DNA from: Promethearchaeota archaeon
GTDB taxonomy: Archaea; Asgardarchaeota; Lokiarchaeia; Sigyniarchaeales; SOKP01
Assembly: GCA_048940645.1 (NCBI GenBank)
Contig: JBHLOI010000002.1
Location: 57,927 to 121,926, forward strand
Direction: 5' to 3'
Length of the DNA: 64,000 nucleotides
How positions within the stretch are numbered: the stretch's first letter is position 1; each line of letters opens with the position of its first letter. The notes under the pieces were generated by a model. It saw nothing but the letters and a program-made list of their open reading frames with translations, was not told where the DNA came from and searched no databases. The position numbers were made by a program, and so were the translations under genes. Positions 1 through 64,000 of this stretch are shown here, piece after piece.

Positions 1-47
1 AAAATTTTTGATATTTGGTATAGCCTAGAAAAAGCTGATGATAATAA

Positions 48-629
48 ATGTCAGATATTAATTTAACAAGAAATTTCCAAAAATTTGGGAAAAATGTTCA
101 TACTATTGCCATTCTCATGATACTTTCTTTTCCATTTCCTTTCCTTATTATAGGAATTTTAGTTTTAATGAGTAATTTATTGAAGAATATAAAAAATATA
201 AATATAATATTAAATAACAAAAATTTATTGGAGTTTTATACCAAATATAAATATTCTGCGGTTTTAAGGGTTATAGGGCTTTTATTTACTGCTGGAAGTA
301 TAACGGCATTTACATTTGCCTTAAGAAACCCTCTTTTTTTCAATCCATGGTATATTTTAATAATCCTGATTTGTAGTATTATGATTTTATTTGCAGGCTC
401 GGTGAGTGAGGCAAAAGGGTGGGAGGAATTAAAACAATTTATTGAGGAGAATGCTAATCTATTTCCGAGTGAAGTTTTAGATGATTCTATCGATGGTTGC
501 AGTAAATTGAGAAAGGGATCTTTAATCTATCATCTATGGTTCTTAGTAATTCCAATTCTGATTGGTTATGGTTTTCAAGTTAAAGGGTTTTTTAAATTAT
601 CAAAACTTAAAGATTTAGCGATGTTTTAG
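48..629 (+). CDS. hypothetical membrane protein
   Basis: 193-aa ORF with about 4 hydrophobic segments; no recognisable motif. Confidence 0.6.
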   Translation: MSDINLTRNFQKFGKNVHTIAILMILSFPFPFLIIGILVLMSNLLKNIKNINIILNNKNLLEFYTKYKYSAVLRVIGLLFTAGSITAFTFALRNPLFFNPWYILIILICSIMILFAGSVSEAKGWEELKQFIEENANLFPSEVLDDSIDGCSKLRKGSLIYHLWFLVIPILIGYGFQVKGFFKLSKLKDLAMF

Positions 630-815
630 TTGTATTAATCATAAACTCATACTAATCATAAAGAATTTTTATCTATGTGATTTAAAAAAACTTTAAAACT
701 TAAGATGGGAGGTAACACTGTAATATTATCTTAATTTAAATAATTATAATCTCATTTTAATATCCAGCGATCATCTTTTCAAAAAAGTTAAAAATTAAAG
801 ATTGGAGGATAAGCG

Positions 816-1256
816 TTGGAATATTTAAGAGAATTCTTAGTTTTGAAAGAAGGGGGCAAAGTCTTATACTGTAATTCCTCCGAGTTAATAAAAGATGAGA
901 TATTATTTGGTGGATTTCTTGAGGCAATCAATTCTTTCTATAATATCTCTCTTAAAGATGATTTACGGCAAATTGAAGGAAATGTTCTAAGAATTTCTTT
1001 TTTAACAAAGTTAGGGTGTCAATTTATTGGTATTTCTTCAATGAATGATAGTTGTAATGATGCATTAGAAGAATTACAATTTTTTACTAATAGATTTGTT
1101 GAACTGTTTCCAGAAATCTTAAACAAAGATAATGAAAATGATGTTCGCGTTTTTCAGAGGTTTAATTCAGAGATAATTAAAACCAAGAAAGATTATTTGG
1201 GAAAAGGTTTCGAAAGCAATTATCTCTCATATTTATTAGAATCAGAAGACTGGTGA
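816..1256 (+). CDS. longin-like domain protein (Asgard type), tandem copy 1
   Basis: Pattern FLVLKEGGKVLY...LFGGFLEAINSF...IEGNVLRISF...FIGIS resembles Asgard longin-fold proteins; GGAGG upstream of TTG start; clear paralogue of the next gene. Confidence 0.6.
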   Translation: MEYLREFLVLKEGGKVLYCNSSELIKDEILFGGFLEAINSFYNISLKDDLRQIEGNVLRISFLTKLGCQFIGISSMNDSCNDALEELQFFTNRFVELFPEILNKDNENDVRVFQRFNSEIIKTKKDYLGKGFESNYLSYLLESEDW

Positions 1257-1266
1257 AAAAAAAATC

Positions 1267-1686
1267 ATGGTTGAATACTTAAAAGATTTTTTTGTGTTAA
1301 AAGAAGGAGGTAAATGCATTTTTTCTAAAAATTCAGATTTAATCAAGGATGAGTCGTTGTTTACGGGTTTCCTTGAGGCAATTAATGGTTTTTATACTTT
1401 AGCCTTTAACGATGAATTAGACCAAATTGAAGGCAAAAATCTACGAATTACATTTATAAATAAAGAAGACTGCCAATTTGTTGGCATTTCTCCTATGACT
1501 GTTAAAAATGAAGAAGCGAGAGATGAGCTTGAATATTTTGCAGATATTTTTATTTCACGTTTTGGGGATGCATTAGAGAATGGAGAAAATGTCAGGATTT
1601 TTCACAGTTTTAGTTCAGAAATTATAAAAACCAAAAGTCAGTACCTTACAGAATTGCTAGAGAAATATTATCTTGTTAAAAATTAA
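1267..1686 (+). CDS. longin-like domain protein (Asgard type), tandem copy 2
   Basis: FFVLKEGGKCIF...LFTGFLEAINGF...IEGKNLRITF...FVGIS; colinear with 816..1256. Confidence 0.6.
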   Translation: MVEYLKDFFVLKEGGKCIFSKNSDLIKDESLFTGFLEAINGFYTLAFNDELDQIEGKNLRITFINKEDCQFVGISPMTVKNEEARDELEYFADIFISRFGDALENGENVRIFHSFSSEIIKTKSQYLTELLEKYYLVKN

Positions 1687-1696
1687 TTTAATAATT

Positions 1697-1990
1697 TCAA
1701 CACTCTTCTTCTTCCTCTTCTTTAAGAAAACGGGAACATGTATCGTCTAATTTCTTTATGATATGATCTCTGTCCTTCCAAATTAACCACGTTCCACCAC
1801 TTTTCTCAAAATGGAATCCTTCATAATTACCAACCATGCCTTTTAGTGTCTTTTTGATAAAACTCCAAGAAAAATTCGTCCTTTCAACCACTTCAGAAAT
1901 CGCAATAGGGTGATTAATTTCTAAATCGTTATTAAAAAATTCTATTACTCTATTTAAGCCAGTTTTAGGTGCTGATTCTTTTTCTGACAT
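1697..1990 (-). CDS. small winged helix-turn-helix-like protein
   Basis: PIAISEVVERTNFSWSFIKKTL helix-turn-helix pattern followed by beta hairpin FEKSGGTWLIW; acidic tail. Confidence 0.55.
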   Translation of the reverse strand: MSEKESAPKTGLNRVIEFFNNDLEINHPIAISEVVERTNFSWSFIKKTLKGMVGNYEGFHFEKSGGTWLIWKDRDHIIKKLDDTCSRFLKEEEEEEC

Positions 1991-2069
1991 GCTTACCAGG
2001 CATCTTAATCTATTATTTATTACAAATTATAGTTTTTATATCAATATTAACATTAGAAAAATTTGAAGA

Positions 2070-3275
2070 TTATTTTCTCATCTTAATAAATTCTCCAGAT
2101 TTCATTAACTCACATGGTTTTAAATATGTTAATCCTGTTTTTTCTGAGAGTTCTTCAAGCATTTTGGTCCACTTTACATAATTTTTTTTCCCAGGTCCAA
2201 AGGGTCCTGGCATGTCCATTCCTGCGAGCATAGTATCGTCAATGGTTTTATAATTGGAAACAATACCTTCTTCTAGAAGTCTACAACCTTCATTCAATTG
2301 AATAGCGTAATAATATTCTGGGCTGGATAATTCTGCTTTTTCTGTAGTTTTAATTTTTGGTTTTCCTTCACTCCAATCATAGATACCTTTTCCCGTTTTT
2401 TTTCCTAAGTGACCTTCTTTGAGTAATTTAGTAAGAGTTTTTCCCGGTACAAATTCAGGTGAAAGTTCCTCGGTAAAATAGTTCATAGTATTACATATTA
2501 CGTCGAGACCAAAGTAATCCCATTTAGCAAATATACCGAGTTCTGGTGGAGTTACAAAATCATTATCAACTTTTTCATAGGGGATTCCTTTTTCAGTTGC
2601 TAAATCTAATAACCAATTTAATAAAAGGTTTGATGCAATGGTTAGGCGATTTACAATAAACCCTGGGCTCTCCTTTTCAATTTTGGCGATAAATCTTTTA
2701 CCTTTTAGAGCTGGTAACTTACTCCCTAGTTCTACTGCCGTTTCAAAGGTTGCGTGAGAGGTTTTTTCACCTTTAATAATTTCTATTAATCTAAGAACTG
2801 GGACAGGAGTAAAAAAATGCATGCCTATAACTTTATCAGGTCGATTAGAAGCCTCTGCTATTTTTGTGATACTCATGGTAGACGTATTAGTTGCTAAAAT
2901 CGCATGTTTGGGTGCTAATCTTCCTAAATTTTGAAATAATTCTTGTTTTAACCCCATCACTTCGGGGATTGCTTCAACAATGAAATCAGCATCTTGAATA
3001 GATTTTTTTAAGTTTTTTTCTTTAATTAGAGTACCCATTAATGAATCGATTGATGATCCCTGACTTAATAGCCCCTTGGACTTTATTTTATTTAATCCAT
3101 TTCGAATAAAATTTACAGCCTTTTCCAAGGCATTTTTATTAATGTCATTTAATATGACTTTCTCGAATAATCCTGACATTAGAGCAACTTGAGCAATTTC
3201 TCGCCCCATGGTGCCTGCTCCGATAACTGTGAAAACCCTGATATTATCAATGATTACCAATCTGAAATTCACCAT
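2070..3275 (-). CDS. 3-hydroxyacyl-CoA dehydrogenase family protein
   Basis: GAGTMG NAD-binding motif, VEAIPE, ATNTS, GMHFFTP, PGFIVNR, GHLGKKTGKGIY. Confidence 0.92.
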   Translation of the reverse strand: MVNFRLVIIDNIRVFTVIGAGTMGREIAQVALMSGLFEKVILNDINKNALEKAVNFIRNGLNKIKSKGLLSQGSSIDSLMGTLIKEKNLKKSIQDADFIVEAIPEVMGLKQELFQNLGRLAPKHAILATNTSTMSITKIAEASNRPDKVIGMHFFTPVPVLRLIEIIKGEKTSHATFETAVELGSKLPALKGKRFIAKIEKESPGFIVNRLTIASNLLLNWLLDLATEKGIPYEKVDNDFVTPPELGIFAKWDYFGLDVICNTMNYFTEELSPEFVPGKTLTKLLKEGHLGKKTGKGIYDWSEGKPKIKTTEKAELSSPEYYYAIQLNEGCRLLEEGIVSNYKTIDDTMLAGMDMPGPFGPGKKNYVKWTKMLEELSEKTGLTYLKPCELMKSGEFIKMRK

Positions 3276-3350
3276 AAATTAAGAAATTGATAAAAAGTAG
3301 GCATAAGTAATATAAAAATTTTTTTTATGAAAAAAAGAGTATTTATAAAA

Positions 3351-4412
3351 TTAAATAATTGAAATAATATACCATGAGATTAGCATTGTACCTATTCCTA
3401 AAAATATTGAAATGGGAAGACCAGGCAAAATTTTATTACGTTTTAGCCCCATGATTGTTATACCTGTTCCAATTATGATTGCAATTGCTGTTAAAATCAT
3501 GACTATTACGCTATTTGCTTGAATAAGTGCACTTGAAGTAAGCATGCTATAAAAAGCTAAATCCCCAATTCCAATTTCTAATTTAGAAGTGTCATATACA
3601 GCTTCACCACTATCAATCTTTTCTTGGATATCTTTCTTAGCTAAATCCTTATTTACATCCCCTTGGGAAGCGATGTCTATCATTTCTTTTATTGGTCCCT
3701 TTTTATAGAGTACAGCAAATATATCCCAAATAGATATTCCAATTAAAATTGCTAATGTAGTCCAAAGTGGCATTAACACCCCCATAGATGCTCCAACCAA
3801 TAAACCCATGTATAACACGATAATATTCTTAGTAAATACTGATTTCGATGTAAAATATCCATAAAGTAAAAAGAGGGTAAAAATTCCAACATATATAGGT
3901 AAAAGAATATTTGCTAATGCATTATAAGTATAAACTAATGATGGTGATTCGGGAAATTGTATAAAGAATAAATATAAAATAATGGAACTAAAAAACAGTG
4001 ATAAGAAAAAGCTTAAAAAACCAAAGCTTAAACCAAATATATACTTTAAAACATCAATCCCTCGTTTTTTCACCAAGTAGATTATTAGAAATGCTGAAGC
4101 AGCAGCCATAATAGTGAAAATAACTCCATTTAATATTCCGCCTAAAGCTCCAAACTCCTCTTCAGATAAATAACCACCGTCTATTTGAACTCCGGCTTCT
4201 ATATATGTAAGATAAGATAAAATCCCAGCAATAATTACAACAAGTATAATTGGTAATGCATAAAATTTAGAACTAATTCTATATGTAGGTAAAAAATGTG
4301 GCACAAAATCTTTTTCAATTACTTCTTTTTCTGATTCTGTTTCTTCTGTATCTCTTTGATTATTTGGTTGATTTTGATGGTCAATCTGTGAATTTTCAAA
4401 ATTTTCTGACAT
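3351..4412 (-). CDS. presenilin-family (GxGD) intramembrane aspartyl protease
   Basis: About 9 TM segments; IWDIFAVLYKKGP (YD-equivalent), IGIGDLAFYSML (GxGD), LPGLPISI (PAL-equivalent). Confidence 0.88.
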   Translation of the reverse strand: MSENFENSQIDHQNQPNNQRDTEETESEKEVIEKDFVPHFLPTYRISSKFYALPIILVVIIAGILSYLTYIEAGVQIDGGYLSEEEFGALGGILNGVIFTIMAAASAFLIIYLVKKRGIDVLKYIFGLSFGFLSFFLSLFFSSIILYLFFIQFPESPSLVYTYNALANILLPIYVGIFTLFLLYGYFTSKSVFTKNIIVLYMGLLVGASMGVLMPLWTTLAILIGISIWDIFAVLYKKGPIKEMIDIASQGDVNKDLAKKDIQEKIDSGEAVYDTSKLEIGIGDLAFYSMLTSSALIQANSVIVMILTAIAIIIGTGITIMGLKRNKILPGLPISIFLGIGTMLISWYIISII

Positions 4413-4531
4413 ATTATTATAGTACTTTGTTTATGAATTAATTATTTAAGGTAATAATATAATTAATAATTTAAATATCTGTTATTTATGAAAAATATTA
4501 GAAAACAACTCGATGTAAATAATTAAAAATA

Positions 4532-5218
4532 ATGTCAAAATACCAAAATTTTGAACAAAAATTAAGTAAAGCTTATTTAAATTTTTTGAATAGTGATATT
4601 AGAAAAATTTATCATAACCCTATATTTCCGTGTCATTTAGGAATTATTTTTTTTAGTAATAATCATAGTAATTTATTTGAAAAATTAAATATAGAAATTA
4701 ATAACGTTTTTGAGCGTTTTTTCTTTGGGATTATGAGCTTTGAAATTAAAAATGATTATTTCTTCTCTATAAAAGAAAGAATTAAAGTTAAAGGATTATG
4801 TAATGATGTTTTTGTATATCCTTCAAATTATTTTTATACAATTATTTCTGATTACAAAATTAAAAACAATTCTGACATAGGTCTTGGGATAACGAATTTA
4901 CCCATATACTCAAGCGATAGAAAAAATTTGATATTTCTATATGGTGAGGCACATCTACGTCAAAATTGTGCTGTTGTGTCTTCCTACAATTTAAAATTGA
5001 ATGCCCATTCTCAGCATGATGATAAAACTAATCATAGATTGATTAAAGAAGCGATTCATGAAATTGGACATATTATTTTAGGAGCTGGGCATTGTTTAAA
5101 TAAATTATGTGTTATGAGTTTCTCCAAAAATATTGAGGCAATTGATAAAAAATCACTAAAGCTATGTTCAAATTGCCAATTTGAATTAAAACGGTTAAGA
5201 GCAAAATTAAACTTTTAA
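4532..5218 (+). CDS. archaemetzincin (peptidase M54) family Zn metalloprotease
   Basis: KEAIHEIGHIILGAGHC...CVMSFS...IDKK...LCSNC metzincin plus Cys4 motif. Confidence 0.85.
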   Translation: MSKYQNFEQKLSKAYLNFLNSDIRKIYHNPIFPCHLGIIFFSNNHSNLFEKLNIEINNVFERFFFGIMSFEIKNDYFFSIKERIKVKGLCNDVFVYPSNYFYTIISDYKIKNNSDIGLGITNLPIYSSDRKNLIFLYGEAHLRQNCAVVSSYNLKLNAHSQHDDKTNHRLIKEAIHEIGHIILGAGHCLNKLCVMSFSKNIEAIDKKSLKLCSNCQFELKRLRAKLNF

Positions 5219-5234
5219 AAAGATTCAATTTTTC

Positions 5235-6482
5235 TTAAAAATAGACATTTGGAAACTGTTGTATAAATTCTTTCAATAAATTTACTCTATGCCTTCTTTC
5301 TTCTCTACGATAACGCAATGGATATAATTCATCAATAGTAAATTTATATAATTGAACCCATGTTTTTGCTACTTTTTCGATTCTATAATTTTCCGAAATT
5401 AATTTCGCATTTTTTCCGAACTCTTCTCTAAGATCATCATCTTTTAGTAATTTAATTACATATTCATTGAATTGATCTAAATTATTAGCTAAATATCCTG
5501 TCTCTCCATGTCTTATTATATTAGCTATACCACAACCATTAGCTCCAACACTAGGAGTTCCTTGAGCCATAGCTTCCGCTAAAACTAAACCCTCTGCTTC
5601 AACCCAAGACCATAGACACGTTAAATCAACAGTATTATATAATTTTAACAAATCCTCGAATGGTACTCTCCCTTCATATGATACAAAATCTCTATATTTC
5701 TTATTCTTAACGATTTTCTCTACAGCATCAGTAGATGGACCGGGACTACCTACTAACATTAAATGAGAATCAGGAACCTTTTTATGAATTTCTCTAAATG
5801 CTTTTATAACTCGAATTGGATGTTTTTCAGGTGATAATCTTGAAGCATATAATAATACTTTTTTATCTCCTAAATTATATTTTTCTCTAATTCCATTTTG
5901 TTTAAGCGTTTTAAAGTAAAAATCAGGAATTCCCGTATTTAGAGCAATTATTGGTTCTTTAAACTTATATCTAAGTAATAAATCTTTTTTTGTTTTAGTT
6001 GGAACATGAACCAAATCATATTTGTCTAAGACTTGCCTTTCATATCTCCAGATGATATCATTTTTGGCCAGTAATTTGCCGAATATTGGTATATATTGAG
6101 CTGTATAAAATTGCATAGGACTATGATGGGAACCAATCATAGGGATTCCTAAATATTTTGCCCAGTTGATGGCCATCGCTCCCACTGTCGCGTGTGTATG
6201 AATATGTGCGATGTCCAAATAATCCTCTTGGCAAAGGAAGATTTTATGTATTGGGACAGTTAGAACAAACTGGGTCTTATGTCCTATTTGAACACCTCCT
6301 AAATCGTGAAAGTGGAGTGTCTTTGGTTTTTTATATCCGTCCTGAATACAGGGAGCAAAAATATGTACATTATGTCCTAATTTTGCTATGGCATTACTTA
6401 AAAATCTTACACCATGTGCAAGACCATTCATTTGACTGTACATATTACTGAAAATTCCAATTTCCAGTTTATTCTTAACCAT
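5235..6482 (-). CDS. glycosyltransferase family 4 (GT-B)
   Basis: SRLSPEKH, EAEGLVLAEAMAQGTP, HGETGYL. Confidence 0.9.
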   Translation of the reverse strand: MVKNKLEIGIFSNMYSQMNGLAHGVRFLSNAIAKLGHNVHIFAPCIQDGYKKPKTLHFHDLGGVQIGHKTQFVLTVPIHKIFLCQEDYLDIAHIHTHATVGAMAINWAKYLGIPMIGSHHSPMQFYTAQYIPIFGKLLAKNDIIWRYERQVLDKYDLVHVPTKTKKDLLLRYKFKEPIIALNTGIPDFYFKTLKQNGIREKYNLGDKKVLLYASRLSPEKHPIRVIKAFREIHKKVPDSHLMLVGSPGPSTDAVEKIVKNKKYRDFVSYEGRVPFEDLLKLYNTVDLTCLWSWVEAEGLVLAEAMAQGTPSVGANGCGIANIIRHGETGYLANNLDQFNEYVIKLLKDDDLREEFGKNAKLISENYRIEKVAKTWVQLYKFTIDELYPLRYRREERRHRVNLLKEFIQQFPNVYF

Positions 6483-6757
6483 GGTTTTAATCCTAAAAAT
6501 AGAAAAATATTATATTTATCTAGATACATTTTTATTTAAAAAACTATGTTTTTAATAAAAAATTGGTGATTTTTTAATAAAATCTTAAAAATTATCATTA
6601 AGTCTTTAAAGTCTATTAATTACAGCTTATTTTTTTCTCTAAGTTAGATTCAATTCATTATTAAATATATTCAAACCTAATAAAAACCTTTATTTATCTT
6701 GTTAACTGAATTATTTCAGTTAAATATGTATGACTGAAAGTTAAGAGGATATATTAA

Positions 6758-7240
6758 ATGCAGAAATACCATATGAGAAAATTAGAAAAAGAAATAACAA
6801 ATAGAGAAAAGATATATGATATTTTAAAAAGGGGAAAATATACCATTCTTTCATTATGTCGAGATAATGAACCATATGTAGTAACTCTAAGTTATGGGTT
6901 TGATGATAAAAAAAATTCATTGTATCTTCATACTGCTAATCAAGGTTTAAAAATTGATTTTATAAAAAGAAACCCAAACATATGTGGGACAGTAATAGAA
7001 GATCATGGTTATAAAATGAATCAATGCTCTCATGCTTATTGTTCGATAGTTTTTTGGGGAAAAATATCTGTAATAGAAGACCTTAAAGAAAAAAAGCATG
7101 CATTTAACGTCTTAATAAATCATTTAGAAGAAAATCCTGATGAAGTTAAACAGAGATTTTTAAAAAAAGATACTGTTTATTATGATACATGTTTGTTACG
7201 ACTTGATATTATCGAAATAACTGGTAAAAAGAGTTTGTAA
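6758..7240 (+). CDS. pyridoxamine 5'-phosphate oxidase-like / NimA-family flavin-binding protein
   Basis: EPYVVTLSYG...LYLHTANQGLKIDFIKRNPNIC...YCSIVFWG...ITGK. Confidence 0.85.
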   Translation: MQKYHMRKLEKEITNREKIYDILKRGKYTILSLCRDNEPYVVTLSYGFDDKKNSLYLHTANQGLKIDFIKRNPNICGTVIEDHGYKMNQCSHAYCSIVFWGKISVIEDLKEKKHAFNVLINHLEENPDEVKQRFLKKDTVYYDTCLLRLDIIEITGKKSL

Positions 7241-7289
7241 GATATTTAAAATAAAAAAATTTTTTTTAAAAGAAATATAATTAAACTTT

Positions 7290-7466
7290 ATGGATGCTAA
7301 AGAAGAACAAAAAATTGTCGAAGAAATATTAAAAGATAGAAGATTACCACATTCAATAGAGATATTAGATGTTGATGGAGATAAATACACTGTTCGAAAT
7401 AATTTTGGTTCTACAATTATATACTATAAAAAAGGAGAAAATTATTTTTTAGAAGAAGAACTATAA
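7290..7466 (+). CDS. small hypothetical protein (58 aa), absent from ORF track
   Basis: Own translation, ATG 7290 to TAA 7466: MDAKEEQKIVEEILKDRRLPHSIEILDVDGDKYTVRNNFGSTIIYYKKGENYFLEEEL; purine-rich coding-like composition, same strand as neighbours. Confidence 0.7.
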   Translation: MDAKEEQKIVEEILKDRRLPHSIEILDVDGDKYTVRNNFGSTIIYYKKGENYFLEEEL

Positions 7467-7708
7467 AAGAGGATAATTTAATAGTAATTCAGGCAGAATA
7501 CCCTAATCCTTTCGTTTGATTTTTAGTTTATAAATAAATTCCTTCTATTAAATGTATCTATAAGTCTTCTTTAAATTGATTTATTCTATAAATAATAAAT
7601 ACTAAATATCTATTGAATCTTTAAATTATTCATAGTTAAGATTATAAGATCGTAATTTTTTTTATTAATCATAGGAAAAAGAAAATAGCAAGAGTAATTT
7701 ACAAACTC

Positions 7709-8899
7709 ATGAGAAGGAGAAAAATCAAATCAGAAAGCTCTGAAGAGAAATTTAAGGAAAAATTTCGGGCTGTAATAGATAACTCAACTTCATTATCTAT
7801 GTATAATGAAAAGAAAAAGGCTATTTGTATTATAAAAAAGAATTTAGCTAAAGATTATGAAATTGAAGTTGATGCCTCTGAAGCCCCAATCCTTAATAAA
7901 ATGACCGAAACTCCTGAACCATATGAAAATTCTATAGCAGATCTTAAAATTTTGGAAGAAGAAGTTTTCCCATTAAGTAAAGCATTTAAGAATGTTTTTG
8001 GTGAAGAAAAAGAAATAGAATTATATTCAATAAAATTAGCTATCGGAGGAAGTAATACTGATTATGTTACAATCAGTGAAAAGGATTTGGTAAAATATGA
8101 CGTGGAACCAACACTAAGTGGTTTAAGAGATTTCATAAAGGAAAATACAGAGAGCATTTTAGGTTTTCTTGATAGTAAATATATAAGTGAAGAGGGAAAT
8201 GTCATTTATTTGAGGTGTGGAAAAAAAAATGTTTCTGACAATATATTTTCTTTAAAGATTGTAATACTTGCTTCTTTACAACAAAGAGGATATTTTCTTC
8301 AGCAAGAGCATAAGTACTATGGACTTCAGCTCTTTTTAGTTATAGAATCTAGAAAAGAAAATGATGATAAATTACTAGAATTCTTAAAGGAATTAGGTAT
8401 TGATTGGGAATTAATCTTTTTCAGAAGAAAATTAGCTATTCACGATTGGACTGAAATAGAATGTGAAAGAAATTCAGAAAATCTAAAAAGTTATCTACGA
8501 GCAAGATATGATACCCTGAATTATTTCGACATAAATAATATAATAAGATTAATAGTTAAAAATCAATTACCATTTAAAGTTGCAGATAAGATGGCTTCAC
8601 TACTTTACAAAATGAAAACTGAGAGGGCACTACAAATGCATGAAAAGAAATTCGAGCAATCAAAGGTTAAAGAGAGAATGTATATTGATGATTCAGTTCA
8701 AAATTTTTCAAGAAGTGCTAATGATGATGATAAAATTCAAGCTGGAGATGAATATTCTCTTACCCTCAAAAAAGCTGAGATTGTTGCTGCTGCAAAAATT
8801 GCCTGTGCTTATTTAGGAATACAAATTGAGATTAAATTTGATAGAGATATCTCAACAGAAGATGTTTTAAAATATCAGGATGAGTTAACTAATTTTTAG
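7709..8899 (+). CDS. hypothetical protein
   Basis: 396-aa soluble ORF, no recognised motif. Confidence 0.7.
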   Translation: MRRRKIKSESSEEKFKEKFRAVIDNSTSLSMYNEKKKAICIIKKNLAKDYEIEVDASEAPILNKMTETPEPYENSIADLKILEEEVFPLSKAFKNVFGEEKEIELYSIKLAIGGSNTDYVTISEKDLVKYDVEPTLSGLRDFIKENTESILGFLDSKYISEEGNVIYLRCGKKNVSDNIFSLKIVILASLQQRGYFLQQEHKYYGLQLFLVIESRKENDDKLLEFLKELGIDWELIFFRRKLAIHDWTEIECERNSENLKSYLRARYDTLNYFDINNIIRLIVKNQLPFKVADKMASLLYKMKTERALQMHEKKFEQSKVKERMYIDDSVQNFSRSANDDDKIQAGDEYSLTLKKAEIVAAAKIACAYLGIQIEIKFDRDISTEDVLKYQDELTNF

Positions 8900-8949
8900 T
8901 CTCTACTCTTTTAAAAATAATAAAGAAAAAATTTAAGATTTTTATAAAA

Positions 8950-9954
8950 TTAATCTAATCCATAAGAACTTTTTAATAATTCATAGTTTACTGCTCCAGC
9001 GGTGATTGATCTTCCAGTTCTAATATTATTAACAGTATAAGTTGCGGGAGCAAATAAACCAGGATCAATTTTATAGAAGTCATAATCTGCTTCTTTAAAG
9101 ATTGTGTTAAATGGTTTTCCATAGCTAGAGGATTGGTTAGAAGGGGCATTTTTTATAAGCTCAAATAAATTTTCTTCTTTTTCTTTTTCAACATCAATTG
9201 TGTAGAAAACTTTTCCTCCAGCTATTATAGAATCATTAGTGGTTCCCATTGCTGCAAAATCATCGTTAGCAATTGGTGCAATTGATGTCGTTCCAAAGCC
9301 ATCCTTAATCACTTCCAATGGAAAATGAATTTCATGGAGTTTATGAATCCCGGTTTCCACGATTCTTGCGGCCACCTGAATGGATCCCGTTAAACAGGCA
9401 GTAGGAGCACATACTGCATATGTATTTTCTGGTGTTACTTTAGATTTTTCAGACACAATAGCCAATACTTCCTCATTGGGCATCTTTCTCGTCTCAAATA
9501 CTATTATAGCACAATCAGAATCATCAATATATTTTAACTCATCAAAGAGTTTTTCAACTTTAGCTTTTGCTCTTGCTGGTCCTGAGCCTAAAGATTGAAA
9601 TACTACCTTCTTTTTAATTTCTCCATTTTTTTCAACTTCTTTTTTTAATTTCACAGACCATCCTGCCAATTGAGACGCCATACATGATATAATTGGTTCT
9701 GAAGTATATACATTAACAGCAGGGAAAAAGTGACCATCTAAACTAAAAGTTGTAAATTCTACAGTTCCTAAACCACCCATGCAAATTTCTCCAACTAATT
9801 TTCCTCCCATCCATGATGCATTTGTCATATCTAAGATTGTAGAACCATTACTTAATTTATAGACTTCAGCTTTAAAATAATCTTTATTTTCAATAATTTC
9901 TTCAACAATTTTCAAGGCGAGATTATTAATTTTCACGTGGTGCATTATTATCAC
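8950..9954 (-). CDS. mch: methenyltetrahydromethanopterin cyclohydrolase
   Basis: ICMGGLG, CMASQLAGW, LGSGPARA, APTACLTGSIQVAARIVETG, AMGTTND, FYKIDPGLFAPA. Confidence 0.93.
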   Translation of the reverse strand: MIIMHHVKINNLALKIVEEIIENKDYFKAEVYKLSNGSTILDMTNASWMGGKLVGEICMGGLGTVEFTTFSLDGHFFPAVNVYTSEPIISCMASQLAGWSVKLKKEVEKNGEIKKKVVFQSLGSGPARAKAKVEKLFDELKYIDDSDCAIIVFETRKMPNEEVLAIVSEKSKVTPENTYAVCAPTACLTGSIQVAARIVETGIHKLHEIHFPLEVIKDGFGTTSIAPIANDDFAAMGTTNDSIIAGGKVFYTIDVEKEKEENLFELIKNAPSNQSSSYGKPFNTIFKEADYDFYKIDPGLFAPATYTVNNIRTGRSITAGAVNYELLKSSYGLD

Positions 9955-10038
9955 CTAAATAACAATTTTTATTGGGTATTTAAAATTAAATTTTTATTTT
10001 ATTATATTAACATAAGTTTTAATTAAAAGTTTATAAAA

Positions 10039-11553
10039 ATGGATGAATCAATAGCTAAATTAAAAGAATTAACCAATGACTTGATCAATACAAAATCTTT
10101 TTTTTTTGAAAAACTTAATAAAATAAATTCATCCATTCATATTTTCACTCATTTAGATGCTGATGGATTAGCTTCGGGTGCAATATTAGGGAGAGCTTTA
10201 TACAGAGAGAAAATTCCATTTCAAATTTCAATTCTTAAGCAATTAGAACGAGAGGAAATATTAAAAATTAAAGAATTGTCTCAAGAATATAACTACTTTT
10301 TTATATTTTCTGATTTTGGAAGTGGTCAGTACTTAGAATTGATTAATAAATTGAAATCTGATGATGGATTAAAGTCCTTTATTATCCTTGACCACCATAT
10401 TCCCCAAAATGTATCTGATAAAGAGGATAATTCTATTTTTAATATATATAATGAAACCAAGCCTTGGCATATTAATCCTTATTTCTATGATATTGATGGA
10501 AGCACTGAAATTTCTGGAGCAGGATTGTGTTATTATTTTGCTAAAGTTTTAAATGAAAAAAATGTAAATCTTTCCCCTATTGCTCTAATTGGAGCAACAG
10601 GAGATATGCAATATCAAGAACCTAAAAAGTCGTTTATAGGGCTTAATAAACTTATCTTAAATGAAGCAATGCAATTAGATATTATTGAAATGGTAAATGA
10701 TTTAAATTTTTCACCGATTAAACCATTAAACGAGGCAATTGCTTATTCTAGTGACATTAACTTACCAGGTTTAACTGGAGATCCCAATAAAGTCTTAATT
10801 TTTCTACAGAAGTTAGGTATTTTAATGGAAAACACAAATGGGAATATAAAAGCTCTAGCTGATCTGAATCAAAGTGATAAACAAAAAATTACTTCAGCAA
10901 TTATTCGATATATTTCATTTAAATTAGACCTAGATCCTAATGAGATATTAGATAAATTAATTATTAATCGTTATATTTTGAAGAATGAAATTAAGGCATC
11001 AGAACTTCATGATTTGAATGGATTTTCTAATTTATTGAATTCATGTGGAAGAACTGATGTTGGGGGACTAGGAATTGTTGTTGCAATGGGAGATAGAGGA
11101 AAGGCTTTTCAAAAAGCCCTAGAAAATTTAATGATTTATAAAAAATCTATTGTTAAAGCTTTAACTTGGATACACGAAAAGAGGAAAATTCAACATAAAG
11201 ACTATATACAATATTTTTTTGGAGAAGACATTATACCTGAAAAAATTATTGGTACCATTAGCTCAATGTTAATTTTTGAAAAGAGTGATTTATTGGATAC
11301 CTCAAAACCAATATTTGGTTTTGCTAAGAGAGAAGAGGGAAATATGTATAAAGTTTCAGCTAGAGCTGATAAAAAACTCGTGAATGAAGGACTAAATTTA
11401 TCAGAAGTGATAAGAGAAGCTTTAGAATTAACAAATCTAGAGACTTTAGGAGGGGGTCATCCACCTGCTGCTGGTACCAAAATACCAATAGATCGTGTAA
11501 ATGATTTTTTAGAAAATTGTAATAAGACTGTTGAAAAGCAACTTTCTAAATGA
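10039..11553 (+). CDS. DHH/DHHA1 phosphoesterase, archaeal RecJ/Cdc45-like exonuclease
   Basis: HLDADG, SDFGSG, LDHH, SGAG, KVSAR, GGGHPPAAG. Confidence 0.85.
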   Translation: MDESIAKLKELTNDLINTKSFFFEKLNKINSSIHIFTHLDADGLASGAILGRALYREKIPFQISILKQLEREEILKIKELSQEYNYFFIFSDFGSGQYLELINKLKSDDGLKSFIILDHHIPQNVSDKEDNSIFNIYNETKPWHINPYFYDIDGSTEISGAGLCYYFAKVLNEKNVNLSPIALIGATGDMQYQEPKKSFIGLNKLILNEAMQLDIIEMVNDLNFSPIKPLNEAIAYSSDINLPGLTGDPNKVLIFLQKLGILMENTNGNIKALADLNQSDKQKITSAIIRYISFKLDLDPNEILDKLIINRYILKNEIKASELHDLNGFSNLLNSCGRTDVGGLGIVVAMGDRGKAFQKALENLMIYKKSIVKALTWIHEKRKIQHKDYIQYFFGEDIIPEKIIGTISSMLIFEKSDLLDTSKPIFGFAKREEGNMYKVSARADKKLVNEGLNLSEVIREALELTNLETLGGGHPPAAGTKIPIDRVNDFLENCNKTVEKQLSK

Positions 11554-11569
11554 ATTCTAATTGAACATT

Positions 11570-12874
11570 CTAAATACTGTAAATTTCTCCAGTTTCAGGA
11601 GCAACAGAATTATAACCTTCATTGGCGAGACCTCGCGCAAATGAAGTAGTTGCCTTATCATCACCATGAATACAAAACACATACTTCGAATTGTCAAGAA
11701 AATTTAGATTATGGATATATTTCAATAAGTGTTTTCGATCAGCATGACTAGAAAAATCATAATAATCAATCTGACAATTTGCTTTTTTAACTATTTTTCT
11801 GTTTGGATTTTTACTCTTATTATTTAGTTGATATTCAAAAATCTTCTCGTCTAATAGTTTTCTTCCAGGTGTTCCCTCAACTTGATATCCAACTAGATAT
11901 ATTGCAGAATTGGGATCATCTAATAGTAATTTAATATAATCAACTGCAGCTCCACCTCTTAGCATCCCAGATGGAGAAATTATAATTGAATTAGATTTCT
12001 GTGCAATTTTTTTTCGATTTTTCTCAGAAACAAACTCGGTTTTTTTCAATGATTTCTTATAGTAACTGAAGTCTCGAAAAAATGATGGATAATCGAAGTA
12101 AGCTACCCCTACCTTTCTAGCTAATCCATCCATATAAATTTGGTTTTTTAAATTATATTTATTTAGAATTAATAAGACTTCTTGAGAACGTGCGACTCCG
12201 AAGGCTGGGATAAGGACTCTACCATCATTTTCATTTACATCTATTACATGTTCTACAAAAATTCGCTCTAATTCTTTCCTTGAAGGATGATCTCTAAGAG
12301 CATAGGTTGATTCTATAATTAATGCATCAATATTTGGAATTATTGAAGTTTCTGCAGGATTTATTAAATTAGTTTCAATTAAATTAATATCTCCAGTATA
12401 AAGAAGTTTCTTTTTATCAACTTCAATTAAAATTGATACACTACCGGGGATATGCCCTGCATTATAAAAAGTGATATAAAAATCTTCATCAATTTTTTTT
12501 CGATTCTCATTTTCTAAAAATTGAGCATTTTTTCTTAACTTTTCTATTTCTCTATATCCAAAGGGGTAATGATAATTTGAAACTTTTATCATGTCTTTTA
12601 AAAGAATTTCGGTAATTCTCAATGTTAATGGATTAGTAAAGAAGGGCACATTAAAATTTTTAAAAAGGTAAGGTAAACCTCCAGAATGATCTATATGACA
12701 ATGACTTAATGCAATTGCTTTAAGATTGCTTAAATCTGTATCATATGGTAATCGATTATCTTCACTGAATCTTACTCCATAATCTAGAATACATTTTGTA
12801 CCTTTATTGGATTCAATTAAGACTGCTGAACGCCCTACTTCTCTGCAACCACCTAGAAACGAAATTTTTGTCAT
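11570..12874 (-). CDS. metallo-beta-lactamase/beta-CASP ribonuclease (aCPSF2-like, no KH domains)
   Basis: LGGCREVGRS, HCHIDHSG, AGHIPGS, YTGD, ESTY, GYQVEGTPGR, FSSHAD, IHGD. Confidence 0.9.
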   Translation of the reverse strand: MTKISFLGGCREVGRSAVLIESNKGTKCILDYGVRFSEDNRLPYDTDLSNLKAIALSHCHIDHSGGLPYLFKNFNVPFFTNPLTLRITEILLKDMIKVSNYHYPFGYREIEKLRKNAQFLENENRKKIDEDFYITFYNAGHIPGSVSILIEVDKKKLLYTGDINLIETNLINPAETSIIPNIDALIIESTYALRDHPSRKELERIFVEHVIDVNENDGRVLIPAFGVARSQEVLLILNKYNLKNQIYMDGLARKVGVAYFDYPSFFRDFSYYKKSLKKTEFVSEKNRKKIAQKSNSIIISPSGMLRGGAAVDYIKLLLDDPNSAIYLVGYQVEGTPGRKLLDEKIFEYQLNNKSKNPNRKIVKKANCQIDYYDFSSHADRKHLLKYIHNLNFLDNSKYVFCIHGDDKATTSFARGLANEGYNSVAPETGEIYSI

Positions 12875-12994
12875 GAAAGATTAATCTCTATAAAATATGA
12901 AAAATATCAAAAAACTTTTTACATATTTAAAACAATCAAGAAATATCAAGTTTTTTATTGATATATTTTAAATTTTTCTGAAGATGATATTTTT

Positions 12995-13858
12995 ATGAAA
13001 TTTGAGGGAAATGCAGAAATCGGCATTATAGGAGGAACAGGCGCAGATATTGCGTTAGAAGATGCTGAAGAATTAAAAATTTATACTCCTTACGGAAATA
13101 CTTCTGAATTTATTAATGTGGGTTATTTTAAAGGTAAAAAAGTAGCATTTTTACCTCGCCATGGAAAGGGTCATACGATACCACCTCATAAACTAAATTT
13201 CAGAGCAAATATATGGGCTATGAAAGAGTTGGGAGTAAAATACATTATTTCTCCTTCAGCAGTGGGATCCTTAAAGAGAGAATTGGATAAGGGACACTTT
13301 TTATTAGTAGATCAGTATATAGATAGAACAAAGAAACGCTTAGATACTTTTTATGAGGGAGGTCAAGTATGCCACATTGGACAAGCCGAACCTTTCTGTG
13401 AATATTTAAATAATCTTTTTTTTGAAAGTGGTACGGAAATTGAAAGTTTAAATATTTTAAATGGAGGTACATATGTGTGTATTGAAGGGCCCCGCTTTTC
13501 TACAAGAGCAGAATCTAAAACATTTCGCCAATGGAATGCCGACATAATAGGTATGACAGTTTATCCTGAAGTGGTACTTGCAGCAGAAAAGGAAATATGT
13601 TATTGCACTATAGCTATGATTACCGATTATGACGTTTGGGCAGCTTATTGTAAAAATTGTGGTATTGTAGAATATGGAGAAAGATGTGAAAATTGTGGCG
13701 GATCCTTGGAGAAACTAGCCGTAAGCATCGAAGAAATTCTCGATACCGTTAGAAGAAACGAAGGAAATCTTAAAAAATTGTTAGAAATAGTCATTCCTAA
13801 AATAGATACTCAACGAGATTGTGGATGCCATCATACTCTTACAGGAGCAGTTATTTAA
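12995..13858 (+). CDS. mtnP: S-methyl-5'-thioadenosine phosphorylase
   Basis: GIIGGTG, TPYG, PRHGKGH, NFRANIWA, IEGPRFSTRAES, IGMT, TDYD. Confidence 0.92.
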   Translation: MKFEGNAEIGIIGGTGADIALEDAEELKIYTPYGNTSEFINVGYFKGKKVAFLPRHGKGHTIPPHKLNFRANIWAMKELGVKYIISPSAVGSLKRELDKGHFLLVDQYIDRTKKRLDTFYEGGQVCHIGQAEPFCEYLNNLFFESGTEIESLNILNGGTYVCIEGPRFSTRAESKTFRQWNADIIGMTVYPEVVLAAEKEICYCTIAMITDYDVWAAYCKNCGIVEYGERCENCGGSLEKLAVSIEEILDTVRRNEGNLKKLLEIVIPKIDTQRDCGCHHTLTGAVI

Positions 13859-13918
13859 TAAAACTTGAAAGTTTTAATTAATTTTTTTTATTTTTAATAT
13901 AAAATAGTTTGAAGTTTT

Positions 13919-14917
13919 ATGAAAAAAAATAAGGTTTTAGTCCTTGGATCCTTAGCCTTTGATTACATTATGGGTTTTAAAGAAAAATTTGTTAATGCTG
14001 TGTCAATTAATCAAAAAAAAGAAGAATACCAAAGCACAATTACAGCAGATAGTCGACAACTACATTTTGGAGGGACTGCTGGCAACATTGCTTATAATCT
14101 CGGCTTATTAAATGTTGTAAGTGTTCTTTTAGTGGGTTCAGTGGGAAAAGATTTTGAAAGTTTAGGATATAAGGGTCATATACAACGCTTTAGAAATATT
14201 GAACTGTCAATTGATGAATATGATGATCTTTTCACTGCTGCTTGTTATATAGTCAATGATATTAAATCGAATCAAATGATTATATTTCATGGTGGTGCCC
14301 TAGATAAAGGTAAGAATATAAATTTAGAAGATAAGATCAAGAATCCAAAAGAGTTTGCCTATGCGATTAATTCAACACAAAGTATCGAAGCTATGAGTAA
14401 TTTTGCTGAGCAACTAAATAATTTAAAGATCCCAACAATTTTTGATCCTGGGCAAGTTACGCCACTTTTTCCAAAAGAATTATTAATCAATATAATTAAA
14501 AAGTCTGAAATTTTAATTGGCAATTCTTATGAAATAGAACAAATAAAAAGGAGAACTGGATTTACAGAAAAAAAATTAATTGAATCTGTCAAGGCAATTA
14601 TAACCACTAAGGGCTCAGATGGTTCAGAATTAATTTATAAAGATGATAAGAATAAGATTTATAAAATAAATATTCCTATAGCAATTCCAGAAAAAATAGA
14701 AGATGCTACTGGAGCAGGAGATGGGTATCGAGCAGGAATATTAACAGGGTTAATCTTAAATATGACAATTTTAGATTCTTGCAGATTAGGTTCTATAGTG
14801 GGATCATTTGTAATTGAAAGTAGCGGAGCACAGAGCCAATATTTCAATATAAACCAAATTAGAAAAAGATTTTTCAATACTTATGGATACATTCCTCCTG
14901 AATTAGAAAAAATATAA
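13919..14917 (+). CDS. PfkB-family nucleoside/adenosine kinase
   Basis: GSLAFD, GGTAGNIAY, FDPGQ, DATGAGDGYRAG. Confidence 0.88.
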   Translation: MKKNKVLVLGSLAFDYIMGFKEKFVNAVSINQKKEEYQSTITADSRQLHFGGTAGNIAYNLGLLNVVSVLLVGSVGKDFESLGYKGHIQRFRNIELSIDEYDDLFTAACYIVNDIKSNQMIIFHGGALDKGKNINLEDKIKNPKEFAYAINSTQSIEAMSNFAEQLNNLKIPTIFDPGQVTPLFPKELLINIIKKSEILIGNSYEIEQIKRRTGFTEKKLIESVKAIITTKGSDGSELIYKDDKNKIYKINIPIAIPEKIEDATGAGDGYRAGILTGLILNMTILDSCRLGSIVGSFVIESSGAQSQYFNINQIRKRFFNTYGYIPPELEKI

Positions 14918-14941
14918 AGTTTAGTTTTTGACAACTTGTAC

Positions 14942-16378
14942 CTAATCATGTAATATTGGTTTTCTAGCAGCAAGGACAGCATCTAAACGCCCTATAGAGG
15001 TATTATGTGGAGAAGTTTTTACCAATTCAGGGTCCTCATGAGCTTCTTCATATATTTTATACATTATATCCACAAAATTATCGAGGGATTTTTTAGATTC
15101 TGTTTCTGTAGGTTCAATCATAATTGCTCCATTCACTATTAATGGAAAGTAAATAGTTGGAGCATAAATTCCATAATCTAAAATTCTTTTAGCAATATCT
15201 TCAGTTATTACTTCATTTGGTAAACCTTTATCCGATAACACAAACTCATGTTGACAAATTCTGTTGTAAGGAAGATCATATTTTTTTTGTAGTAAAACTC
15301 GTAGATAGTTTGCATTTAGGACTGAAATTTGACCTACTTGTTCTAAACCTTCACTTCCTAATGCTAAAATATAAGTATATGCGCGTATAATAACTCCAAA
15401 ATTACCCCAAAATGCTTTTATCCTTCCTATTGATTTTTCATTATTACTTTTACATATAATTCCTTCACTAGTTTTTATAATACAAGGTTTAGGTAAAAAA
15501 GGAATAAGATTATTTACTACTCCAACTGGTCCTGATCCAGGTCCACCTCCTCCATGAGGGGTAGAAAAGGTTTTATGCAGATTTAAGTGGACTATATCGA
15601 ATCCCATATCTTTAGGTCGACAGATTCCTAACATTGGATTTAGGTTTGCTCCATCATAGTAACAGATGCCACCATTCTCATGTACAATTCGTGTTATTTC
15701 TGTTATTTGACGATCGAAAACTCCTAATGTATTTGGATTGGTTAACATGATCCCTGCTACATCTTTTTCTTTCATTGCATATTCTAATTGATCTAATGGA
15801 ACTTCACCATTTTTATCAGATTGTAATTCAATAATCGAAAATCCAGCCATTTTTGCAGAAGCAGGATTAGTGCCATGAGCAGAATCCGGTACTATTATCT
15901 TACTTTTCTTAACTTTTCTGCTCTTAAAATATTTTTTCATTATTAATAAGCCTGTTAGTTCACCATGGGCACCAGCAGCAGGTTGTAGGGTAAATGCCTC
16001 CATACCGGTTATTTCTCCTAACATTTTCGAAGTCTTATAGATTACTTCCATCGCCCCTTGATTTTCTTCCTGAAGTGGATGGATTTGAGAAAAACCAGAT
16101 AAGCGTGCAGTTATTTCATTTATTTTTGGATTATATTTCATAGTACAAGAGCCCAATGGATAAATTCCATTATCTACACCGTAATTTTTTTGACTTAAAT
16201 TAATATAATGTCTTACAATTTCTATTTCAGGGTTATCTGGAATATCTAATTGGGCTCTCTGGTAATTTGGTGGAATAATTTCATCAATATCAATACGTTC
16301 AATATCCATTTTAGGTATGAAATTTTTATGTGCCTTTCCATTTCCTTTTTCAAAAATTAATAATTCTTTCGAAGCCAT
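14942..16378 (-). CDS. gcvPB: glycine dehydrogenase (decarboxylating) subunit 2
   Basis: YPLGSCTMKYNP, QPAAGAHGE, HGTNPASA, LNLHKTFSTPHGGGGPG. Confidence 0.96.
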   Translation of the reverse strand: MASKELLIFEKGNGKAHKNFIPKMDIERIDIDEIIPPNYQRAQLDIPDNPEIEIVRHYINLSQKNYGVDNGIYPLGSCTMKYNPKINEITARLSGFSQIHPLQEENQGAMEVIYKTSKMLGEITGMEAFTLQPAAGAHGELTGLLIMKKYFKSRKVKKSKIIVPDSAHGTNPASAKMAGFSIIELQSDKNGEVPLDQLEYAMKEKDVAGIMLTNPNTLGVFDRQITEITRIVHENGGICYYDGANLNPMLGICRPKDMGFDIVHLNLHKTFSTPHGGGGPGSGPVGVVNNLIPFLPKPCIIKTSEGIICKSNNEKSIGRIKAFWGNFGVIIRAYTYILALGSEGLEQVGQISVLNANYLRVLLQKKYDLPYNRICQHEFVLSDKGLPNEVITEDIAKRILDYGIYAPTIYFPLIVNGAIMIEPTETESKKSLDNFVDIMYKIYEEAHEDPELVKTSPHNTSIGRLDAVLAARKPILHD

Positions 16379-16393
16379 TTTTTGTTTACTCTC

Positions 16394-17731
16394 CTAATAA
16401 TTTTCTACAGCCTTTTTTGCTGCATCAATAAATTTTTCCATCGATTTTTGGCTATTACATTCAGTAACACACACTAAAGCAACATTATCTAATTCTGGAT
16501 AATATTTTGACAACTTTAGAGGAGGGAGTAAATCTTTCTTTTTACATTCATTAATTAGTGCTTCAATATTTGGGCATTTCAACATGAATTCATTATATGT
16601 TGGTTTTTTATTTAAAATTTCATAACCAGGTATTTTTATTAGTTCTCTTTTTAGATAATGCGTTTTTTGAAAATTCTGGGCGGCTATTTCTTTTAAACCA
16701 GTTTTACCTAATGATAATAAATATATTAGGGCTGCTAAGGAACAGAGAGCCTGATTTGTACAAATATTCGAGCTTGCTTTTTCTCTTCTAATATGCTGTT
16801 CACGTGCCTGAAGGGTTAAAATAAATCCAGTTTTTTCTCCATATAGCTCCTTTGTTTTTCCAATCAACCGCCCAGGCATCTTCCGCAAAAATTTTTGTTT
16901 AGCCGTAAAAATTCCTAACCCTGGGCCTCCAAAAGAAGGGGAAATGCCAAATGGTTGACCTTCTGCTACATATATATCAATATCTAATTCCCCAGGGGTT
17001 TTTAATATACCTAGGCAAGTGGGATCTGTCATAACTTGGATAATTAAACACTTTTGTGATCCTTCTCGTACAGTTCTAACCATATCTTCTATATTTTCAA
17101 TGTCTCCAAAAAAATTTGGACTTTGAAATAAAACTGCCGCAATATCTTCTGTAATTTCATTCTTTAATTGGTTTTCTTTAATAATTTTATGATCAATTTC
17201 TTGTCCCCAACAATAAGTTTCAACAACCTCAATATATTCTGGATGGATTCCTTCTAATAAGATAACCTTACTTTTACTGGTAATGATTGTAGCCATTATT
17301 GCTGCTTCTGCTAAAGCTGTTGAACCATCATACATACTTGCATTTGCAATATCCATCTGAGTTAATTTAGAAATTATTGTTTGATATTCAAAAATTGCTT
17401 GTAAATAACCTTGACTTGCTTCTGCTTGATAAGGTGTGTAAGAACTATAGAATTCTGGACGACTAATTATAAAATCAACTATAGATGGTACATAATGGTA
17501 ATAGCAACCTGCCCCTAAAAAACTATAAGAATATACTTTATTTTGATGGGAAAGATTATTTAAATATCTTAATAAATCCGGTTCTGATAATCCAGTAGAT
17601 AAATCTAATTTCTTAATTTTTATATTGTTCGGTATATCTTGAAATAAATCATCTATAGAATTTACACCAATAGTTTTAAGCATCTCTTCAATTATTTTCT
17701 CATTATGAGGTATAAAGTCCAATTTTAACAA
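16394..17731 (-). CDS. gcvPA: glycine dehydrogenase (decarboxylating) subunit 1
   Basis: FLGAG, YTPYQAEASQG, NASMYDG, REQHIRREKASSNICTNQAL. Confidence 0.96.
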   Translation of the reverse strand: MLKLDFIPHNEKIIEEMLKTIGVNSIDDLFQDIPNNIKIKKLDLSTGLSEPDLLRYLNNLSHQNKVYSYSFLGAGCYYHYVPSIVDFIISRPEFYSSYTPYQAEASQGYLQAIFEYQTIISKLTQMDIANASMYDGSTALAEAAIMATIITSKSKVILLEGIHPEYIEVVETYCWGQEIDHKIIKENQLKNEITEDIAAVLFQSPNFFGDIENIEDMVRTVREGSQKCLIIQVMTDPTCLGILKTPGELDIDIYVAEGQPFGISPSFGGPGLGIFTAKQKFLRKMPGRLIGKTKELYGEKTGFILTLQAREQHIRREKASSNICTNQALCSLAALIYLLSLGKTGLKEIAAQNFQKTHYLKRELIKIPGYEILNKKPTYNEFMLKCPNIEALINECKKKDLLPPLKLSKYYPELDNVALVCVTECNSQKSMEKFIDAAKKAVENY

Positions 17732-17776
17732 CTCATGGAATTTAATTAAAAAAATTAATAAAAATATTATTAGAAT

Positions 17777-18172
17777 CTAATTCTCTTCGTTTTGCACTAA
17801 TTCTTTATATTTATTAACAGTAAGAAGACTATTGACCTCATCATAGTTAGAAAACTTCACTTCTAAAATCCATCCCTCCTCAAATGGCGAGGAATTAACG
17901 AGTTCTGGGCTTTCAGTAAGTTTTTCATTTATACTAATAATTTGTCCTGATAAAGGCATAATAATATCTCCAACTGCTTTAACAGATTCTATTTCTCCAA
18001 CACTAGTTTCTTTTTCAACACTAGTGCCAAGATCAGGAAGCTGGATAAAAACAATATCTCCTAACTGATGCTGAGCATAATCAGTTATCCCCACTCTAGC
18101 AATATCCTCTTCAATTCTGACCCACTCATGAGAAGAGGTATATTTTAAATTATCAGGGAACTTATAATCCAT
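17777..18172 (-). CDS. gcvH: glycine cleavage system H protein
   Basis: HEWV, GITDYAQHQLGDIVF, ESVKA lipoyl-lysine motif. Confidence 0.96.
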   Translation of the reverse strand: MDYKFPDNLKYTSSHEWVRIEEDIARVGITDYAQHQLGDIVFIQLPDLGTSVEKETSVGEIESVKAVGDIIMPLSGQIISINEKLTESPELVNSSPFEEGWILEVKFSNYDEVNSLLTVNKYKELVQNEEN

Positions 18173-18206
18173 TTTATTTCACATGTTGTTTAATTTATGA
18201 ATATTT

Positions 18207-19307
18207 CTATACATTCCGATAAAAAGGTATAGGTACAATAATTCCTTTTAGCAATTTTCCTCGAATTTCAATTTCTAATTCTGTTCCGATTTCACTATAC
18301 AGGGATTGCACTAGACCTAAGCCAATAGTTTTATCAAGTGTAGGTGAATACCCCCCAGAAGTAACATACCCAATTTCTTGACCATCTTTAAAAATTTTAT
18401 ATGTGTCTCTAATAATTCCTCTTTCTATTAAATTTAAACCTACGATAATTCTCTCTGTTCCTTTTGATTTTTGATTTAATAGAATTTCTTTCCCAATATA
18501 TTCTATACCTTCTTTAGGTTTTGCGAGCCAATTTAATCCGGCTTCTATTGGAGTTATTGAATCACTAATCTCATGACCATAAAGTGAATAACACGCCTCT
18601 AACCTCAATGAATCTCTTGCACCTAATCCGGCTGGACTTGCTCCAGTATTAATTAAGTCGTTCCAAATTTTTTCAGCATATTTATTCTCAAATGAAATTT
18701 CGAATCCTCTCTCTCCCGTATATCCAGTTCTAGCAATAAAAATAGGTATATTTTTCAGATTACAATGCGCAAAATAAAATCGATTTATTTTTGATAGGTC
18801 TACATCGACTAAAGGTTGGAACAGTTGATCTGCTTTTGGTCCTTGAAATGCTAAACGGCAACGCTTATCTGAGAGATTGGTTATTTTAACATCTTTATTT
18901 CCAATATGATCATTTAACCATTCCAAATCCTTTTCTCTATTACTGGCATTTACTATCATTCTAAATCTTTCGGGGGTCTCCTCATAGTATACTAAATCAT
19001 CAACTACCGTCCCATTCTCATAGCACATTATTGAATATTGTCCTTTAGATGGTTCTAATAGGCTTAAATCATTGATCATTATATATTGAAGAAAAGAAAT
19101 TACGTCCCTTCCCTCAAATAAAAATTCGCCCATATGTGTAATATCAAACACACCGGCATTTGAACGAATAGCCTTATGCTCTTTTATAATGCTCTCATAT
19201 TGTACAGGCATATGAAAACCAGCAAATTCTACCATTTTTGCACCTAATTTAACGTGAATATCATAAAGTGGTGTTTTCTTAACATCTTGAACTTCTTGTT
19301 TCGGCAT
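18207..19307 (-). CDS. gcvT: glycine cleavage system aminomethyltransferase T
   Basis: TPLY, FDITHMG, RTGYTGERGFE, GLGARDSLRLEA. Confidence 0.96.
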   Translation of the reverse strand: MPKQEVQDVKKTPLYDIHVKLGAKMVEFAGFHMPVQYESIIKEHKAIRSNAGVFDITHMGEFLFEGRDVISFLQYIMINDLSLLEPSKGQYSIMCYENGTVVDDLVYYEETPERFRMIVNASNREKDLEWLNDHIGNKDVKITNLSDKRCRLAFQGPKADQLFQPLVDVDLSKINRFYFAHCNLKNIPIFIARTGYTGERGFEISFENKYAEKIWNDLINTGASPAGLGARDSLRLEACYSLYGHEISDSITPIEAGLNWLAKPKEGIEYIGKEILLNQKSKGTERIIVGLNLIERGIIRDTYKIFKDGQEIGYVTSGGYSPTLDKTIGLGLVQSLYSEIGTELEIEIRGKLLKGIIVPIPFYRNV

Positions 19308-19468
19308 ATCTACACCTTTTTATGTGTTGAATTTAATATTGTGAGTATAAAGTACAGAGAATTATTTAAATTTTCAGACTAAATTTTAATTAATTGCTAT
19401 ATGCGGGGAAAAAAATGGGTGTTTTAAGTCTAAAATAATAAGAAAAATAAGGAATTATTTCCAGCAAA

Positions 19469-19996
19469 TTATTCTTCTACAGGTATTTCTATTAATGAAA
19501 GAATATCATAACCCTGTATTTCATCTCTGCCATGCAAACTCCCAGTTAGCTCAATTACAAATGCAATTCCAATAACAGTTCCACCAGTTTTTTCTATTAA
19601 TTTACATGCCGCTTTTGCTGTCCCTCCAGTTGCTAATAAATCATCAAATAATAAAACTTTTTCTCCCTTTTCAATAGCGTCAATATGCATCTCAATTGTG
19701 TCTGTACCATACTCAAGTTCGTATGTCTCACTAAGTGTCTTATAAGGTAATTTTCCTGGCTTTCTAATCAAAACAAATCCTGCACCCAATTGATAAGCAA
19801 TTACGCCACCCCAAACATAACCCCTAGCCTCTATTGCTGCGACTTTATCGATTCCTTTATCCTTATAATGATTTATTATTCGATCGCAAGATTCTTTAAA
19901 AGGGGAATACGCTTTACATAATGTTGTAACATCTTTAAATTGGATACCAGGTTTTGGCCAATCTGGGACGTTTCTTATATATTTCTCCAAATCCAT
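19469..19996 (-). CDS. apt: adenine phosphoribosyltransferase
   Basis: PDWPKPGIQFKD, EARG, RKPGKLP, YELEYG, DDLLATGGT. Confidence 0.95.
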   Translation of the reverse strand: MDLEKYIRNVPDWPKPGIQFKDVTTLCKAYSPFKESCDRIINHYKDKGIDKVAAIEARGYVWGGVIAYQLGAGFVLIRKPGKLPYKTLSETYELEYGTDTIEMHIDAIEKGEKVLLFDDLLATGGTAKAACKLIEKTGGTVIGIAFVIELTGSLHGRDEIQGYDILSLIEIPVEE

Positions 19997-20197
19997 TCAT
20001 ATAAACCTTTTACTTCTATTTACAAATTAAATTTATTTTCAGAATAATTTTAATTTCTATTTATGGTAATTAAAAATTATATTTAATTGAATCGTCAAGA
20101 CTTAATTTTCTCATCAAAATTAAGAATTAGAAAAAATTATATAAAGACAATCTTATAAGAAATATATTAGACAATCAATTTTTAATAATAGATTAAA

Positions 20198-21181
20198 ATG
20201 AAGATATTATTATTTGGTCCACAAAATGCAGGAAAGACTAGCTTAATGAGGACAACCTGCTTAGGATATAACTTCATGAAGGTTTTAAATCTAAAACCAA
20301 CAAAAGGTATTTCAAGAGAGAATTTTATCTTCCGCGGTATCATGGAACTCAACTGATTTTGCCATTTCGGGAATTTCTGAGAAGTTTGGGACGCGGGAGG
20401 CCAACAACGGTATATGGAGCGATATTTCTCAGATACACACCGAGAACTTATATTTTCAGAAGTTAAAACTGCGATTTTTATGGCAGAATCTACTGTTATT
20501 GAGGATAGAGTAAAAGAAGTCTTTGATAAATTTTTAACCTACCTCTTTGAATTTAGCCCTCAAACAGAAACAGTTTATGTTTTATTGAATAAAATTGATT
20601 TACAAGATTCAAAGGAAGATGAACTTTATAATTTATTAATTAAGGGCATTGATAGTGATTTGAAGGAAAAACTTATTTTTACTCCTGTGAGCGTAAAGGA
20701 GGGGAGTGCCCAACATCGTCTTATTGAAGTTTTAGATTTCGAAATTCAAAAGAATACTCTTGCATTGCAACGGCTAGGTAAAATAAGACATTTATTAGAT
20801 CAACTTAAAGTTAATACTTTATCTGAATATCTTTTATTTAATCAACCAGATGGCTTGTTAATAGCTTCAACTTTGGGCAAATTTGAACATAAACCTTTAC
20901 AGTTTATGAAATTTGAAATTGGAACGCTTGATTCTAATGTGTACCAGATCTTTAGTAAGATTATGGAACTAATGAATACTTCAATTTCACCTTTAGAATT
21001 AACTACTGTTATATATGAAAGTGAAAGCAATTATATTCTTGTAAAGGAAGTAAGCAATGGCTCGGTCTTAATGGCTGTTACCCATAATAAAAATAATGAA
21101 GTTTTTTCAAATGTTATGGAAACCCTCACTGGGGAGAATTTTATAAATTTAAAAAATTATTTAACTACTTCTGATTTTTAA
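20198..21181 (+). CDS. Rag/Gtr-like small GTPase with C-terminal roadblock-like domain; split gene join(20198..20353,20384..21181), 317 aa
   Basis: Exon 1: MKILLFGPQNAGKTSLM (G1)...LKPTKG (G2)...FRGIMELN. Exon 2: VWDAGGQQRYMERYF (G3)...LLNKID (G4)...SVK (G5-like), then YLLFNQPDGLLIAST roadblock-like region. The ORF track shows only 20414..21181. Confidence 0.88.
20354..20383 (+). other. candidate 30-nt bulge-helix-bulge (BHB) intron in protein-coding gene
   Basis: TGATTTTGCCATTTCGGGAATTTCTGAGAA; two in-frame TGA. CTCA(20348-51) pairs with TGAG(20378-81); 3-nt bulges ACT(20352-54) and AAG(20382-84); flanking pairs GAA/TTT and GA/TC. Cutting after the 2nd nt of each bulge removes exactly this segment. 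Confidence 0.82.
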
Positions 21182-21247
21182 AATATTAAAAAATTTTTTA
21201 AAATAAAAAATAAAGAATTTAGAAAAAATATCTGAAAATATTATCTA

Positions 21248-22105
21248 TTATTGTTCTTTTTCCATAAGTGTTTTTTTGGTTAATATATGTTGTTTTGCAT
21301 GATGAGGCCTTCTTAAAACAGTGTCATTTGATTTTTCTATCTCTCTTGCTTGATCACACATAAAAGCCGCAGTTCTCATCATTTCATGGGCGGCTGCTAA
21401 TAAAGGCATATAATCTTCTCTTTCTTTCAACACAAAGCAAGCTTTCGCTGTAACTTTTGAAACTGAAGCTGCTAACTCAAAAGCAGCAATAGCTTTTGCT
21501 TCTGCATATGGATTAGAAAAACCAGCAGCTTTAACAGCTTTAATAGCATCAACGATTATTCTTGGCATGCTAGGAGCTGTTCCTTCAAGCATGCTCATAA
21601 TTACCTTATTCAATTCTCCTGCAATAACTCGAAGTGCTCCAGTTATCGTAAGAACTTTTAACAAGTCCGAATTAAAACAACTCATTTCAGTTGGATCTAA
21701 AAAGGGTCTTCTTGCACCAATCATGCTATCACAGTTAACTAAAATGTATCCCATCCCTTTTTCTTCAATCTCTTCCACCGCCTTTTTCGCTGGAGCATCA
21801 GAAATTACAATAGTAGGAATTCCAGCCTCTTTAGCCATATCTCTAGCAGCTAATGGTCCTTTTAGAGCAGCATTCGGACTAGACATTAAAATAAGTTCTG
21901 GCTCCCACTTTAATAGATCTTTCATTGTTTCAGTACACATTTCTGGTGGATGCATTTTAGCACCTGATGTTACTTCATAGACATTAATTCTTGTAGCTTC
22001 AGCTCTTTCATCCATAAGGAATGCGAGCAATAAAGAAGAACCAATGGTTCCATTTTTAAGGATGCCGATTTTTAGTATTTTACCTTCTTCACTCATTTTT
22101 GACAC
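21248..22105 (-). CDS. mtd: F420-dependent methylene-H4MPT dehydrogenase
   Basis: LMDERA, TSGAKM, SPNAALKGP, DSMIGARRPFLDPTEM, FNSDLLKVL, NPYAEAKA, VLRRPH. Confidence 0.92.
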   Translation of the reverse strand: MSKMSEEGKILKIGILKNGTIGSSLLLAFLMDERAEATRINVYEVTSGAKMHPPEMCTETMKDLLKWEPELILMSSPNAALKGPLAARDMAKEAGIPTIVISDAPAKKAVEEIEEKGMGYILVNCDSMIGARRPFLDPTEMSCFNSDLLKVLTITGALRVIAGELNKVIMSMLEGTAPSMPRIIVDAIKAVKAAGFSNPYAEAKAIAAFELAASVSKVTAKACFVLKEREDYMPLLAAAHEMMRTAAFMCDQAREIEKSNDTVLRRPHHAKQHILTKKTLMEKEQ

Positions 22106-22260
22106 TTTTTTCTAAAATTAAATAATAATTTTACGTATTATTTTACTTACAATTTCCCACTATTTTTAATATTTCTTTAATTTTGATTCTACTATTTTAA
22201 AATTTTATATGAAATCAATGTCTAATTATTAATATTATTCAAAAAAAAAATCGAGTTGAG

Positions 22261-23178
22261 ATGAAAATGGAATTAAATGGAGTTGAAATAGAAGATACTT
22301 ACTGTGAAGCTTTTACTGCTGTTTTTACCAGAATTTTAGTCACAGCGAAAAATGAAAAATGGGTAAAAATAGCTAGTCAAGTAGCAACGGGTTATGGAAC
22401 ATCTACGATTCATTGTGATTCTGAAGCAGGCATCGATGTTTTTGTTCCATCAGAAAAGACACCAGATAAACGTCCAGGAGTCATTTTAATGTTTTTTAAA
22501 ACAAAAAAAGATCAAATGGACAATGTACTATTGAATCGTATTGGACAATGCATTTTAACTTGCCCTACAACAGCATGTTTTGATGCTATAAGTGGTTCAG
22601 TCGATCCAATTAAAGAATTCGAAATTAAAACAGGTTATAAACTGAAATTTTTTGGGGATAAATTTGAAGAAAAAATAGAAGGAGTATTTCCTTTCGAGGC
22701 ATGGAAAATTCCTGTAATGGATGGAGAGTTTATTGTTCAAAGCAATTTTAAGGTTGGGAAGGGAATCGCAGGTGGTAACTTCTTAATACTTTCAGAAAGC
22801 CAAGAATCAGGACTACAAGCTGCTGAAGCAGCAATTGAGGCGATAAAAGATGTTGAGAATGTTATTACTCCATTTCCAGGAGGAATAGCAAGGTCAGGAT
22901 CAAAAGTAGGTTCAAAATATTCCTTTTTAAACGCAAGTACTAACGACCCACTTTGTCCAACATTAAGAAAGGTCAGCGAAAATTCTCAATTAGGAGAAAA
23001 GGATAATTGTGTTTATGAGGTAATTTTGGATGGAGCAATTGAGGAGTCTATAAAGAAAGCTATGAAATTAGGTATTCAAGCATCAGTAAAAGTGCCTGGG
23101 GTTAATAAGATTTCCGCAGGAAATTATGGTGGTAAATTAGGTAAATTTCAGTACCGTTTACACGAAGTATTAATGTAA
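22261..23178 (+). CDS. ftr: formylmethanofuran--H4MPT N-formyltransferase
   Basis: IEDTYCEAF, TPDKRPG, RIGQCILTCPTT, FPGGIARSGSKVGSKY, ISAGNYGGKLG. Confidence 0.95.
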   Translation: MKMELNGVEIEDTYCEAFTAVFTRILVTAKNEKWVKIASQVATGYGTSTIHCDSEAGIDVFVPSEKTPDKRPGVILMFFKTKKDQMDNVLLNRIGQCILTCPTTACFDAISGSVDPIKEFEIKTGYKLKFFGDKFEEKIEGVFPFEAWKIPVMDGEFIVQSNFKVGKGIAGGNFLILSESQESGLQAAEAAIEAIKDVENVITPFPGGIARSGSKVGSKYSFLNASTNDPLCPTLRKVSENSQLGEKDNCVYEVILDGAIEESIKKAMKLGIQASVKVPGVNKISAGNYGGKLGKFQYRLHEVLM

Positions 23179-23212
23179 AATTTTGAAAAATTTATTTTAA
23201 ATTTACTTATTT

Positions 23213-24919
23213 TTATTTTAATTTTCGTTTTATCTTTCTTTGAGGAGGTTTCTTTTCTGGTTCTTCTTCTAGTTCAATTTCTTCAATTTCTTCCTCTGTT
23301 ATTTTTTCTTTTGGTGGTTTTTCCTTTTTCTTTTTTGGAGTTATTTCCTTTTTCTTAGTAATCATTGGTTGCCGTTCGACAAATTTAGTTTTGACTCTTT
23401 TATATGAAAAGGCTATTCCTGCTAATATTCCAAAAACTAAGCCTATAATTAACATAATCAAAGGCATTAAGGGTGTTAATTCATCAGGAATAATTCTTAT
23501 TTCTTTTGGCCCAAGTCCAAAATCAGAAGTAACGTGAGTCGTATCCCCATCCTCGTCAGTTACAGAAATGTAGACATACCAAACACCTGTGATTAAATTA
23601 ACTGATCGAATTAATAATGTCATACTATCTGAATATACTTTTGTAACATTATGCCAATTATCATTTTCATCTAATAGACTAACAGTTACATAGGCAATTG
23701 TGTCTTCTACATCAGAAATATTAAAAGTGAAGATCATATCTTCTCCATAATTTATAGCAATGCTTTCTTCAATACCCAAACCATTTATCCAGAATTCATG
23801 GATTTCTGGAAAGTTATTTTTTATTGTTAAAGTTTCATTATAAGTACTTACTCCATCAAACTGATCTTTAACCTTCAAAATTGCTTGATAAATTCCGACT
23901 GGCTTATCAATATCTATTGAAAAAGTTCCATCAAACGTCCAGTCTTTGTTGTTACTCAATAGATACGGAGTCTCTTTTTGTCCAATAGATGTAATCAATA
24001 TTAAAGAAACATTAAGATATCCTGGTCTTGTATTTGGGTCAGCATCAGATACATTCAAGGAAATGTGGCAGTCTTCATCTCTATTAAATTCTTGTAATGA
24101 AAAATTAACTGATAATTCACTTATTTGTGGGATTGAATTTAAAACTTTAAACGGGATATAAGCAGCGATTTTCTTAGAAGGTGAATCATCTGACATATTA
24201 ATTTTAACATAATAGATTTTATTAGGTTGAGTAAATCTATCATCTATCTGAAATGAAAAGTGCTGAATATTATTTCCTAAATCAAAAAGGTTTACTTGAA
24301 TACTTTCAGATATACTATCAACAACTGTTACATTCCAGTTGAAATTATAAATGTCGTGATCATCTACATAAAGGTTTCCATCTACAAAGTCTCCTCTATT
24401 ATGCTCAAAACTATTAAGGCCTGCTACATAATTCGATTTAATAGTGAAATTTGTATAGGTAGTATGAGCATTTACTATTTCATCCGATATATTATAGATT
24501 AAAAAGCTAACATTTTGAAACTCTAATGGTGCGAATGATTTAGGTGAATATACATATGAATATATATCAGTTTCAATGAAAGACATGTTGTAGTTACCAA
24601 CACTTCTATTAGAAAAATCGATTTGCATGAATGTGTATTTCACATTATCAAAACCAGAAACATTAACAGTAAATTTAATAGATTCAAAGAATCTATATAC
24701 AATTGTATCATTTCTTGTTATTGAAGAAAAATTTAGAGCTTTTTTTCCACTTTGGGAGGTTCTTATGTCTTTTAAATTTACTTCATTTACATTATTATCT
24801 AGATTTGAATAGCTATTATTTTGTGTAATTAAAACAAGATTGAAGGAAATTCCAAGAAAAATAAATAGAATAAAAGTGCTTCTTATAAAATTCTTGTAAT
24901 TAATCATTTTTTTGTTCAT
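23213..24919 (-). CDS. secreted/membrane-anchored beta-rich (Ig-like repeat) cell-surface protein
   Basis: N-terminal hydrophobic signal; beta-rich repeats (NVSDAD, NISDVED, VTDEDG); many NxS/T sequons; C-terminal TM and K/E-rich tail; 4-bp overlap with upstream gene. Confidence 0.7.
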   Translation of the reverse strand: MNKKMINYKNFIRSTFILFIFLGISFNLVLITQNNSYSNLDNNVNEVNLKDIRTSQSGKKALNFSSITRNDTIVYRFFESIKFTVNVSGFDNVKYTFMQIDFSNRSVGNYNMSFIETDIYSYVYSPKSFAPLEFQNVSFLIYNISDEIVNAHTTYTNFTIKSNYVAGLNSFEHNRGDFVDGNLYVDDHDIYNFNWNVTVVDSISESIQVNLFDLGNNIQHFSFQIDDRFTQPNKIYYVKINMSDDSPSKKIAAYIPFKVLNSIPQISELSVNFSLQEFNRDEDCHISLNVSDADPNTRPGYLNVSLILITSIGQKETPYLLSNNKDWTFDGTFSIDIDKPVGIYQAILKVKDQFDGVSTYNETLTIKNNFPEIHEFWINGLGIEESIAINYGEDMIFTFNISDVEDTIAYVTVSLLDENDNWHNVTKVYSDSMTLLIRSVNLITGVWYVYISVTDEDGDTTHVTSDFGLGPKEIRIIPDELTPLMPLIMLIIGLVFGILAGIAFSYKRVKTKFVERQPMITKKKEITPKKKKEKPPKEKITEEEIEEIELEEEPEKKPPQRKIKRKLK

Positions 24920-27669
24920 CTCCTTAATAATTTATGTTTTATTTCTTTATTTTTATAAAATAAAACAATAGCGATGGGAATAAGAATAGGTAATAAATAA
25001 AACACGACGAAATTGAAGGTTGTAAGTTCAACTTTTATATTAAAATAAAATTGGGCAATAATGTTATTAGAACTATCTCTTAAAACAAATGTGTAAGATT
25101 TTGATGTAAAATCATAAGGGTTAATGGTGGGTAACACCTCTGCGGTAACTGTATTTCTTCCTGGACCTAATCCATTGATATTAGTCTCTAGCTTTTCTCC
25201 ATTTGCATATAATGAAAAAATTTCAGAGATTTCTTGGTTATTTTGAATAATCACAATAAAATGTGCGTAATCTCCCTGGGGTACAACGCTAGGAAAGGTT
25301 ACACTCAATATTTCAAATTTCTTAATAATTTGAATTGAAAAGGATTTAGTATAAAAGATTGTATTGCCTTTTTTTATATTCATCTCTATTTCTGTTGTAT
25401 CAGATATTATATTATCTGCTAATTCTATTGAATAAAATACAGTTTTAGTTTCACTTTTTAATAAAGTGATTTCCTCTACTATCTCTTGAGCTAAATCTTC
25501 GCCTGAGAAAGTAATATTGAGATATTGTGAACTATTGGGTAGAAAGTTTAGAAGTTTTAGAGATAAATCAATAATTCCTCCACTTGTTACTATACTTTCA
25601 TAAAAAAAATCTGCATAATCAAATGAGTAACCAATATCTATAATTCTTATAATTTCTAAATAAAGAATATTATCTTTTTTAAGTTGAAACGTTAAATTGT
25701 GGTCACCTAAATCAGCATCAAGTACAGCTATTAAGTTAAATGATATGTTAGTTAAAACCATTGTCGGTAGATATACAATTTGTGAGCCGTTATAAATATC
25801 ATCTCCTTCCATAGACATATTTAATGTAACATCTTCATTCCGAGTATTATTTATTTGAAGCGTTATATTATAAGTTGGACCTTGGTAGACCCTTTTAGGT
25901 AATCCTAAAATTCCTTCATATCTTAATCCAGATATTATATTATAACGTTTTAAGCTAATAGCCGTCGCAAAGATTGAAGTATTTGCATATATATATAAAT
26001 AATAGCCACTCCCGACTGGCATAGAATCATTAATATTATATAATAATGTTATGGACTCATCAATTATTTGGTGCTGTCTCTTTTCTAGTAATGTACCATT
26101 TGGATATTTGAATAGATATGTAATATCGGCAGAAATTATGTTATATTGGCTTTTATATATCTCATACTCCTCAGTAGTTGTATTATAAAAATCAAGATTT
26201 TTTTCAAATGAATAAACACATGTAATATTCATTGTATCCTCATTAAAAATATAATCTGGAATTTCTTCTGACACATTATATGAAGCTTTAATCACTGTAC
26301 TGGTATATATATCATCCGCATACAAATAAGCTTCACTTAATTTTAAATTAGCATAGAAATTCTTATTATTATTAATAGGAGAATCAATAGATAATCTGTA
26401 AGCGTTTACTGTTTCATCATAAAAACTATTTTCAAATGTCTCATGCAGTTGCCAAGCTCTATTATAATAAGTTATATTACCTGTGGTTTCAAATAACTTC
26501 ATGCATGCCATTAATGTAATAGAATTTGATTCTAATTCTATAGTTCGAATAGCGCCTGAGATATCCCATACTCCATCGCGACTGTATTCATAGGCATTAA
26601 ATCCTGGATCCCACATTGCTTCTAGCTTATTAAAAAGGTTTTTAGCAAATTGTAAATATAATGAATCATTTTTCATTCCATTTACTTTCCAAATTTCGAT
26701 TAAAGTGATTATTCCTAATGCGTTGACAGATAAATATTTATAGTCACTGCCTGTAGTCCAATCCTGTAAAGAATAATATTTAAATCCCCCGTTTGTATCA
26801 TCCCATACGTTTGCTAGGAGTTTATTCATTGTATTATTTGCTAATTCAAGTGCTTTGTTGCTTATATCTTGATCCAGATCCAGTTTTTCATAGAGTTTGT
26901 GAATCTCCAAATTTGCTAATATGGCATATAAATTACTTTCTGTATATTTATCCGTGGTTGAGTTATGGTGATAAAACCCTGCTTTTGAAGAGGTGTCCCT
27001 AAATTCCGTTGAATTTATAAGATCAAACATTTCTTCAAGAGAAGATATATAATTAACATCCCCTATATTTTCACCAATGTTTTCAATTAAAAGAAATATA
27101 GGCATTAAGTTATCAATAAGATACCTGTCATAATTATATACCTTATTAGTTTTACCATTAATTGACCTCACAAATCCATATTTCTTTAGATTAATGTCAC
27201 CTTCATACCATAAAGGAGATTCCCTTAATAATAAATAATTATCATATGTTGCACTTGGACTAATATCATCTTTTAATAGGGACTTATATAATAACAAATT
27301 ATCAATAGGATATACTCTATCATCCAGAATACTGCCTGTGCTATCTCCCTCTCTATAATATGTATCTATTTGTAGGGTTAAATCTGATTCATAATTATTT
27401 CTAAAAAAATTCCATATTTTGTCAAAATTTTTTTTAAAAGGATCTTGAAATACATATCCAATATCTGCCGAATTAATAATAATTGGCTGATCTTGATTAT
27501 TATCATATTGTAAAGATGAACTTTTATTTTCAGAATGATAAAAATTGTTAAAAATATAAAAAAAATTCAAAACACAAATAAAAACTAAAAATAGACATAA
27601 AAGTTCCTTTTTATTGAGTCCATTTTTTCTATATTTCATCTGAGAACTAGAAGTTTTTAAGAGACTCAT
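24916..27669 (-). CDS. large membrane-anchored surface protein with six-hairpin glycosidase-like (alpha/alpha)6 region and Ig-like domains
   Basis: Signal/TM; repeated helical hairpins ending WDDTNGGF, WDPGFNAY, YDETVNAY; LFETTGNITYYNRA; beta-rich C-terminal half; C-terminal TM plus basic tail. Confidence 0.65.
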   Translation of the reverse strand: MSLLKTSSSQMKYRKNGLNKKELLCLFLVFICVLNFFYIFNNFYHSENKSSSLQYDNNQDQPIIINSADIGYVFQDPFKKNFDKIWNFFRNNYESDLTLQIDTYYREGDSTGSILDDRVYPIDNLLLYKSLLKDDISPSATYDNYLLLRESPLWYEGDINLKKYGFVRSINGKTNKVYNYDRYLIDNLMPIFLLIENIGENIGDVNYISSLEEMFDLINSTEFRDTSSKAGFYHHNSTTDKYTESNLYAILANLEIHKLYEKLDLDQDISNKALELANNTMNKLLANVWDDTNGGFKYYSLQDWTTGSDYKYLSVNALGIITLIEIWKVNGMKNDSLYLQFAKNLFNKLEAMWDPGFNAYEYSRDGVWDISGAIRTIELESNSITLMACMKLFETTGNITYYNRAWQLHETFENSFYDETVNAYRLSIDSPINNNKNFYANLKLSEAYLYADDIYTSTVIKASYNVSEEIPDYIFNEDTMNITCVYSFEKNLDFYNTTTEEYEIYKSQYNIISADITYLFKYPNGTLLEKRQHQIIDESITLLYNINDSMPVGSGYYLYIYANTSIFATAISLKRYNIISGLRYEGILGLPKRVYQGPTYNITLQINNTRNEDVTLNMSMEGDDIYNGSQIVYLPTMVLTNISFNLIAVLDADLGDHNLTFQLKKDNILYLEIIRIIDIGYSFDYADFFYESIVTSGGIIDLSLKLLNFLPNSSQYLNITFSGEDLAQEIVEEITLLKSETKTVFYSIELADNIISDTTEIEMNIKKGNTIFYTKSFSIQIIKKFEILSVTFPSVVPQGDYAHFIVIIQNNQEISEIFSLYANGEKLETNINGLGPGRNTVTAEVLPTINPYDFTSKSYTFVLRDSSNNIIAQFYFNIKVELTTFNFVVFYLLPILIPIAIVLFYKNKEIKHKLLRR

Positions 27670-27800
27670 ATTGAAATCTATTTAGTTTTGAATTTGTTTT
27701 ATTTTAAAAGGTATATTTTTTAAAAAAATTTTCTTCTCTTTAAAATCTTTTTCTGAAAACCTCGGTTTTTTAGAGATATTTTAACTTGAATTTTAATCGT

Positions 27801-29282
27801 TTATTTATTTATTATATTTGGAACTTCAGAAATCTCCACTCTAACTTGATTCATCGAATCTCTCTCTCTAATAGTTACTGTGTTATCTTCAAGTGATTGA
27901 TAATCGATTGTTATACAAAATGGGGTTCCTAATTCATCTTGTCTACGATATCTCTTCCCAATAGATCCTGCTGCATCATAGAAAGATTTAATTCGGAGTT
28001 CAAGTAAATTACGATGTATTTTTATTGCTAAATTTCTTATTTTTTCTTTATTTCTTACTAATGGAAATACAGCTACAGTATTAGGGGCTAAGTCCTTTTC
28101 TAGTTTTAGATTTATTCTTCCATCTTCAACACTAAATGCATTTTCTAATAATGTATAGATAATTCTATCGATTCCAAAAGCAATTTCAAGGATTTGAGGG
28201 ATTTCTTTTACATTTGGATCAGATCCCATGCTTACCTTAAAATCTTGCTTTGAATAATCTCCATGTCTTTTTAAATCATAATCAGTTCGGTCGTGTACCC
28301 CACAAATTTCAACCCATCCAAATTGATTAGTCTTTATTTCTAAATCCCAAGCATCATCAGCATAATGGGCTCTCTCATGAGGAGAATGTTGCCTGTATCT
28401 TATTACTTCTTCAGGAATACCTACTTTTTTTGTTAAATAATAGCCTAAATAAAGGCAATAAGCGAAAGCGGGTTTCTTTAATATTTTTTTATTTATTGCT
28501 TGCTCAAGAGATATTAGATTAGGTGTATCTATTTTTTTTTCTTGGATTTGCCAGTCTAGTAATGGTAATTTGAATTTTTTGATCTCAGAATAATCTTCAA
28601 AATCCATTTCTTGCTCCTTACCTATAAATAATTGAATTTCAAACTGATCAAATGCTCTCATTCTTAATATTAATTGTCTTGGAGAGATTTCATTTCTGTA
28701 TGCTTTTCCATATTGATAGATTTTAATCGGGTATTGTCTTCTAGCATCTTGATCTAATCTATTGAAAAGCAAATACGTGGTTGTAGCTGTTTCTGGTCTT
28801 AAATATGCAATTGTATCATTTCCAACAGTAGTTTTTAACATTAAATTATATTCTTCAATTTTATAGACAACATTGCTACATTTTGGGCATAAAATTCTAT
28901 TCTTTTTAATTAACTCTTCCATTTCTTCAAAGGAAAGCCCATCAATTATTTGATCGGGTAGAGCTTCTTGAAGCAGTTTATCAACTCTATATTGAGTATT
29001 ACATTCTTCACATTTTATTACAGGATCAATAAATCGTTCTAAATGGCCTGAAGCTCTCCATACGACCTCAGGCATAATTGTGGGGCATTCAACTTCCCCA
29101 AATCCAAAATATCTTAACTCTCTTCTAAGCATGGATAAAATATTATGCTTTAATTCCATTCCAGCTGGACCATATGAGTAAAAACCCGCTAAACCACCAT
29201 AAATTTCTGGTGATGGGCCCCATATGAATGAACGTCTTTTGATCAATGAATTAAAGGTTTCTATATTATCCTCGATTTTCAT
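27801..29282 (-). CDS. glyS: glycine--tRNA ligase (archaeal/eukaryotic alpha2 type)
   Basis: EIYGG, SGH, YLRPETA, YRNEISPR, RAHYA, GSIGKRYRRQDELGTP. Confidence 0.95.
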   Translation of the reverse strand: MKIEDNIETFNSLIKRRSFIWGPSPEIYGGLAGFYSYGPAGMELKHNILSMLRRELRYFGFGEVECPTIMPEVVWRASGHLERFIDPVIKCEECNTQYRVDKLLQEALPDQIIDGLSFEEMEELIKKNRILCPKCSNVVYKIEEYNLMLKTTVGNDTIAYLRPETATTTYLLFNRLDQDARRQYPIKIYQYGKAYRNEISPRQLILRMRAFDQFEIQLFIGKEQEMDFEDYSEIKKFKLPLLDWQIQEKKIDTPNLISLEQAINKKILKKPAFAYCLYLGYYLTKKVGIPEEVIRYRQHSPHERAHYADDAWDLEIKTNQFGWVEICGVHDRTDYDLKRHGDYSKQDFKVSMGSDPNVKEIPQILEIAFGIDRIIYTLLENAFSVEDGRINLKLEKDLAPNTVAVFPLVRNKEKIRNLAIKIHRNLLELRIKSFYDAAGSIGKRYRRQDELGTPFCITIDYQSLEDNTVTIRERDSMNQVRVEISEVPNIINK

Positions 29283-29450
29283 TATTTCTTTCTCCTCTGC
29301 GATTATTATTTAAAGAAATTTTTGATAATATTTGTATTTTAAGAATTCAAGTTAGTCAATTCTAATAATATAAATTTTTATATAAGAAAAAGATAGTATT
29401 ATTATATTTTTAAGTGATTATATCAAATTATATAAATTTAAAATTTTAAA

Positions 29451-30320
29451 TTGATTATTATGATTTTCCAAGATGATCTTTTTACTAAATTTACTTTCTG
29501 GGACGCTATTGAATCTGGATTATATTATGTAATTGTAGGATATTATTTTCTGATATTTGCTTACTTCCTATTAATGAGATTTAGAACTTCAAAAAAATAT
29601 TTTTGGTTGTATTTCTCAGTATTATTTTTATGTTTAGCTGCTAGTAGAGTTTTCTTTATTATTTATTATTTCTATACGCCTGAACTTGAGGGTACAATTA
29701 GCTCTTCTGAACTTGTAGGTATCTTAATGCTTCAGTATCGATTGGCTACATTTTCAACTTGGCTGGGCATTGCAAGTTTAATGGGAGTTTTTGGAATCTT
29801 AATCTTCCCACCTATTACAGAAATGGAAGGGTTGAGTGAAAAAAACGAAGTTAAAAAGAAGTATAAAAAATTTTTAAAAAATAAAAATCTGAGAATCAGT
29901 TTTAAACTATTAATAATAGTTATTCCAGTAATAATAGGAATTTTAGCTTTAGTTTTACCAGATTTATTATTTATGGATCCTGATTTTGTTGATTTATATT
30001 TTGGAGGAATAGATCCAGGTTTGGTTACAATATTCGGATATCCAGTGGGAAGAGCTCTATTAAATTTCATCTTATTACCTTTATTTGTGGCGATAATTCC
30101 ATTTTTGTTTATTAGTTTGGCATTGAGAACTTTTGGAGTTCTGCGAAGATCATATGCTCTTAATGCTATTGGATTTTTGATTTATTTTATTGGACGTATC
30201 CTTCAAGGAGTATTTGACACATTAGAATGGACTCATGTAAATGCAGTTGCACCACCTCTATTAATATTGTTATCCTTACTGATAATCGTTATTGCTAACA
30301 ACTATGAACAATTAAGATGA
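29451..30320 (+). CDS. hypothetical multi-pass membrane protein
   Basis: About 7 hydrophobic segments. Confidence 0.7.
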   Translation: MIIMIFQDDLFTKFTFWDAIESGLYYVIVGYYFLIFAYFLLMRFRTSKKYFWLYFSVLFLCLAASRVFFIIYYFYTPELEGTISSSELVGILMLQYRLATFSTWLGIASLMGVFGILIFPPITEMEGLSEKNEVKKKYKKFLKNKNLRISFKLLIIVIPVIIGILALVLPDLLFMDPDFVDLYFGGIDPGLVTIFGYPVGRALLNFILLPLFVAIIPFLFISLALRTFGVLRRSYALNAIGFLIYFIGRILQGVFDTLEWTHVNAVAPPLLILLSLLIIVIANNYEQLR

Positions 30321-30428
30321 AAATTTTAATATTATTTTATTAAAAAAATAAAATTTTTAGGAATAATTAATTTGTTATCTTCAACGTTAAACTATATTAT
30401 AAATATCAAAATTTAAGGGGTTTATTTT

Positions 30429-32060
30429 ATGTCGATTCATGGAAATCAATATATTTTACCACTATTTAATACCCCTTCCACTATAGCTCCTATTAAAGAA
30501 AATGATGAGTTGGCACTAGCTTTTTATCTATTATCAAAAGATTTACAACCATACGAGAAAATAATCTCTTTTTCTAGATTATTATGGCCATTTCTATGTA
30601 TTCAAGGCGTAATTGGAACTCATATAATTTTAGACGGTTTGAATGTGTTTTCCAAAGAAGGGAAACTAACTAATCCTCCTCGTCAGCCTTTAATTGGCCA
30701 TTTATTGAGAAATGTTGAAAATAGAAGTAAAATTGAACAATTAAATAAAATTATTGAAGTTTTAACTTATAAAGATACGGGAGCTGAAGAAATAGGTGAA
30801 GGTGAAGAATCAGAATATCAAAAACTCAAAATTAATGGTTTAATTAATCCAGAATTTCTTCAATCATTAGTAAATCTAATTAATCTCGTAGAATATAAAC
30901 CAGTTTCAGATTATATGCCTTTAGATTATGGATTAAGTACTGATGAGGCATTAAACGTGGCTGAAAAGTATAGGAATATCATCGATTATATGAAAGGAAA
31001 TGCCTACAGATGGAATTCTCAAATTGAACTTATTGAAAAAGAAGTCGAAAAGTGGTTAGTAAATCTTAATGTTCAATTAAAAGATATTGATACTAGATAC
31101 ACATCACAAATAAGTAAAACATCTCAAGCAATCGATTCTGATCAAATTAAAGAACAAGTTGCTTTAGAGAGTGATAAAATTGATCAATGGAAAGTAAATG
31201 AGAAAAAGTCAGTAATTGAAAATATCTGTGTTTTATTTAAAACAGCTGAAAGAGAACTTGAAGAGATCATTAAAAAAAACAAATTCTTTACTGTTGCTGA
31301 AGTTTTAAAAAGTAAAGTCTTTGAAGATCTTACAGAATCTTTTGAAAATCACTTTAAATTTTTAATAGATGAAGGAAATAAATTTGTGGACTCTATTAAT
31401 TCTTTAACAGGGAAATACATGGAATTAAAAGAACGTGCTTATCAAGTTGATGATGAAGCAAAAATAAAATTAGAAAAGTTTTCAAATGAATTGAATTCAA
31501 AATTAAAAGATAGAGACCAAAATTTGTCTACTTTTGCTGAAAAGAAAAATGAAGAAATAACACAAATTGAAAATTTAAAGATTGTTCTAGAGAGATTATT
31601 TTCTGAGATTAAAAAAATTATTCAAAATAAAAATGGAACATGTCTACAGGAAGCTAAAGATTTAATTGCATGGTCTTTAAGTGACAACCAAGCAGAGTTA
31701 TTTAATAGGCCTATTCAATGGGTTTATATGCCTTTATATGGGATGTTTGTAGAAAATGAAAACACAATGGAAGAGGGAATAAAATTCATCTTTCCAGGTG
31801 ATATTAAATCTGATCCACTAAATATATATACAGAGACTTCAGAATCTATGAAAACATTAAAAGAGCTAATAATTGAAAAAGTAGAAGATGATATGGCTTT
31901 AAGGTCAAATTTTGAATTTTCCTGCGAAACTAAGAATTTACTTTCAGATAGAAGCTTTAAGAAAAAGCTTCAACAAGGCATTTCAATTTTAAGAGGTAAA
32001 GCTGTACTCAATAATCAAATGGAAACTGAACTAAGAGAAAAGCTTAATATATTAGTATAA
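30429..32060 (+). CDS. hypothetical protein with long central coiled-coil
   Basis: 543 aa; E/K/Q/L-rich helical centre flanked by globular segments. Confidence 0.7.
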   Translation: MSIHGNQYILPLFNTPSTIAPIKENDELALAFYLLSKDLQPYEKIISFSRLLWPFLCIQGVIGTHIILDGLNVFSKEGKLTNPPRQPLIGHLLRNVENRSKIEQLNKIIEVLTYKDTGAEEIGEGEESEYQKLKINGLINPEFLQSLVNLINLVEYKPVSDYMPLDYGLSTDEALNVAEKYRNIIDYMKGNAYRWNSQIELIEKEVEKWLVNLNVQLKDIDTRYTSQISKTSQAIDSDQIKEQVALESDKIDQWKVNEKKSVIENICVLFKTAERELEEIIKKNKFFTVAEVLKSKVFEDLTESFENHFKFLIDEGNKFVDSINSLTGKYMELKERAYQVDDEAKIKLEKFSNELNSKLKDRDQNLSTFAEKKNEEITQIENLKIVLERLFSEIKKIIQNKNGTCLQEAKDLIAWSLSDNQAELFNRPIQWVYMPLYGMFVENENTMEEGIKFIFPGDIKSDPLNIYTETSESMKTLKELIIEKVEDDMALRSNFEFSCETKNLLSDRSFKKKLQQGISILRGKAVLNNQMETELREKLNILV

Positions 32061-32082
32061 TCCTTAGGTTTTTTCAAAGAAA

Positions 32083-32754
32083 ATGTCCGAAAAAAAAGGG
32101 TTTAGAAGAAAAATCTTTTTAAAAAAAAAATTTTTAAGATCTCTTTTTTTAAGTATTGAGAAAGATAGGGAAAAAGGAAAAGTAAGTAATCATGAAAGGG
32201 AAATCCTTGATCAAGGATTGGTCTATGTCCAAATGAGGTTACCAGTAGATAAGATAACAAAAGATTTTGAAGATTATTTGAAAAAGAAGATAGAACATAA
32301 TATATATCATGCAGATATTAGAGAGGCTACAGAGAAAGACTTACAGAGTGTTGTAAACATCTATAATAAGTCTTGGCTTACAGCAAACACCCCTTTCAGG
32401 CCTATAGAACGTGATACATTAAAAAAAATTTTTGTGGATCCCGATACTGTTTTTTTAATTGCAAAAGTGTATGGTATAGATGGAGCCTTTGCTATTTTGG
32501 ATTTTGAAGGAGATAATAAAGAATATGGCATTATTGCAGGATTAGGTGTATTACCTCGCTTTCAAAGAAAAGGATTAGGAACAGTATTAGGTTTAGCAGC
32601 TTGGAATTATTTTAAAAAGAAGGGTGTTAAAGAATTACGTTGTGAAGTATATAAAGAGAATCAGAGGTCTTTCAATTTTATAAACGGACTTAATTTTGAA
32701 GTATTTGGACAAAAATCTTACCGTAAAGAAGATTTTGAATTAGAGGATGTATAA
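32083..32754 (+). CDS. GNAT family N-acetyltransferase, tandem copy 1
   Basis: IREAT, LGVLPRFQRKGLGT acetyl-CoA motif A, EVYKENQRS. Confidence 0.88.
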   Translation: MSEKKGFRRKIFLKKKFLRSLFLSIEKDREKGKVSNHEREILDQGLVYVQMRLPVDKITKDFEDYLKKKIEHNIYHADIREATEKDLQSVVNIYNKSWLTANTPFRPIERDTLKKIFVDPDTVFLIAKVYGIDGAFAILDFEGDNKEYGIIAGLGVLPRFQRKGLGTVLGLAAWNYFKKKGVKELRCEVYKENQRSFNFINGLNFEVFGQKSYRKEDFELEDV

Positions 32755-32823
32755 AATAAAATTTTTTTAAAATCTGGTTTTTTATTTAAACAAATTAGCA
32801 TTTTTCTTTAAGGAATAAATTAT

Positions 32824-33480
32824 ATGTCAGAGTCAAAGTCAAGTTTTAAAAAAAAAAGAGTTAGAAGTTTTTTCTTAGCTTCACACAAAAAAGAAGTATC
32901 TAAAAGCGATTTAGAAGATGAGTTAGAAAAGAACGGAATGCTTTATATTCAAATGAGATTACCTATTGATAAAATTACACCTAACTTTGTAGCTAATTTG
33001 AAAAAAAAAGTAGAACGAAATATACTTAAAGCTAAGATTAGAGAAGCCATAAAATCTGATTTAGAAAGCGTCGTATATTTATATAATAGAAGTTGGATGA
33101 CTTCTTGTACACCATTTTCTCCCTTATCAATTGATTCTTTAAAAAATCTTTATGAGTATCCAGAGATTAAAATTTTAATAGCAAAAGTATATGGCTCTGA
33201 TTCAGGATTTGTAATTCTAGATCTGGATGGTCCTAAAAATGAATATGGAGTTATTGCAGGTTTGGGTGTTTTACCAAGATTTCAACGTAAAGGATTAGGA
33301 ACTGTTATAGGAATGGCTGCATGGAATTATTTTAAAAAAAAGGGGATAAAAGAATTACGATGCGAGGTATACAAGGAAAATAAAGCGTCTTATTACTTTA
33401 TAAAATCTCTAGGTTTTGAAGAATTTGATACTAAAGTTTATAAACGTGAAGATTTTGAAATAAGAGATAGCATTAACTAA
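32824..33480 (+). CDS. GNAT family N-acetyltransferase, tandem copy 2
   Basis: LGVLPRFQRKGLGT, EVYKENKAS; close paralogue of previous gene. Confidence 0.88.
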   Translation: MSESKSSFKKKRVRSFFLASHKKEVSKSDLEDELEKNGMLYIQMRLPIDKITPNFVANLKKKVERNILKAKIREAIKSDLESVVYLYNRSWMTSCTPFSPLSIDSLKNLYEYPEIKILIAKVYGSDSGFVILDLDGPKNEYGVIAGLGVLPRFQRKGLGTVIGMAAWNYFKKKGIKELRCEVYKENKASYYFIKSLGFEEFDTKVYKREDFEIRDSIN

Positions 33481-33545
33481 GTTTTATAGGTTATAGAAAA
33501 TTAAATTTTTTTATTCATTAAAAATTAAAATAAGGTGTAATAATT

Positions 33546-34706
33546 TTGAAGAGCATAAATAGCATTGAATTAACTAAAGGAATTGCAATCTTATGTGTCT
33601 TATTAGCAAACACAATTAATTATTGGCTAATTATTGATTATCAATCAAGAACTTTCCTCAGTTTGCTAATTATATTATTGGAAATATTTGGCTCTTCTCT
33701 TTACATATTTTTATTTTCATTTTCTGTTATATTTACATTAAAGAAAAAAATGGGTTGTATTCCAGAAAGAACAAATAGGAACAAAGTTCTCAAACAAGCT
33801 TTTTTTCTGATTTTTTTAGGGCTTATATATAGCGTAATCTTTAATTATATTGATAAATCTACTTTAATTTTTTGGGGATGGAATATATTAATTTTCATAG
33901 GTTTTGGGCAGCTTTTTTGCTTTTACGCTTTTAAATTAGTAAGATGGGTGAGGATAGGAATTGGTTTGACTATTATTTTAATTACACCAACTGTTAGAGA
34001 ACTACTTTATATTGGAAAAGAAAGTAGCCCAATAGTTTACGTTTTACATCAGATTTTTGTTTCTTCAACTCCAATTTATCCATTTCTCCCTTTTGCATCA
34101 GTATGGTTTCTTTCTACTGTTTTTGCAGAACTAATTTATGAGTCGATACTTTTAGAATCAAGGATAGCTAATTTAAATGCCGCACGCTCAATTTTAAAAT
34201 ATGGAATTATTTTTATAATCTCAAGCTTTCTTTATTCAGCAGTACAATTATTTCCCTTTGTAGAACAATTTAGTTTTAATCCGGATAAATTTCCATTTAT
34301 TGATGCATTGCCAATTTTAAGAGGGTCCTCGATTATTTATATCCCTGGATTACCAGAAGTATTAGTAAAAGGTTCAATTCAGAATATCTTTTTCATAATA
34401 GGAATTTTCTTAATGGTTTTTGGATCGATCTATTATAGCATTGATATTAGACAAAAGAATAATAGATTTTTTAAGATTTTAATTACGTTTGGAAAAGCAT
34501 CTTTAACTTTATTGTTTTTACAATGGGTTTTTATACCATTATTTAACCAATCATTAATATATTATGTATTTCTTGTAGTTTCCCTAATTTATCTAATCTT
34601 AATTGGGGGTATCATCTGTTCCTGGGACAAGTATGGAAGTCTAAAATACAGCTTGGAATGGTTGATAAGAAAATTGAGCAAGAAAATGTACGATGAAATC
34701 ATTTAA
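33546..34706 (+). CDS. DUF1624/HGSNAT-like membrane acyltransferase-family protein
   Basis: SIELTKGIAI N-terminal motif (cf. SID..RG.AI), WNILIFIG, FPFLP-like, FGKASLT, SLEW; multi-TM. Confidence 0.6.
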   Translation: MKSINSIELTKGIAILCVLLANTINYWLIIDYQSRTFLSLLIILLEIFGSSLYIFLFSFSVIFTLKKKMGCIPERTNRNKVLKQAFFLIFLGLIYSVIFNYIDKSTLIFWGWNILIFIGFGQLFCFYAFKLVRWVRIGIGLTIILITPTVRELLYIGKESSPIVYVLHQIFVSSTPIYPFLPFASVWFLSTVFAELIYESILLESRIANLNAARSILKYGIIFIISSFLYSAVQLFPFVEQFSFNPDKFPFIDALPILRGSSIIYIPGLPEVLVKGSIQNIFFIIGIFLMVFGSIYYSIDIRQKNNRFFKILITFGKASLTLLFLQWVFIPLFNQSLIYYVFLVVSLIYLILIGGIICSWDKYGSLKYSLEWLIRKLSKKMYDEII

Positions 34707-34719
34707 TTGGTCAATATTA

Positions 34720-36150
34720 CTATTGCTCTAATGATTTGATTTTTTCTGATATAATATCAGAATTATAATCATCTTCTAAATCTTGATAATAATCTTTTGA
34801 TTGTTTAAAATAATTTAACGCATTTTCTAAGTCATTACTACTCACACACAAATCACCAAGGATGTTTAAAATTTCTGCAGCTTCTTTTAAATAATCTGAA
34901 GTTTCAAATATTTCTAAAGCCTGTTCATAATAATCCCGGGATTTGATATTATTTTGCATATATTTTTGATATATCTTTCCTAATTTTCTTTTAATTTCAG
35001 CAATTTTAATTTTGTCTCCATATTTTTTATAGATTTCAATAGCATAATTTAAATATTCAACCGATTTATTATCTTCTCCTTTAAGTAAATGTAATTTTGC
35101 TAAATCTTCTAATACTATACCCTCTTTAATATGTTCCTTTAATTCAAAAGTTCTAATGGCTTCCAGACTTTTAACTAAATAATCCTCTGCTTCTACATCA
35201 TTATCCCAAATTAGGTTTAATTTCCCTAAATAGAGATAACATTCCCATTCTAATTTGGATTTCACATATATTGAGACTTGATCTTTCAACTTTCTAATAA
35301 GGTTTAGAGCATTGTTAAAATTTTGATAAGATTGATCATAATTAGGTTCTCCACGAAAATAATTTAGTTTCCCATATTTTATTAGAGTTTGAATAACTCC
35401 GTATATATCTTGATTTTTTTCAAAATATTCCGAATTCCTTTTCAGAATTTTAGATACTCTATCATAATGCTTAAATTTAAAAAGTATTTCAACTAAATTA
35501 CTAGCCGATTTTACTGCTTCTAATTCTAAATCTTCCTTCTCAGCTAGATCCAGAGCTTTCTGATAATACTCATATGATTTCTCTAAATCTTTTATAAGAT
35601 AATAAACATTACCTAGATTATTTAATACTTGTATGATTTTCTGCTGATCGTTTAGATCCTTGAGGATTGAAAGAGATCTATCGAAGCGATAAATAGCTTG
35701 TTCAAAATAGCCACTATCTTCATAAATTAATCCAATTTCATTATGACAAATTGCAACATTTGCTTGATCGTTTGTTTCTAAGAAATTTTTTAAAGCTAAT
35801 TCTAGATTTGAAATAGCTCGTGAAAAATCTCTTAATTTATAATAGAGACTGGCTTTTTTTAATAATAAATCCCCTGACAAATCACCTTGAATTTCTCGTT
35901 GTCTCAATTCATCATCAAGTTCTGAAAGTTTGTTTTCAATTTCTTTATCTTCAATTAAATTTACGTCATAATACCCTTCTTCCAGTTCAGTATCGGAATA
36001 GAAGGAAGTTCTTTCTTCATGAGCCCGTGAAGAACTTCTTTCTATGAAATTATCTAGATTTGTAATTAGTGGTTTTCCACAATTATGACAATATAACCAG
36101 TGTTTTTCAATTGATTCTTTACAATAAGGACATGTTGGCTGATTATACAT
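34720..36150 (-). CDS. zinc-ribbon + tetratricopeptide repeat protein
   Basis: CPYC...CHNCGKPL, then multiple TPRs (NNLGNVYY...YYQKAL). Confidence 0.85.
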   Translation of the reverse strand: MYNQPTCPYCKESIEKHWLYCHNCGKPLITNLDNFIERSSSRAHEERTSFYSDTELEEGYYDVNLIEDKEIENKLSELDDELRQREIQGDLSGDLLLKKASLYYKLRDFSRAISNLELALKNFLETNDQANVAICHNEIGLIYEDSGYFEQAIYRFDRSLSILKDLNDQQKIIQVLNNLGNVYYLIKDLEKSYEYYQKALDLAEKEDLELEAVKSASNLVEILFKFKHYDRVSKILKRNSEYFEKNQDIYGVIQTLIKYGKLNYFRGEPNYDQSYQNFNNALNLIRKLKDQVSIYVKSKLEWECYLYLGKLNLIWDNDVEAEDYLVKSLEAIRTFELKEHIKEGIVLEDLAKLHLLKGEDNKSVEYLNYAIEIYKKYGDKIKIAEIKRKLGKIYQKYMQNNIKSRDYYEQALEIFETSDYLKEAAEILNILGDLCVSSNDLENALNYFKQSKDYYQDLEDDYNSDIISEKIKSLEQ

Positions 36151-36251
36151 TGATGGTTGCTTAAGAATGAATAATATTATTAAAATGATTTAGATAAAAA
36201 AGATAGTTTCTCTATTTATAATTATTGGTCTTAATCTAATTAACTTAAATT

Positions 36252-37160
36252 TTAAATTTTATTGCTAGCTTTTAATTCTTCTTCTATATCTTTATCATTT
36301 AGTCCAAGGGACTTTAATAAGATCTTTAATTGGATGATAGCATTTTTAGCTTTTACTTCCTTCGCTAGAAGGAGAGCCCTTATGAATTGATCTTTAGCTT
36401 TTCCAATTTGGCCTAAAAGAAAGAAAATCTCTCCAATATAGCTTAAACCTTTAATGATAAGTTCAGGATAATTACTTTCATATGCAAGAGTTAAACCTTT
36501 TTTAAAATAGTTTAAAGCTTCATTAAATTTTTTCTCTTTCTTTTGAAGGATTCCCAAATTAAATGAACTGACAATGATTCCTTTATTATCTTTTAATTGC
36601 TTGAAACTTTCTAAGGATTTTTGATATAATTCCTTTAAAACATCCCAATTTTCTTCTTTTTCATAAATATATATCAAATTCCCCAAACAATCTAATAAAT
36701 TATAAATATCATCATTATCTGAACAAAGTGCACAACAATCCAAGAAAAGATCACTTGCTTCTTCATTTTTATTTAACTTGATATAATTGCTCCCAATACC
36801 TTTCAAACATGTAATTTCTTCTTGAATTTGATTTAACTCCTTATAAATCTTTAATGCTTCATTATAATACTCTATTGATTTTTCATATTTCTTTTTTTTA
36901 AAATTTAAAACTCCAAGCACTCCAAAAACAGCAGCTTGCCCTAATCTATCTCGTTGAATTTTAAAGTGATTCAAACATACTAGTATATTTTTTTCAGCTT
37001 CTAAATAATCTTCTATTTCAATCTCTAGAAGTGCTAAATTGCTTAATTCTTTGATGTAGTTAGAATCCTTTCCAAATTTTTTTAAGACCTCAAGTTTTTC
37101 TTTAATTTCTTTTATTAATTGTTTAATTTCATTCCTATCCAATTCACCATCTTTTTTCAT
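36252..37160 (-). CDS. tetratricopeptide repeat protein
   Basis: Repeated LG..Y...A..YF..AL helical units. Confidence 0.85.
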   Translation of the reverse strand: MKKDGELDRNEIKQLIKEIKEKLEVLKKFGKDSNYIKELSNLALLEIEIEDYLEAEKNILVCLNHFKIQRDRLGQAAVFGVLGVLNFKKKKYEKSIEYYNEALKIYKELNQIQEEITCLKGIGSNYIKLNKNEEASDLFLDCCALCSDNDDIYNLLDCLGNLIYIYEKEENWDVLKELYQKSLESFKQLKDNKGIIVSSFNLGILQKKEKKFNEALNYFKKGLTLAYESNYPELIIKGLSYIGEIFFLLGQIGKAKDQFIRALLLAKEVKAKNAIIQLKILLKSLGLNDKDIEEELKASNKI

Positions 37161-37331
37161 ATAAATAAAAAAATCACCAATTCCTTGTCAATGTAATCTC
37201 TTTATCTTTTATAAATCTAATAGGACAACTTTCTAAAGGAAAGCAGATATATTTATATAAAAATTATAAAAATTCTTATCTATTATTTATTTAGTAAACT
37301 ATAAGAAATTATCAACTAGAGCTAATCTCAA

Positions 37332-38444
37332 ATGAAGAAAAAAGCAAGATTATGGGATTCACTTGAAAAAAATAAGGTAAAATGTCATGTTTGTGCCAAT
37401 GAATGTATTATAATGCCTGGGAAAGTGGGCATTTGCCGTACTCGAAAAAATTTTGATGGAGAATTATATACTCTTATATATGGTTCACTTATTTCTAAAG
37501 GAAGTTTAGATCCCATTGAAAAGAAGCCTCTTTATAATTTTTGGCCAGGTGCAACTGCTTATTCAATAGCATCAATAGGATGCTCTTTTAAATGTCAAAA
37601 CTGCCAAAATTGGAATATTTCACAAGCTAATCCAAGTGATAACGGAAAAAATGGCTTTTACACTCTTGAAGGATTAGAAAATCGTAGGATGTCTTTAGTT
37701 GAAATGACACCAGAAGAATTATTGAAACGAGTTGTTAAAAGTGGAGCAAAAACATTAGCTTATACCTATAACGAACCTTTAATTTGGCATGAATATATAA
37801 TAGATACAACGAAATTACTTAAAAAAGAAGATATAAAAACCATATTAGTAACTAATGGATATTCGACATCAGTAGCCACTAAAGAGTTAATAGCGGTAGG
37901 AATAGATGCTGCTAATATTGATATTAAAGCTATGTCAGATGATTTTTATAAAAAAGTTTGTGGAGTAAAATCAGTACAACCTGTTTTGGATACAGCAAAG
38001 AGATTAAAATCGAAAGGAGTCCATGTTGAAATTACAAATTTAATCATACCAGATTTAAATGATAGTAAAGAGGATTTAAGTCAATTATCTAATTGGATTG
38101 TTGATAATTTAGGAGATGATACCCCAACTCACTTTTCTGCTTATCATCCAGATTTTAAAATGCCTTCAATGAAAAGAACGCCATATGAAACTTTAGATCT
38201 TGCATATAATATTGCTAAAGGGGCAGGACTCAATTATATCTATGTTGGAAATATTCGACATGAAAAAGGTGGTAATACTTATTGCCCAAGGTGTAATCAT
38301 TTAATTATTGGCAGAAGTGGGTATAGTTTTACTAAGATTGATATTTCAGATCAAAAGAAATGTCCTAATTGTGATTATAATTTTAGCAAAGAGATAATTG
38401 GAGAAATTAATAAAAAACCTTCTCATAGATTTGGCTTTTTTTAA
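37332..38444 (+). CDS. amrS: AmmeMemoRadiSam system radical SAM enzyme
   Basis: CHVCANEC...GIC, DPIEKKPLY, GCSFKCQNCQNW, YTYNEP, YVGN, TYCPRC. Confidence 0.9.
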   Translation: MKKKARLWDSLEKNKVKCHVCANECIIMPGKVGICRTRKNFDGELYTLIYGSLISKGSLDPIEKKPLYNFWPGATAYSIASIGCSFKCQNCQNWNISQANPSDNGKNGFYTLEGLENRRMSLVEMTPEELLKRVVKSGAKTLAYTYNEPLIWHEYIIDTTKLLKKEDIKTILVTNGYSTSVATKELIAVGIDAANIDIKAMSDDFYKKVCGVKSVQPVLDTAKRLKSKGVHVEITNLIIPDLNDSKEDLSQLSNWIVDNLGDDTPTHFSAYHPDFKMPSMKRTPYETLDLAYNIAKGAGLNYIYVGNIRHEKGGNTYCPRCNHLIIGRSGYSFTKIDISDQKKCPNCDYNFSKEIIGEINKKPSHRFGFF

Positions 38445-38494
38445 TATGAATTTCGGTGATTCTTGTAAATAAAGAAAATAAAAGTAATTAAGAT

Positions 38495-39151
38495 TTAAAA
38501 TAAATATCCAATTGAAATTCCTAATACTAAAACTAAGAATGCTTGAAGAAAGCAAAATCCAGCGACAATGAAAGCTATCGGAGGCCATGAAATGCCCTTT
38601 GAAATTGCCATTAATGTTCCAATGTAGAATTTAGCCGTAAGTGCTACAATAGCAAAAATGACTAAAAATAAGATGACAAAGAATAAAGTGGGATTTATCC
38701 ATATTCCAATGACATCATAAGCTTCTCCAGGTAATGCCATTACAATAATAGCTACAACTGCGCTTCCTGCCGTAAGTCCAATAACGCTTGCAATTGGTAA
38801 ATCATTCATTGGCTTTAAGAATGTGAGGATTCCCAGAATAATTAGTAAAACAGAAGTAAAAATGCTTACTTCGCCACTTTGAAATGCTAAGCTTGGAGGT
38901 ATATTATACATTAATCCAGCAACGCCGCTTAATAAGCTTAAGATGCCAATAACAAAACCTAAATAGGTTAGAGCTTTAAGAAATTTCGTTACTTTAAAAT
39001 CCCAGTCCTCTACCTTCCTCTTTTTTACAGAACCTCTTCGTTTTGCTTCATATACACCATAAATTAACCATATTACTCCCAAGATCAAAACAAAGAAACC
39101 AGCTATTCCTGCTAATGGTATTAAAATTACTTCCTTAAATTGAAAAATCAA
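38495..39151 (-). CDS. hypothetical membrane protein
   Basis: About 6 TM segments. Confidence 0.7.
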   Translation of the reverse strand: MIFQFKEVILIPLAGIAGFFVLILGVIWLIYGVYEAKRRGSVKKRKVEDWDFKVTKFLKALTYLGFVIGILSLLSGVAGLMYNIPPSLAFQSGEVSIFTSVLLIILGILTFLKPMNDLPIASVIGLTAGSAVVAIIVMALPGEAYDVIGIWINPTLFFVILFLVIFAIVALTAKFYIGTLMAISKGISWPPIAFIVAGFCFLQAFLVLVLGISIGYLF

Positions 39152-39282
39152 TAAATTTCACTTCATTAATTTGATATGTTTATATTGAATATCACTAACT
39201 ACCTATTTATATTATATCTAGTCCAATTTTTAAAATGCACTTTTTCAATAAATTAAAACGAATTGAGTAAATAATAATTCAG

Positions 39283-40974
39283 CTATATAAACGACACAGT
39301 CTTAGAAATATAAGTTAAATAATTCTGGATTTCTTTGTTTTGTTGATCATTGTCCCAAGAATATTCATTTGCCATGATTTTCGCTACTTTTATTGCGGCT
39401 TCTGAAGCTTTTTTATGATCTATCCATAACGACATCTCTGTTCTTCGGCAAAAAACATCAATTAAATGTGTGGTTAATTCATTTCTTAATATATATAAAA
39501 TTTCTGCTACAGTAAAATAATTTTCTTCAATAATTCTGTCTTTGAGCGAACCATCCTCTTTTATTAGGTCTAATATCTCAATCGCTCCTTTTCCATATTG
39601 CTGATATAGATGGTCAGCTACATCTTCTTCAAGATCGATGCCAGAGTCTTTTAATTTCGTAAGCCAGATTTCTTTTTCTAAACTAATTAAGAATTTTTGT
39701 CTTGAGAAATGTTTTGGTTTCTTAATCCCAGTAAAAATTTTCTTTTCGTCTATGTGTTCAAATAAATCTTCTGCCATGGCACGCCATTCAGTTAACTTCC
39801 CTCCAGTAATAGTTAATAATCCATCATCAGAAAAGAAGATTATATGTTTTCTTGAAACCTCACTTTCTGATTTACCCTTCTGCATAACTAAAGGTCTTAT
39901 TCCTGCATATGTAGATAAAATATTTTTATAATCTAATTCAGCATTCGGAAAATAAAACTTCACAGATTCAGTCAGATAGTCAGCATCTTCTTTATTACAA
40001 AACGGATTTGCAAGATCTTCTTTAAAATCTGTGTCTGTGGTTCCTATTATCGTAAATTGTTTATTTCTGGGTAATACAAAAAATGCTCTTCCATCTGAAA
40101 TCGAAAAAACAATTGTAGCCATATTATTTTTTACATTTTTTCTTTTATACTGCAGATGTACTCCCTTAGTAGGACGAATTAAAGGTTTTGGAATTTCTTT
40201 GGGATAATTTTCTATTAATTGATCTGTCCAAACACCAGTTGCATTCACTACTAGTTTAGCGTTTAGTTCGAAATCAATACTATTTTCCAGATCCTTACAC
40301 TTAACTCCTACAATTTTTCCATTATTTTTGATATATCCAATAACCTTACAATAGTTCAGTGCGTCTGCTCCTCTGATCACAGCTTCTTTAATTATTTCTA
40401 TTGTTAACCGCGCATCATCTACATTATTGTCATAATAAATGACACCTCCTAAGTTACCGTTCCTTATGTATTCTGGTTCCATTTCAAATATTTCTTCAGG
40501 AGAATACCATTTATGTTTTTTAAAGTTTTTAAATTCAGAATTGTTATCGCTAAGGAAATCATATACTTTACAAGCACCAATAATGTCTCGTTTCTTATAT
40601 TTTCCATCTTTCAGATGTACAAAAAGAAAAGGAATTGGTCTAACTAGATGTGGAATATGTTCTCTCATCCAATTTCTTTCCCTTGTAGCTTCTTTTACTA
40701 AATCCATATCCCCATGACTAAGGTATCTAATCCCGCCATGTGCTAATTTTGAACTCCTTGAAGAAGTCCCTGCAGAAAAATCTTGCATATCAACAATAGC
40801 TGTTTTTAAACCCCTCATTGCTGCTTCTCTTGCTACACCAGCACCTGTAATACCTGCTCCAATGATAAAGATATCATAAACTTTCTCTTTTAATCTTTTA
40901 ATTATTGAATCTCTTGCATGATAATTCCAAGATTTATTAAATAAGTTATCTACCAAATCTGCCATAATAATCAA
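39283..40974 (-). CDS. FAD-dependent glycerol-3-phosphate dehydrogenase/oxidase (GlpD/GlpA family)
   Basis: IGAGITGAG, DFSAGTSSRSSKLAHGGIRYL, DDARL, KGVH, GTTD, AGIRPL, GGKLT. Confidence 0.92.
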   Translation of the reverse strand: MIIMADLVDNLFNKSWNYHARDSIIKRLKEKVYDIFIIGAGITGAGVAREAAMRGLKTAIVDMQDFSAGTSSRSSKLAHGGIRYLSHGDMDLVKEATRERNWMREHIPHLVRPIPFLFVHLKDGKYKKRDIIGACKVYDFLSDNNSEFKNFKKHKWYSPEEIFEMEPEYIRNGNLGGVIYYDNNVDDARLTIEIIKEAVIRGADALNYCKVIGYIKNNGKIVGVKCKDLENSIDFELNAKLVVNATGVWTDQLIENYPKEIPKPLIRPTKGVHLQYKRKNVKNNMATIVFSISDGRAFFVLPRNKQFTIIGTTDTDFKEDLANPFCNKEDADYLTESVKFYFPNAELDYKNILSTYAGIRPLVMQKGKSESEVSRKHIIFFSDDGLLTITGGKLTEWRAMAEDLFEHIDEKKIFTGIKKPKHFSRQKFLISLEKEIWLTKLKDSGIDLEEDVADHLYQQYGKGAIEILDLIKEDGSLKDRIIEENYFTVAEILYILRNELTTHLIDVFCRRTEMSLWIDHKKASEAAIKVAKIMANEYSWDNDQQNKEIQNYLTYISKTVSFI

Positions 40975-41063
40975 ATGTTTAAATTTTCAAAAAAAAATAA
41001 AGTTTCAGTTAATAAACTTATGATTTCTTATTATAGATAAAATTACACTTTATTTTTAATAAA

Positions 41064-42035
41064 TTATTTTTCTAATAACTTCTGAAGGATTAAAGGCATA
41101 GAATAAACATCATAATAATTATGTTCGATAATTTTTTTAATTAACCCTATGCTTCTCAAAGGATCTTCAAGATATTTCCTATAACATAATCCAACTAATA
41201 TTCCTGGAATATCAATTTCTCTTGTTATATTCAACATTTTTTCTTCCATATTGTTTAGAGTAAACCCCTCGAAATCCTCTTTAAATTTTCTTCTACAATT
41301 ATGATATAAGTCTATATGATGAAATTTTGTATTATAATTCTCATATGGTACATCTTCTTCTGTAATCATTGGATTTTCATCAAAATAATAAAGAAATCGA
41401 TTTGAAATATACGGAATGTCAAAACTCTTCCCATTATAAGAAACAAAGCATTTAAAATGAGGAAGAACTTCGTGTTTAAGATGCTCACATATCGCAATCT
41501 CTTCTGTAAAGTCTCGAGCAAATAATATATGAATTTCAAAAATCTCTTTTCTATAAAAACCTAAGCCTATCATTATAATTGGGCTATTATACGATCCCAT
41601 AGTTTCTATATCAAGAAATAAGAGATCCTCTAAGTTAAAGCAGAAGGCAACATCTAAATCATTAATATACCGGTTTTCACATAGTAAATTATAGTTTTTA
41701 GTTTTTATTAATTTTAAAAGTGTATTTGCTGAATTCATATATTTTAGATTAATCTTCAGATCATAGAGCGATTTAACTCCTCTTCTTATTAATTTACGTT
41801 CGATCTTATCTCCAATATAGTAAATAGTTTTAAGATTATGGAGCAATCTTTTACGCGATTTATCAAGATTAATATTACAAGGAAAATTATGTTCTTTCCA
41901 TATTATTTCCATGAATTCGCCCGTATTATTTTTAATTACTCGATTATTCTGAAACAAATCTTCAATACTCTTCCCTTCATATCCTTTAATAAAAGGATAA
42001 ATGTCAATGCTCTTGAAGTTATAGTAATAGTCCAT
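41064..42035 (-). CDS. YprB-like RNase H-fold/3'-5' exonuclease domain protein
   Basis: FLDIET, SYNGKSFDIPY, HIDLY, DIPG, HNYYDV. Confidence 0.85.
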   Translation of the reverse strand: MDYYYNFKSIDIYPFIKGYEGKSIEDLFQNNRVIKNNTGEFMEIIWKEHNFPCNINLDKSRKRLLHNLKTIYYIGDKIERKLIRRGVKSLYDLKINLKYMNSANTLLKLIKTKNYNLLCENRYINDLDVAFCFNLEDLLFLDIETMGSYNSPIIMIGLGFYRKEIFEIHILFARDFTEEIAICEHLKHEVLPHFKCFVSYNGKSFDIPYISNRFLYYFDENPMITEEDVPYENYNTKFHHIDLYHNCRRKFKEDFEGFTLNNMEEKMLNITREIDIPGILVGLCYRKYLEDPLRSIGLIKKIIEHNYYDVYSMPLILQKLLEK

Positions 42036-42125
42036 TGTCTGTATTAATTAAATTACATTATTTAATAATTAATTCTCTGAAGATTTATAATAAAACTAAA
42101 AGAAGTTAAAAATCAGCACATTAAG

Positions 42126-43472
42126 TTAATAATCAATTTTAGGAATAAAATCCTCATCTTCTCTACGTATTGGTTTGTATTTGAAAAACCTTCTGGATTC
42201 ACTATCTTCCAATACATAATTTGAACCTCCACCGTGAAGCATACAATATGGATCTAGCAACCCAATTTCATTTGCATACTGTCTAGTAAAACCACGTCCG
42301 CCCATTGTCCTGAAACAATGAATAGCACTTTCAAATCCTAACTCAGTGGCGCTTATTTTAAGACCCATGGCATTTGCTGCCATTAATTTAGAACTGCCCA
42401 ATTCTGGGTGATCGTCAATTTGTCGAGCATAATTGATCATTGCAGATATATGGAGGTTTAATTCGCGAATTTTTCGAGAGATTGGAAATCTAATAACTTG
42501 ATACTGGTGTAACCTTCTTTCAAATTGTCTTCGTTGTAATGCATATGCATGAGAATAAAGTAATTTCTTCATAGTATCACCTAATGCTTCAGCACTTATA
42601 ACCAGTCTCTCTTCTGTAAGTTGATGAAAAGCAATATCCAAACCATGACCATGAAGAAGATTTTCTTTTGGTATTTCAACTCTGTCAAATATTAAACGAC
42701 TTACAAAGGCATCTGTCATCCCATATGTTCTTATTCGCGTACTCCGAAAATTTTTTAATTGTTGGTTTTTTGTATCAACAACTATAGCTCCTAATTGTCC
42801 ATTATCTAACCTACCATATAAAGCAATGAAATCTGCGATCATTCCATTAGTAATAAATAATTTTTTACCTTTTGCTATTATAATATCGTCCCTTTCATGT
42901 AATCTTAGTTCCATTCTAAAAATATCCGATCCAGCATTAAATTCTGTCATTGCTGAAGCCCCAATCTGTCCATCTTTAGCAACTGGAACTAAAAATCTTT
43001 CCTTTTGCCATTCATTTGATGCATAATTAACCGGATTACAATATAGTGTTCCACCAGCAAGTCGTCCCATTTCAATACTATAATTACCAGCAATATATCT
43101 TTCACTATATTCACTCCAACGTCCTCCACATAAAGCATACGCAATTAAAGCATTCCGTGTAATTCTTCCTACTTCATGTTCTTCAGTATTTAAAATAGTT
43201 GAATAATAACCTTTTTCAGCAAGTTTCTTCATTATACCTATAACAATCTCTTTCTTCTTATCTTGAGTGGGTTCTTCGACATAATAATTCAATTCTTCTA
43301 ATTTTCTTAATTCCACATCAAGTTCATTCTCGATAAAATCATATAATTCAGCTAAAAATTCTTTCTCTTTAGCATTAAGTACTGGATTATTTAATAAATC
43401 CAATTCCGGCACATAACGTTGGATTCGAATTGGTTCAAATTCTGAGATTCTAGTATCCATATTATTTACCAC
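42126..43472 (-). CDS. acyl-CoA dehydrogenase family protein
   Basis: AMTEFNAGSD, GKKLFITNG, FDRVEIPKENLL, RRQFERRL, MGGRGF. Confidence 0.9.
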   Translation of the reverse strand: MVNNMDTRISEFEPIRIQRYVPELDLLNNPVLNAKEKEFLAELYDFIENELDVELRKLEELNYYVEEPTQDKKKEIVIGIMKKLAEKGYYSTILNTEEHEVGRITRNALIAYALCGGRWSEYSERYIAGNYSIEMGRLAGGTLYCNPVNYASNEWQKERFLVPVAKDGQIGASAMTEFNAGSDIFRMELRLHERDDIIIAKGKKLFITNGMIADFIALYGRLDNGQLGAIVVDTKNQQLKNFRSTRIRTYGMTDAFVSRLIFDRVEIPKENLLHGHGLDIAFHQLTEERLVISAEALGDTMKKLLYSHAYALQRRQFERRLHQYQVIRFPISRKIRELNLHISAMINYARQIDDHPELGSSKLMAANAMGLKISATELGFESAIHCFRTMGGRGFTRQYANEIGLLDPYCMLHGGGSNYVLEDSESRRFFKYKPIRREDEDFIPKIDY

Positions 43473-43622
43473 ATTTTTTTAATTTAAAATTAGAAATACA
43501 ATTATTAGAAATGTTTTAATCATAATAAAACATAACAATAAAATATCAAATTTATTAAAAATCTAACTACAAAAACAAATAGAAGTATCAATCAAAAACA
43601 AACTATAATATTGTGGGAAAAA

Positions 43623-44864
43623 ATGAGTAGAAAAGTGTGTGTTATTGGAATTGGTCATACAGATTTCAATTCCATGACACCAGATATGCAGTGGAAAGAT
43701 TTTATGTATGAAGCGTGTAAAAAAGCATATGAAGATGCTGGAATAGACGTTAGAAAGGATGTTGATAGCTTTATAACTTGTGCTGAAGATTATTGGGAAG
43801 GCTTTAGTATTTTCGATGAATTCGTACCTGACCAAGTAGGTGCATTGCTACGACCTTGTTGTACAGTCTGTGGTGATGGAATTTATGGTTTAGGTAATGC
43901 TTACATGCAAATAAAAACAGGTTTATTAGATGTTGTATCAATTGAAGCACACAGTAAAGTTTCTGATTTGCTTACATACGGAGATATTATACTTCATGCT
44001 TTTGATCCAGTTTTCGAAAAGCCAGTTTCAGGACCAGTAGAACGCCCAAATTATGCAGGAAGTCCATCATATCCTCCAGGTGAAAAACCTTTGGTTGGAA
44101 GCTCTGATGAAAGAGAAAGAATTCATCCCTATTTCTTAGCGGGTTTAGAAATGCAAAATTATCTCAAAAAAACTGGTACAACAGAAGAACAATGTGCTGC
44201 TGTGGTTGTTAAAAATAAAAAGAATGCATATAACAATCCTTATGCAGATTACGAATTAAACCTTACAATCGAAGATGTAATGAAATCAGAATATCTTTTC
44301 AAGCCATTAAAACAGTATGATATTGCTCCTAATGTTGATGGAGCAATTTGTTTTGTTCTTTCTGATGAAAAAACTGCAAAAGCTTTGAGTGATGATATTG
44401 TTTATCTATCTGGATTTGGATATAATTCAGAGACTCCATGGTTATCGACAAGAGATATGGATGCCGATTATGCGAAAAGAGCAGCAAAAATGGCCTTTAA
44501 ATTAGCTGGAATAACTGAACCAAGGAAAGAATTATGTGTGGCAGAAGTAGATGATAGGTTCTCCTATAAGGAGTTGCAGCATCTAGAAGCTCTGGGATTA
44601 GCAAGACCAGGTGAAGCAGCACATTTAGTTGAAGAAGGTGTGTTTGATTTAAACGGTTCTCTTCCAGTTAATCCCTCAGGTGGTTCATTAGGGGTCGGAA
44701 ATTGCCTTGAAGCAACAGGATTACAAAAATCATTAGAAATTGTAACTCAATTAAGAGGACATGCAGGAAAACGACAAATTTCAGATGCTGAGAAAGGTTT
44801 AGCTCAAGCGTGGCGCTTTATTCCTTCTGGAAGCGGTGCTGTAGCAATATTTGAGAGAGGTTAA
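43623..44864 (+). CDS. thiolase-fold (SCP-x/Ltp4-like) protein, cassette A
   Basis: VVKNKKNA, DGA, AEVDD, LPVNPSGG; ATG at 43623 preferred over TTG 43611. Confidence 0.85.
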   Translation: MSRKVCVIGIGHTDFNSMTPDMQWKDFMYEACKKAYEDAGIDVRKDVDSFITCAEDYWEGFSIFDEFVPDQVGALLRPCCTVCGDGIYGLGNAYMQIKTGLLDVVSIEAHSKVSDLLTYGDIILHAFDPVFEKPVSGPVERPNYAGSPSYPPGEKPLVGSSDERERIHPYFLAGLEMQNYLKKTGTTEEQCAAVVVKNKKNAYNNPYADYELNLTIEDVMKSEYLFKPLKQYDIAPNVDGAICFVLSDEKTAKALSDDIVYLSGFGYNSETPWLSTRDMDADYAKRAAKMAFKLAGITEPRKELCVAEVDDRFSYKELQHLEALGLARPGEAAHLVEEGVFDLNGSLPVNPSGGSLGVGNCLEATGLQKSLEIVTQLRGHAGKRQISDAEKGLAQAWRFIPSGSGAVAIFERG

Positions 44865-44878
44865 GAGGTGGGGAAAAG

Positions 44879-46042
44879 GTGAAAGAAGTAGCAGTTATTG
44901 GAGGCGGTATGACTCTATTTAGAAGGAGGCTAAAAGAAACAGGAAAAGAATTATCTTATTTAGCTACCAAAATGGCTATGGAGGATGCCGGTATCCAAAA
45001 AGATGATATTGATATGGTTGTTATGGGAAGTGCTCCTGACGCTTTTGATGGAATCCATATGAAAGGAGAAAACCTCATAGATGGTTCTGCAGCTGTCGGA
45101 AAACCATACGTACGAGTATTTAACGGAGGTGGAACTGGAGTTTTTGCTCCCATTGCTGGATGGTGGCATGTAGCTTCTGGTGTTGCCGATATATGTTTAG
45201 TTGTTTGTGAAGAAAAAATGGGATCTTGTTATCCTCACCCACAAACTGCATTTCAACATATTTGGGACCCTGTTTTAGATAGACCACTTCATCCTAACCT
45301 AGTATGGTTATTTGCGATGGAAATGAATAGATATATGACAGCTCATGATATTAAAAAAGAGGATATTGCACGTGTCGCTGTTAAGAATAAAAGAAACGCT
45401 GTAGGTCACCCATGCGCACAATTAGCAGATCCAAATATTACAGTTGAAGATGTATTAAATTCTGAAATCATGGCCTGGCCAGTACAAAGATTAGATATAA
45501 GTCCTCCTAGTGATGGGGCAGCAGCATTAATTTATTGTTCCAAAGATATAGCTCATAAATTCACTGATGATCCGATTTATGTTGCAGGTGTTGGTTGGAA
45601 TATCGATAGTACTATATGGACAAACCGAGATTTATACTTTCCAAGGTATGTAGCAAACGCGGCAAAAATGTGTTATAAAATGGCTGGGATTACAAACCCA
45701 AGAAAAGAAATTGATTTTGCTGAACCATATGATCCATTTGATTATAAAGAACTTCATCATATGGAAGGTCTTTTACTTTGTAAGAAAGGTGAGGCACCTA
45801 TTCTTACACGGGAAGGAGTTACTCAAAGAGATGGTGATCTTCCTATTTGTCCATCTGGTGGATTGCTTGGTGTTGGAAACCCAATCGCAGCAACAATGGG
45901 ACAAAAAGTGTGTGAACTTTATTGGCAATTAGCAGGCAAAGCAGGAAAAAGACAGATTCCAGGCGACCCAAGAATTGGTGTAGGCCAAGCTTGGGGTGAT
46001 ATTATGCAAATGGGTACAGTTATTGCATTAAGGAGGGGATAA
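44879..46042 (+). CDS. thiolase-fold (SCP-x/Ltp3-like) protein, cassette A
   Basis: VAVKNKRNA, SDGAAA, AEPYDPF, PSGGLLGVGNP; SD GAGGTGG. Confidence 0.87.
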   Translation: MKEVAVIGGGMTLFRRRLKETGKELSYLATKMAMEDAGIQKDDIDMVVMGSAPDAFDGIHMKGENLIDGSAAVGKPYVRVFNGGGTGVFAPIAGWWHVASGVADICLVVCEEKMGSCYPHPQTAFQHIWDPVLDRPLHPNLVWLFAMEMNRYMTAHDIKKEDIARVAVKNKRNAVGHPCAQLADPNITVEDVLNSEIMAWPVQRLDISPPSDGAAALIYCSKDIAHKFTDDPIYVAGVGWNIDSTIWTNRDLYFPRYVANAAKMCYKMAGITNPRKEIDFAEPYDPFDYKELHHMEGLLLCKKGEAPILTREGVTQRDGDLPICPSGGLLGVGNPIAATMGQKVCELYWQLAGKAGKRQIPGDPRIGVGQAWGDIMQMGTVIALRRG

Positions 46043-46044
46043 AA

Positions 46045-46584
46045 ATGGTAGAAAAGAAGAACTATAAAGAATGGCCACCACATGCTCCAGGCACTCATGT
46101 ACATGACAGTGATATCCGAGAAAAGAAAATGAATTATACATGGTGGGAACCTGAAGTTCAATACAGTTGGAGCTTAGGTCCAGCTATGAGTAAGTTCCTA
46201 CAGGGATTAAAGGCAGGAAAAATTTATGGAATCCATTGTAAAAGGTGCAAAAGAATTATTGTACCTCCTAGGAGCTTTTGTGAATATTGTTATGGACCTA
46301 CAGAAGAATGGGTTGAATTAAAAGACACAGGTGCTATTGAGACTTTCTCTATTTCATATCTTGATCCAAATGCTAAACGAATCGAAGAACCGATTTTAAT
46401 TGGTGTAATTTCAATTGATGGTGCTTCTCCACAACATGGATTTATGCATTATTTTGGGGAAATGTCTAAAGATGAAATTAAAATAGGTATGAAGGTAAAA
46501 GCTGTATGGAAACCAGAGAATGAAAGAGAAGGATCTATTACAGATATTAAATATTTTAAACCTTTAAAAGGAGGTGGAGAATAG
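46045..46584 (+). CDS. DUF35 Zn-ribbon/OB-fold protein
   Basis: CKRC...PPRSFCEYC, IGMKVKAVWK. Confidence 0.9.
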   Translation: MVEKKNYKEWPPHAPGTHVHDSDIREKKMNYTWWEPEVQYSWSLGPAMSKFLQGLKAGKIYGIHCKRCKRIIVPPRSFCEYCYGPTEEWVELKDTGAIETFSISYLDPNAKRIEEPILIGVISIDGASPQHGFMHYFGEMSKDEIKIGMKVKAVWKPENEREGSITDIKYFKPLKGGGE

Positions 46585-47058
46585 ATGACATTTACAGAGA
46601 AACAAACAGATCCTACCTCTCCAATGCACTGGAGAGGTGATATGCAAGCAGATTATCTCTATCCAAGTGGAATTGCAGGAGATAAATTTTTTAATCATCT
46701 AAAGGGAAAGGATACTTTTTTAGCAACAAAATGCAATAAATGTAAAAAAGTATTGTTTCCACCAAGATTATATTGTGAAGATTGTTTCACTGAGATTCCA
46801 GATGCTGACTGGTTTGAGGTTCCTGCTTCTGGTACTGTTAGAGTTTTTACAATTGCAATGTTAAATGCACACGCCGAAAAATTAAAAGAGCCAAAGGTTA
46901 TTGCTCTAATTGATATCGATAATACAGATGGTGCTCTATTAGGTATTATAAAAACTAATGATTATGAAAAAGACTTTAGTGGCATAAGAGTAAAAGCAGC
47001 ATTAAGACCTAAAGAAAAAAGAGAAGGAACATTGAAAGATATATTATACTGGGAATGA
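46585..47058 (+). CDS. DUF35 Zn-ribbon/OB-fold protein
   Basis: CNKC...PPRLYCEDC, GTV, RVKA. Confidence 0.9.
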   Translation: MTFTEKQTDPTSPMHWRGDMQADYLYPSGIAGDKFFNHLKGKDTFLATKCNKCKKVLFPPRLYCEDCFTEIPDADWFEVPASGTVRVFTIAMLNAHAEKLKEPKVIALIDIDNTDGALLGIIKTNDYEKDFSGIRVKAALRPKEKREGTLKDILYWE

Positions 47059-47141
47059 TTAAAATCAATTTTTATTTTATTTTTATTTCTTTTTTTAAAC
47101 CTATAATTATCTGATATTGTTAAAAAAAAAGTTAGTAGATA

Positions 47142-48044
47142 TTATTGTTGATATAGATTAAATATCTTTCTTGCCTCATCAGGAGTAGCAGGCTCGCGGT
47201 TAACTATTTTAGCTACTTTTGCTGCCCATTCAACCTGCTCCCAACTTCCTTTTGCTAATCTACCATCTGGCATTCGAATATTATCCTCAATACCCACTCT
47301 TATATGACCACCCATTGGAGCAGCACACATTGCTGCTTGAAATTGATTTTTAGCTACTCCACAAACGCTCCAGCTAGCATGTTGCGGTTTTAGATTAATG
47401 AAATGTGCTAAATTTTCATAAGAAAATGGGACACCTCCTAAAACTCCGAAAACAAACTGAAAGTGAAGTGGAGGATCAAGAATTCTCTTTGGTTGTTGTT
47501 TTGCTAAATGTAAGATATTATACATGCCACCCATATCATATATTTCTATTTCTGGTTTAGTACCTACTTTTTTCATTTTTTTAGCAAATTTTTGAATTGT
47601 ATCAAAGGTATTTGCAAATATGTATTTAGCACCAAGCCCAACTTGTCCAGTTTTATGGTCTCCCACAGCAAAGTTCATCGAATTAGAGTTTAATGACGCT
47701 ATTGGTGGTTTAAAGGTCTCAATGGGTGTTATCCTTTGTTTAGGAGTCGCTATAGTGCTTATTGCAGTGCTTAGGTTAATTAAGATGTCTGGAGCTTTTT
47801 CTTTGATATTATCTAATACTGCACCAATAATATCTAATTCATGCGTTGGATTTCCCTTTTCTGGATGTCTGGCATGAATATGAACTACTGCTGCCCCTGC
47901 TTCATAACATTTTTTTGCCTCATCTCCAAATTCTTCTGCAGTATATGGAACGCTAGGATTTTGTGCCTTGTTAGTTGCGGGACCTGTAAGAGCAGCGCTT
48001 ATAACTAATTTATTTGAAAATTTTTCTTCTGAAATTATTATCAC
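47142..48044 (-). CDS. beta-keto acid cleavage enzyme (Kce/BKACE, DUF849)
   Basis: AALTG, GAAVVHIHAR, KPEIEIYD, GGHIRVGIEDN, ATPDEAR. Confidence 0.92.
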   Translation of the reverse strand: MIIISEEKFSNKLVISAALTGPATNKAQNPSVPYTAEEFGDEAKKCYEAGAAVVHIHARHPEKGNPTHELDIIGAVLDNIKEKAPDILINLSTAISTIATPKQRITPIETFKPPIASLNSNSMNFAVGDHKTGQVGLGAKYIFANTFDTIQKFAKKMKKVGTKPEIEIYDMGGMYNILHLAKQQPKRILDPPLHFQFVFGVLGGVPFSYENLAHFINLKPQHASWSVCGVAKNQFQAAMCAAPMGGHIRVGIEDNIRMPDGRLAKGSWEQVEWAAKVAKIVNREPATPDEARKIFNLYQQ

Positions 48045-48198
48045 CTCTCTAATTATGTTTAATGCTAAAGAGAATATAATTTTAATTAGATCAATATTTT
48101 CCCAAAAATGTTAAATCTTTTTAAGGTCTTAGAGAGATCTAATATTAACTTTTAAATTTTAACATATGATAATCCAATTAAATTGAAGGTAAATAAAA

Positions 48199-49272
48199 AT
48201 GGATGTAAAGTTTGGGATTCAACACGGCGCAAATGTTGGTACACTTAGGCTAAAAACTAAAGATTACCAAAAATCAATTGTCTATGCTGAAAAAGCAGGT
48301 TATGATTCCATCTTTATTTGGGATCATCTAAATGCTGCTGAATCTAAAGAAGTTCCTAGTTGTAATGTGTTATTACCTATAGCTGCTTTAGAAACTGAAA
48401 ATGTAAAGATTGGCTCGTGCGTCTGTGATTCACATAGACGGCATCCTGCTCAAATAGCTTTAGATTCACTGACATTACAACGAGTATCAAATAATAGATT
48501 TATCTTAGGTTTAGGTGCTGGAGAGGCTATGAATTTAAATGACTTTGGAATTGATTGGAACAAACCAGCTTCAAGATTAATTGAATCTGTGAAGGTAATA
48601 AAGGAATTATGGAAGACAGCTCAATCAAGAAATATTAGCGTTAATTTTTCTGGTGAATTTTTTAATTTAGACAACGCTCGTTTGCAATATTCTATGAAAC
48701 AACTCCCTGAGCTTTGGTTAGCTGCAAATGGACCACGATTGATTGAATTTACAGGAAAGTACGCAGATGGATGGATTCCAACTGGACATAATGCTAAATT
48801 ATTTATGAAAAACTTAAAAATTCTAGGAAAAGCAGGAAGATTGGATAAAATAGAAAAAGCTTGTGAAGTATTTGTGATTATTAGTAAAGATAATCCTGAT
48901 TCTGCTCGAGAGATGGCTCGAATGGGTGGTCTTACGTTAAGTTTAAATCCATACATTCTTGAAGAGTATAGTATTAAAATTCCTAATGATATTACTCATG
49001 GCCGTTATTATAAAGAAACAGTAAGAGAATTAGAAAACACAAAAAAAGAGAAAGAAATTTTAGATTTTGCAAAAGAAAATATTCCCCAAGAAATTGCTGA
49101 TTCAATGGTCATTTCTGGGAGTCCGGAGGATTGTATTGAGCAAATCGATGAATATATTAAAGCTGGTGTGGAACATTTTTTAATTGAAGTTTGGGGTGTA
49201 GGGAAGTATTTTCAAGTTTTAGAATTATTTACTGATACTGTATTTAGCTACTTTAAAGAATCTGATAAATAG
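48199..49272 (+). CDS. LLM-class flavin/F420-dependent oxidoreductase
   Basis: AEKAGYDSIFIWDH, RHPA, RFILGLGAGE, AANGPR, ADGWIP, GSPEDC. Confidence 0.88.
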   Translation: MDVKFGIQHGANVGTLRLKTKDYQKSIVYAEKAGYDSIFIWDHLNAAESKEVPSCNVLLPIAALETENVKIGSCVCDSHRRHPAQIALDSLTLQRVSNNRFILGLGAGEAMNLNDFGIDWNKPASRLIESVKVIKELWKTAQSRNISVNFSGEFFNLDNARLQYSMKQLPELWLAANGPRLIEFTGKYADGWIPTGHNAKLFMKNLKILGKAGRLDKIEKACEVFVIISKDNPDSAREMARMGGLTLSLNPYILEEYSIKIPNDITHGRYYKETVRELENTKKEKEILDFAKENIPQEIADSMVISGSPEDCIEQIDEYIKAGVEHFLIEVWGVGKYFQVLELFTDTVFSYFKESDK

Positions 49273-49454
49273 CCTTGTTGTTTAATCCTTTTTATATCAT
49301 TTAAAATGACTTTTTTCCAATTTTGTAATCTAAATAGCTTTTTTCAACTCAAACTAAAGAAACCTTTATATTTTTTAAATCCGATGAATTATAAATTAAT
49401 AAAATTAACAAGAAATTAGATTAATTGTAAAAAGAATTATGAAGTGATAGATAA

Positions 49455-50423
49455 ATGTCTGTACTAACAGCTTGGAGGGATAAATGTGTTATTACTTGTG
49501 CACTCACGGGTTCAGCTACAATACCTTCTCAAACGCCATATCTGCCAATAACTCCAGATCAGATCGCTGAAGAAGCTAAAAAAGCTTGCGATGCAGGTGC
49601 GGCTGTTGTTCATGTCCATGTTAGAGACCCTAAAACTGCTATGCCATCTTCTGATTTGGGGATTTGGAGAGAAACTCTCGAAAAAATTAAAGCTAAGACA
49701 GATGTAGTGGTTTGTTGCACTACTGGAGGAGGTGCTGGAATGACAGCAGAGGAAAGAATTTCTGTTGTTCCAGAATTTAAACCGGAAATGTGTTCCTTTA
49801 ATTGCGAGTCCATGAATTTTTCAATTTTCCCTCTAATGGAAAAAATTCAAGAATGGAAATATCCTTGGGAAAAAGCACTAGTAACTATGAGTAAAGGATT
49901 GGTTTTTCAAAATAGTTTTGTAGATCTGGAGAAATTTGTAAAAACAATGTATGAAAATAATGTTAAACCTGAACTTGAAATTTATAGCACCAGTGGTCTC
50001 TGGAATGCAGGAGCTATGGTTAGATTTGGATGGCTAAAACTTCCTCTTCATATGCAATTTGTATTAGGAGTGCTAGGTGGAACTGGAAATACACCATGGG
50101 AATTGATGCACTTACATACCGAAGCTTTTAGACTCCTAGGAGAAAAAAATTTTACATGGTCTGTAATAGGCCTTGGGTATCCCAGAGAATTTCATTTAGG
50201 GGCTATTTCCGCAACAATGGGTGGTCACATAAGAGTGGGTTTGGAAGACAATATCTCTCTCGGATACGATACCGAAAAGAAAGAACGAATCTTGGCAAAA
50301 AGCAACGCTGAATTAGTTGAAAAGATGGTAAGGATTGTAAATGAGCTTGGACGTGAAGTAGCTACTCCTGATGATGCAAGAAAGATGCTTAAACTTAAGG
50401 GTCTAGATAAAGTTAACTATTAA
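49455..50423 (+). CDS. beta-keto acid cleavage enzyme (Kce/BKACE, DUF849)
   Basis: CALTG, GAAVVHVHVRD, TTGG, KPELE, GGHIRVGLEDN, ATPDDAR. Confidence 0.92.
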   Translation: MSVLTAWRDKCVITCALTGSATIPSQTPYLPITPDQIAEEAKKACDAGAAVVHVHVRDPKTAMPSSDLGIWRETLEKIKAKTDVVVCCTTGGGAGMTAEERISVVPEFKPEMCSFNCESMNFSIFPLMEKIQEWKYPWEKALVTMSKGLVFQNSFVDLEKFVKTMYENNVKPELEIYSTSGLWNAGAMVRFGWLKLPLHMQFVLGVLGGTGNTPWELMHLHTEAFRLLGEKNFTWSVIGLGYPREFHLGAISATMGGHIRVGLEDNISLGYDTEKKERILAKSNAELVEKMVRIVNELGREVATPDDARKMLKLKGLDKVNY

Positions 50424-50627
50424 AATTAGATAAAATTTTCTTTTTTTATTTTTAAAGAATAGATATTGTAAGATTTTGAACAAATCAATTAAAGATTTTA
50501 ACAGAAAGTTAAATTATCATTAATTTAGCGTATCCTATTTATCTAATTAAAAATTATTTATATAAGATTTAATCAATAATATAATAATTCTTAATTTTAA
50601 TGAGAAAAAAATGGTAGGTAAGTTAAA

Positions 50628-51770
50628 ATGGATAAAGTTGCGATAGTAGGAGTTGCTCAAACCAAATATGAGGCAGAGAAGATAGATCAGACATATATGG
50701 AGCTTGTATTTGAAGTTGTTAAGAAACTATATAATGATTTAGATATAACTAACGATGATGTTGGTTCTGTTATAACAAGTTCTAATGACTTTAATGACGG
50801 AAGAACAATTGCTAATATGGCAATTCAAGATGCCGTGGGATCAATTGGAAAATCAGAATCTAGAGTTTCTGGTGATGGAGCCTTCGCATATGTTTATGCG
50901 GCAATGAGAATTCTTTCTGGAGAATATGATACAGTTATGGTTGTATCACATTGTAAGTGCTCTGAAGTAAATCAATATCTTGTAAATAACACAATTTTTG
51001 ATCCTTATTATCAGAGACATTTAGGTTTAGATCAAATCTCCTCTGCGGGTTTAATGGCTAATATGTATATGACAAAATATGGATTCACTGAAGAACAAGC
51101 AGCAAACGTAGTAGTAAAGAATCGGAAGAACGCATTAAGTAATCCCTATGCCCATCTAAGGAAGGAAGTTACTCTTGATGAAGTCTTATATTCACCAATG
51201 ATGGCATATCCTTTAAAAGAGTTGGAATTTCCTCCTTTCTCTGACGGAGCGGTGGCAATGTTATTAACTACTGAAGAATTGGCAAAGAACTTTACAGATA
51301 CTCCTGTTTGGTTAAAAGGATATGCAAGTTGTACTGATGCATATTATTTAGGTCACCGTACTATGAGTGATTTAATAGGATTAGAATTAGCTGCCAAAGA
51401 AGCCTATAAAATGGCAGGAATAAAAGATCCTGTTAAAGATTTAGATGTTGCTGAAGTCTATGACGCTTTTTCTGTTCATGAGCTTATGAGTTATGAAGCT
51501 TTAGGTTTCTGTAATAAAGGTGAAGGAGGCAAATTTCTTGATAGTAGAGAGACTCAAATAGGTGGAAACCTACCAGTCAATCCCTCTGGTGGTGTACTTT
51601 CAAGTAATCCAACAATGGCAAATGGATTAATTCGCGTAGCAGAAGTTGCCTTACAAATAATGGGTAAAGCTGATAAAAGACAAATCGCTGATTCTAAATT
51701 AGGATTAGCTAATGGTATGAATGGGATTTGTTCTCAAGGTAATTGTGTATTAATTTTTGGAGGTGAATGA
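50628..51770 (+). CDS. thiolase-fold (SCP-x/Ltp4-like) protein, cassette B
   Basis: SNDFNDGR, ESRVSGDG, VKNRKNA, SDGA, AEVYD, LPVNPSGG. Confidence 0.87.
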   Translation: MDKVAIVGVAQTKYEAEKIDQTYMELVFEVVKKLYNDLDITNDDVGSVITSSNDFNDGRTIANMAIQDAVGSIGKSESRVSGDGAFAYVYAAMRILSGEYDTVMVVSHCKCSEVNQYLVNNTIFDPYYQRHLGLDQISSAGLMANMYMTKYGFTEEQAANVVVKNRKNALSNPYAHLRKEVTLDEVLYSPMMAYPLKELEFPPFSDGAVAMLLTTEELAKNFTDTPVWLKGYASCTDAYYLGHRTMSDLIGLELAAKEAYKMAGIKDPVKDLDVAEVYDAFSVHELMSYEALGFCNKGEGGKFLDSRETQIGGNLPVNPSGGVLSSNPTMANGLIRVAEVALQIMGKADKRQIADSKLGLANGMNGICSQGNCVLIFGGE

Positions 51771-52623
51771 AAAAATGTCTAAAAACGATGTTGCTGTTGT
51801 TGGTATAGGGCAAACTAAATTTAGAAGTAAAAGAAGGGATGTAAATATTCCAGAAATGATTTACGAAGCTGCTAAAATGGCTTTAGATGATGCTGAACTT
51901 GAACCAAAAGACATTGATGCGATTATAATTGGGAATATGGATCACTTTGAGGGCATAAATTTCTCTGAACTATGGTGTGGAATTGATGCTGCGCCTGGAT
52001 ATTTAAAACCAGTCGTTAAAGTAGCAACAGGTGGTACTACTGGCAGTTCTTTGGCAATTTGTGGATATTATAATGTTGCTTCTGGAATTTATAATAAAGT
52101 ATTAGTTATAGGTTGGGAAAAATTAAACGAGGGAGGGGCCACGACTGGAATTATCACTGCTTTTGATCCAGTATGGGAACGTCCTTCTTTAGCAGGAGCT
52201 TTAGGACCTCTTGCACTTATGGCTAATACATACGCAGCGAAATACGGAATTACTCCCGAACAAGCAGCTAAGGTAACTGTAAAAAACAGGAGTAATGCTG
52301 CTAATAACCCATTTGCTCATCTGCAAATGCCTAATATTACCGTAGATTATGTAATGAGTTCACAGATGATTTCCTATCCTTTAAGATTGCATGATTGTTG
52401 TCCTCAAAGTGAAGGAGCTTGTGCTATTATTTATGCTAATGAGGAAGAAACGAAAAAAGTAACAGATAATCCAGCTTGGATTCAATCAGTTGCAACAGCG
52501 CATTATTATACTTTTGGTACTGATACAATCATGTTTGATCTCCCATCAGCTGCCATTGCTTCAAAGGAGGCCTATAGAAAGGCTGGAATAAAAGATCCTG
52601 TTAAAGATTTAGATGTTGCTGAA
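51417..52623 (+). repeat. 39-bp perfect direct repeat (51417-51455 and 52585-52623) inside two thiolase-fold paralogues
   Basis: GGAATAAAAGATCCTGTTAAAGATTTAGATGTTGCTGAA read at both positions. Confidence 0.9.
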
Positions 52624-52941
52624 ATTTATGAGCCTACGTCATGGAGTGAACTATCATGGACAGAATCTTTAGGTTTCTGTAAAAATGGAGAAGGTGGAAA
52701 GATATTAGATGAAGGTATCACTCAAATGGGTGGTGAATTACCAGTTAATCCTTCAGGAGGGGTTTTGAGTACTAATCCAATTGGAGCTACAGCATTAGTT
52801 CGGGTAGCAGAAGCCGCTATTCAGGTAATGGGTAGAGGTGGAAAAAGACAAGTTCCAGATGTCGAAAAAGCTCTCTCAATGGGTTTTGGAGGAAGCCTTT
52901 GGACTGAGATACTGATATTAGGTAACGAACCGAAGAGGTGA
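51775..52941 (+). CDS. thiolase-fold (SCP-x/Ltp3-like) protein, cassette B
   Basis: VATGGTTG, KNRSNA, CPQSEGA, LPVNPSGGVLSTNPIGA; ATG 51775 follows SD GGAGGTGA. Confidence 0.87.
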   Translation: MSKNDVAVVGIGQTKFRSKRRDVNIPEMIYEAAKMALDDAELEPKDIDAIIIGNMDHFEGINFSELWCGIDAAPGYLKPVVKVATGGTTGSSLAICGYYNVASGIYNKVLVIGWEKLNEGGATTGIITAFDPVWERPSLAGALGPLALMANTYAAKYGITPEQAAKVTVKNRSNAANNPFAHLQMPNITVDYVMSSQMISYPLRLHDCCPQSEGACAIIYANEEETKKVTDNPAWIQSVATAHYYTFGTDTIMFDLPSAAIASKEAYRKAGIKDPVKDLDVAEIYEPTSWSELSWTESLGFCKNGEGGKILDEGITQMGGELPVNPSGGVLSTNPIGATALVRVAEAAIQVMGRGGKRQVPDVEKALSMGFGGSLWTEILILGNEPKR

Positions 52942-52946
52942 ATTAA

Positions 52947-53435
52947 ATGAGTAAAAGAAAAGATAAAGAAAAGGTATTTGAAATTAAATGGAAAACTGAT
53001 CTTCCTTATCGATATTCAATTGGTAAACTTGCTGTGAAATTTTTTGAAGAATTGAAGAATAATAAAAAAATTCTTGGTAGTAAATGCCCTAAGTGCGGTA
53101 AAGTACACTTTCCTCCTAGAGGTGTATGTGCAGATTGTTTAGTTGAAATGACTCTAGATGATATGGTAGAGCTATCTCCAAGAGGTACATTAGCAGGATT
53201 CACGGTTGTGAATTATCCTTTTGTCGATCCGAATACGGGCGGGATGCGCCCCTTTCCTTATGGATATGCTATATTCAAATTAGACGGTGCTGATACTTAT
53301 ACTATGCATTTCTTAGATGAAACAGATTATACCAAAATGAATGTTGGTCAACATGTCGAAGCAGTGTTTAAGGAAGAAAGGGAAGGTAATATTGGTGATA
53401 TTCCTTATTTTAGAATAATAAAGGAGGAAGAATGA
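52947..53435 (+). CDS. DUF35 Zn-ribbon/OB-fold protein
   Basis: CPKCGKVHFPPRGVCADC, VGQHVEAVF. Confidence 0.9.
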   Translation: MSKRKDKEKVFEIKWKTDLPYRYSIGKLAVKFFEELKNNKKILGSKCPKCGKVHFPPRGVCADCLVEMTLDDMVELSPRGTLAGFTVVNYPFVDPNTGGMRPFPYGYAIFKLDGADTYTMHFLDETDYTKMNVGQHVEAVFKEEREGNIGDIPYFRIIKEEE

Positions 53436-53450
53436 AGAGGTGGTTGCCTA

Positions 53451-53900
53451 ATGGGAGAAGAAATAGAAAAGAAAGTGTTTAGAGGAAGAATTAAAGTACC
53501 TTATAAGCATACTTCTGGAGCCTATGTCGAGAAATTTATAACAGATATTGGCAAAAATCATAAAATTATGGGAGTAAAGTGTCCAAAATGTAATAGAGTG
53601 TTTGTTCCTCCTAAAATGATATGTTTTGAATGTTTTGAAAAGATGGAAGAATGGATTGAAGTTGGAAATAGCGGAACAGTAACCGGCTTTACCATAATTA
53701 CACATTCTACGCCCGTATTACCATTGGAACCCCCATTTGCTTATGCAAGAATAAGGCTAGAGGGTGCTGATACAGACTTCGTACATTTGATTAAAGAAAG
53801 TGATCCAAGCAAGTTAAAAGTTGGAATGAAAGTTGAAGCTGTTTTTAAAGAAAAACCAAGGAAACGGATCTTGGATATTGAATATTTTAAACCCATATAA
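53451..53900 (+). CDS. DUF35 Zn-ribbon/OB-fold protein
   Basis: CPKC...PPKMICFEC, VGMKVEAVF. Confidence 0.9.
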   Translation: MGEEIEKKVFRGRIKVPYKHTSGAYVEKFITDIGKNHKIMGVKCPKCNRVFVPPKMICFECFEKMEEWIEVGNSGTVTGFTIITHSTPVLPLEPPFAYARIRLEGADTDFVHLIKESDPSKLKVGMKVEAVFKEKPRKRILDIEYFKPI

Positions 53901-53975
53901 TAAAGAATTAATTTCTATTTTTTTTATCTAATTTAATTTAAATAAAATTTAAATAAAATTCTGGAATCAAGAAAA

Positions 53976-54800
53976 ATGATTGAAGATGTTATCTTAATTG
54001 AGGAAAATGAAGATAAGACCATTATTACAATTAAAATGAATCGTCTTGACAAAAAAAATGCATTGAATTATGATTTAATGTTTGGACTTCTAAAAGCTAT
54101 AGACCAAATAGAACGTACTAATGCTAGAGTAGTTATTATTACTGGAGGAGATGAATTTTTTAGTTCAGGAATAGATTTAAACTTTTTAACAGGGCAAGAG
54201 AAAGATCCTGAGGGGGTTATTCCTGATTTGCGAATTCCCCGCAATTTTAGATACTTTGCAAACACTTGGATTCATCCAATTTTTACTAAAATTGAAAAGA
54301 TGGAAAAGCCCGTTATTGCTAAAATAAACGGTTATTGTTATGGAATGGGGTTTGAACTCGCCTTAGCCTGCGACTTTCGATTTTGTACTGAATCCGCTCA
54401 ATTTCATATGCTAGAAAGCAAACTAGGGATTAATCCAGATGTAGGCGGAACAATTAGGTTAACAAGGCTTGTTGGCATCCAAAATACAAAAGATATTATT
54501 TTAACGGGTCGTATGTTTGATGGGAATGAGGCTTATCGACTTGGAGTAGTAAATCGAGTTGCTAAGACCCATGAGGAATTAGATTCGATTATAAAAATGT
54601 ATACTGATGAATTATTGACCAGCGGACCTTTAGTAGTTGGACTTGCTAAAAAGCTGATTGATGATTGCTACGGTAAGGACACTGCTTTTGGATTAGAGCT
54701 TGAAACATTAGTAAGTTCGCAATTAATTCAAACAAAAGATGCGGTAAATGCTGGCCTGGCTCGTTTAACAAAGACTAAACCAAAATGGAAATGGAAATAA
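53976..54800 (+). CDS. enoyl-CoA hydratase/isomerase (crotonase) family protein
   Basis: KKNAL, FSSGIDL, KPVIAKING...GMGFELALACD, ESKLGINPDVGGT. Confidence 0.92.
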   Translation: MIEDVILIEENEDKTIITIKMNRLDKKNALNYDLMFGLLKAIDQIERTNARVVIITGGDEFFSSGIDLNFLTGQEKDPEGVIPDLRIPRNFRYFANTWIHPIFTKIEKMEKPVIAKINGYCYGMGFELALACDFRFCTESAQFHMLESKLGINPDVGGTIRLTRLVGIQNTKDIILTGRMFDGNEAYRLGVVNRVAKTHEELDSIIKMYTDELLTSGPLVVGLAKKLIDDCYGKDTAFGLELETLVSSQLIQTKDAVNAGLARLTKTKPKWKWK

Positions 54801-55194
54801 GATTTTTTTTAAAAATTTTATACATTTTTTTTATATTAAATTATTGCTGTGCACATATACATAAAATTTACTTTATATTAAACTCAAATTGACTTCTTTT
54901 TTTCCACTAAAGTCTAATGGGAAGAACTATGCCTTATCCTTTAAATAAAAAATAACATATCTTACTTTTATGGAAGATTTTGAAACAATCATTCAAAAAC
55001 AAATTCAGACTTCAAAATCACTATATATAGAAACAAATATGGGCTGTTTTTTAAAAAGAATAAATCTATTAAAACAAAAGCTAAAAGAGAGTAAAAAGTG
55101 TAAAGATAAAACCATTAACTAATTTTAATCTCTCCAAAAGATATTTGAAATTTTTATGCAATGCAATTTTCATTAAAAAAAATTGGAAAGAAAA

Positions 55195-56394
55195 TTAAAA
55201 ATCTATATCTTTACCCTCATAAGCATATCTATAAATATTTTCGAAATCTGCTTTAGAAGGTAACCTTGGGCTCATTGAACCGCTTGCATCTTGAAAACAA
55301 AAATTAACTAAGCAATCCAAATTATTTTCTAATTGTTCTTTTGAAATTCCTAAATCTTGAATTTTTTCTGGAAATCCTACTTCTCTATACAATTCTTTTA
55401 ACTTTTCGATAACTAAATTAGCAACTTTTTTATTATCATCTTCCCAATTAGCCCATCCAAGTTGTTTTGCTAGTTTTGCATAAATTTCAACTGAGAGATC
55501 ATCTTTATCTGGATTATTCAAACAATATTGTGTTGCATATTTTAACATGATTCCAACACATTTTCCATGAGGGATGGTAAAAACAGCTCCAAGACAATGG
55601 CCTGTGGTATGGCCAATGTGCAAATTTGCATTGCCAAATGCTAGTCCTGCCATTGTGGCTGCCTGATGTAAATAATCTCTGGCTTCCTTATTTTTTCCAT
55701 CTTTATAAGCAATAGGTAAATATTTAAGGCTTAATTCAATTGCTTTAGTAGCTAGAGCATTGCTAAATTCATTTTTTCCATTTGCTATCAAACTTTCTAT
55801 AGCATGTGCTACTATATCCATACCTGTATCCAATGTTAAATTAGGAGGCATTCCTATAGGGAAAATAGGATCTAATATCGCATACGAGGGGACTAATCCT
55901 CTATGGGCTTGTATTAGTTTTTGCCATACTCCATCATTATTCCTTGAAATAACAGCATCATAAGTAACATCAGCTCCAGTTCCAGATGTAGTAGGGATAG
56001 CAATAAATTTAGCCTTTTTACCCAAATCGTAGAGATCTCTGTTAAAGATATGAAGATCGTCTATTCCATATTGAGGATATTCATACATTGCCCAAATAAC
56101 CTTAGCTGTGTCAATAACAGACCCACCTCCTAGAGCAATAATTAGGTCGGGTGCATAAGAGTTACATAAATGCTTAACTTTTAATACAAGTTCTTCTCTT
56201 GGATCTGGTTGTACTTCATTAAAAATGTCATAGGTTTTTCCTAATTTTTCTAATTTATCTGTTAAAACCTTTAAATAGCCAAATCTTTTAATAATTTCAT
56301 CTGTAATGATGTAACATTTTTCTCCCGTGATGTTTTCTAAAAAATCTAATGCGTCCTCTCCATAAATTATATCTGGACTAAAAAAATACCACAA
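55195..56394 (-). CDS. iron-containing alcohol dehydrogenase
   Basis: ALGGGSVIDTAK, IPTTSGTG, D..AHAIE, AGLAF, PHG. Confidence 0.92.
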   Translation of the reverse strand: MWYFFSPDIIYGEDALDFLENITGEKCYIITDEIIKRFGYLKVLTDKLEKLGKTYDIFNEVQPDPREELVLKVKHLCNSYAPDLIIALGGGSVIDTAKVIWAMYEYPQYGIDDLHIFNRDLYDLGKKAKFIAIPTTSGTGADVTYDAVISRNNDGVWQKLIQAHRGLVPSYAILDPIFPIGMPPNLTLDTGMDIVAHAIESLIANGKNEFSNALATKAIELSLKYLPIAYKDGKNKEARDYLHQAATMAGLAFGNANLHIGHTTGHCLGAVFTIPHGKCVGIMLKYATQYCLNNPDKDDLSVEIYAKLAKQLGWANWEDDNKKVANLVIEKLKELYREVGFPEKIQDLGISKEQLENNLDCLVNFCFQDASGSMSPRLPSKADFENIYRYAYEGKDIDF

Positions 56395-56448
56395 TTCAAT
56401 AAATCACTTCCATTTATTTAAAAAATAATAAACTCTAAGATTTTAGAT

Positions 56449-56850
56449 TTACAAAAATTCCGTTTCGACATTTTGCAGGCTGTTAACGATTTCTTGAGCA
56501 GCGCGCGTAGCTCTCATCAACTTTGCCATGTTTCCCACGAGTCTTAACTTTCCAGACATTACCCCTTGGATAGTATCTAATTCCTTTTTAGCTATTTTTA
56601 CCCAATTGTCATAAGGTCCAGAAAGTGTAAATTCAACTTCCACTTCTTCACCTTCTTCTAATAATTTCACACCAGTGCATTCACCATGATGAAGGCCAAG
56701 GAAAAATTGTACTTCATGGTCTAATGGACCGCTAGGTTGAATTACACAAAGCATATCTCCTGTCCACCAAGATGCTGCTTCATGATAGGCAGGATTATCA
56801 TTAATAGCTTTTCCAAAAGCTTCTAACCACTCTTTTGTTAAAATTTTCAT
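56449..56850 (-). CDS. SCP2 sterol/lipid-binding domain protein
   Basis: FTLSGPYDNW...LDTIQGVMSGKLRLVGNMAKLMR SCP2 signature. Confidence 0.88.
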   Translation of the reverse strand: MKILTKEWLEAFGKAINDNPAYHEAASWWTGDMLCVIQPSGPLDHEVQFFLGLHHGECTGVKLLEEGEEVEVEFTLSGPYDNWVKIAKKELDTIQGVMSGKLRLVGNMAKLMRATRAAQEIVNSLQNVETEFL

Positions 56851-56931
56851 AACATTCTCCTTTAAAAATAATTTTTTGTATTTTTTGTTTCTTTAAATAT
56901 TTAATATTTTTTAGTATTTATTAAAAAAAAT

Positions 56932-58128
56932 TTAGGTTAGAGTTAAATCCAGTTGGATATCTGTTAAAGGATATGATATACAAGGATGAATAAAACCAAA
57001 ATTCTTATCAACCTCGCGAATTGTAACTTCGGGAGGTACAAAGACTTTTCCAGAAATTATTTTGGTTCTGCACAATGCGCATTCACCCGAACGACATCCA
57101 TTATCTATGTATAAAGCTAAATCTTTTGTACGTTCTAAGCTATTAAGTAACGGCTCGATACAATATGCTTCAAATTCAAGTTTTTCTGTTTTATTAAATT
57201 TCCTGAATTTAACTGAAATTTTAACTTTTTTCGAAAAGTTAATTTCTGTTGGCCATCCCAAAACTTGAGTGATATCATCTGGAACACCAAATGCTTCATA
57301 ATATACTCTGTGCTTAGAAATTCCTAATTCCTTCATTTCCTCTTTTATAAATTGATACATAGGACGATTTCCAACTATATAGAAATATTTATCTTTAATT
57401 GAACCGATCTCATTTAAAATCTTATCTCTTGTAATAAAACCACATTCTCCTTTCCAATCAGGTTCTGGTTCTGATAAAATGAATTTAATGTTTATATTTG
57501 GCCTTCTTGTTTGTAGATCTTCTAATTCATCTCTAAATAGAATATCTTTTTCACTTAAGCATCCATATATTAGTGAGATATTTAAAGCAGCTCCTGTCTC
57601 AGAAATGTATCGCAACATTGATATAAATGGTGTTATACCACATCCACCGGCAATAAAGACTAAATCTTTACCATGAAATATTGAATTATAATATAGATTT
57701 CCTAATGGCTCAGTAACTTCAAAAATATCTCCAATTTTAGCATTATCAAATATAAATGGACTAACAAATCCATCTTCTTTTTTTCTTATACCTAATTCAT
57801 AGTAGGCAAGTTGATTTGGTGACGATACTATTGAATAAGGGCGTGAGGTTCGCACTCCGTTAATTTCTACTATAAGTCCTATATATTGTCCCGCACGAAA
57901 TGGTGCAAGGGGTTTATTTTGTTTGGCAGAAATAAACCTAAATAATTTTGTATCGTGGGAGAGCGCTATAATATCAGTTATCTTTAATAGATGTTTTCCA
58001 GGATGTATTCTATCGCATAAGTTTTCCAAACCATCAAAATACCATGGTATTGCTTGAAGATCTTCCCGTTGCTTTTTTAGTTTTTCAGCTTTTTGATATT
58101 TTTTTACATCCTCCATCATATTTACCAC
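56932..58128 (-). CDS. FAD/NAD-binding ferredoxin reductase with C-terminal [2Fe-2S] domain
   Basis: FRAGQY, RPYSIVS, GFVS, AGGCGITPF, GCRSGECALC...C; start may be 58119. Confidence 0.88.
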   Translation of the reverse strand: MVNMMEDVKKYQKAEKLKKQREDLQAIPWYFDGLENLCDRIHPGKHLLKITDIIALSHDTKLFRFISAKQNKPLAPFRAGQYIGLIVEINGVRTSRPYSIVSSPNQLAYYELGIRKKEDGFVSPFIFDNAKIGDIFEVTEPLGNLYYNSIFHGKDLVFIAGGCGITPFISMLRYISETGAALNISLIYGCLSEKDILFRDELEDLQTRRPNINIKFILSEPEPDWKGECGFITRDKILNEIGSIKDKYFYIVGNRPMYQFIKEEMKELGISKHRVYYEAFGVPDDITQVLGWPTEINFSKKVKISVKFRKFNKTEKLEFEAYCIEPLLNSLERTKDLALYIDNGCRSGECALCRTKIISGKVFVPPEVTIREVDKNFGFIHPCISYPLTDIQLDLTLT

Positions 58129-59675
58129 CTACCTTCAATTTTATCTTTTAAATACATCCCCGAAGCAATTCGCCCACCAAGAATTGTTGTAGAAAATCCT
58201 CCACCAAAATTTGTCCAAGCACCAACTTGGTAAAGTCCAGGGATTGCTCCTCTACTCTTTAATCTAAGTAAAGGTCCATTGGTAACATCTTGAGTTGTTC
58301 CGTAAATTGCACCTTCAATATTCTTAGAATACCTATAATATGTTAATGGAGTTGCTGCGACAGCAACTTCAATATGATCTCGAATCTCTGGGCATATAGT
58401 TTTCTCTACAAATGATATCATACTGTTTGCAATATCATCTTTAATGTGAAAATATTGATCAGGAGGAACACTTTGCCATAGTTTTCCCATCTGTAGGGTG
58501 GTCAATACTAATTCAGTTGTTCCAGGTGGAGATATATCATCATAAATATGATTATAACATGCTGCTACTATATATTTTGGTGCTTCTAATTTATGGAACA
58601 TTTCAAATGCTTCATTCATATCATAGTTTTTATTGATAAAAGTTTCGTGGGCTGTTAAACCTAAATCTTTATAAGGAATATTTAAACCAATATAAACTGA
58701 AAATCCTGAAGGACCTATTTCAGGAGCGTAAATCTTCTTCTTATAATCATCAGGAACAACCTCAGGGGGTAGCATTTTCATAGTAGTACATATAGGATTA
58801 ACATTTGAAATTATTGCCCTACTCTTATATATATCTCCATTAAGTAATTCTACTCCACAAACCTTATTATTTTCGACCAATATTCTATTAACTAAAGCAT
58901 TATACCTTATTTCTCCACCTAACTTTTCAAAAGCCTCTACCATTGCACTTACTAATGAATGGGATCGTCCTATTGGAAATGCTGCTCCCCATTTTAAATA
59001 AAATATTAACATTGCAATGAATGCATAAGCATTTATCCTATCTGGTGGTAAGCCAATATAACCCCAGAGTTGAGATATCAAGGATATCAGTTTCTTATCA
59101 GTGAAAAATTTATGATACAATTCTGAGAGTGTGATACCAGAAATACGTGGAAGCCATGGGTGTTCCTTAAGAACTTCTTGTGGCTTAAATTTTCCACCTT
59201 TCGAGGCAATATATTCAATTCCTTTTAAAACAGCCCCGCACATCTCCATAAATTCCTCAATCCCTTTTTTTTCAGCAGGAAAAAGTTCTATTAATTTATC
59301 TCTATATTGATCTTCACCTAAAGGCATAGTAACATCAAATCCATCAAGATAAACACTACGGTAAAACTCAGGTACATGTTTAAACCTTAATTTATCTGGA
59401 ACAACGCCTAGTCTTTCTAAAAATCTATAAAGGCTTCCTTTATTATCTTGTGTTCCTATATCACTTAATTCATGAAGAGCTCCTTCAAATTCAAATCGCC
59501 CTCTTACGAAGGAAGTTGCAAATCCGCCTGGAACATTATGCTTTTCAAGGAGTAATGCTTTTTCTCCTCTTAATACTAATTGACAAGCAGCACCAAGACC
59601 TCCAAGCCCAGCTCCAATTACAATAACAGGAAATGTAGAAATTATTCTATTATCATCATAAATACTATCTACCAT
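58122..59675 (-). CDS. phytoene desaturase/retinol saturase-like FAD-dependent oxidoreductase
   Basis: IGAGLGGL, EKHNVPGG, RGRFEFE, ATPLT, GAIYG, IPGLYQVGAW. Confidence 0.87.
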   Translation of the reverse strand: MVDSIYDDNRIISTFPVIVIGAGLGGLGAACQLVLRGEKALLLEKHNVPGGFATSFVRGRFEFEGALHELSDIGTQDNKGSLYRFLERLGVVPDKLRFKHVPEFYRSVYLDGFDVTMPLGEDQYRDKLIELFPAEKKGIEEFMEMCGAVLKGIEYIASKGGKFKPQEVLKEHPWLPRISGITLSELYHKFFTDKKLISLISQLWGYIGLPPDRINAYAFIAMLIFYLKWGAAFPIGRSHSLVSAMVEAFEKLGGEIRYNALVNRILVENNKVCGVELLNGDIYKSRAIISNVNPICTTMKMLPPEVVPDDYKKKIYAPEIGPSGFSVYIGLNIPYKDLGLTAHETFINKNYDMNEAFEMFHKLEAPKYIVAACYNHIYDDISPPGTTELVLTTLQMGKLWQSVPPDQYFHIKDDIANSMISFVEKTICPEIRDHIEVAVAATPLTYYRYSKNIEGAIYGTTQDVTNGPLLRLKSRGAIPGLYQVGAWTNFGGGFSTTILGGRIASGMYLKDKIEGRW

Positions 59676-59777
59676 AAAAAATAATTCTACTAGATTGCAT
59701 TTAAAATTATAGATTTCGTAATGAATTTTCTATTTTTGGAATAAAGTAGAATTTACGAAAAAGTTTGTTATTATTAT

Positions 59778-60593
59778 TTACTTACCTATAAAAATTGGAT
59801 CTCTTCTTTCTTTAAGTGCTTGCATTGATTCTTTAAAATCTTTTGAAGCAAAAGTTTTTCTTAAAGCTTTGTTCTCAAGATCGAGAGTATTGGAAAATAT
59901 TTCCCTAAAGTAGTTATGCATCGTCTTTTTCATTAGTTTTATAGAAAGATATGGACCTTTGGGAGGTATTAATTTTAAAGCTTGTTCTCTCGCAAAAGGT
60001 ATTAACTCATCAGTAGGTAACACTTTATTTACTAAACCAAGTTCATAAGCTTGCTTAGCTGTGATCTTATCTCCAAAATAAACTATTTCTTTTGTTTTTT
60101 GAAAACCTAAATAAAAAGGTAGAATAAATGAGTTAGCAAATTCAGGAATAATGCCCCTTTTCACAAAATAGAAACCAAACCAAGCATCCTCAGACATATA
60201 TATTAAATCTGCCCCTGACAAAGGCATCGTAATACCACCACCAATGGCCATTCCATTTATTGCAACGATAACTGGTTTACTAAAGTCCCAAAACTTCATA
60301 CATAATTTTTTTTGAGCAATATCCATAATATCAATTTCAGGATATTTTTTCATTTTTTCAAACATTTCTGGTTTGAAATAACCACCAGAAGTGAAAGCAT
60401 TTCCTTTTGGATCACCAGTTATTATAAGAACTTTAGCATTCTTATCCCTTTCCATATCTTCTAAAACCTTATATATCTCTAAAAAAGTTATATAAGTAAC
60501 AGCATTTCGGATTTCTGGTTTGGATATAATAACTGTACAAATACCATTTTCTTCTTTTTCATATAAGATATCTTCAAAATCTTCTATTCCCAT
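59778..60593 (-). CDS. enoyl-CoA hydratase/isomerase family protein
   Basis: RNA, FTSGG, KPVIVAINGMAIGGG, FVKRGIIPE, LGLVNKV. Confidence 0.9.
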   Translation of the reverse strand: MGIEDFEDILYEKEENGICTVIISKPEIRNAVTYITFLEIYKVLEDMERDKNAKVLIITGDPKGNAFTSGGYFKPEMFEKMKKYPEIDIMDIAQKKLCMKFWDFSKPVIVAINGMAIGGGITMPLSGADLIYMSEDAWFGFYFVKRGIIPEFANSFILPFYLGFQKTKEIVYFGDKITAKQAYELGLVNKVLPTDELIPFAREQALKLIPPKGPYLSIKLMKKTMHNYFREIFSNTLDLENKALRKTFASKDFKESMQALKERRDPIFIGK

Positions 60594-60683
60594 CTTGAAA
60601 TTAAATCCTTTTGAAAATTGATTATATAAATAATTTAGAATAATATTTAATTTAAAAAAAATAAGGTTGTTATCAATTTACTA

Positions 60684-62390
60684 CTACTTTTTTTCATCTC
60701 TAAGTGCCTTTTTCAACACTTTTCCTACTAAAGTTAATGGTAATTCTTCACGAAATTCCCAAAGTTTTGGAACTTCATATTTAGAAAGATTTTCTTCAGC
60801 ATACTTCTTTATATTTTCTTTAACTTCTTCAGATGCAATGACTCCTTCTTTCAGTTGGATAACTGCTTTAACAATTTCAGCGCCAGGTCTATCTGGATTA
60901 GGTACTCCAATGATTGCGAGTATTGCTATATCAGGATGTTTAGTCATGACCTCTTCTACATGAACACTATAGACTTTAAATCCGCTAACAATTAACATAT
61001 CCTTTGTACGATCAACTATTTTAAGATAGCCTTCCTCATCAAAGACACCTACATCACCAGTATGAACATAACCATCTTTATCAAATGTAACAGCTGTTGC
61101 CTCAGGCTTATTATGATACTGTTTAACTACTTGAGGGCCTTTTATTAAAATTTCACCTGGTTGACCAACTTCTTTTATTACTTCTCCAGATTCTGTATCA
61201 ATAAGTTTAATGTCTGTATCTGGTAGGGGTAATCCTACAGTTCCAATTTTTTTCTCCCCATACATTGGGTTAGCCGTTGCAAGTGGGGAAGTTTCAGTCA
61301 TTCCATATACTTCAACAAACTTGTTCTCAGAATGAAATTGTTTTTCAAAATCCCTTATAGCTTCAGGAGGAAATGGAGCAGCCCCACTTACATATAATTC
61401 TATTCCATCTAATACTTCTGGTGGAATTGTTTTTGATTTTGGATTACTCTGAACCATTAGGAAGAGTGTAGGCACATTTCCAAAAGCAGTTGGTTTTTTA
61501 TCTTTGATTTCTTCAATAATGTGGTCAGTATCCCTTGGATTTGCTATTAATATTTGAGCACCACCGATATAATTTAAGAATAGGCCAATAAAATATCCTG
61601 CAATATGAAAGAAGGGAAATGCAGAAAGAACTATTGTTTTTCCTTTTTCTCTATCAACCCAAATGTCAAATTGTTTCATATTAGCTATCATATTGAATTG
61701 TGTGACTTGAGTACCTTTCGGACGCCCTGTAGTGCCACCAGTATATTGAATTAATGCTAAATCTTTTTTAGGATCTATATTTACTTTCTTTAAATCGATT
61801 TTATTATCAACTGCTTCAAGAAATGGGACAACTGTTTTTCCTGGCCAAGGATCCATTTTTCCCTTGGGTATTTTTTTAATTAATTTTCCCATGAATACTT
61901 TGAAACCTGAGAAACCCATGAATTCTGAAATATTTGTTGGAACGATCACTTTCATATCAGGTAAGTCATCAAGAAACTTAGAAAAGACTTTTTCATAAAG
62001 AATATCCATGGTAACCAAAAATTTAGCACCTGAATCTTTCATTTGATAAGCAATTTCATCAGGACTTAATAAAGGTGAACATCCTGTTACTGTACCACCA
62101 GCTATATACGTTCCATAAGCAGCAAATAGATATTGAGGAGAGTTTGCAAGGCAAATAGCAACAACATCACCTTTTTCAAGACCACTTTTTTGTAGAAATG
62201 TAGCAAATTTCTGAGAATATTCTAATACTTCTTTGAAAAGCATAGTACGATCCATGAAATAAATCCCTACTTTATCTGAATATTCAGTCATAGTTTGAGT
62301 TAAAATAGTTCCTAGATCTTCTGTTGGATAAGAAAGGGTTGGCGTGACATGCTTATCATAAGATTTTAGCCATAATTTTTCTCCACTCAT
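60684..62390 (-). CDS. long-chain-fatty-acid--CoA ligase (FadD-like)
   Basis: QYTGGTTGRPKG, YGMTETSP, TGD, IVDRTKD, GKVLKK. Confidence 0.93.
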   Translation of the reverse strand: MSGEKLWLKSYDKHVTPTLSYPTEDLGTILTQTMTEYSDKVGIYFMDRTMLFKEVLEYSQKFATFLQKSGLEKGDVVAICLANSPQYLFAAYGTYIAGGTVTGCSPLLSPDEIAYQMKDSGAKFLVTMDILYEKVFSKFLDDLPDMKVIVPTNISEFMGFSGFKVFMGKLIKKIPKGKMDPWPGKTVVPFLEAVDNKIDLKKVNIDPKKDLALIQYTGGTTGRPKGTQVTQFNMIANMKQFDIWVDREKGKTIVLSAFPFFHIAGYFIGLFLNYIGGAQILIANPRDTDHIIEEIKDKKPTAFGNVPTLFLMVQSNPKSKTIPPEVLDGIELYVSGAAPFPPEAIRDFEKQFHSENKFVEVYGMTETSPLATANPMYGEKKIGTVGLPLPDTDIKLIDTESGEVIKEVGQPGEILIKGPQVVKQYHNKPEATAVTFDKDGYVHTGDVGVFDEEGYLKIVDRTKDMLIVSGFKVYSVHVEEVMTKHPDIAILAIIGVPNPDRPGAEIVKAVIQLKEGVIASEEVKENIKKYAEENLSKYEVPKLWEFREELPLTLVGKVLKKALRDEKK

Positions 62391-62612
62391 TTAGATTCAC
62401 TCATTTTGAATTTATATTTTGTTTTGTTTAATAAATTACTTTGCTCTATTTATTTTTAAAAGTTCATTTTTGATTCATCAAAGTTTATGAGAATAAATAG
62501 TTTTTCAATTTTGATCCATGCTTTTGAAAAAACTGTTAAATTGAAAAAATATGAAAAAAAAAGGAAATTATTACTTTATTTCTTTTCAATAGTACAGAGA
62601 TTCTTAGGTCAG

Positions 62613-63434
62613 CTACAAACCCGGGATACTTGTTCGTTTATGTAACACATCCAAACCTTTAGAAATAAGAGTAATTGTGATTAAAAAGATAATAGCTACA
62701 ATAACGTATGTTATTATTACTGTGAATGTGACACTAAATATACTATATGCTTGGGCAAAAAGATCTAAGACTCCAACAAAATATACCACTATAGTATACT
62801 TGGGAAGGTAAGCTGCTTCATTAGACCAGGCAGGAATAACTCGACGTAAAGCCTGAGGTAAGATAATATGTCTAATGCCAGTTAAACGAGACATACCTAG
62901 AGATTGAGCAGCAATCAATTGCTCGGTACCAACTGAAATAAGAGCTCCTCGGAAATATTCTGCTTGATAAGCTGCACTATTAAGACCTAAGGTGATAATA
63001 CTAACCAAGGTTTGAGAATTTAGTAGAATGACGGAAACTTCCTTATCAAATAGTTTTAAATTAGTAACGAAACTCCATGTTCCTAATGATATGTCTAGAC
63101 TTAGGGGAAGGTAATAAAGGAATAATAGTTGTACTAGTAATGGAGTACCACGCATGATTTCAATATAAACTGTTGCAATACGTGAAAGAATCATTCCACC
63201 ATACTGCCGGGATATCGAAAGCATTAGACCAAGAAAAAAGCCTATCAAAAGGGCCCACATATACAACCACATTGTCACTATGAATCCTGATAAGAGTTTG
63301 TTCCAAGATTTTAATACAATACATAAATCAAAATCTGGGCGTAAGTTACAAATTGAATTCAATATTAATATAATAGCTATAAATATTGAAGGAATACTTA
63401 CAGTAATTATAATCCATTTAAATTTTTTCTTCAC
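62613..63434 (-). CDS. polar amino acid ABC transporter permease
   Basis: RGTPLLVQL, SAAYQAEYFRG, AAQSLGM, ILPQA. Confidence 0.92.
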   Translation of the reverse strand: MKKKFKWIIITVSIPSIFIAIILILNSICNLRPDFDLCIVLKSWNKLLSGFIVTMWLYMWALLIGFFLGLMLSISRQYGGMILSRIATVYIEIMRGTPLLVQLLFLYYLPLSLDISLGTWSFVTNLKLFDKEVSVILLNSQTLVSIITLGLNSAAYQAEYFRGALISVGTEQLIAAQSLGMSRLTGIRHIILPQALRRVIPAWSNEAAYLPKYTIVVYFVGVLDLFAQAYSIFSVTFTVIITYVIVAIIFLITITLISKGLDVLHKRTSIPGL

Positions 63435-64000
63435 TTAATTTCCTCCTCTTTTGAGAGCTTTAAAAGTTGTTCATGGCTTCCATACAAAATCTCAAGTTGG
63501 TTAAGAAAAGCTTTTACTCTTTCTGATTTAGGGGAGGTAAAAAAATGTTGAGGATTCCCACGTTCTAGTATAATTCCTTCTCCGAGAAAAATCATTTCTG
63601 AGGCGACAGCTCTGGCAAAACCCATCTCATGGGTTACAACTATCATTGTAGTGCCCGTTTTAGCAATTTCTAGCATAACCTGAAGTACTTCACCAATTAA
63701 TTCTGGATCTAATGCTGAGGTTGGTTCATCAAACAAGATTATGTCAGGTTCCATTGCCAAGGCGCGTGCTATTCCTATTCTTTGTTGTTGTCCCCCTGAT
63801 AACTGAGCAGGATAATGATCAGCCCAATCTTCCATTTTCACACTTTTCAATGCTTTTATTGCTTTTAATTTAGCTTCTTCCTTACTTAATCCTTTAACTC
63901 GGCGAAGACCTATACTAACATTCTTTATTGCTGTAAGATGGGCAAATAAATTAAAATGTTGGAACACCATACCAATTCTTGCTCGAACAAGGTTTAGATT
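63431..64000 (-). CDS. polar amino acid ABC transporter ATP-binding protein (5' end outside window)
   Basis: Frame open to window edge (NLNLVRARIGMVFQHFNLF), LSGGQQQR, FDEPTSALDPE, VTHEMGFA. Confidence 0.93.
   Translation of the reverse strand, partial: NLNLVRARIGMVFQHFNLFAHLTAIKNVSIGLRRVKGLSKEEAKLKAIKALKSVKMEDWADHYPAQLSGGQQQRIGIARALAMEPDIILFDEPTSALDPELIGEVLQVMLEIAKTGTTMIVVTHEMGFARAVASEMIFLGEGIILERGNPQHFFTSPKSERVKAFLNQLEILYGSHEQLLKLSKEEEIK

What the first reader, a model, noticed from the sequence alone, without database searches (positions are those of the whole stretch)
20345..20387. Candidate BHB (tRNA-endonuclease-type) intron inside the mRNA of an Asgard Rag-like GTPase
Seen: from ATG 20198 the frame reads MKILLFGPQNAGKTSLM...LKPTKGISRENFIFRGIMELN*FCHFGNF*EVWDAGGQQRYMERYF. 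Ten extra codons with two TGA stops sit between ELN and VWDAGGQ. In Rag/Gtr1 GTPases that strand runs directly into G3 (LNLWDCGGQ). The RNA folds into a bulge-helix-bulge: outer pairs G20345-U20387, A20346-U20386, A20347-U20385; central 4-bp helix CUCA(20348-51):UGAG(20378-81); 3-nt bulges ACU(20352-54) and AAG(20382-84); inner pairs G20355-C20377, A20356-U20376. Established: the archaeal splicing endonuclease EndA cuts after the second nucleotide of each bulge, and RtcB ligates the exons. Those rules give cuts at 20353/54 and 20383/84, the same 30 nt that protein homology independently says must go, yielding AAC|GTT and an intact 317-aa protein. Inference: this is a spliced protein-coding gene. 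The established archaeal precedent is the crenarchaeal cbf5 intron; I do not know of one described in an Asgard eukaryotic-signature gene. With a stop at intron nucleotides 1-3, expression would depend on splicing. That could be an on/off switch tied to tRNA-splicing activity, reminiscent of non-spliceosomal HAC1/XBP1 splicing. Gene callers would systematically mis-annotate such genes.
Basis: partly seen in the sequence, partly recalled or inferred. Interest (0 to 1): 0.95.

Follow-up and report, generated by a model that had tools for sequence, protein, structure and literature searches.

The report
tRNA-type mini-intron in Asgard GTPase gene
The single Rag/Gtr1-like GTPase gene of this Loki-type Asgard archaeon is broken by a 30-base insert shaped exactly like the introns that the tRNA-splicing enzyme cuts out, so its mRNA very probably has to be spliced, something the papers I could search confirm inside only one other archaeal coding sequence (cbf5).

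Summary
Window 20198-21181 (+) encodes a 317-aa Rag/Gtr1-like GTPase interrupted by 30 nt (20354-20383) that carry two TGA stops.

- **Boundaries.** Homology to intronless relatives fixes the insert ends without ambiguity. They coincide with the two cut sites of a canonical bulge-helix-bulge (BHB) motif; the chance of such a motif in one fixed register is about 3 in 10,000.
- **Not an artefact.** Independent assemblies from two studies span the insert.
- **Distribution.** Only 3 of 138 related genomes with the gene carry it, all in one genus. One further metagenomic protein was read through it.
- **Evidence for RNA, not protein.** The two distinct intron versions keep the BHB core. They show one compensatory pair change, and 4 of their 5 differences would change the peptide. 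All 14 changes in the adjacent exon 1 are synonymous.
- **Machinery.** The genome encodes a two-subunit EndA and RtcB.
- **Movement.** Intron and exon 1 travel together as a roughly 220-270-nt DNA tract that disagrees with the gene tree, so the intron moves between species by recombination.
- **Limits.** No RNA data exist, so splicing is inferred. The proposed on/off switch has no support.
- **Earlier notes.** This scan had already flagged similar mini-introns elsewhere in this genome and in other Asgard genomes. I confirmed stop-bearing 30-nt inserts in two of those genes and found a new one.

The parts
20198..20353 (+). Exon 1 (52 codons, MKILLFGPQNAGKT...GIMELN): P-loop through the strand before G3
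   Evidence: All 14 nucleotide differences to the other intron-bearing allele (L093) are synonymous.
20354..20383 (+). 30-nt BHB mini-intron, phase 0, with TGA at intron nucleotides 1-3 and 25-27
   Evidence: Absent from 78 of 81 orthologous loci and from 135 of 138 genomes that have the gene. Spanned without gaps by contigs of runs X2, X3 and X5. Contigs of intronless relatives break exactly at 20353.
20384..21181 (+). Exon 2 (265 codons plus TAA): G3 motif WDAGGQ, the rest of the GTPase domain and the C-terminal Gtr1-like domain
20348..20351 (+). Central 4-bp helix H, 5' strand (CUCA, exonic); pairs with 20378-20381
   Evidence: Present in the minimum-free-energy folds of both alleles.
20378..20381 (+). 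Central helix H, 3' strand (UGAG, intronic)
20352..20354 (+). 5' bulge ACU; predicted cut between 20353 and 20354
   Evidence: The cut rule is given in PMC2738675.
20382..20384 (+). 3' bulge AAG; predicted cut between 20383 and 20384
20355..20377 (+). Inner helix h' (G-C, A-U) plus hairpin (U20359-A20373, U20360-A20372, C20362-G20370, C20363-G20369; loop AUUUC)
   Evidence: In L093, U20360-A20372 becomes C-G and the G20361.G20371 mismatch becomes G-U.
20345..20347 (+). Outer helix h, 5' strand (GAA); pairs with UUU 20385-20387. It is weak (A-U, A-U, G.U).
   Evidence: In L093 the register shifts: GGA pairs with UCU and one A is left unpaired.
20329..20336 (+). Exon-exon clamp, 5' strand (CUUCCGCG); pairs with CGCGGGAG at 20392-20399
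   Evidence: Minimum-free-energy folds. A longer clamp forms in L093. The intronless sister L086 has no such structure (z +0.62).
20392..20399 (+). Exon-exon clamp, 3' strand (CGCGGGAG)
20168..20383 (+). Recombination tract (5' leader, exon 1 and intron) that differs from the nearest intronless sister species but resembles the other intron-bearing lineage

Best explanation
The 30 nt at 20354-20383 are an archaeal bulge-helix-bulge intron inside the coding sequence of the genome's only Rag/Gtr1-like GTPase.

Proposed mechanism (inferred, not observed):
1. In the pre-mRNA, the exonic CUCA pairs with the intronic UGAG. This forms the 4-bp helix flanked by two 3-nt bulges.
2. The heteromeric (alpha-beta)2 splicing endonuclease EndA cuts after the second nucleotide of each bulge.
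3. RtcB joins ...AAC to GUU..., restoring an uninterrupted 317-codon frame. It probably also circularises the 30-mer.

Unspliced mRNA would stop at the first intron codon and give only a 52-aa P-loop fragment.

The intron is not a fixed feature of the gene. It is a sporadic mini-intron that enters and leaves alleles on short DNA tracts exchanged by homologous recombination between species of one genus. It is most likely tolerated rather than regulatory.

Shown here: the sequence, the structure, the distribution, the selection pattern and the presence of the enzymes. Inferred: the cleavage, the ligation and the recombination history.
For: 1. **Boundaries match the cut sites.** Homologues define the insert as 20354-20383 with no sliding ambiguity. 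DNA of intronless relatives in the same sediments breaks at 20353 and continues GTTTGGGAT. These are exactly the BHB cut sites under the rule given in PMC2738675. The chance of such a motif in one fixed register is 2.76e-4.
2. **Structure is conserved.**
   - The second allele (G258, locus L093) has 5 of 30 differences, none in the bulges or the central helix.
   - U-A becomes C-G, and a G.G mismatch becomes G-U.
   - The minimum-free-energy folds of 81 nt contain the BHB core in both alleles: z -1.84 for the window, and z -3.68 with 0 of 200 shuffles as stable for L093.
3. **The insert is not constrained as protein.** 4 of its 5 changes would be non-synonymous. Exon 1 has 14 synonymous and 0 non-synonymous changes between the same two alleles (Fisher p 0.0013).
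4. **The gene is kept.**
   - dN/dS is 0.13 and 0.05 between intron-bearing genomes.
   - There are no other frame breaks.
   - It is the only orthologue in the genome.
   - The gene is present in 124 of 134 genomes of the family.
5. **The machinery is present.** There are two EndA paralogues. One keeps a His in the catalytic segment; in the other that position is not His. This fits the (alpha-beta)2 type reported for Asgard archaea (PMC5829648). RtcB is intact.
6. **It is real DNA.** Contigs of X2 and X3 (0 differences) and of X5 (another study, 30 differences, 0 gaps) span the insert.
7. **It is not alone in this genome.**
   - Single-copy rnhB and pfk carry in-frame 30-nt stop-bearing inserts inside GIDEAGR|GP and IGG|DDT.
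   - A VWA/CoxE-like gene carries a canonical 30-nt BHB insert. Its predicted splice restores the conserved GDAA-M-ASWEL.
Against: - No RNA evidence exists for this locus; no RNA run was listed.
- Only two distinct intron sequences could be read as DNA, so covariation rests on one fully compensatory pair.
- The outer helix h is weak: three pairs including G.U in the window, and a shifted register with one unpaired A in L093.
- A 63-nt fold does not favour the BHB.
- The dN/dS argument is weakened because the intron tract may have arrived recently relative to the divergence of exon 2. Intron and exon 1 differ by 2 nt between G000 and G238, against 51 differences in exon 2.
- My genome-wide BHB and ORF-join scan showed no enrichment over random positions (3267 against 2639). 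The motif alone therefore has no predictive power without homology.
Confidence: 0.85

Rival explanations
1. Splice-gated switch. The intron is kept because GTPase production is tuned by the activity of the tRNA-splicing machinery, as in HAC1/XBP1.
For: A stop at intron nucleotides 1-3 makes full-length protein strictly dependent on splicing. An exon-exon clamp around the BHB is specific to intron-bearing alleles.
Against: Only 3 of 138 genomes with the gene have the intron. The nearest sister species lacks it. It sits on a recombination tract. Unrelated housekeeping genes in the same genome carry similar inserts. All of this points to a general tolerated element, not a gene-specific device.
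Confidence: 0.1
2. Inactivating insertion. The gene is a pseudogene in these three genomes.
For: Two in-frame stops. No direct evidence of expression.
Against: The exons are intact in every carrier. There are 14 synonymous and 0 non-synonymous changes in exon 1 between the two intron-bearing haplotypes. dN/dS is 0.05-0.13. The insert ends coincide exactly with the BHB cut sites (p about 3e-4). It is the only copy of a gene kept in 124 of 134 family genomes.
Confidence: 0.04
3. The insert is translated. TGA is recoded (Trp, Sec or read-through), giving a 327-aa protein, as a public gene call did for P0018.
For: The 30 nt keep the frame. P0018 is on record as a 327-aa protein with W at both TGA positions.
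Against: TGA ends 192 of 1463 long ORFs in this genome, and RtcB, EndA and KatG have no internal TGA. 4 of 5 insert changes alter the peptide, next to an invariant flank. The insert splits the ELN-VWDAGGQ stretch that is gap-free against Gtr1 and RagA structures.
Confidence: 0.03
4. The insert is removed or skipped by another route: translational bypass (hopping), or an unknown RNA processing activity that is not EndA.
For: Nothing specific. It cannot be excluded without RNA or enzyme data.
Against: Take-off and landing codons do not match (AAC before the gap, GAA at its end). The canonical BHB geometry and its conservation would be left unexplained.
Confidence: 0.03
5. Assembly or sequencing artefact.
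For: None.
Against: Independent Logan contigs from three samples in two studies span the insert. Two other MAGs from other projects carry it.
Confidence: 0.005

Closest known systems
BHB intron in the cbf5 (pseudouridine synthase) pre-mRNA of Crenarchaeota (Desulfurococcales, Sulfolobales; Watanabe 2002, Yoshinari 2006, Yokobori 2009 = PMC2738675)
   Same: - A short intron (16-44 nt in cbf5) inside a coding sequence, too small to encode a protein.
- A BHB-type motif cut between the second and third bulge residues.
- Linked to a hetero-oligomeric EndA.
- Gained and lost among relatives.
   Different: - Different phylum (Asgard, Loki-type) and different gene (Rag/Gtr1-like GTPase).
- The motif here is canonical, whereas most cbf5 motifs are described as unconventional.
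- Splicing here is not confirmed by cDNA.
- Here the intron is seen travelling with a flanking exon tract between species.
BHB intron in the 5' UTR of HVO_1309, Haloferax volcanii (PMC7714728)
   Same: An mRNA substrate of the tRNA splicing endonuclease, with the intron released as a circle.
   Different: It lies in the untranslated leader, is 46 nt long, and is shown by circRNA-seq and in vitro cleavage. The present intron interrupts codons and is only inferred.
BHB introns of tRNA genes in Asgard archaea (PMC5829648; bioRxiv 10.64898/2026.10.13.758758)
   Same: The same motif and the same presumed enzymes, (alpha-beta)2 EndA and RtcB. Many independent gains are reported for tRNA introns.
   Different: The substrate is an mRNA, so the exon half of the motif is made of codons (GAA CUC AAC) rather than a tRNA arm.
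IRE1/RtcB splicing of HAC1/XBP1 mRNA in eukaryotes
   Same: Non-spliceosomal removal of a short intron from an mRNA, with ligation by RtcB in metazoa. Translation of the full product depends on splicing.
   Different: The endonuclease (IRE1) and its stem-loop substrate are different, and that system is a demonstrated stress switch. No regulatory role is indicated here.

Membership tests
Archaeal BHB (EndA-type) intron | [quoted passage not shown] | tested here: met
   CUCA:UGAG is all Watson-Crick, with bulges ACU and AAG. The helix and the 5' bulge appear in the minimum-free-energy fold of 81 nt. Both bulges appear in the fold of L093.
Archaeal BHB (EndA-type) intron | Flanking helices h (exon-exon) and h' (within the intron) | tested here: met
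   h' is G-C and A-U plus a 4-5-bp hairpin. h is three weak pairs (A-U, A-U, G.U) backed by an 8-bp exon clamp, 20329-36 with 20392-99.
Archaeal BHB (EndA-type) intron | Cuts after the second nucleotide of each bulge give the functional junction | tested here: met
   The predicted junction AAC|GTT equals the ELN-VWD of 78 intronless loci and of Gtr1. The rule is from PMC2738675.
Archaeal BHB (EndA-type) intron | Structure kept through compensatory change in relatives | tested here: met
   U-A becomes C-G, G.G becomes G-U, and the core is invariant. Only two distinct DNA sequences were available, so the test is thin.
Archaeal BHB (EndA-type) intron | Host encodes the splicing endonuclease and the RtcB ligase | tested here: met
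   EndA alpha-like at G000:C2, beta-like at C25, and RtcB at C7.
Archaeal BHB (EndA-type) intron | Spliced RNA, excised or circular intron, or in vitro cleavage observed | not testable with these tools
   No RNA run was listed for the locus.
Rag/Gtr1 family GTPase | Gtr1_RagA GTPase domain over the curated cut-off | tested here: met
   PF04670 scores 60.5 bits against a cut-off of 22. It is the best family, ahead of Arf.
Rag/Gtr1 family GTPase | C-terminal (roadblock-type) domain as in Gtr1 | tested here: inconclusive
   The family profile aligns to yeast Gtr1 chains over residues 2-288 of 317. The AlphaFold2 model has mean pLDDT 66 and is poor in parts, and no fold search was run.
Rag/Gtr1 family GTPase | Heterodimer with a RagC/Gtr2-type partner | not tested
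   Paralogues in the genome are about 30% identical over the G domain only. No partner was sought.
Mobile archaeal intron with homing endonuclease | Intron-encoded, or adjacent, homing endonuclease gene | tested here: not met
   The intron is 30 nt with no ORF. Its neighbours are GcvT, a phosphoribosyltransferase, Mtd and Ftr. The intron has no other copy in the genome.
TGA recoding (Sec/Trp) | TGA read as sense in this organism | tested here: not met
   TGA terminates 192 of 1463 long ORFs, and conserved genes lack internal TGA. A SECIS element was not searched for.

The most novel reading that the evidence does not exclude
In Loki-type Asgard archaea, protein-coding genes carry a whole population of roughly 30-nt tRNA-type mini-introns. 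Splicing of mRNAs by EndA and RtcB would then be routine in these relatives of eukaryotes. The introns would spread and disappear between species on short homologous-recombination tracts, with one tract end at the intron.
Probability: 0.5. Interest if true: 0.88.

Novelty: new member of a known kind. Interest (0 to 1): 0.78.

Why it matters
- **A rare class.** Papers up to 2025-2026 that I could search still name cbf5 as the only archaeal coding sequence with a BHB intron, plus one Haloferax 5' UTR. A canonical example in an Asgard eukaryotic-signature GTPase suggests that protein-dependent mRNA splicing is more widespread in the archaeal relatives of eukaryotes. At least three other stop-bearing 30-nt inserts lie in genes of the same genome.
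- **A practical consequence.** Gene callers split such genes into fragments of 52 and 255 aa, or read them through with the wrong genetic code, as happened for P0018.
- **Intron movement without a homing endonuclease.** The exon 1 and intron tract shared by non-sister species gives a concrete case. It can be tested with more genomes.

Tried and rejected
**RNA and DNA data sources**
- RNA evidence: no RNA holder was listed for the locus.
- A JGI metagenome pattern scan for ELN|TGA...TGAGAR|VWD found nothing. The same pattern in GTDB genomes found only the two MAGs already known.

**Folding and genome-wide scans**
- The 63-nt fold gave no BHB and z 0.24.
- The genome-wide BHB scan gave 388,934 motif hits. 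With an ORF-join filter it gave 3267 hits against 2639 at random positions, with no enrichment by helix quality. It is not usable as a census.
- From that candidate list, two were rejected as false positives. C126 (KatG) is an intact 759-aa frame. C45 is the HdrA/MvhD gene junction, with a start codon inside the 'intron'.

**Other negative or unhelpful checks**
- The strict motif did not match the rnhB and pfk inserts. Their shapes look relaxed, and I did not work them out.
- The Pfam match of the C72 VWA protein stops before the junction. Homologue alignment was needed instead.
- The AlphaFold2 model of the GTPase is below pLDDT 50 at residues 12-58, so it could not place the junction in a strand.
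- The intron has no second copy in the genome, and no homing endonuclease gene lies next to the gene.

**An idea I dropped**
- The recombination tract might be an RNA-derived '5' exon plus intron' copy. For L093, however, the tract reaches upstream into the promoter region.

Full report
**1. The observation**

- An ORF starts at ATG 20198 and reads MKILLFGPQNAGKTSLM...FRGIMELN.
- TGA follows at 20354-56, then seven codons, a second TGA at 20378-80, and GAA.
- The frame then continues VWDAGGQQRYMERYF... to TAA at 21179-81.

Read through, the product's best Pfam match is Gtr1_RagA (60.5 bits). A profile of the family aligns to yeast Gtr1 structures over residues 2-288. In that alignment NFIFRGIMELNVWDAGGQ lies gap-free against HLRFLGNMTLNLWDCGGQ.

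About 640 homologues were found, almost all of 317-318 aa, from Promethearchaeota (Loki-type Asgard) MAGs. They lack the ten codons.

Of 80 orthologous loci from GTDB species representatives, 78 run ...AAY GTN TGG... without the insert. The ends of the insert cannot slide, because the flanking bases differ. Homology alone therefore defines it as 20354-20383.

**2. The BHB motif**

- Central helix: C20348-G20381, U-A, C-G, A20351-U20378.
- Bulges: ACU 20352-54 and AAG 20382-84.
- Inner pairs: G20355-C20377 and A20356-U20376, followed by a small hairpin.
- Outer pairs: A20347-U20385, A20346-U20386 and G20345.U20387.

The cut rule, between the second and third bulge residues, is stated for the cbf5 introns in PMC2738675. 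It gives exactly 20353/54 and 20383/84.

In this 30% G+C genome the same nine-pair geometry at spacing 30 is met at 2.76e-4 of positions. A match in the one register fixed by homology is therefore unlikely by chance. The motif by itself is common: 388,934 hits over spacings 12-200.

A 63-nt fold does not give the BHB (z 0.24). An 81-nt fold does contain the central helix, the 5' bulge and the hairpin. It adds an 8-bp clamp between exon 1 (20329-36) and exon 2 (20392-99), with z -1.84.

**3. Not an artefact**

Logan contigs span the insert in three runs:
- X2: 20281-20418, 0 differences.
- X3: 20150-20465, 0 differences.
- X5: a mangrove study distinct from the likely source study, 20150-20877, 30 differences, 0 gaps.

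Contigs of intronless relatives in X2 and X7 align up to 20353 and then continue GTTTGGGAT... or GTCTGGGAT....

**4. Distribution**

A search of 400 genomes of the phylum found the gene in 138 (124 of 134 in the family). Only three have '2 TGA' inside: the window's genome G000, G238 (MAG YT2_053) and G258 (MAG DZ1M.51). All three are in one GTDB genus.

A fourth carrier is the ENA protein P0018. It is 327 aa and 72% identical to the window's product, and it was called through the same site with W at both TGA positions. Its nearest relatives, P0048 and P0050, are 93-95% identical and intronless.

**5. RNA element, not peptide, and not a dead gene**

G238's intron is identical to the window's. 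G258's differs at 5 of 30 positions, none in the bulges or the central helix.
- U20360-A20372 becomes C-G.
- The G20361.G20371 mismatch becomes G-U.
- GUU becomes GUC at the start of exon 2. This shifts the outer helix by one register, to GGA:UCU.

The 81-nt fold of G258 shows both 3-nt bulges, with z -3.68. The intronless sister allele has no structure (z +0.62).

Read as codons, 4 of the 5 intron differences are non-synonymous. All 14 differences in the 52 codons of exon 1 between the same two alleles are synonymous (Fisher p 0.0013).

dN/dS is 0.127 between G000 and G238, and 0.054 between G000 and G258. TGA is an ordinary stop here, ending 192 of 1463 long ORFs. The gene is single-copy, with paralogues about 30% identical.

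**6. Machinery**

The genome has two EndA-family genes. Each has the N- and C-terminal endonuclease domains, and they are 34% identical to each other.
- The C2 copy keeps a His in the segment aligned to the catalytic region. In the C25 copy that position is not His.
- From my own knowledge of the EndA catalytic triad, I read this as a catalytic alpha subunit and a structural beta subunit.
- It fits the (alpha-beta)2 EndA with L1 loop reported for Asgard archaea (PMC5829648). It also fits the link drawn between hetero-oligomeric EndA and pre-mRNA splicing (reference 23 of that paper).

RtcB is intact.

**7. How the intron moves**

On a codon tree of 30 orthologues the three carriers are not one clade (at least two changes, 0% of bootstrap trees with one change). 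G000 and G238 sit next to intronless G240. G258 sits next to intronless G263 and G262.

Sliding comparisons show why.

| Region | G000 vs sister G240 | G000 vs G258 |
|---|---|---|
| Exon 1 (156 nt) | 33 differences | 14 differences |
| First 156 nt of exon 2 | 5 differences | 35 differences |

- Upstream of about -30, and downstream of the intron, G000 and G240 are nearly identical.
- G258 shares the G000-type haplotype from about -79 to the intron. Its sisters do not.
- No intronless exon 1 among 105 loci is closer than 24 differences to the carriers' exon 1.
- G000 and G238 also share a low-divergence block from about -205 to +244.

My reading is that the intron with exon 1 has been exchanged as a 220-270-nt tract by homologous recombination. 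At least one transfer reached the G258 lineage, and G240 either lost the intron or G000/G238 gained it. I could not settle the direction.

In the sharpest case, G000 against G240, the tract ends within a few bases of the intron's 3' end. I cannot explain this.

No homing endonuclease gene is nearby. The neighbours are GcvT, a phosphoribosyltransferase, Mtd and Ftr.

**8. Context in the same genome**

Earlier notes of this scan list mini-introns in other genes of this genome: phosphatase, dnaG, S27ae, pfk and rnhB. They also list such introns in other Asgard genomes. I treated these as leads and checked two.
- The only RNase HII gene has a 30-nt in-frame insert with TAA between GIDEAGR and GPVLGP.
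- The only PFK gene has a 30-nt insert with TAG and TAA between IGG and DDT.
- Their shapes did not fit my strict motif.

My own scan added one that those notes did not list. A VWA/CoxE-like gene at G000:C72:6691-6720 (minus strand) carries a 30-nt canonical BHB insert. Its predicted phase-2 splice rebuilds the Met codon of GDAA-M-ASWEL, as in all aligned homologues.

**9. Literature**

Papers from 2018, 2020 and 2025 cite only cbf5 for BHB introns in archaeal coding sequences, and HVO_1309 for a 5' UTR. A 2026 review of non-canonical splicing mentions archaea only for tRNA. A 2026 preprint on Asgard tRNA introns does not treat mRNAs. The 2009 cbf5 paper notes that introns in other protein genes had been predicted but not confirmed.

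**10. Verdict**

This is a real, canonical BHB mini-intron in the coding sequence of an Asgard Rag/Gtr1-like GTPase. It is very probably removed by EndA and RtcB (confidence 0.85), although splicing has not been observed.

It is a new member of the kind defined by cbf5. The new elements are its phylum, its gene and the visible co-transfer with a flanking exon. The switch idea is not supported.

Noticed in passing
G000:C72:6691-6720 (minus strand) = L120:392-421: A 30-nt canonical BHB insert with two stops lies in a VWA/CoxE-like gene. The BHB-predicted phase-2 splice rebuilds GDAA-M-ASWEL exactly as in five aligned homologues of 410-474 aa. It was found by my own motif and ORF-join scan and was not in the earlier notes I saw.
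   Followed up: partly
G000:C86:1121-1150 (L116) and G000:C37:3644-3673 (L117): The only RNase HII and PFK genes each carry an in-frame 30-nt stop-bearing insert inside an invariant motif (GIDEAGR|GP and IGG|DDT). Their folds look like relaxed rather than canonical BHB motifs.
   Followed up: partly
window 20329-20336 with 20392-20399: An 8-bp exon-exon helix (CUUCCGCG:CGCGGGAG) clamps the BHB. The G258 allele has a longer clamp that uses different synonymous codons (GGC AUC with GAU GCC). The intronless sister allele uses AGA GGU and has no clamp. This may be synonymous-site co-adaptation of the exons to the intron.
   Followed up: partly
window about 20168-20383; loci L086, L089, L090, L093: The recombination tract that carries the intron ends within a few bases of the intron's 3' end in the G000/G240 comparison. 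G240 also has about 75 extra bases in the 5' leader, resembling those of G262 and G263. The mechanism is unexplained.
   Followed up: partly
protein P0018 (ENA): A public gene call read an orthologue through the same intron, as 327 aa with Trp at both TGA positions. A code-4-type gene model was evidently chosen for a short contig. This is an example of how such introns get mis-annotated.
   Followed up: partly
window 18207-19307 (-), 21248-22105 (-), 22261-23178 (+): The GTPase gene sits among C1 and folate/H4MPT metabolism genes: the glycine-cleavage T protein, Mtd and Ftr. None is related to splicing or DNA cutting.
   Followed up: yes
G000, several contigs (C36, C43, C69, C117, C126): ARAGORN called introns in 6 of the first 13 tRNA genes parsed. 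The output was truncated, so this is not a census. One odd call was 'tRNA-Stop(tta)' on C43.
   Followed up: no
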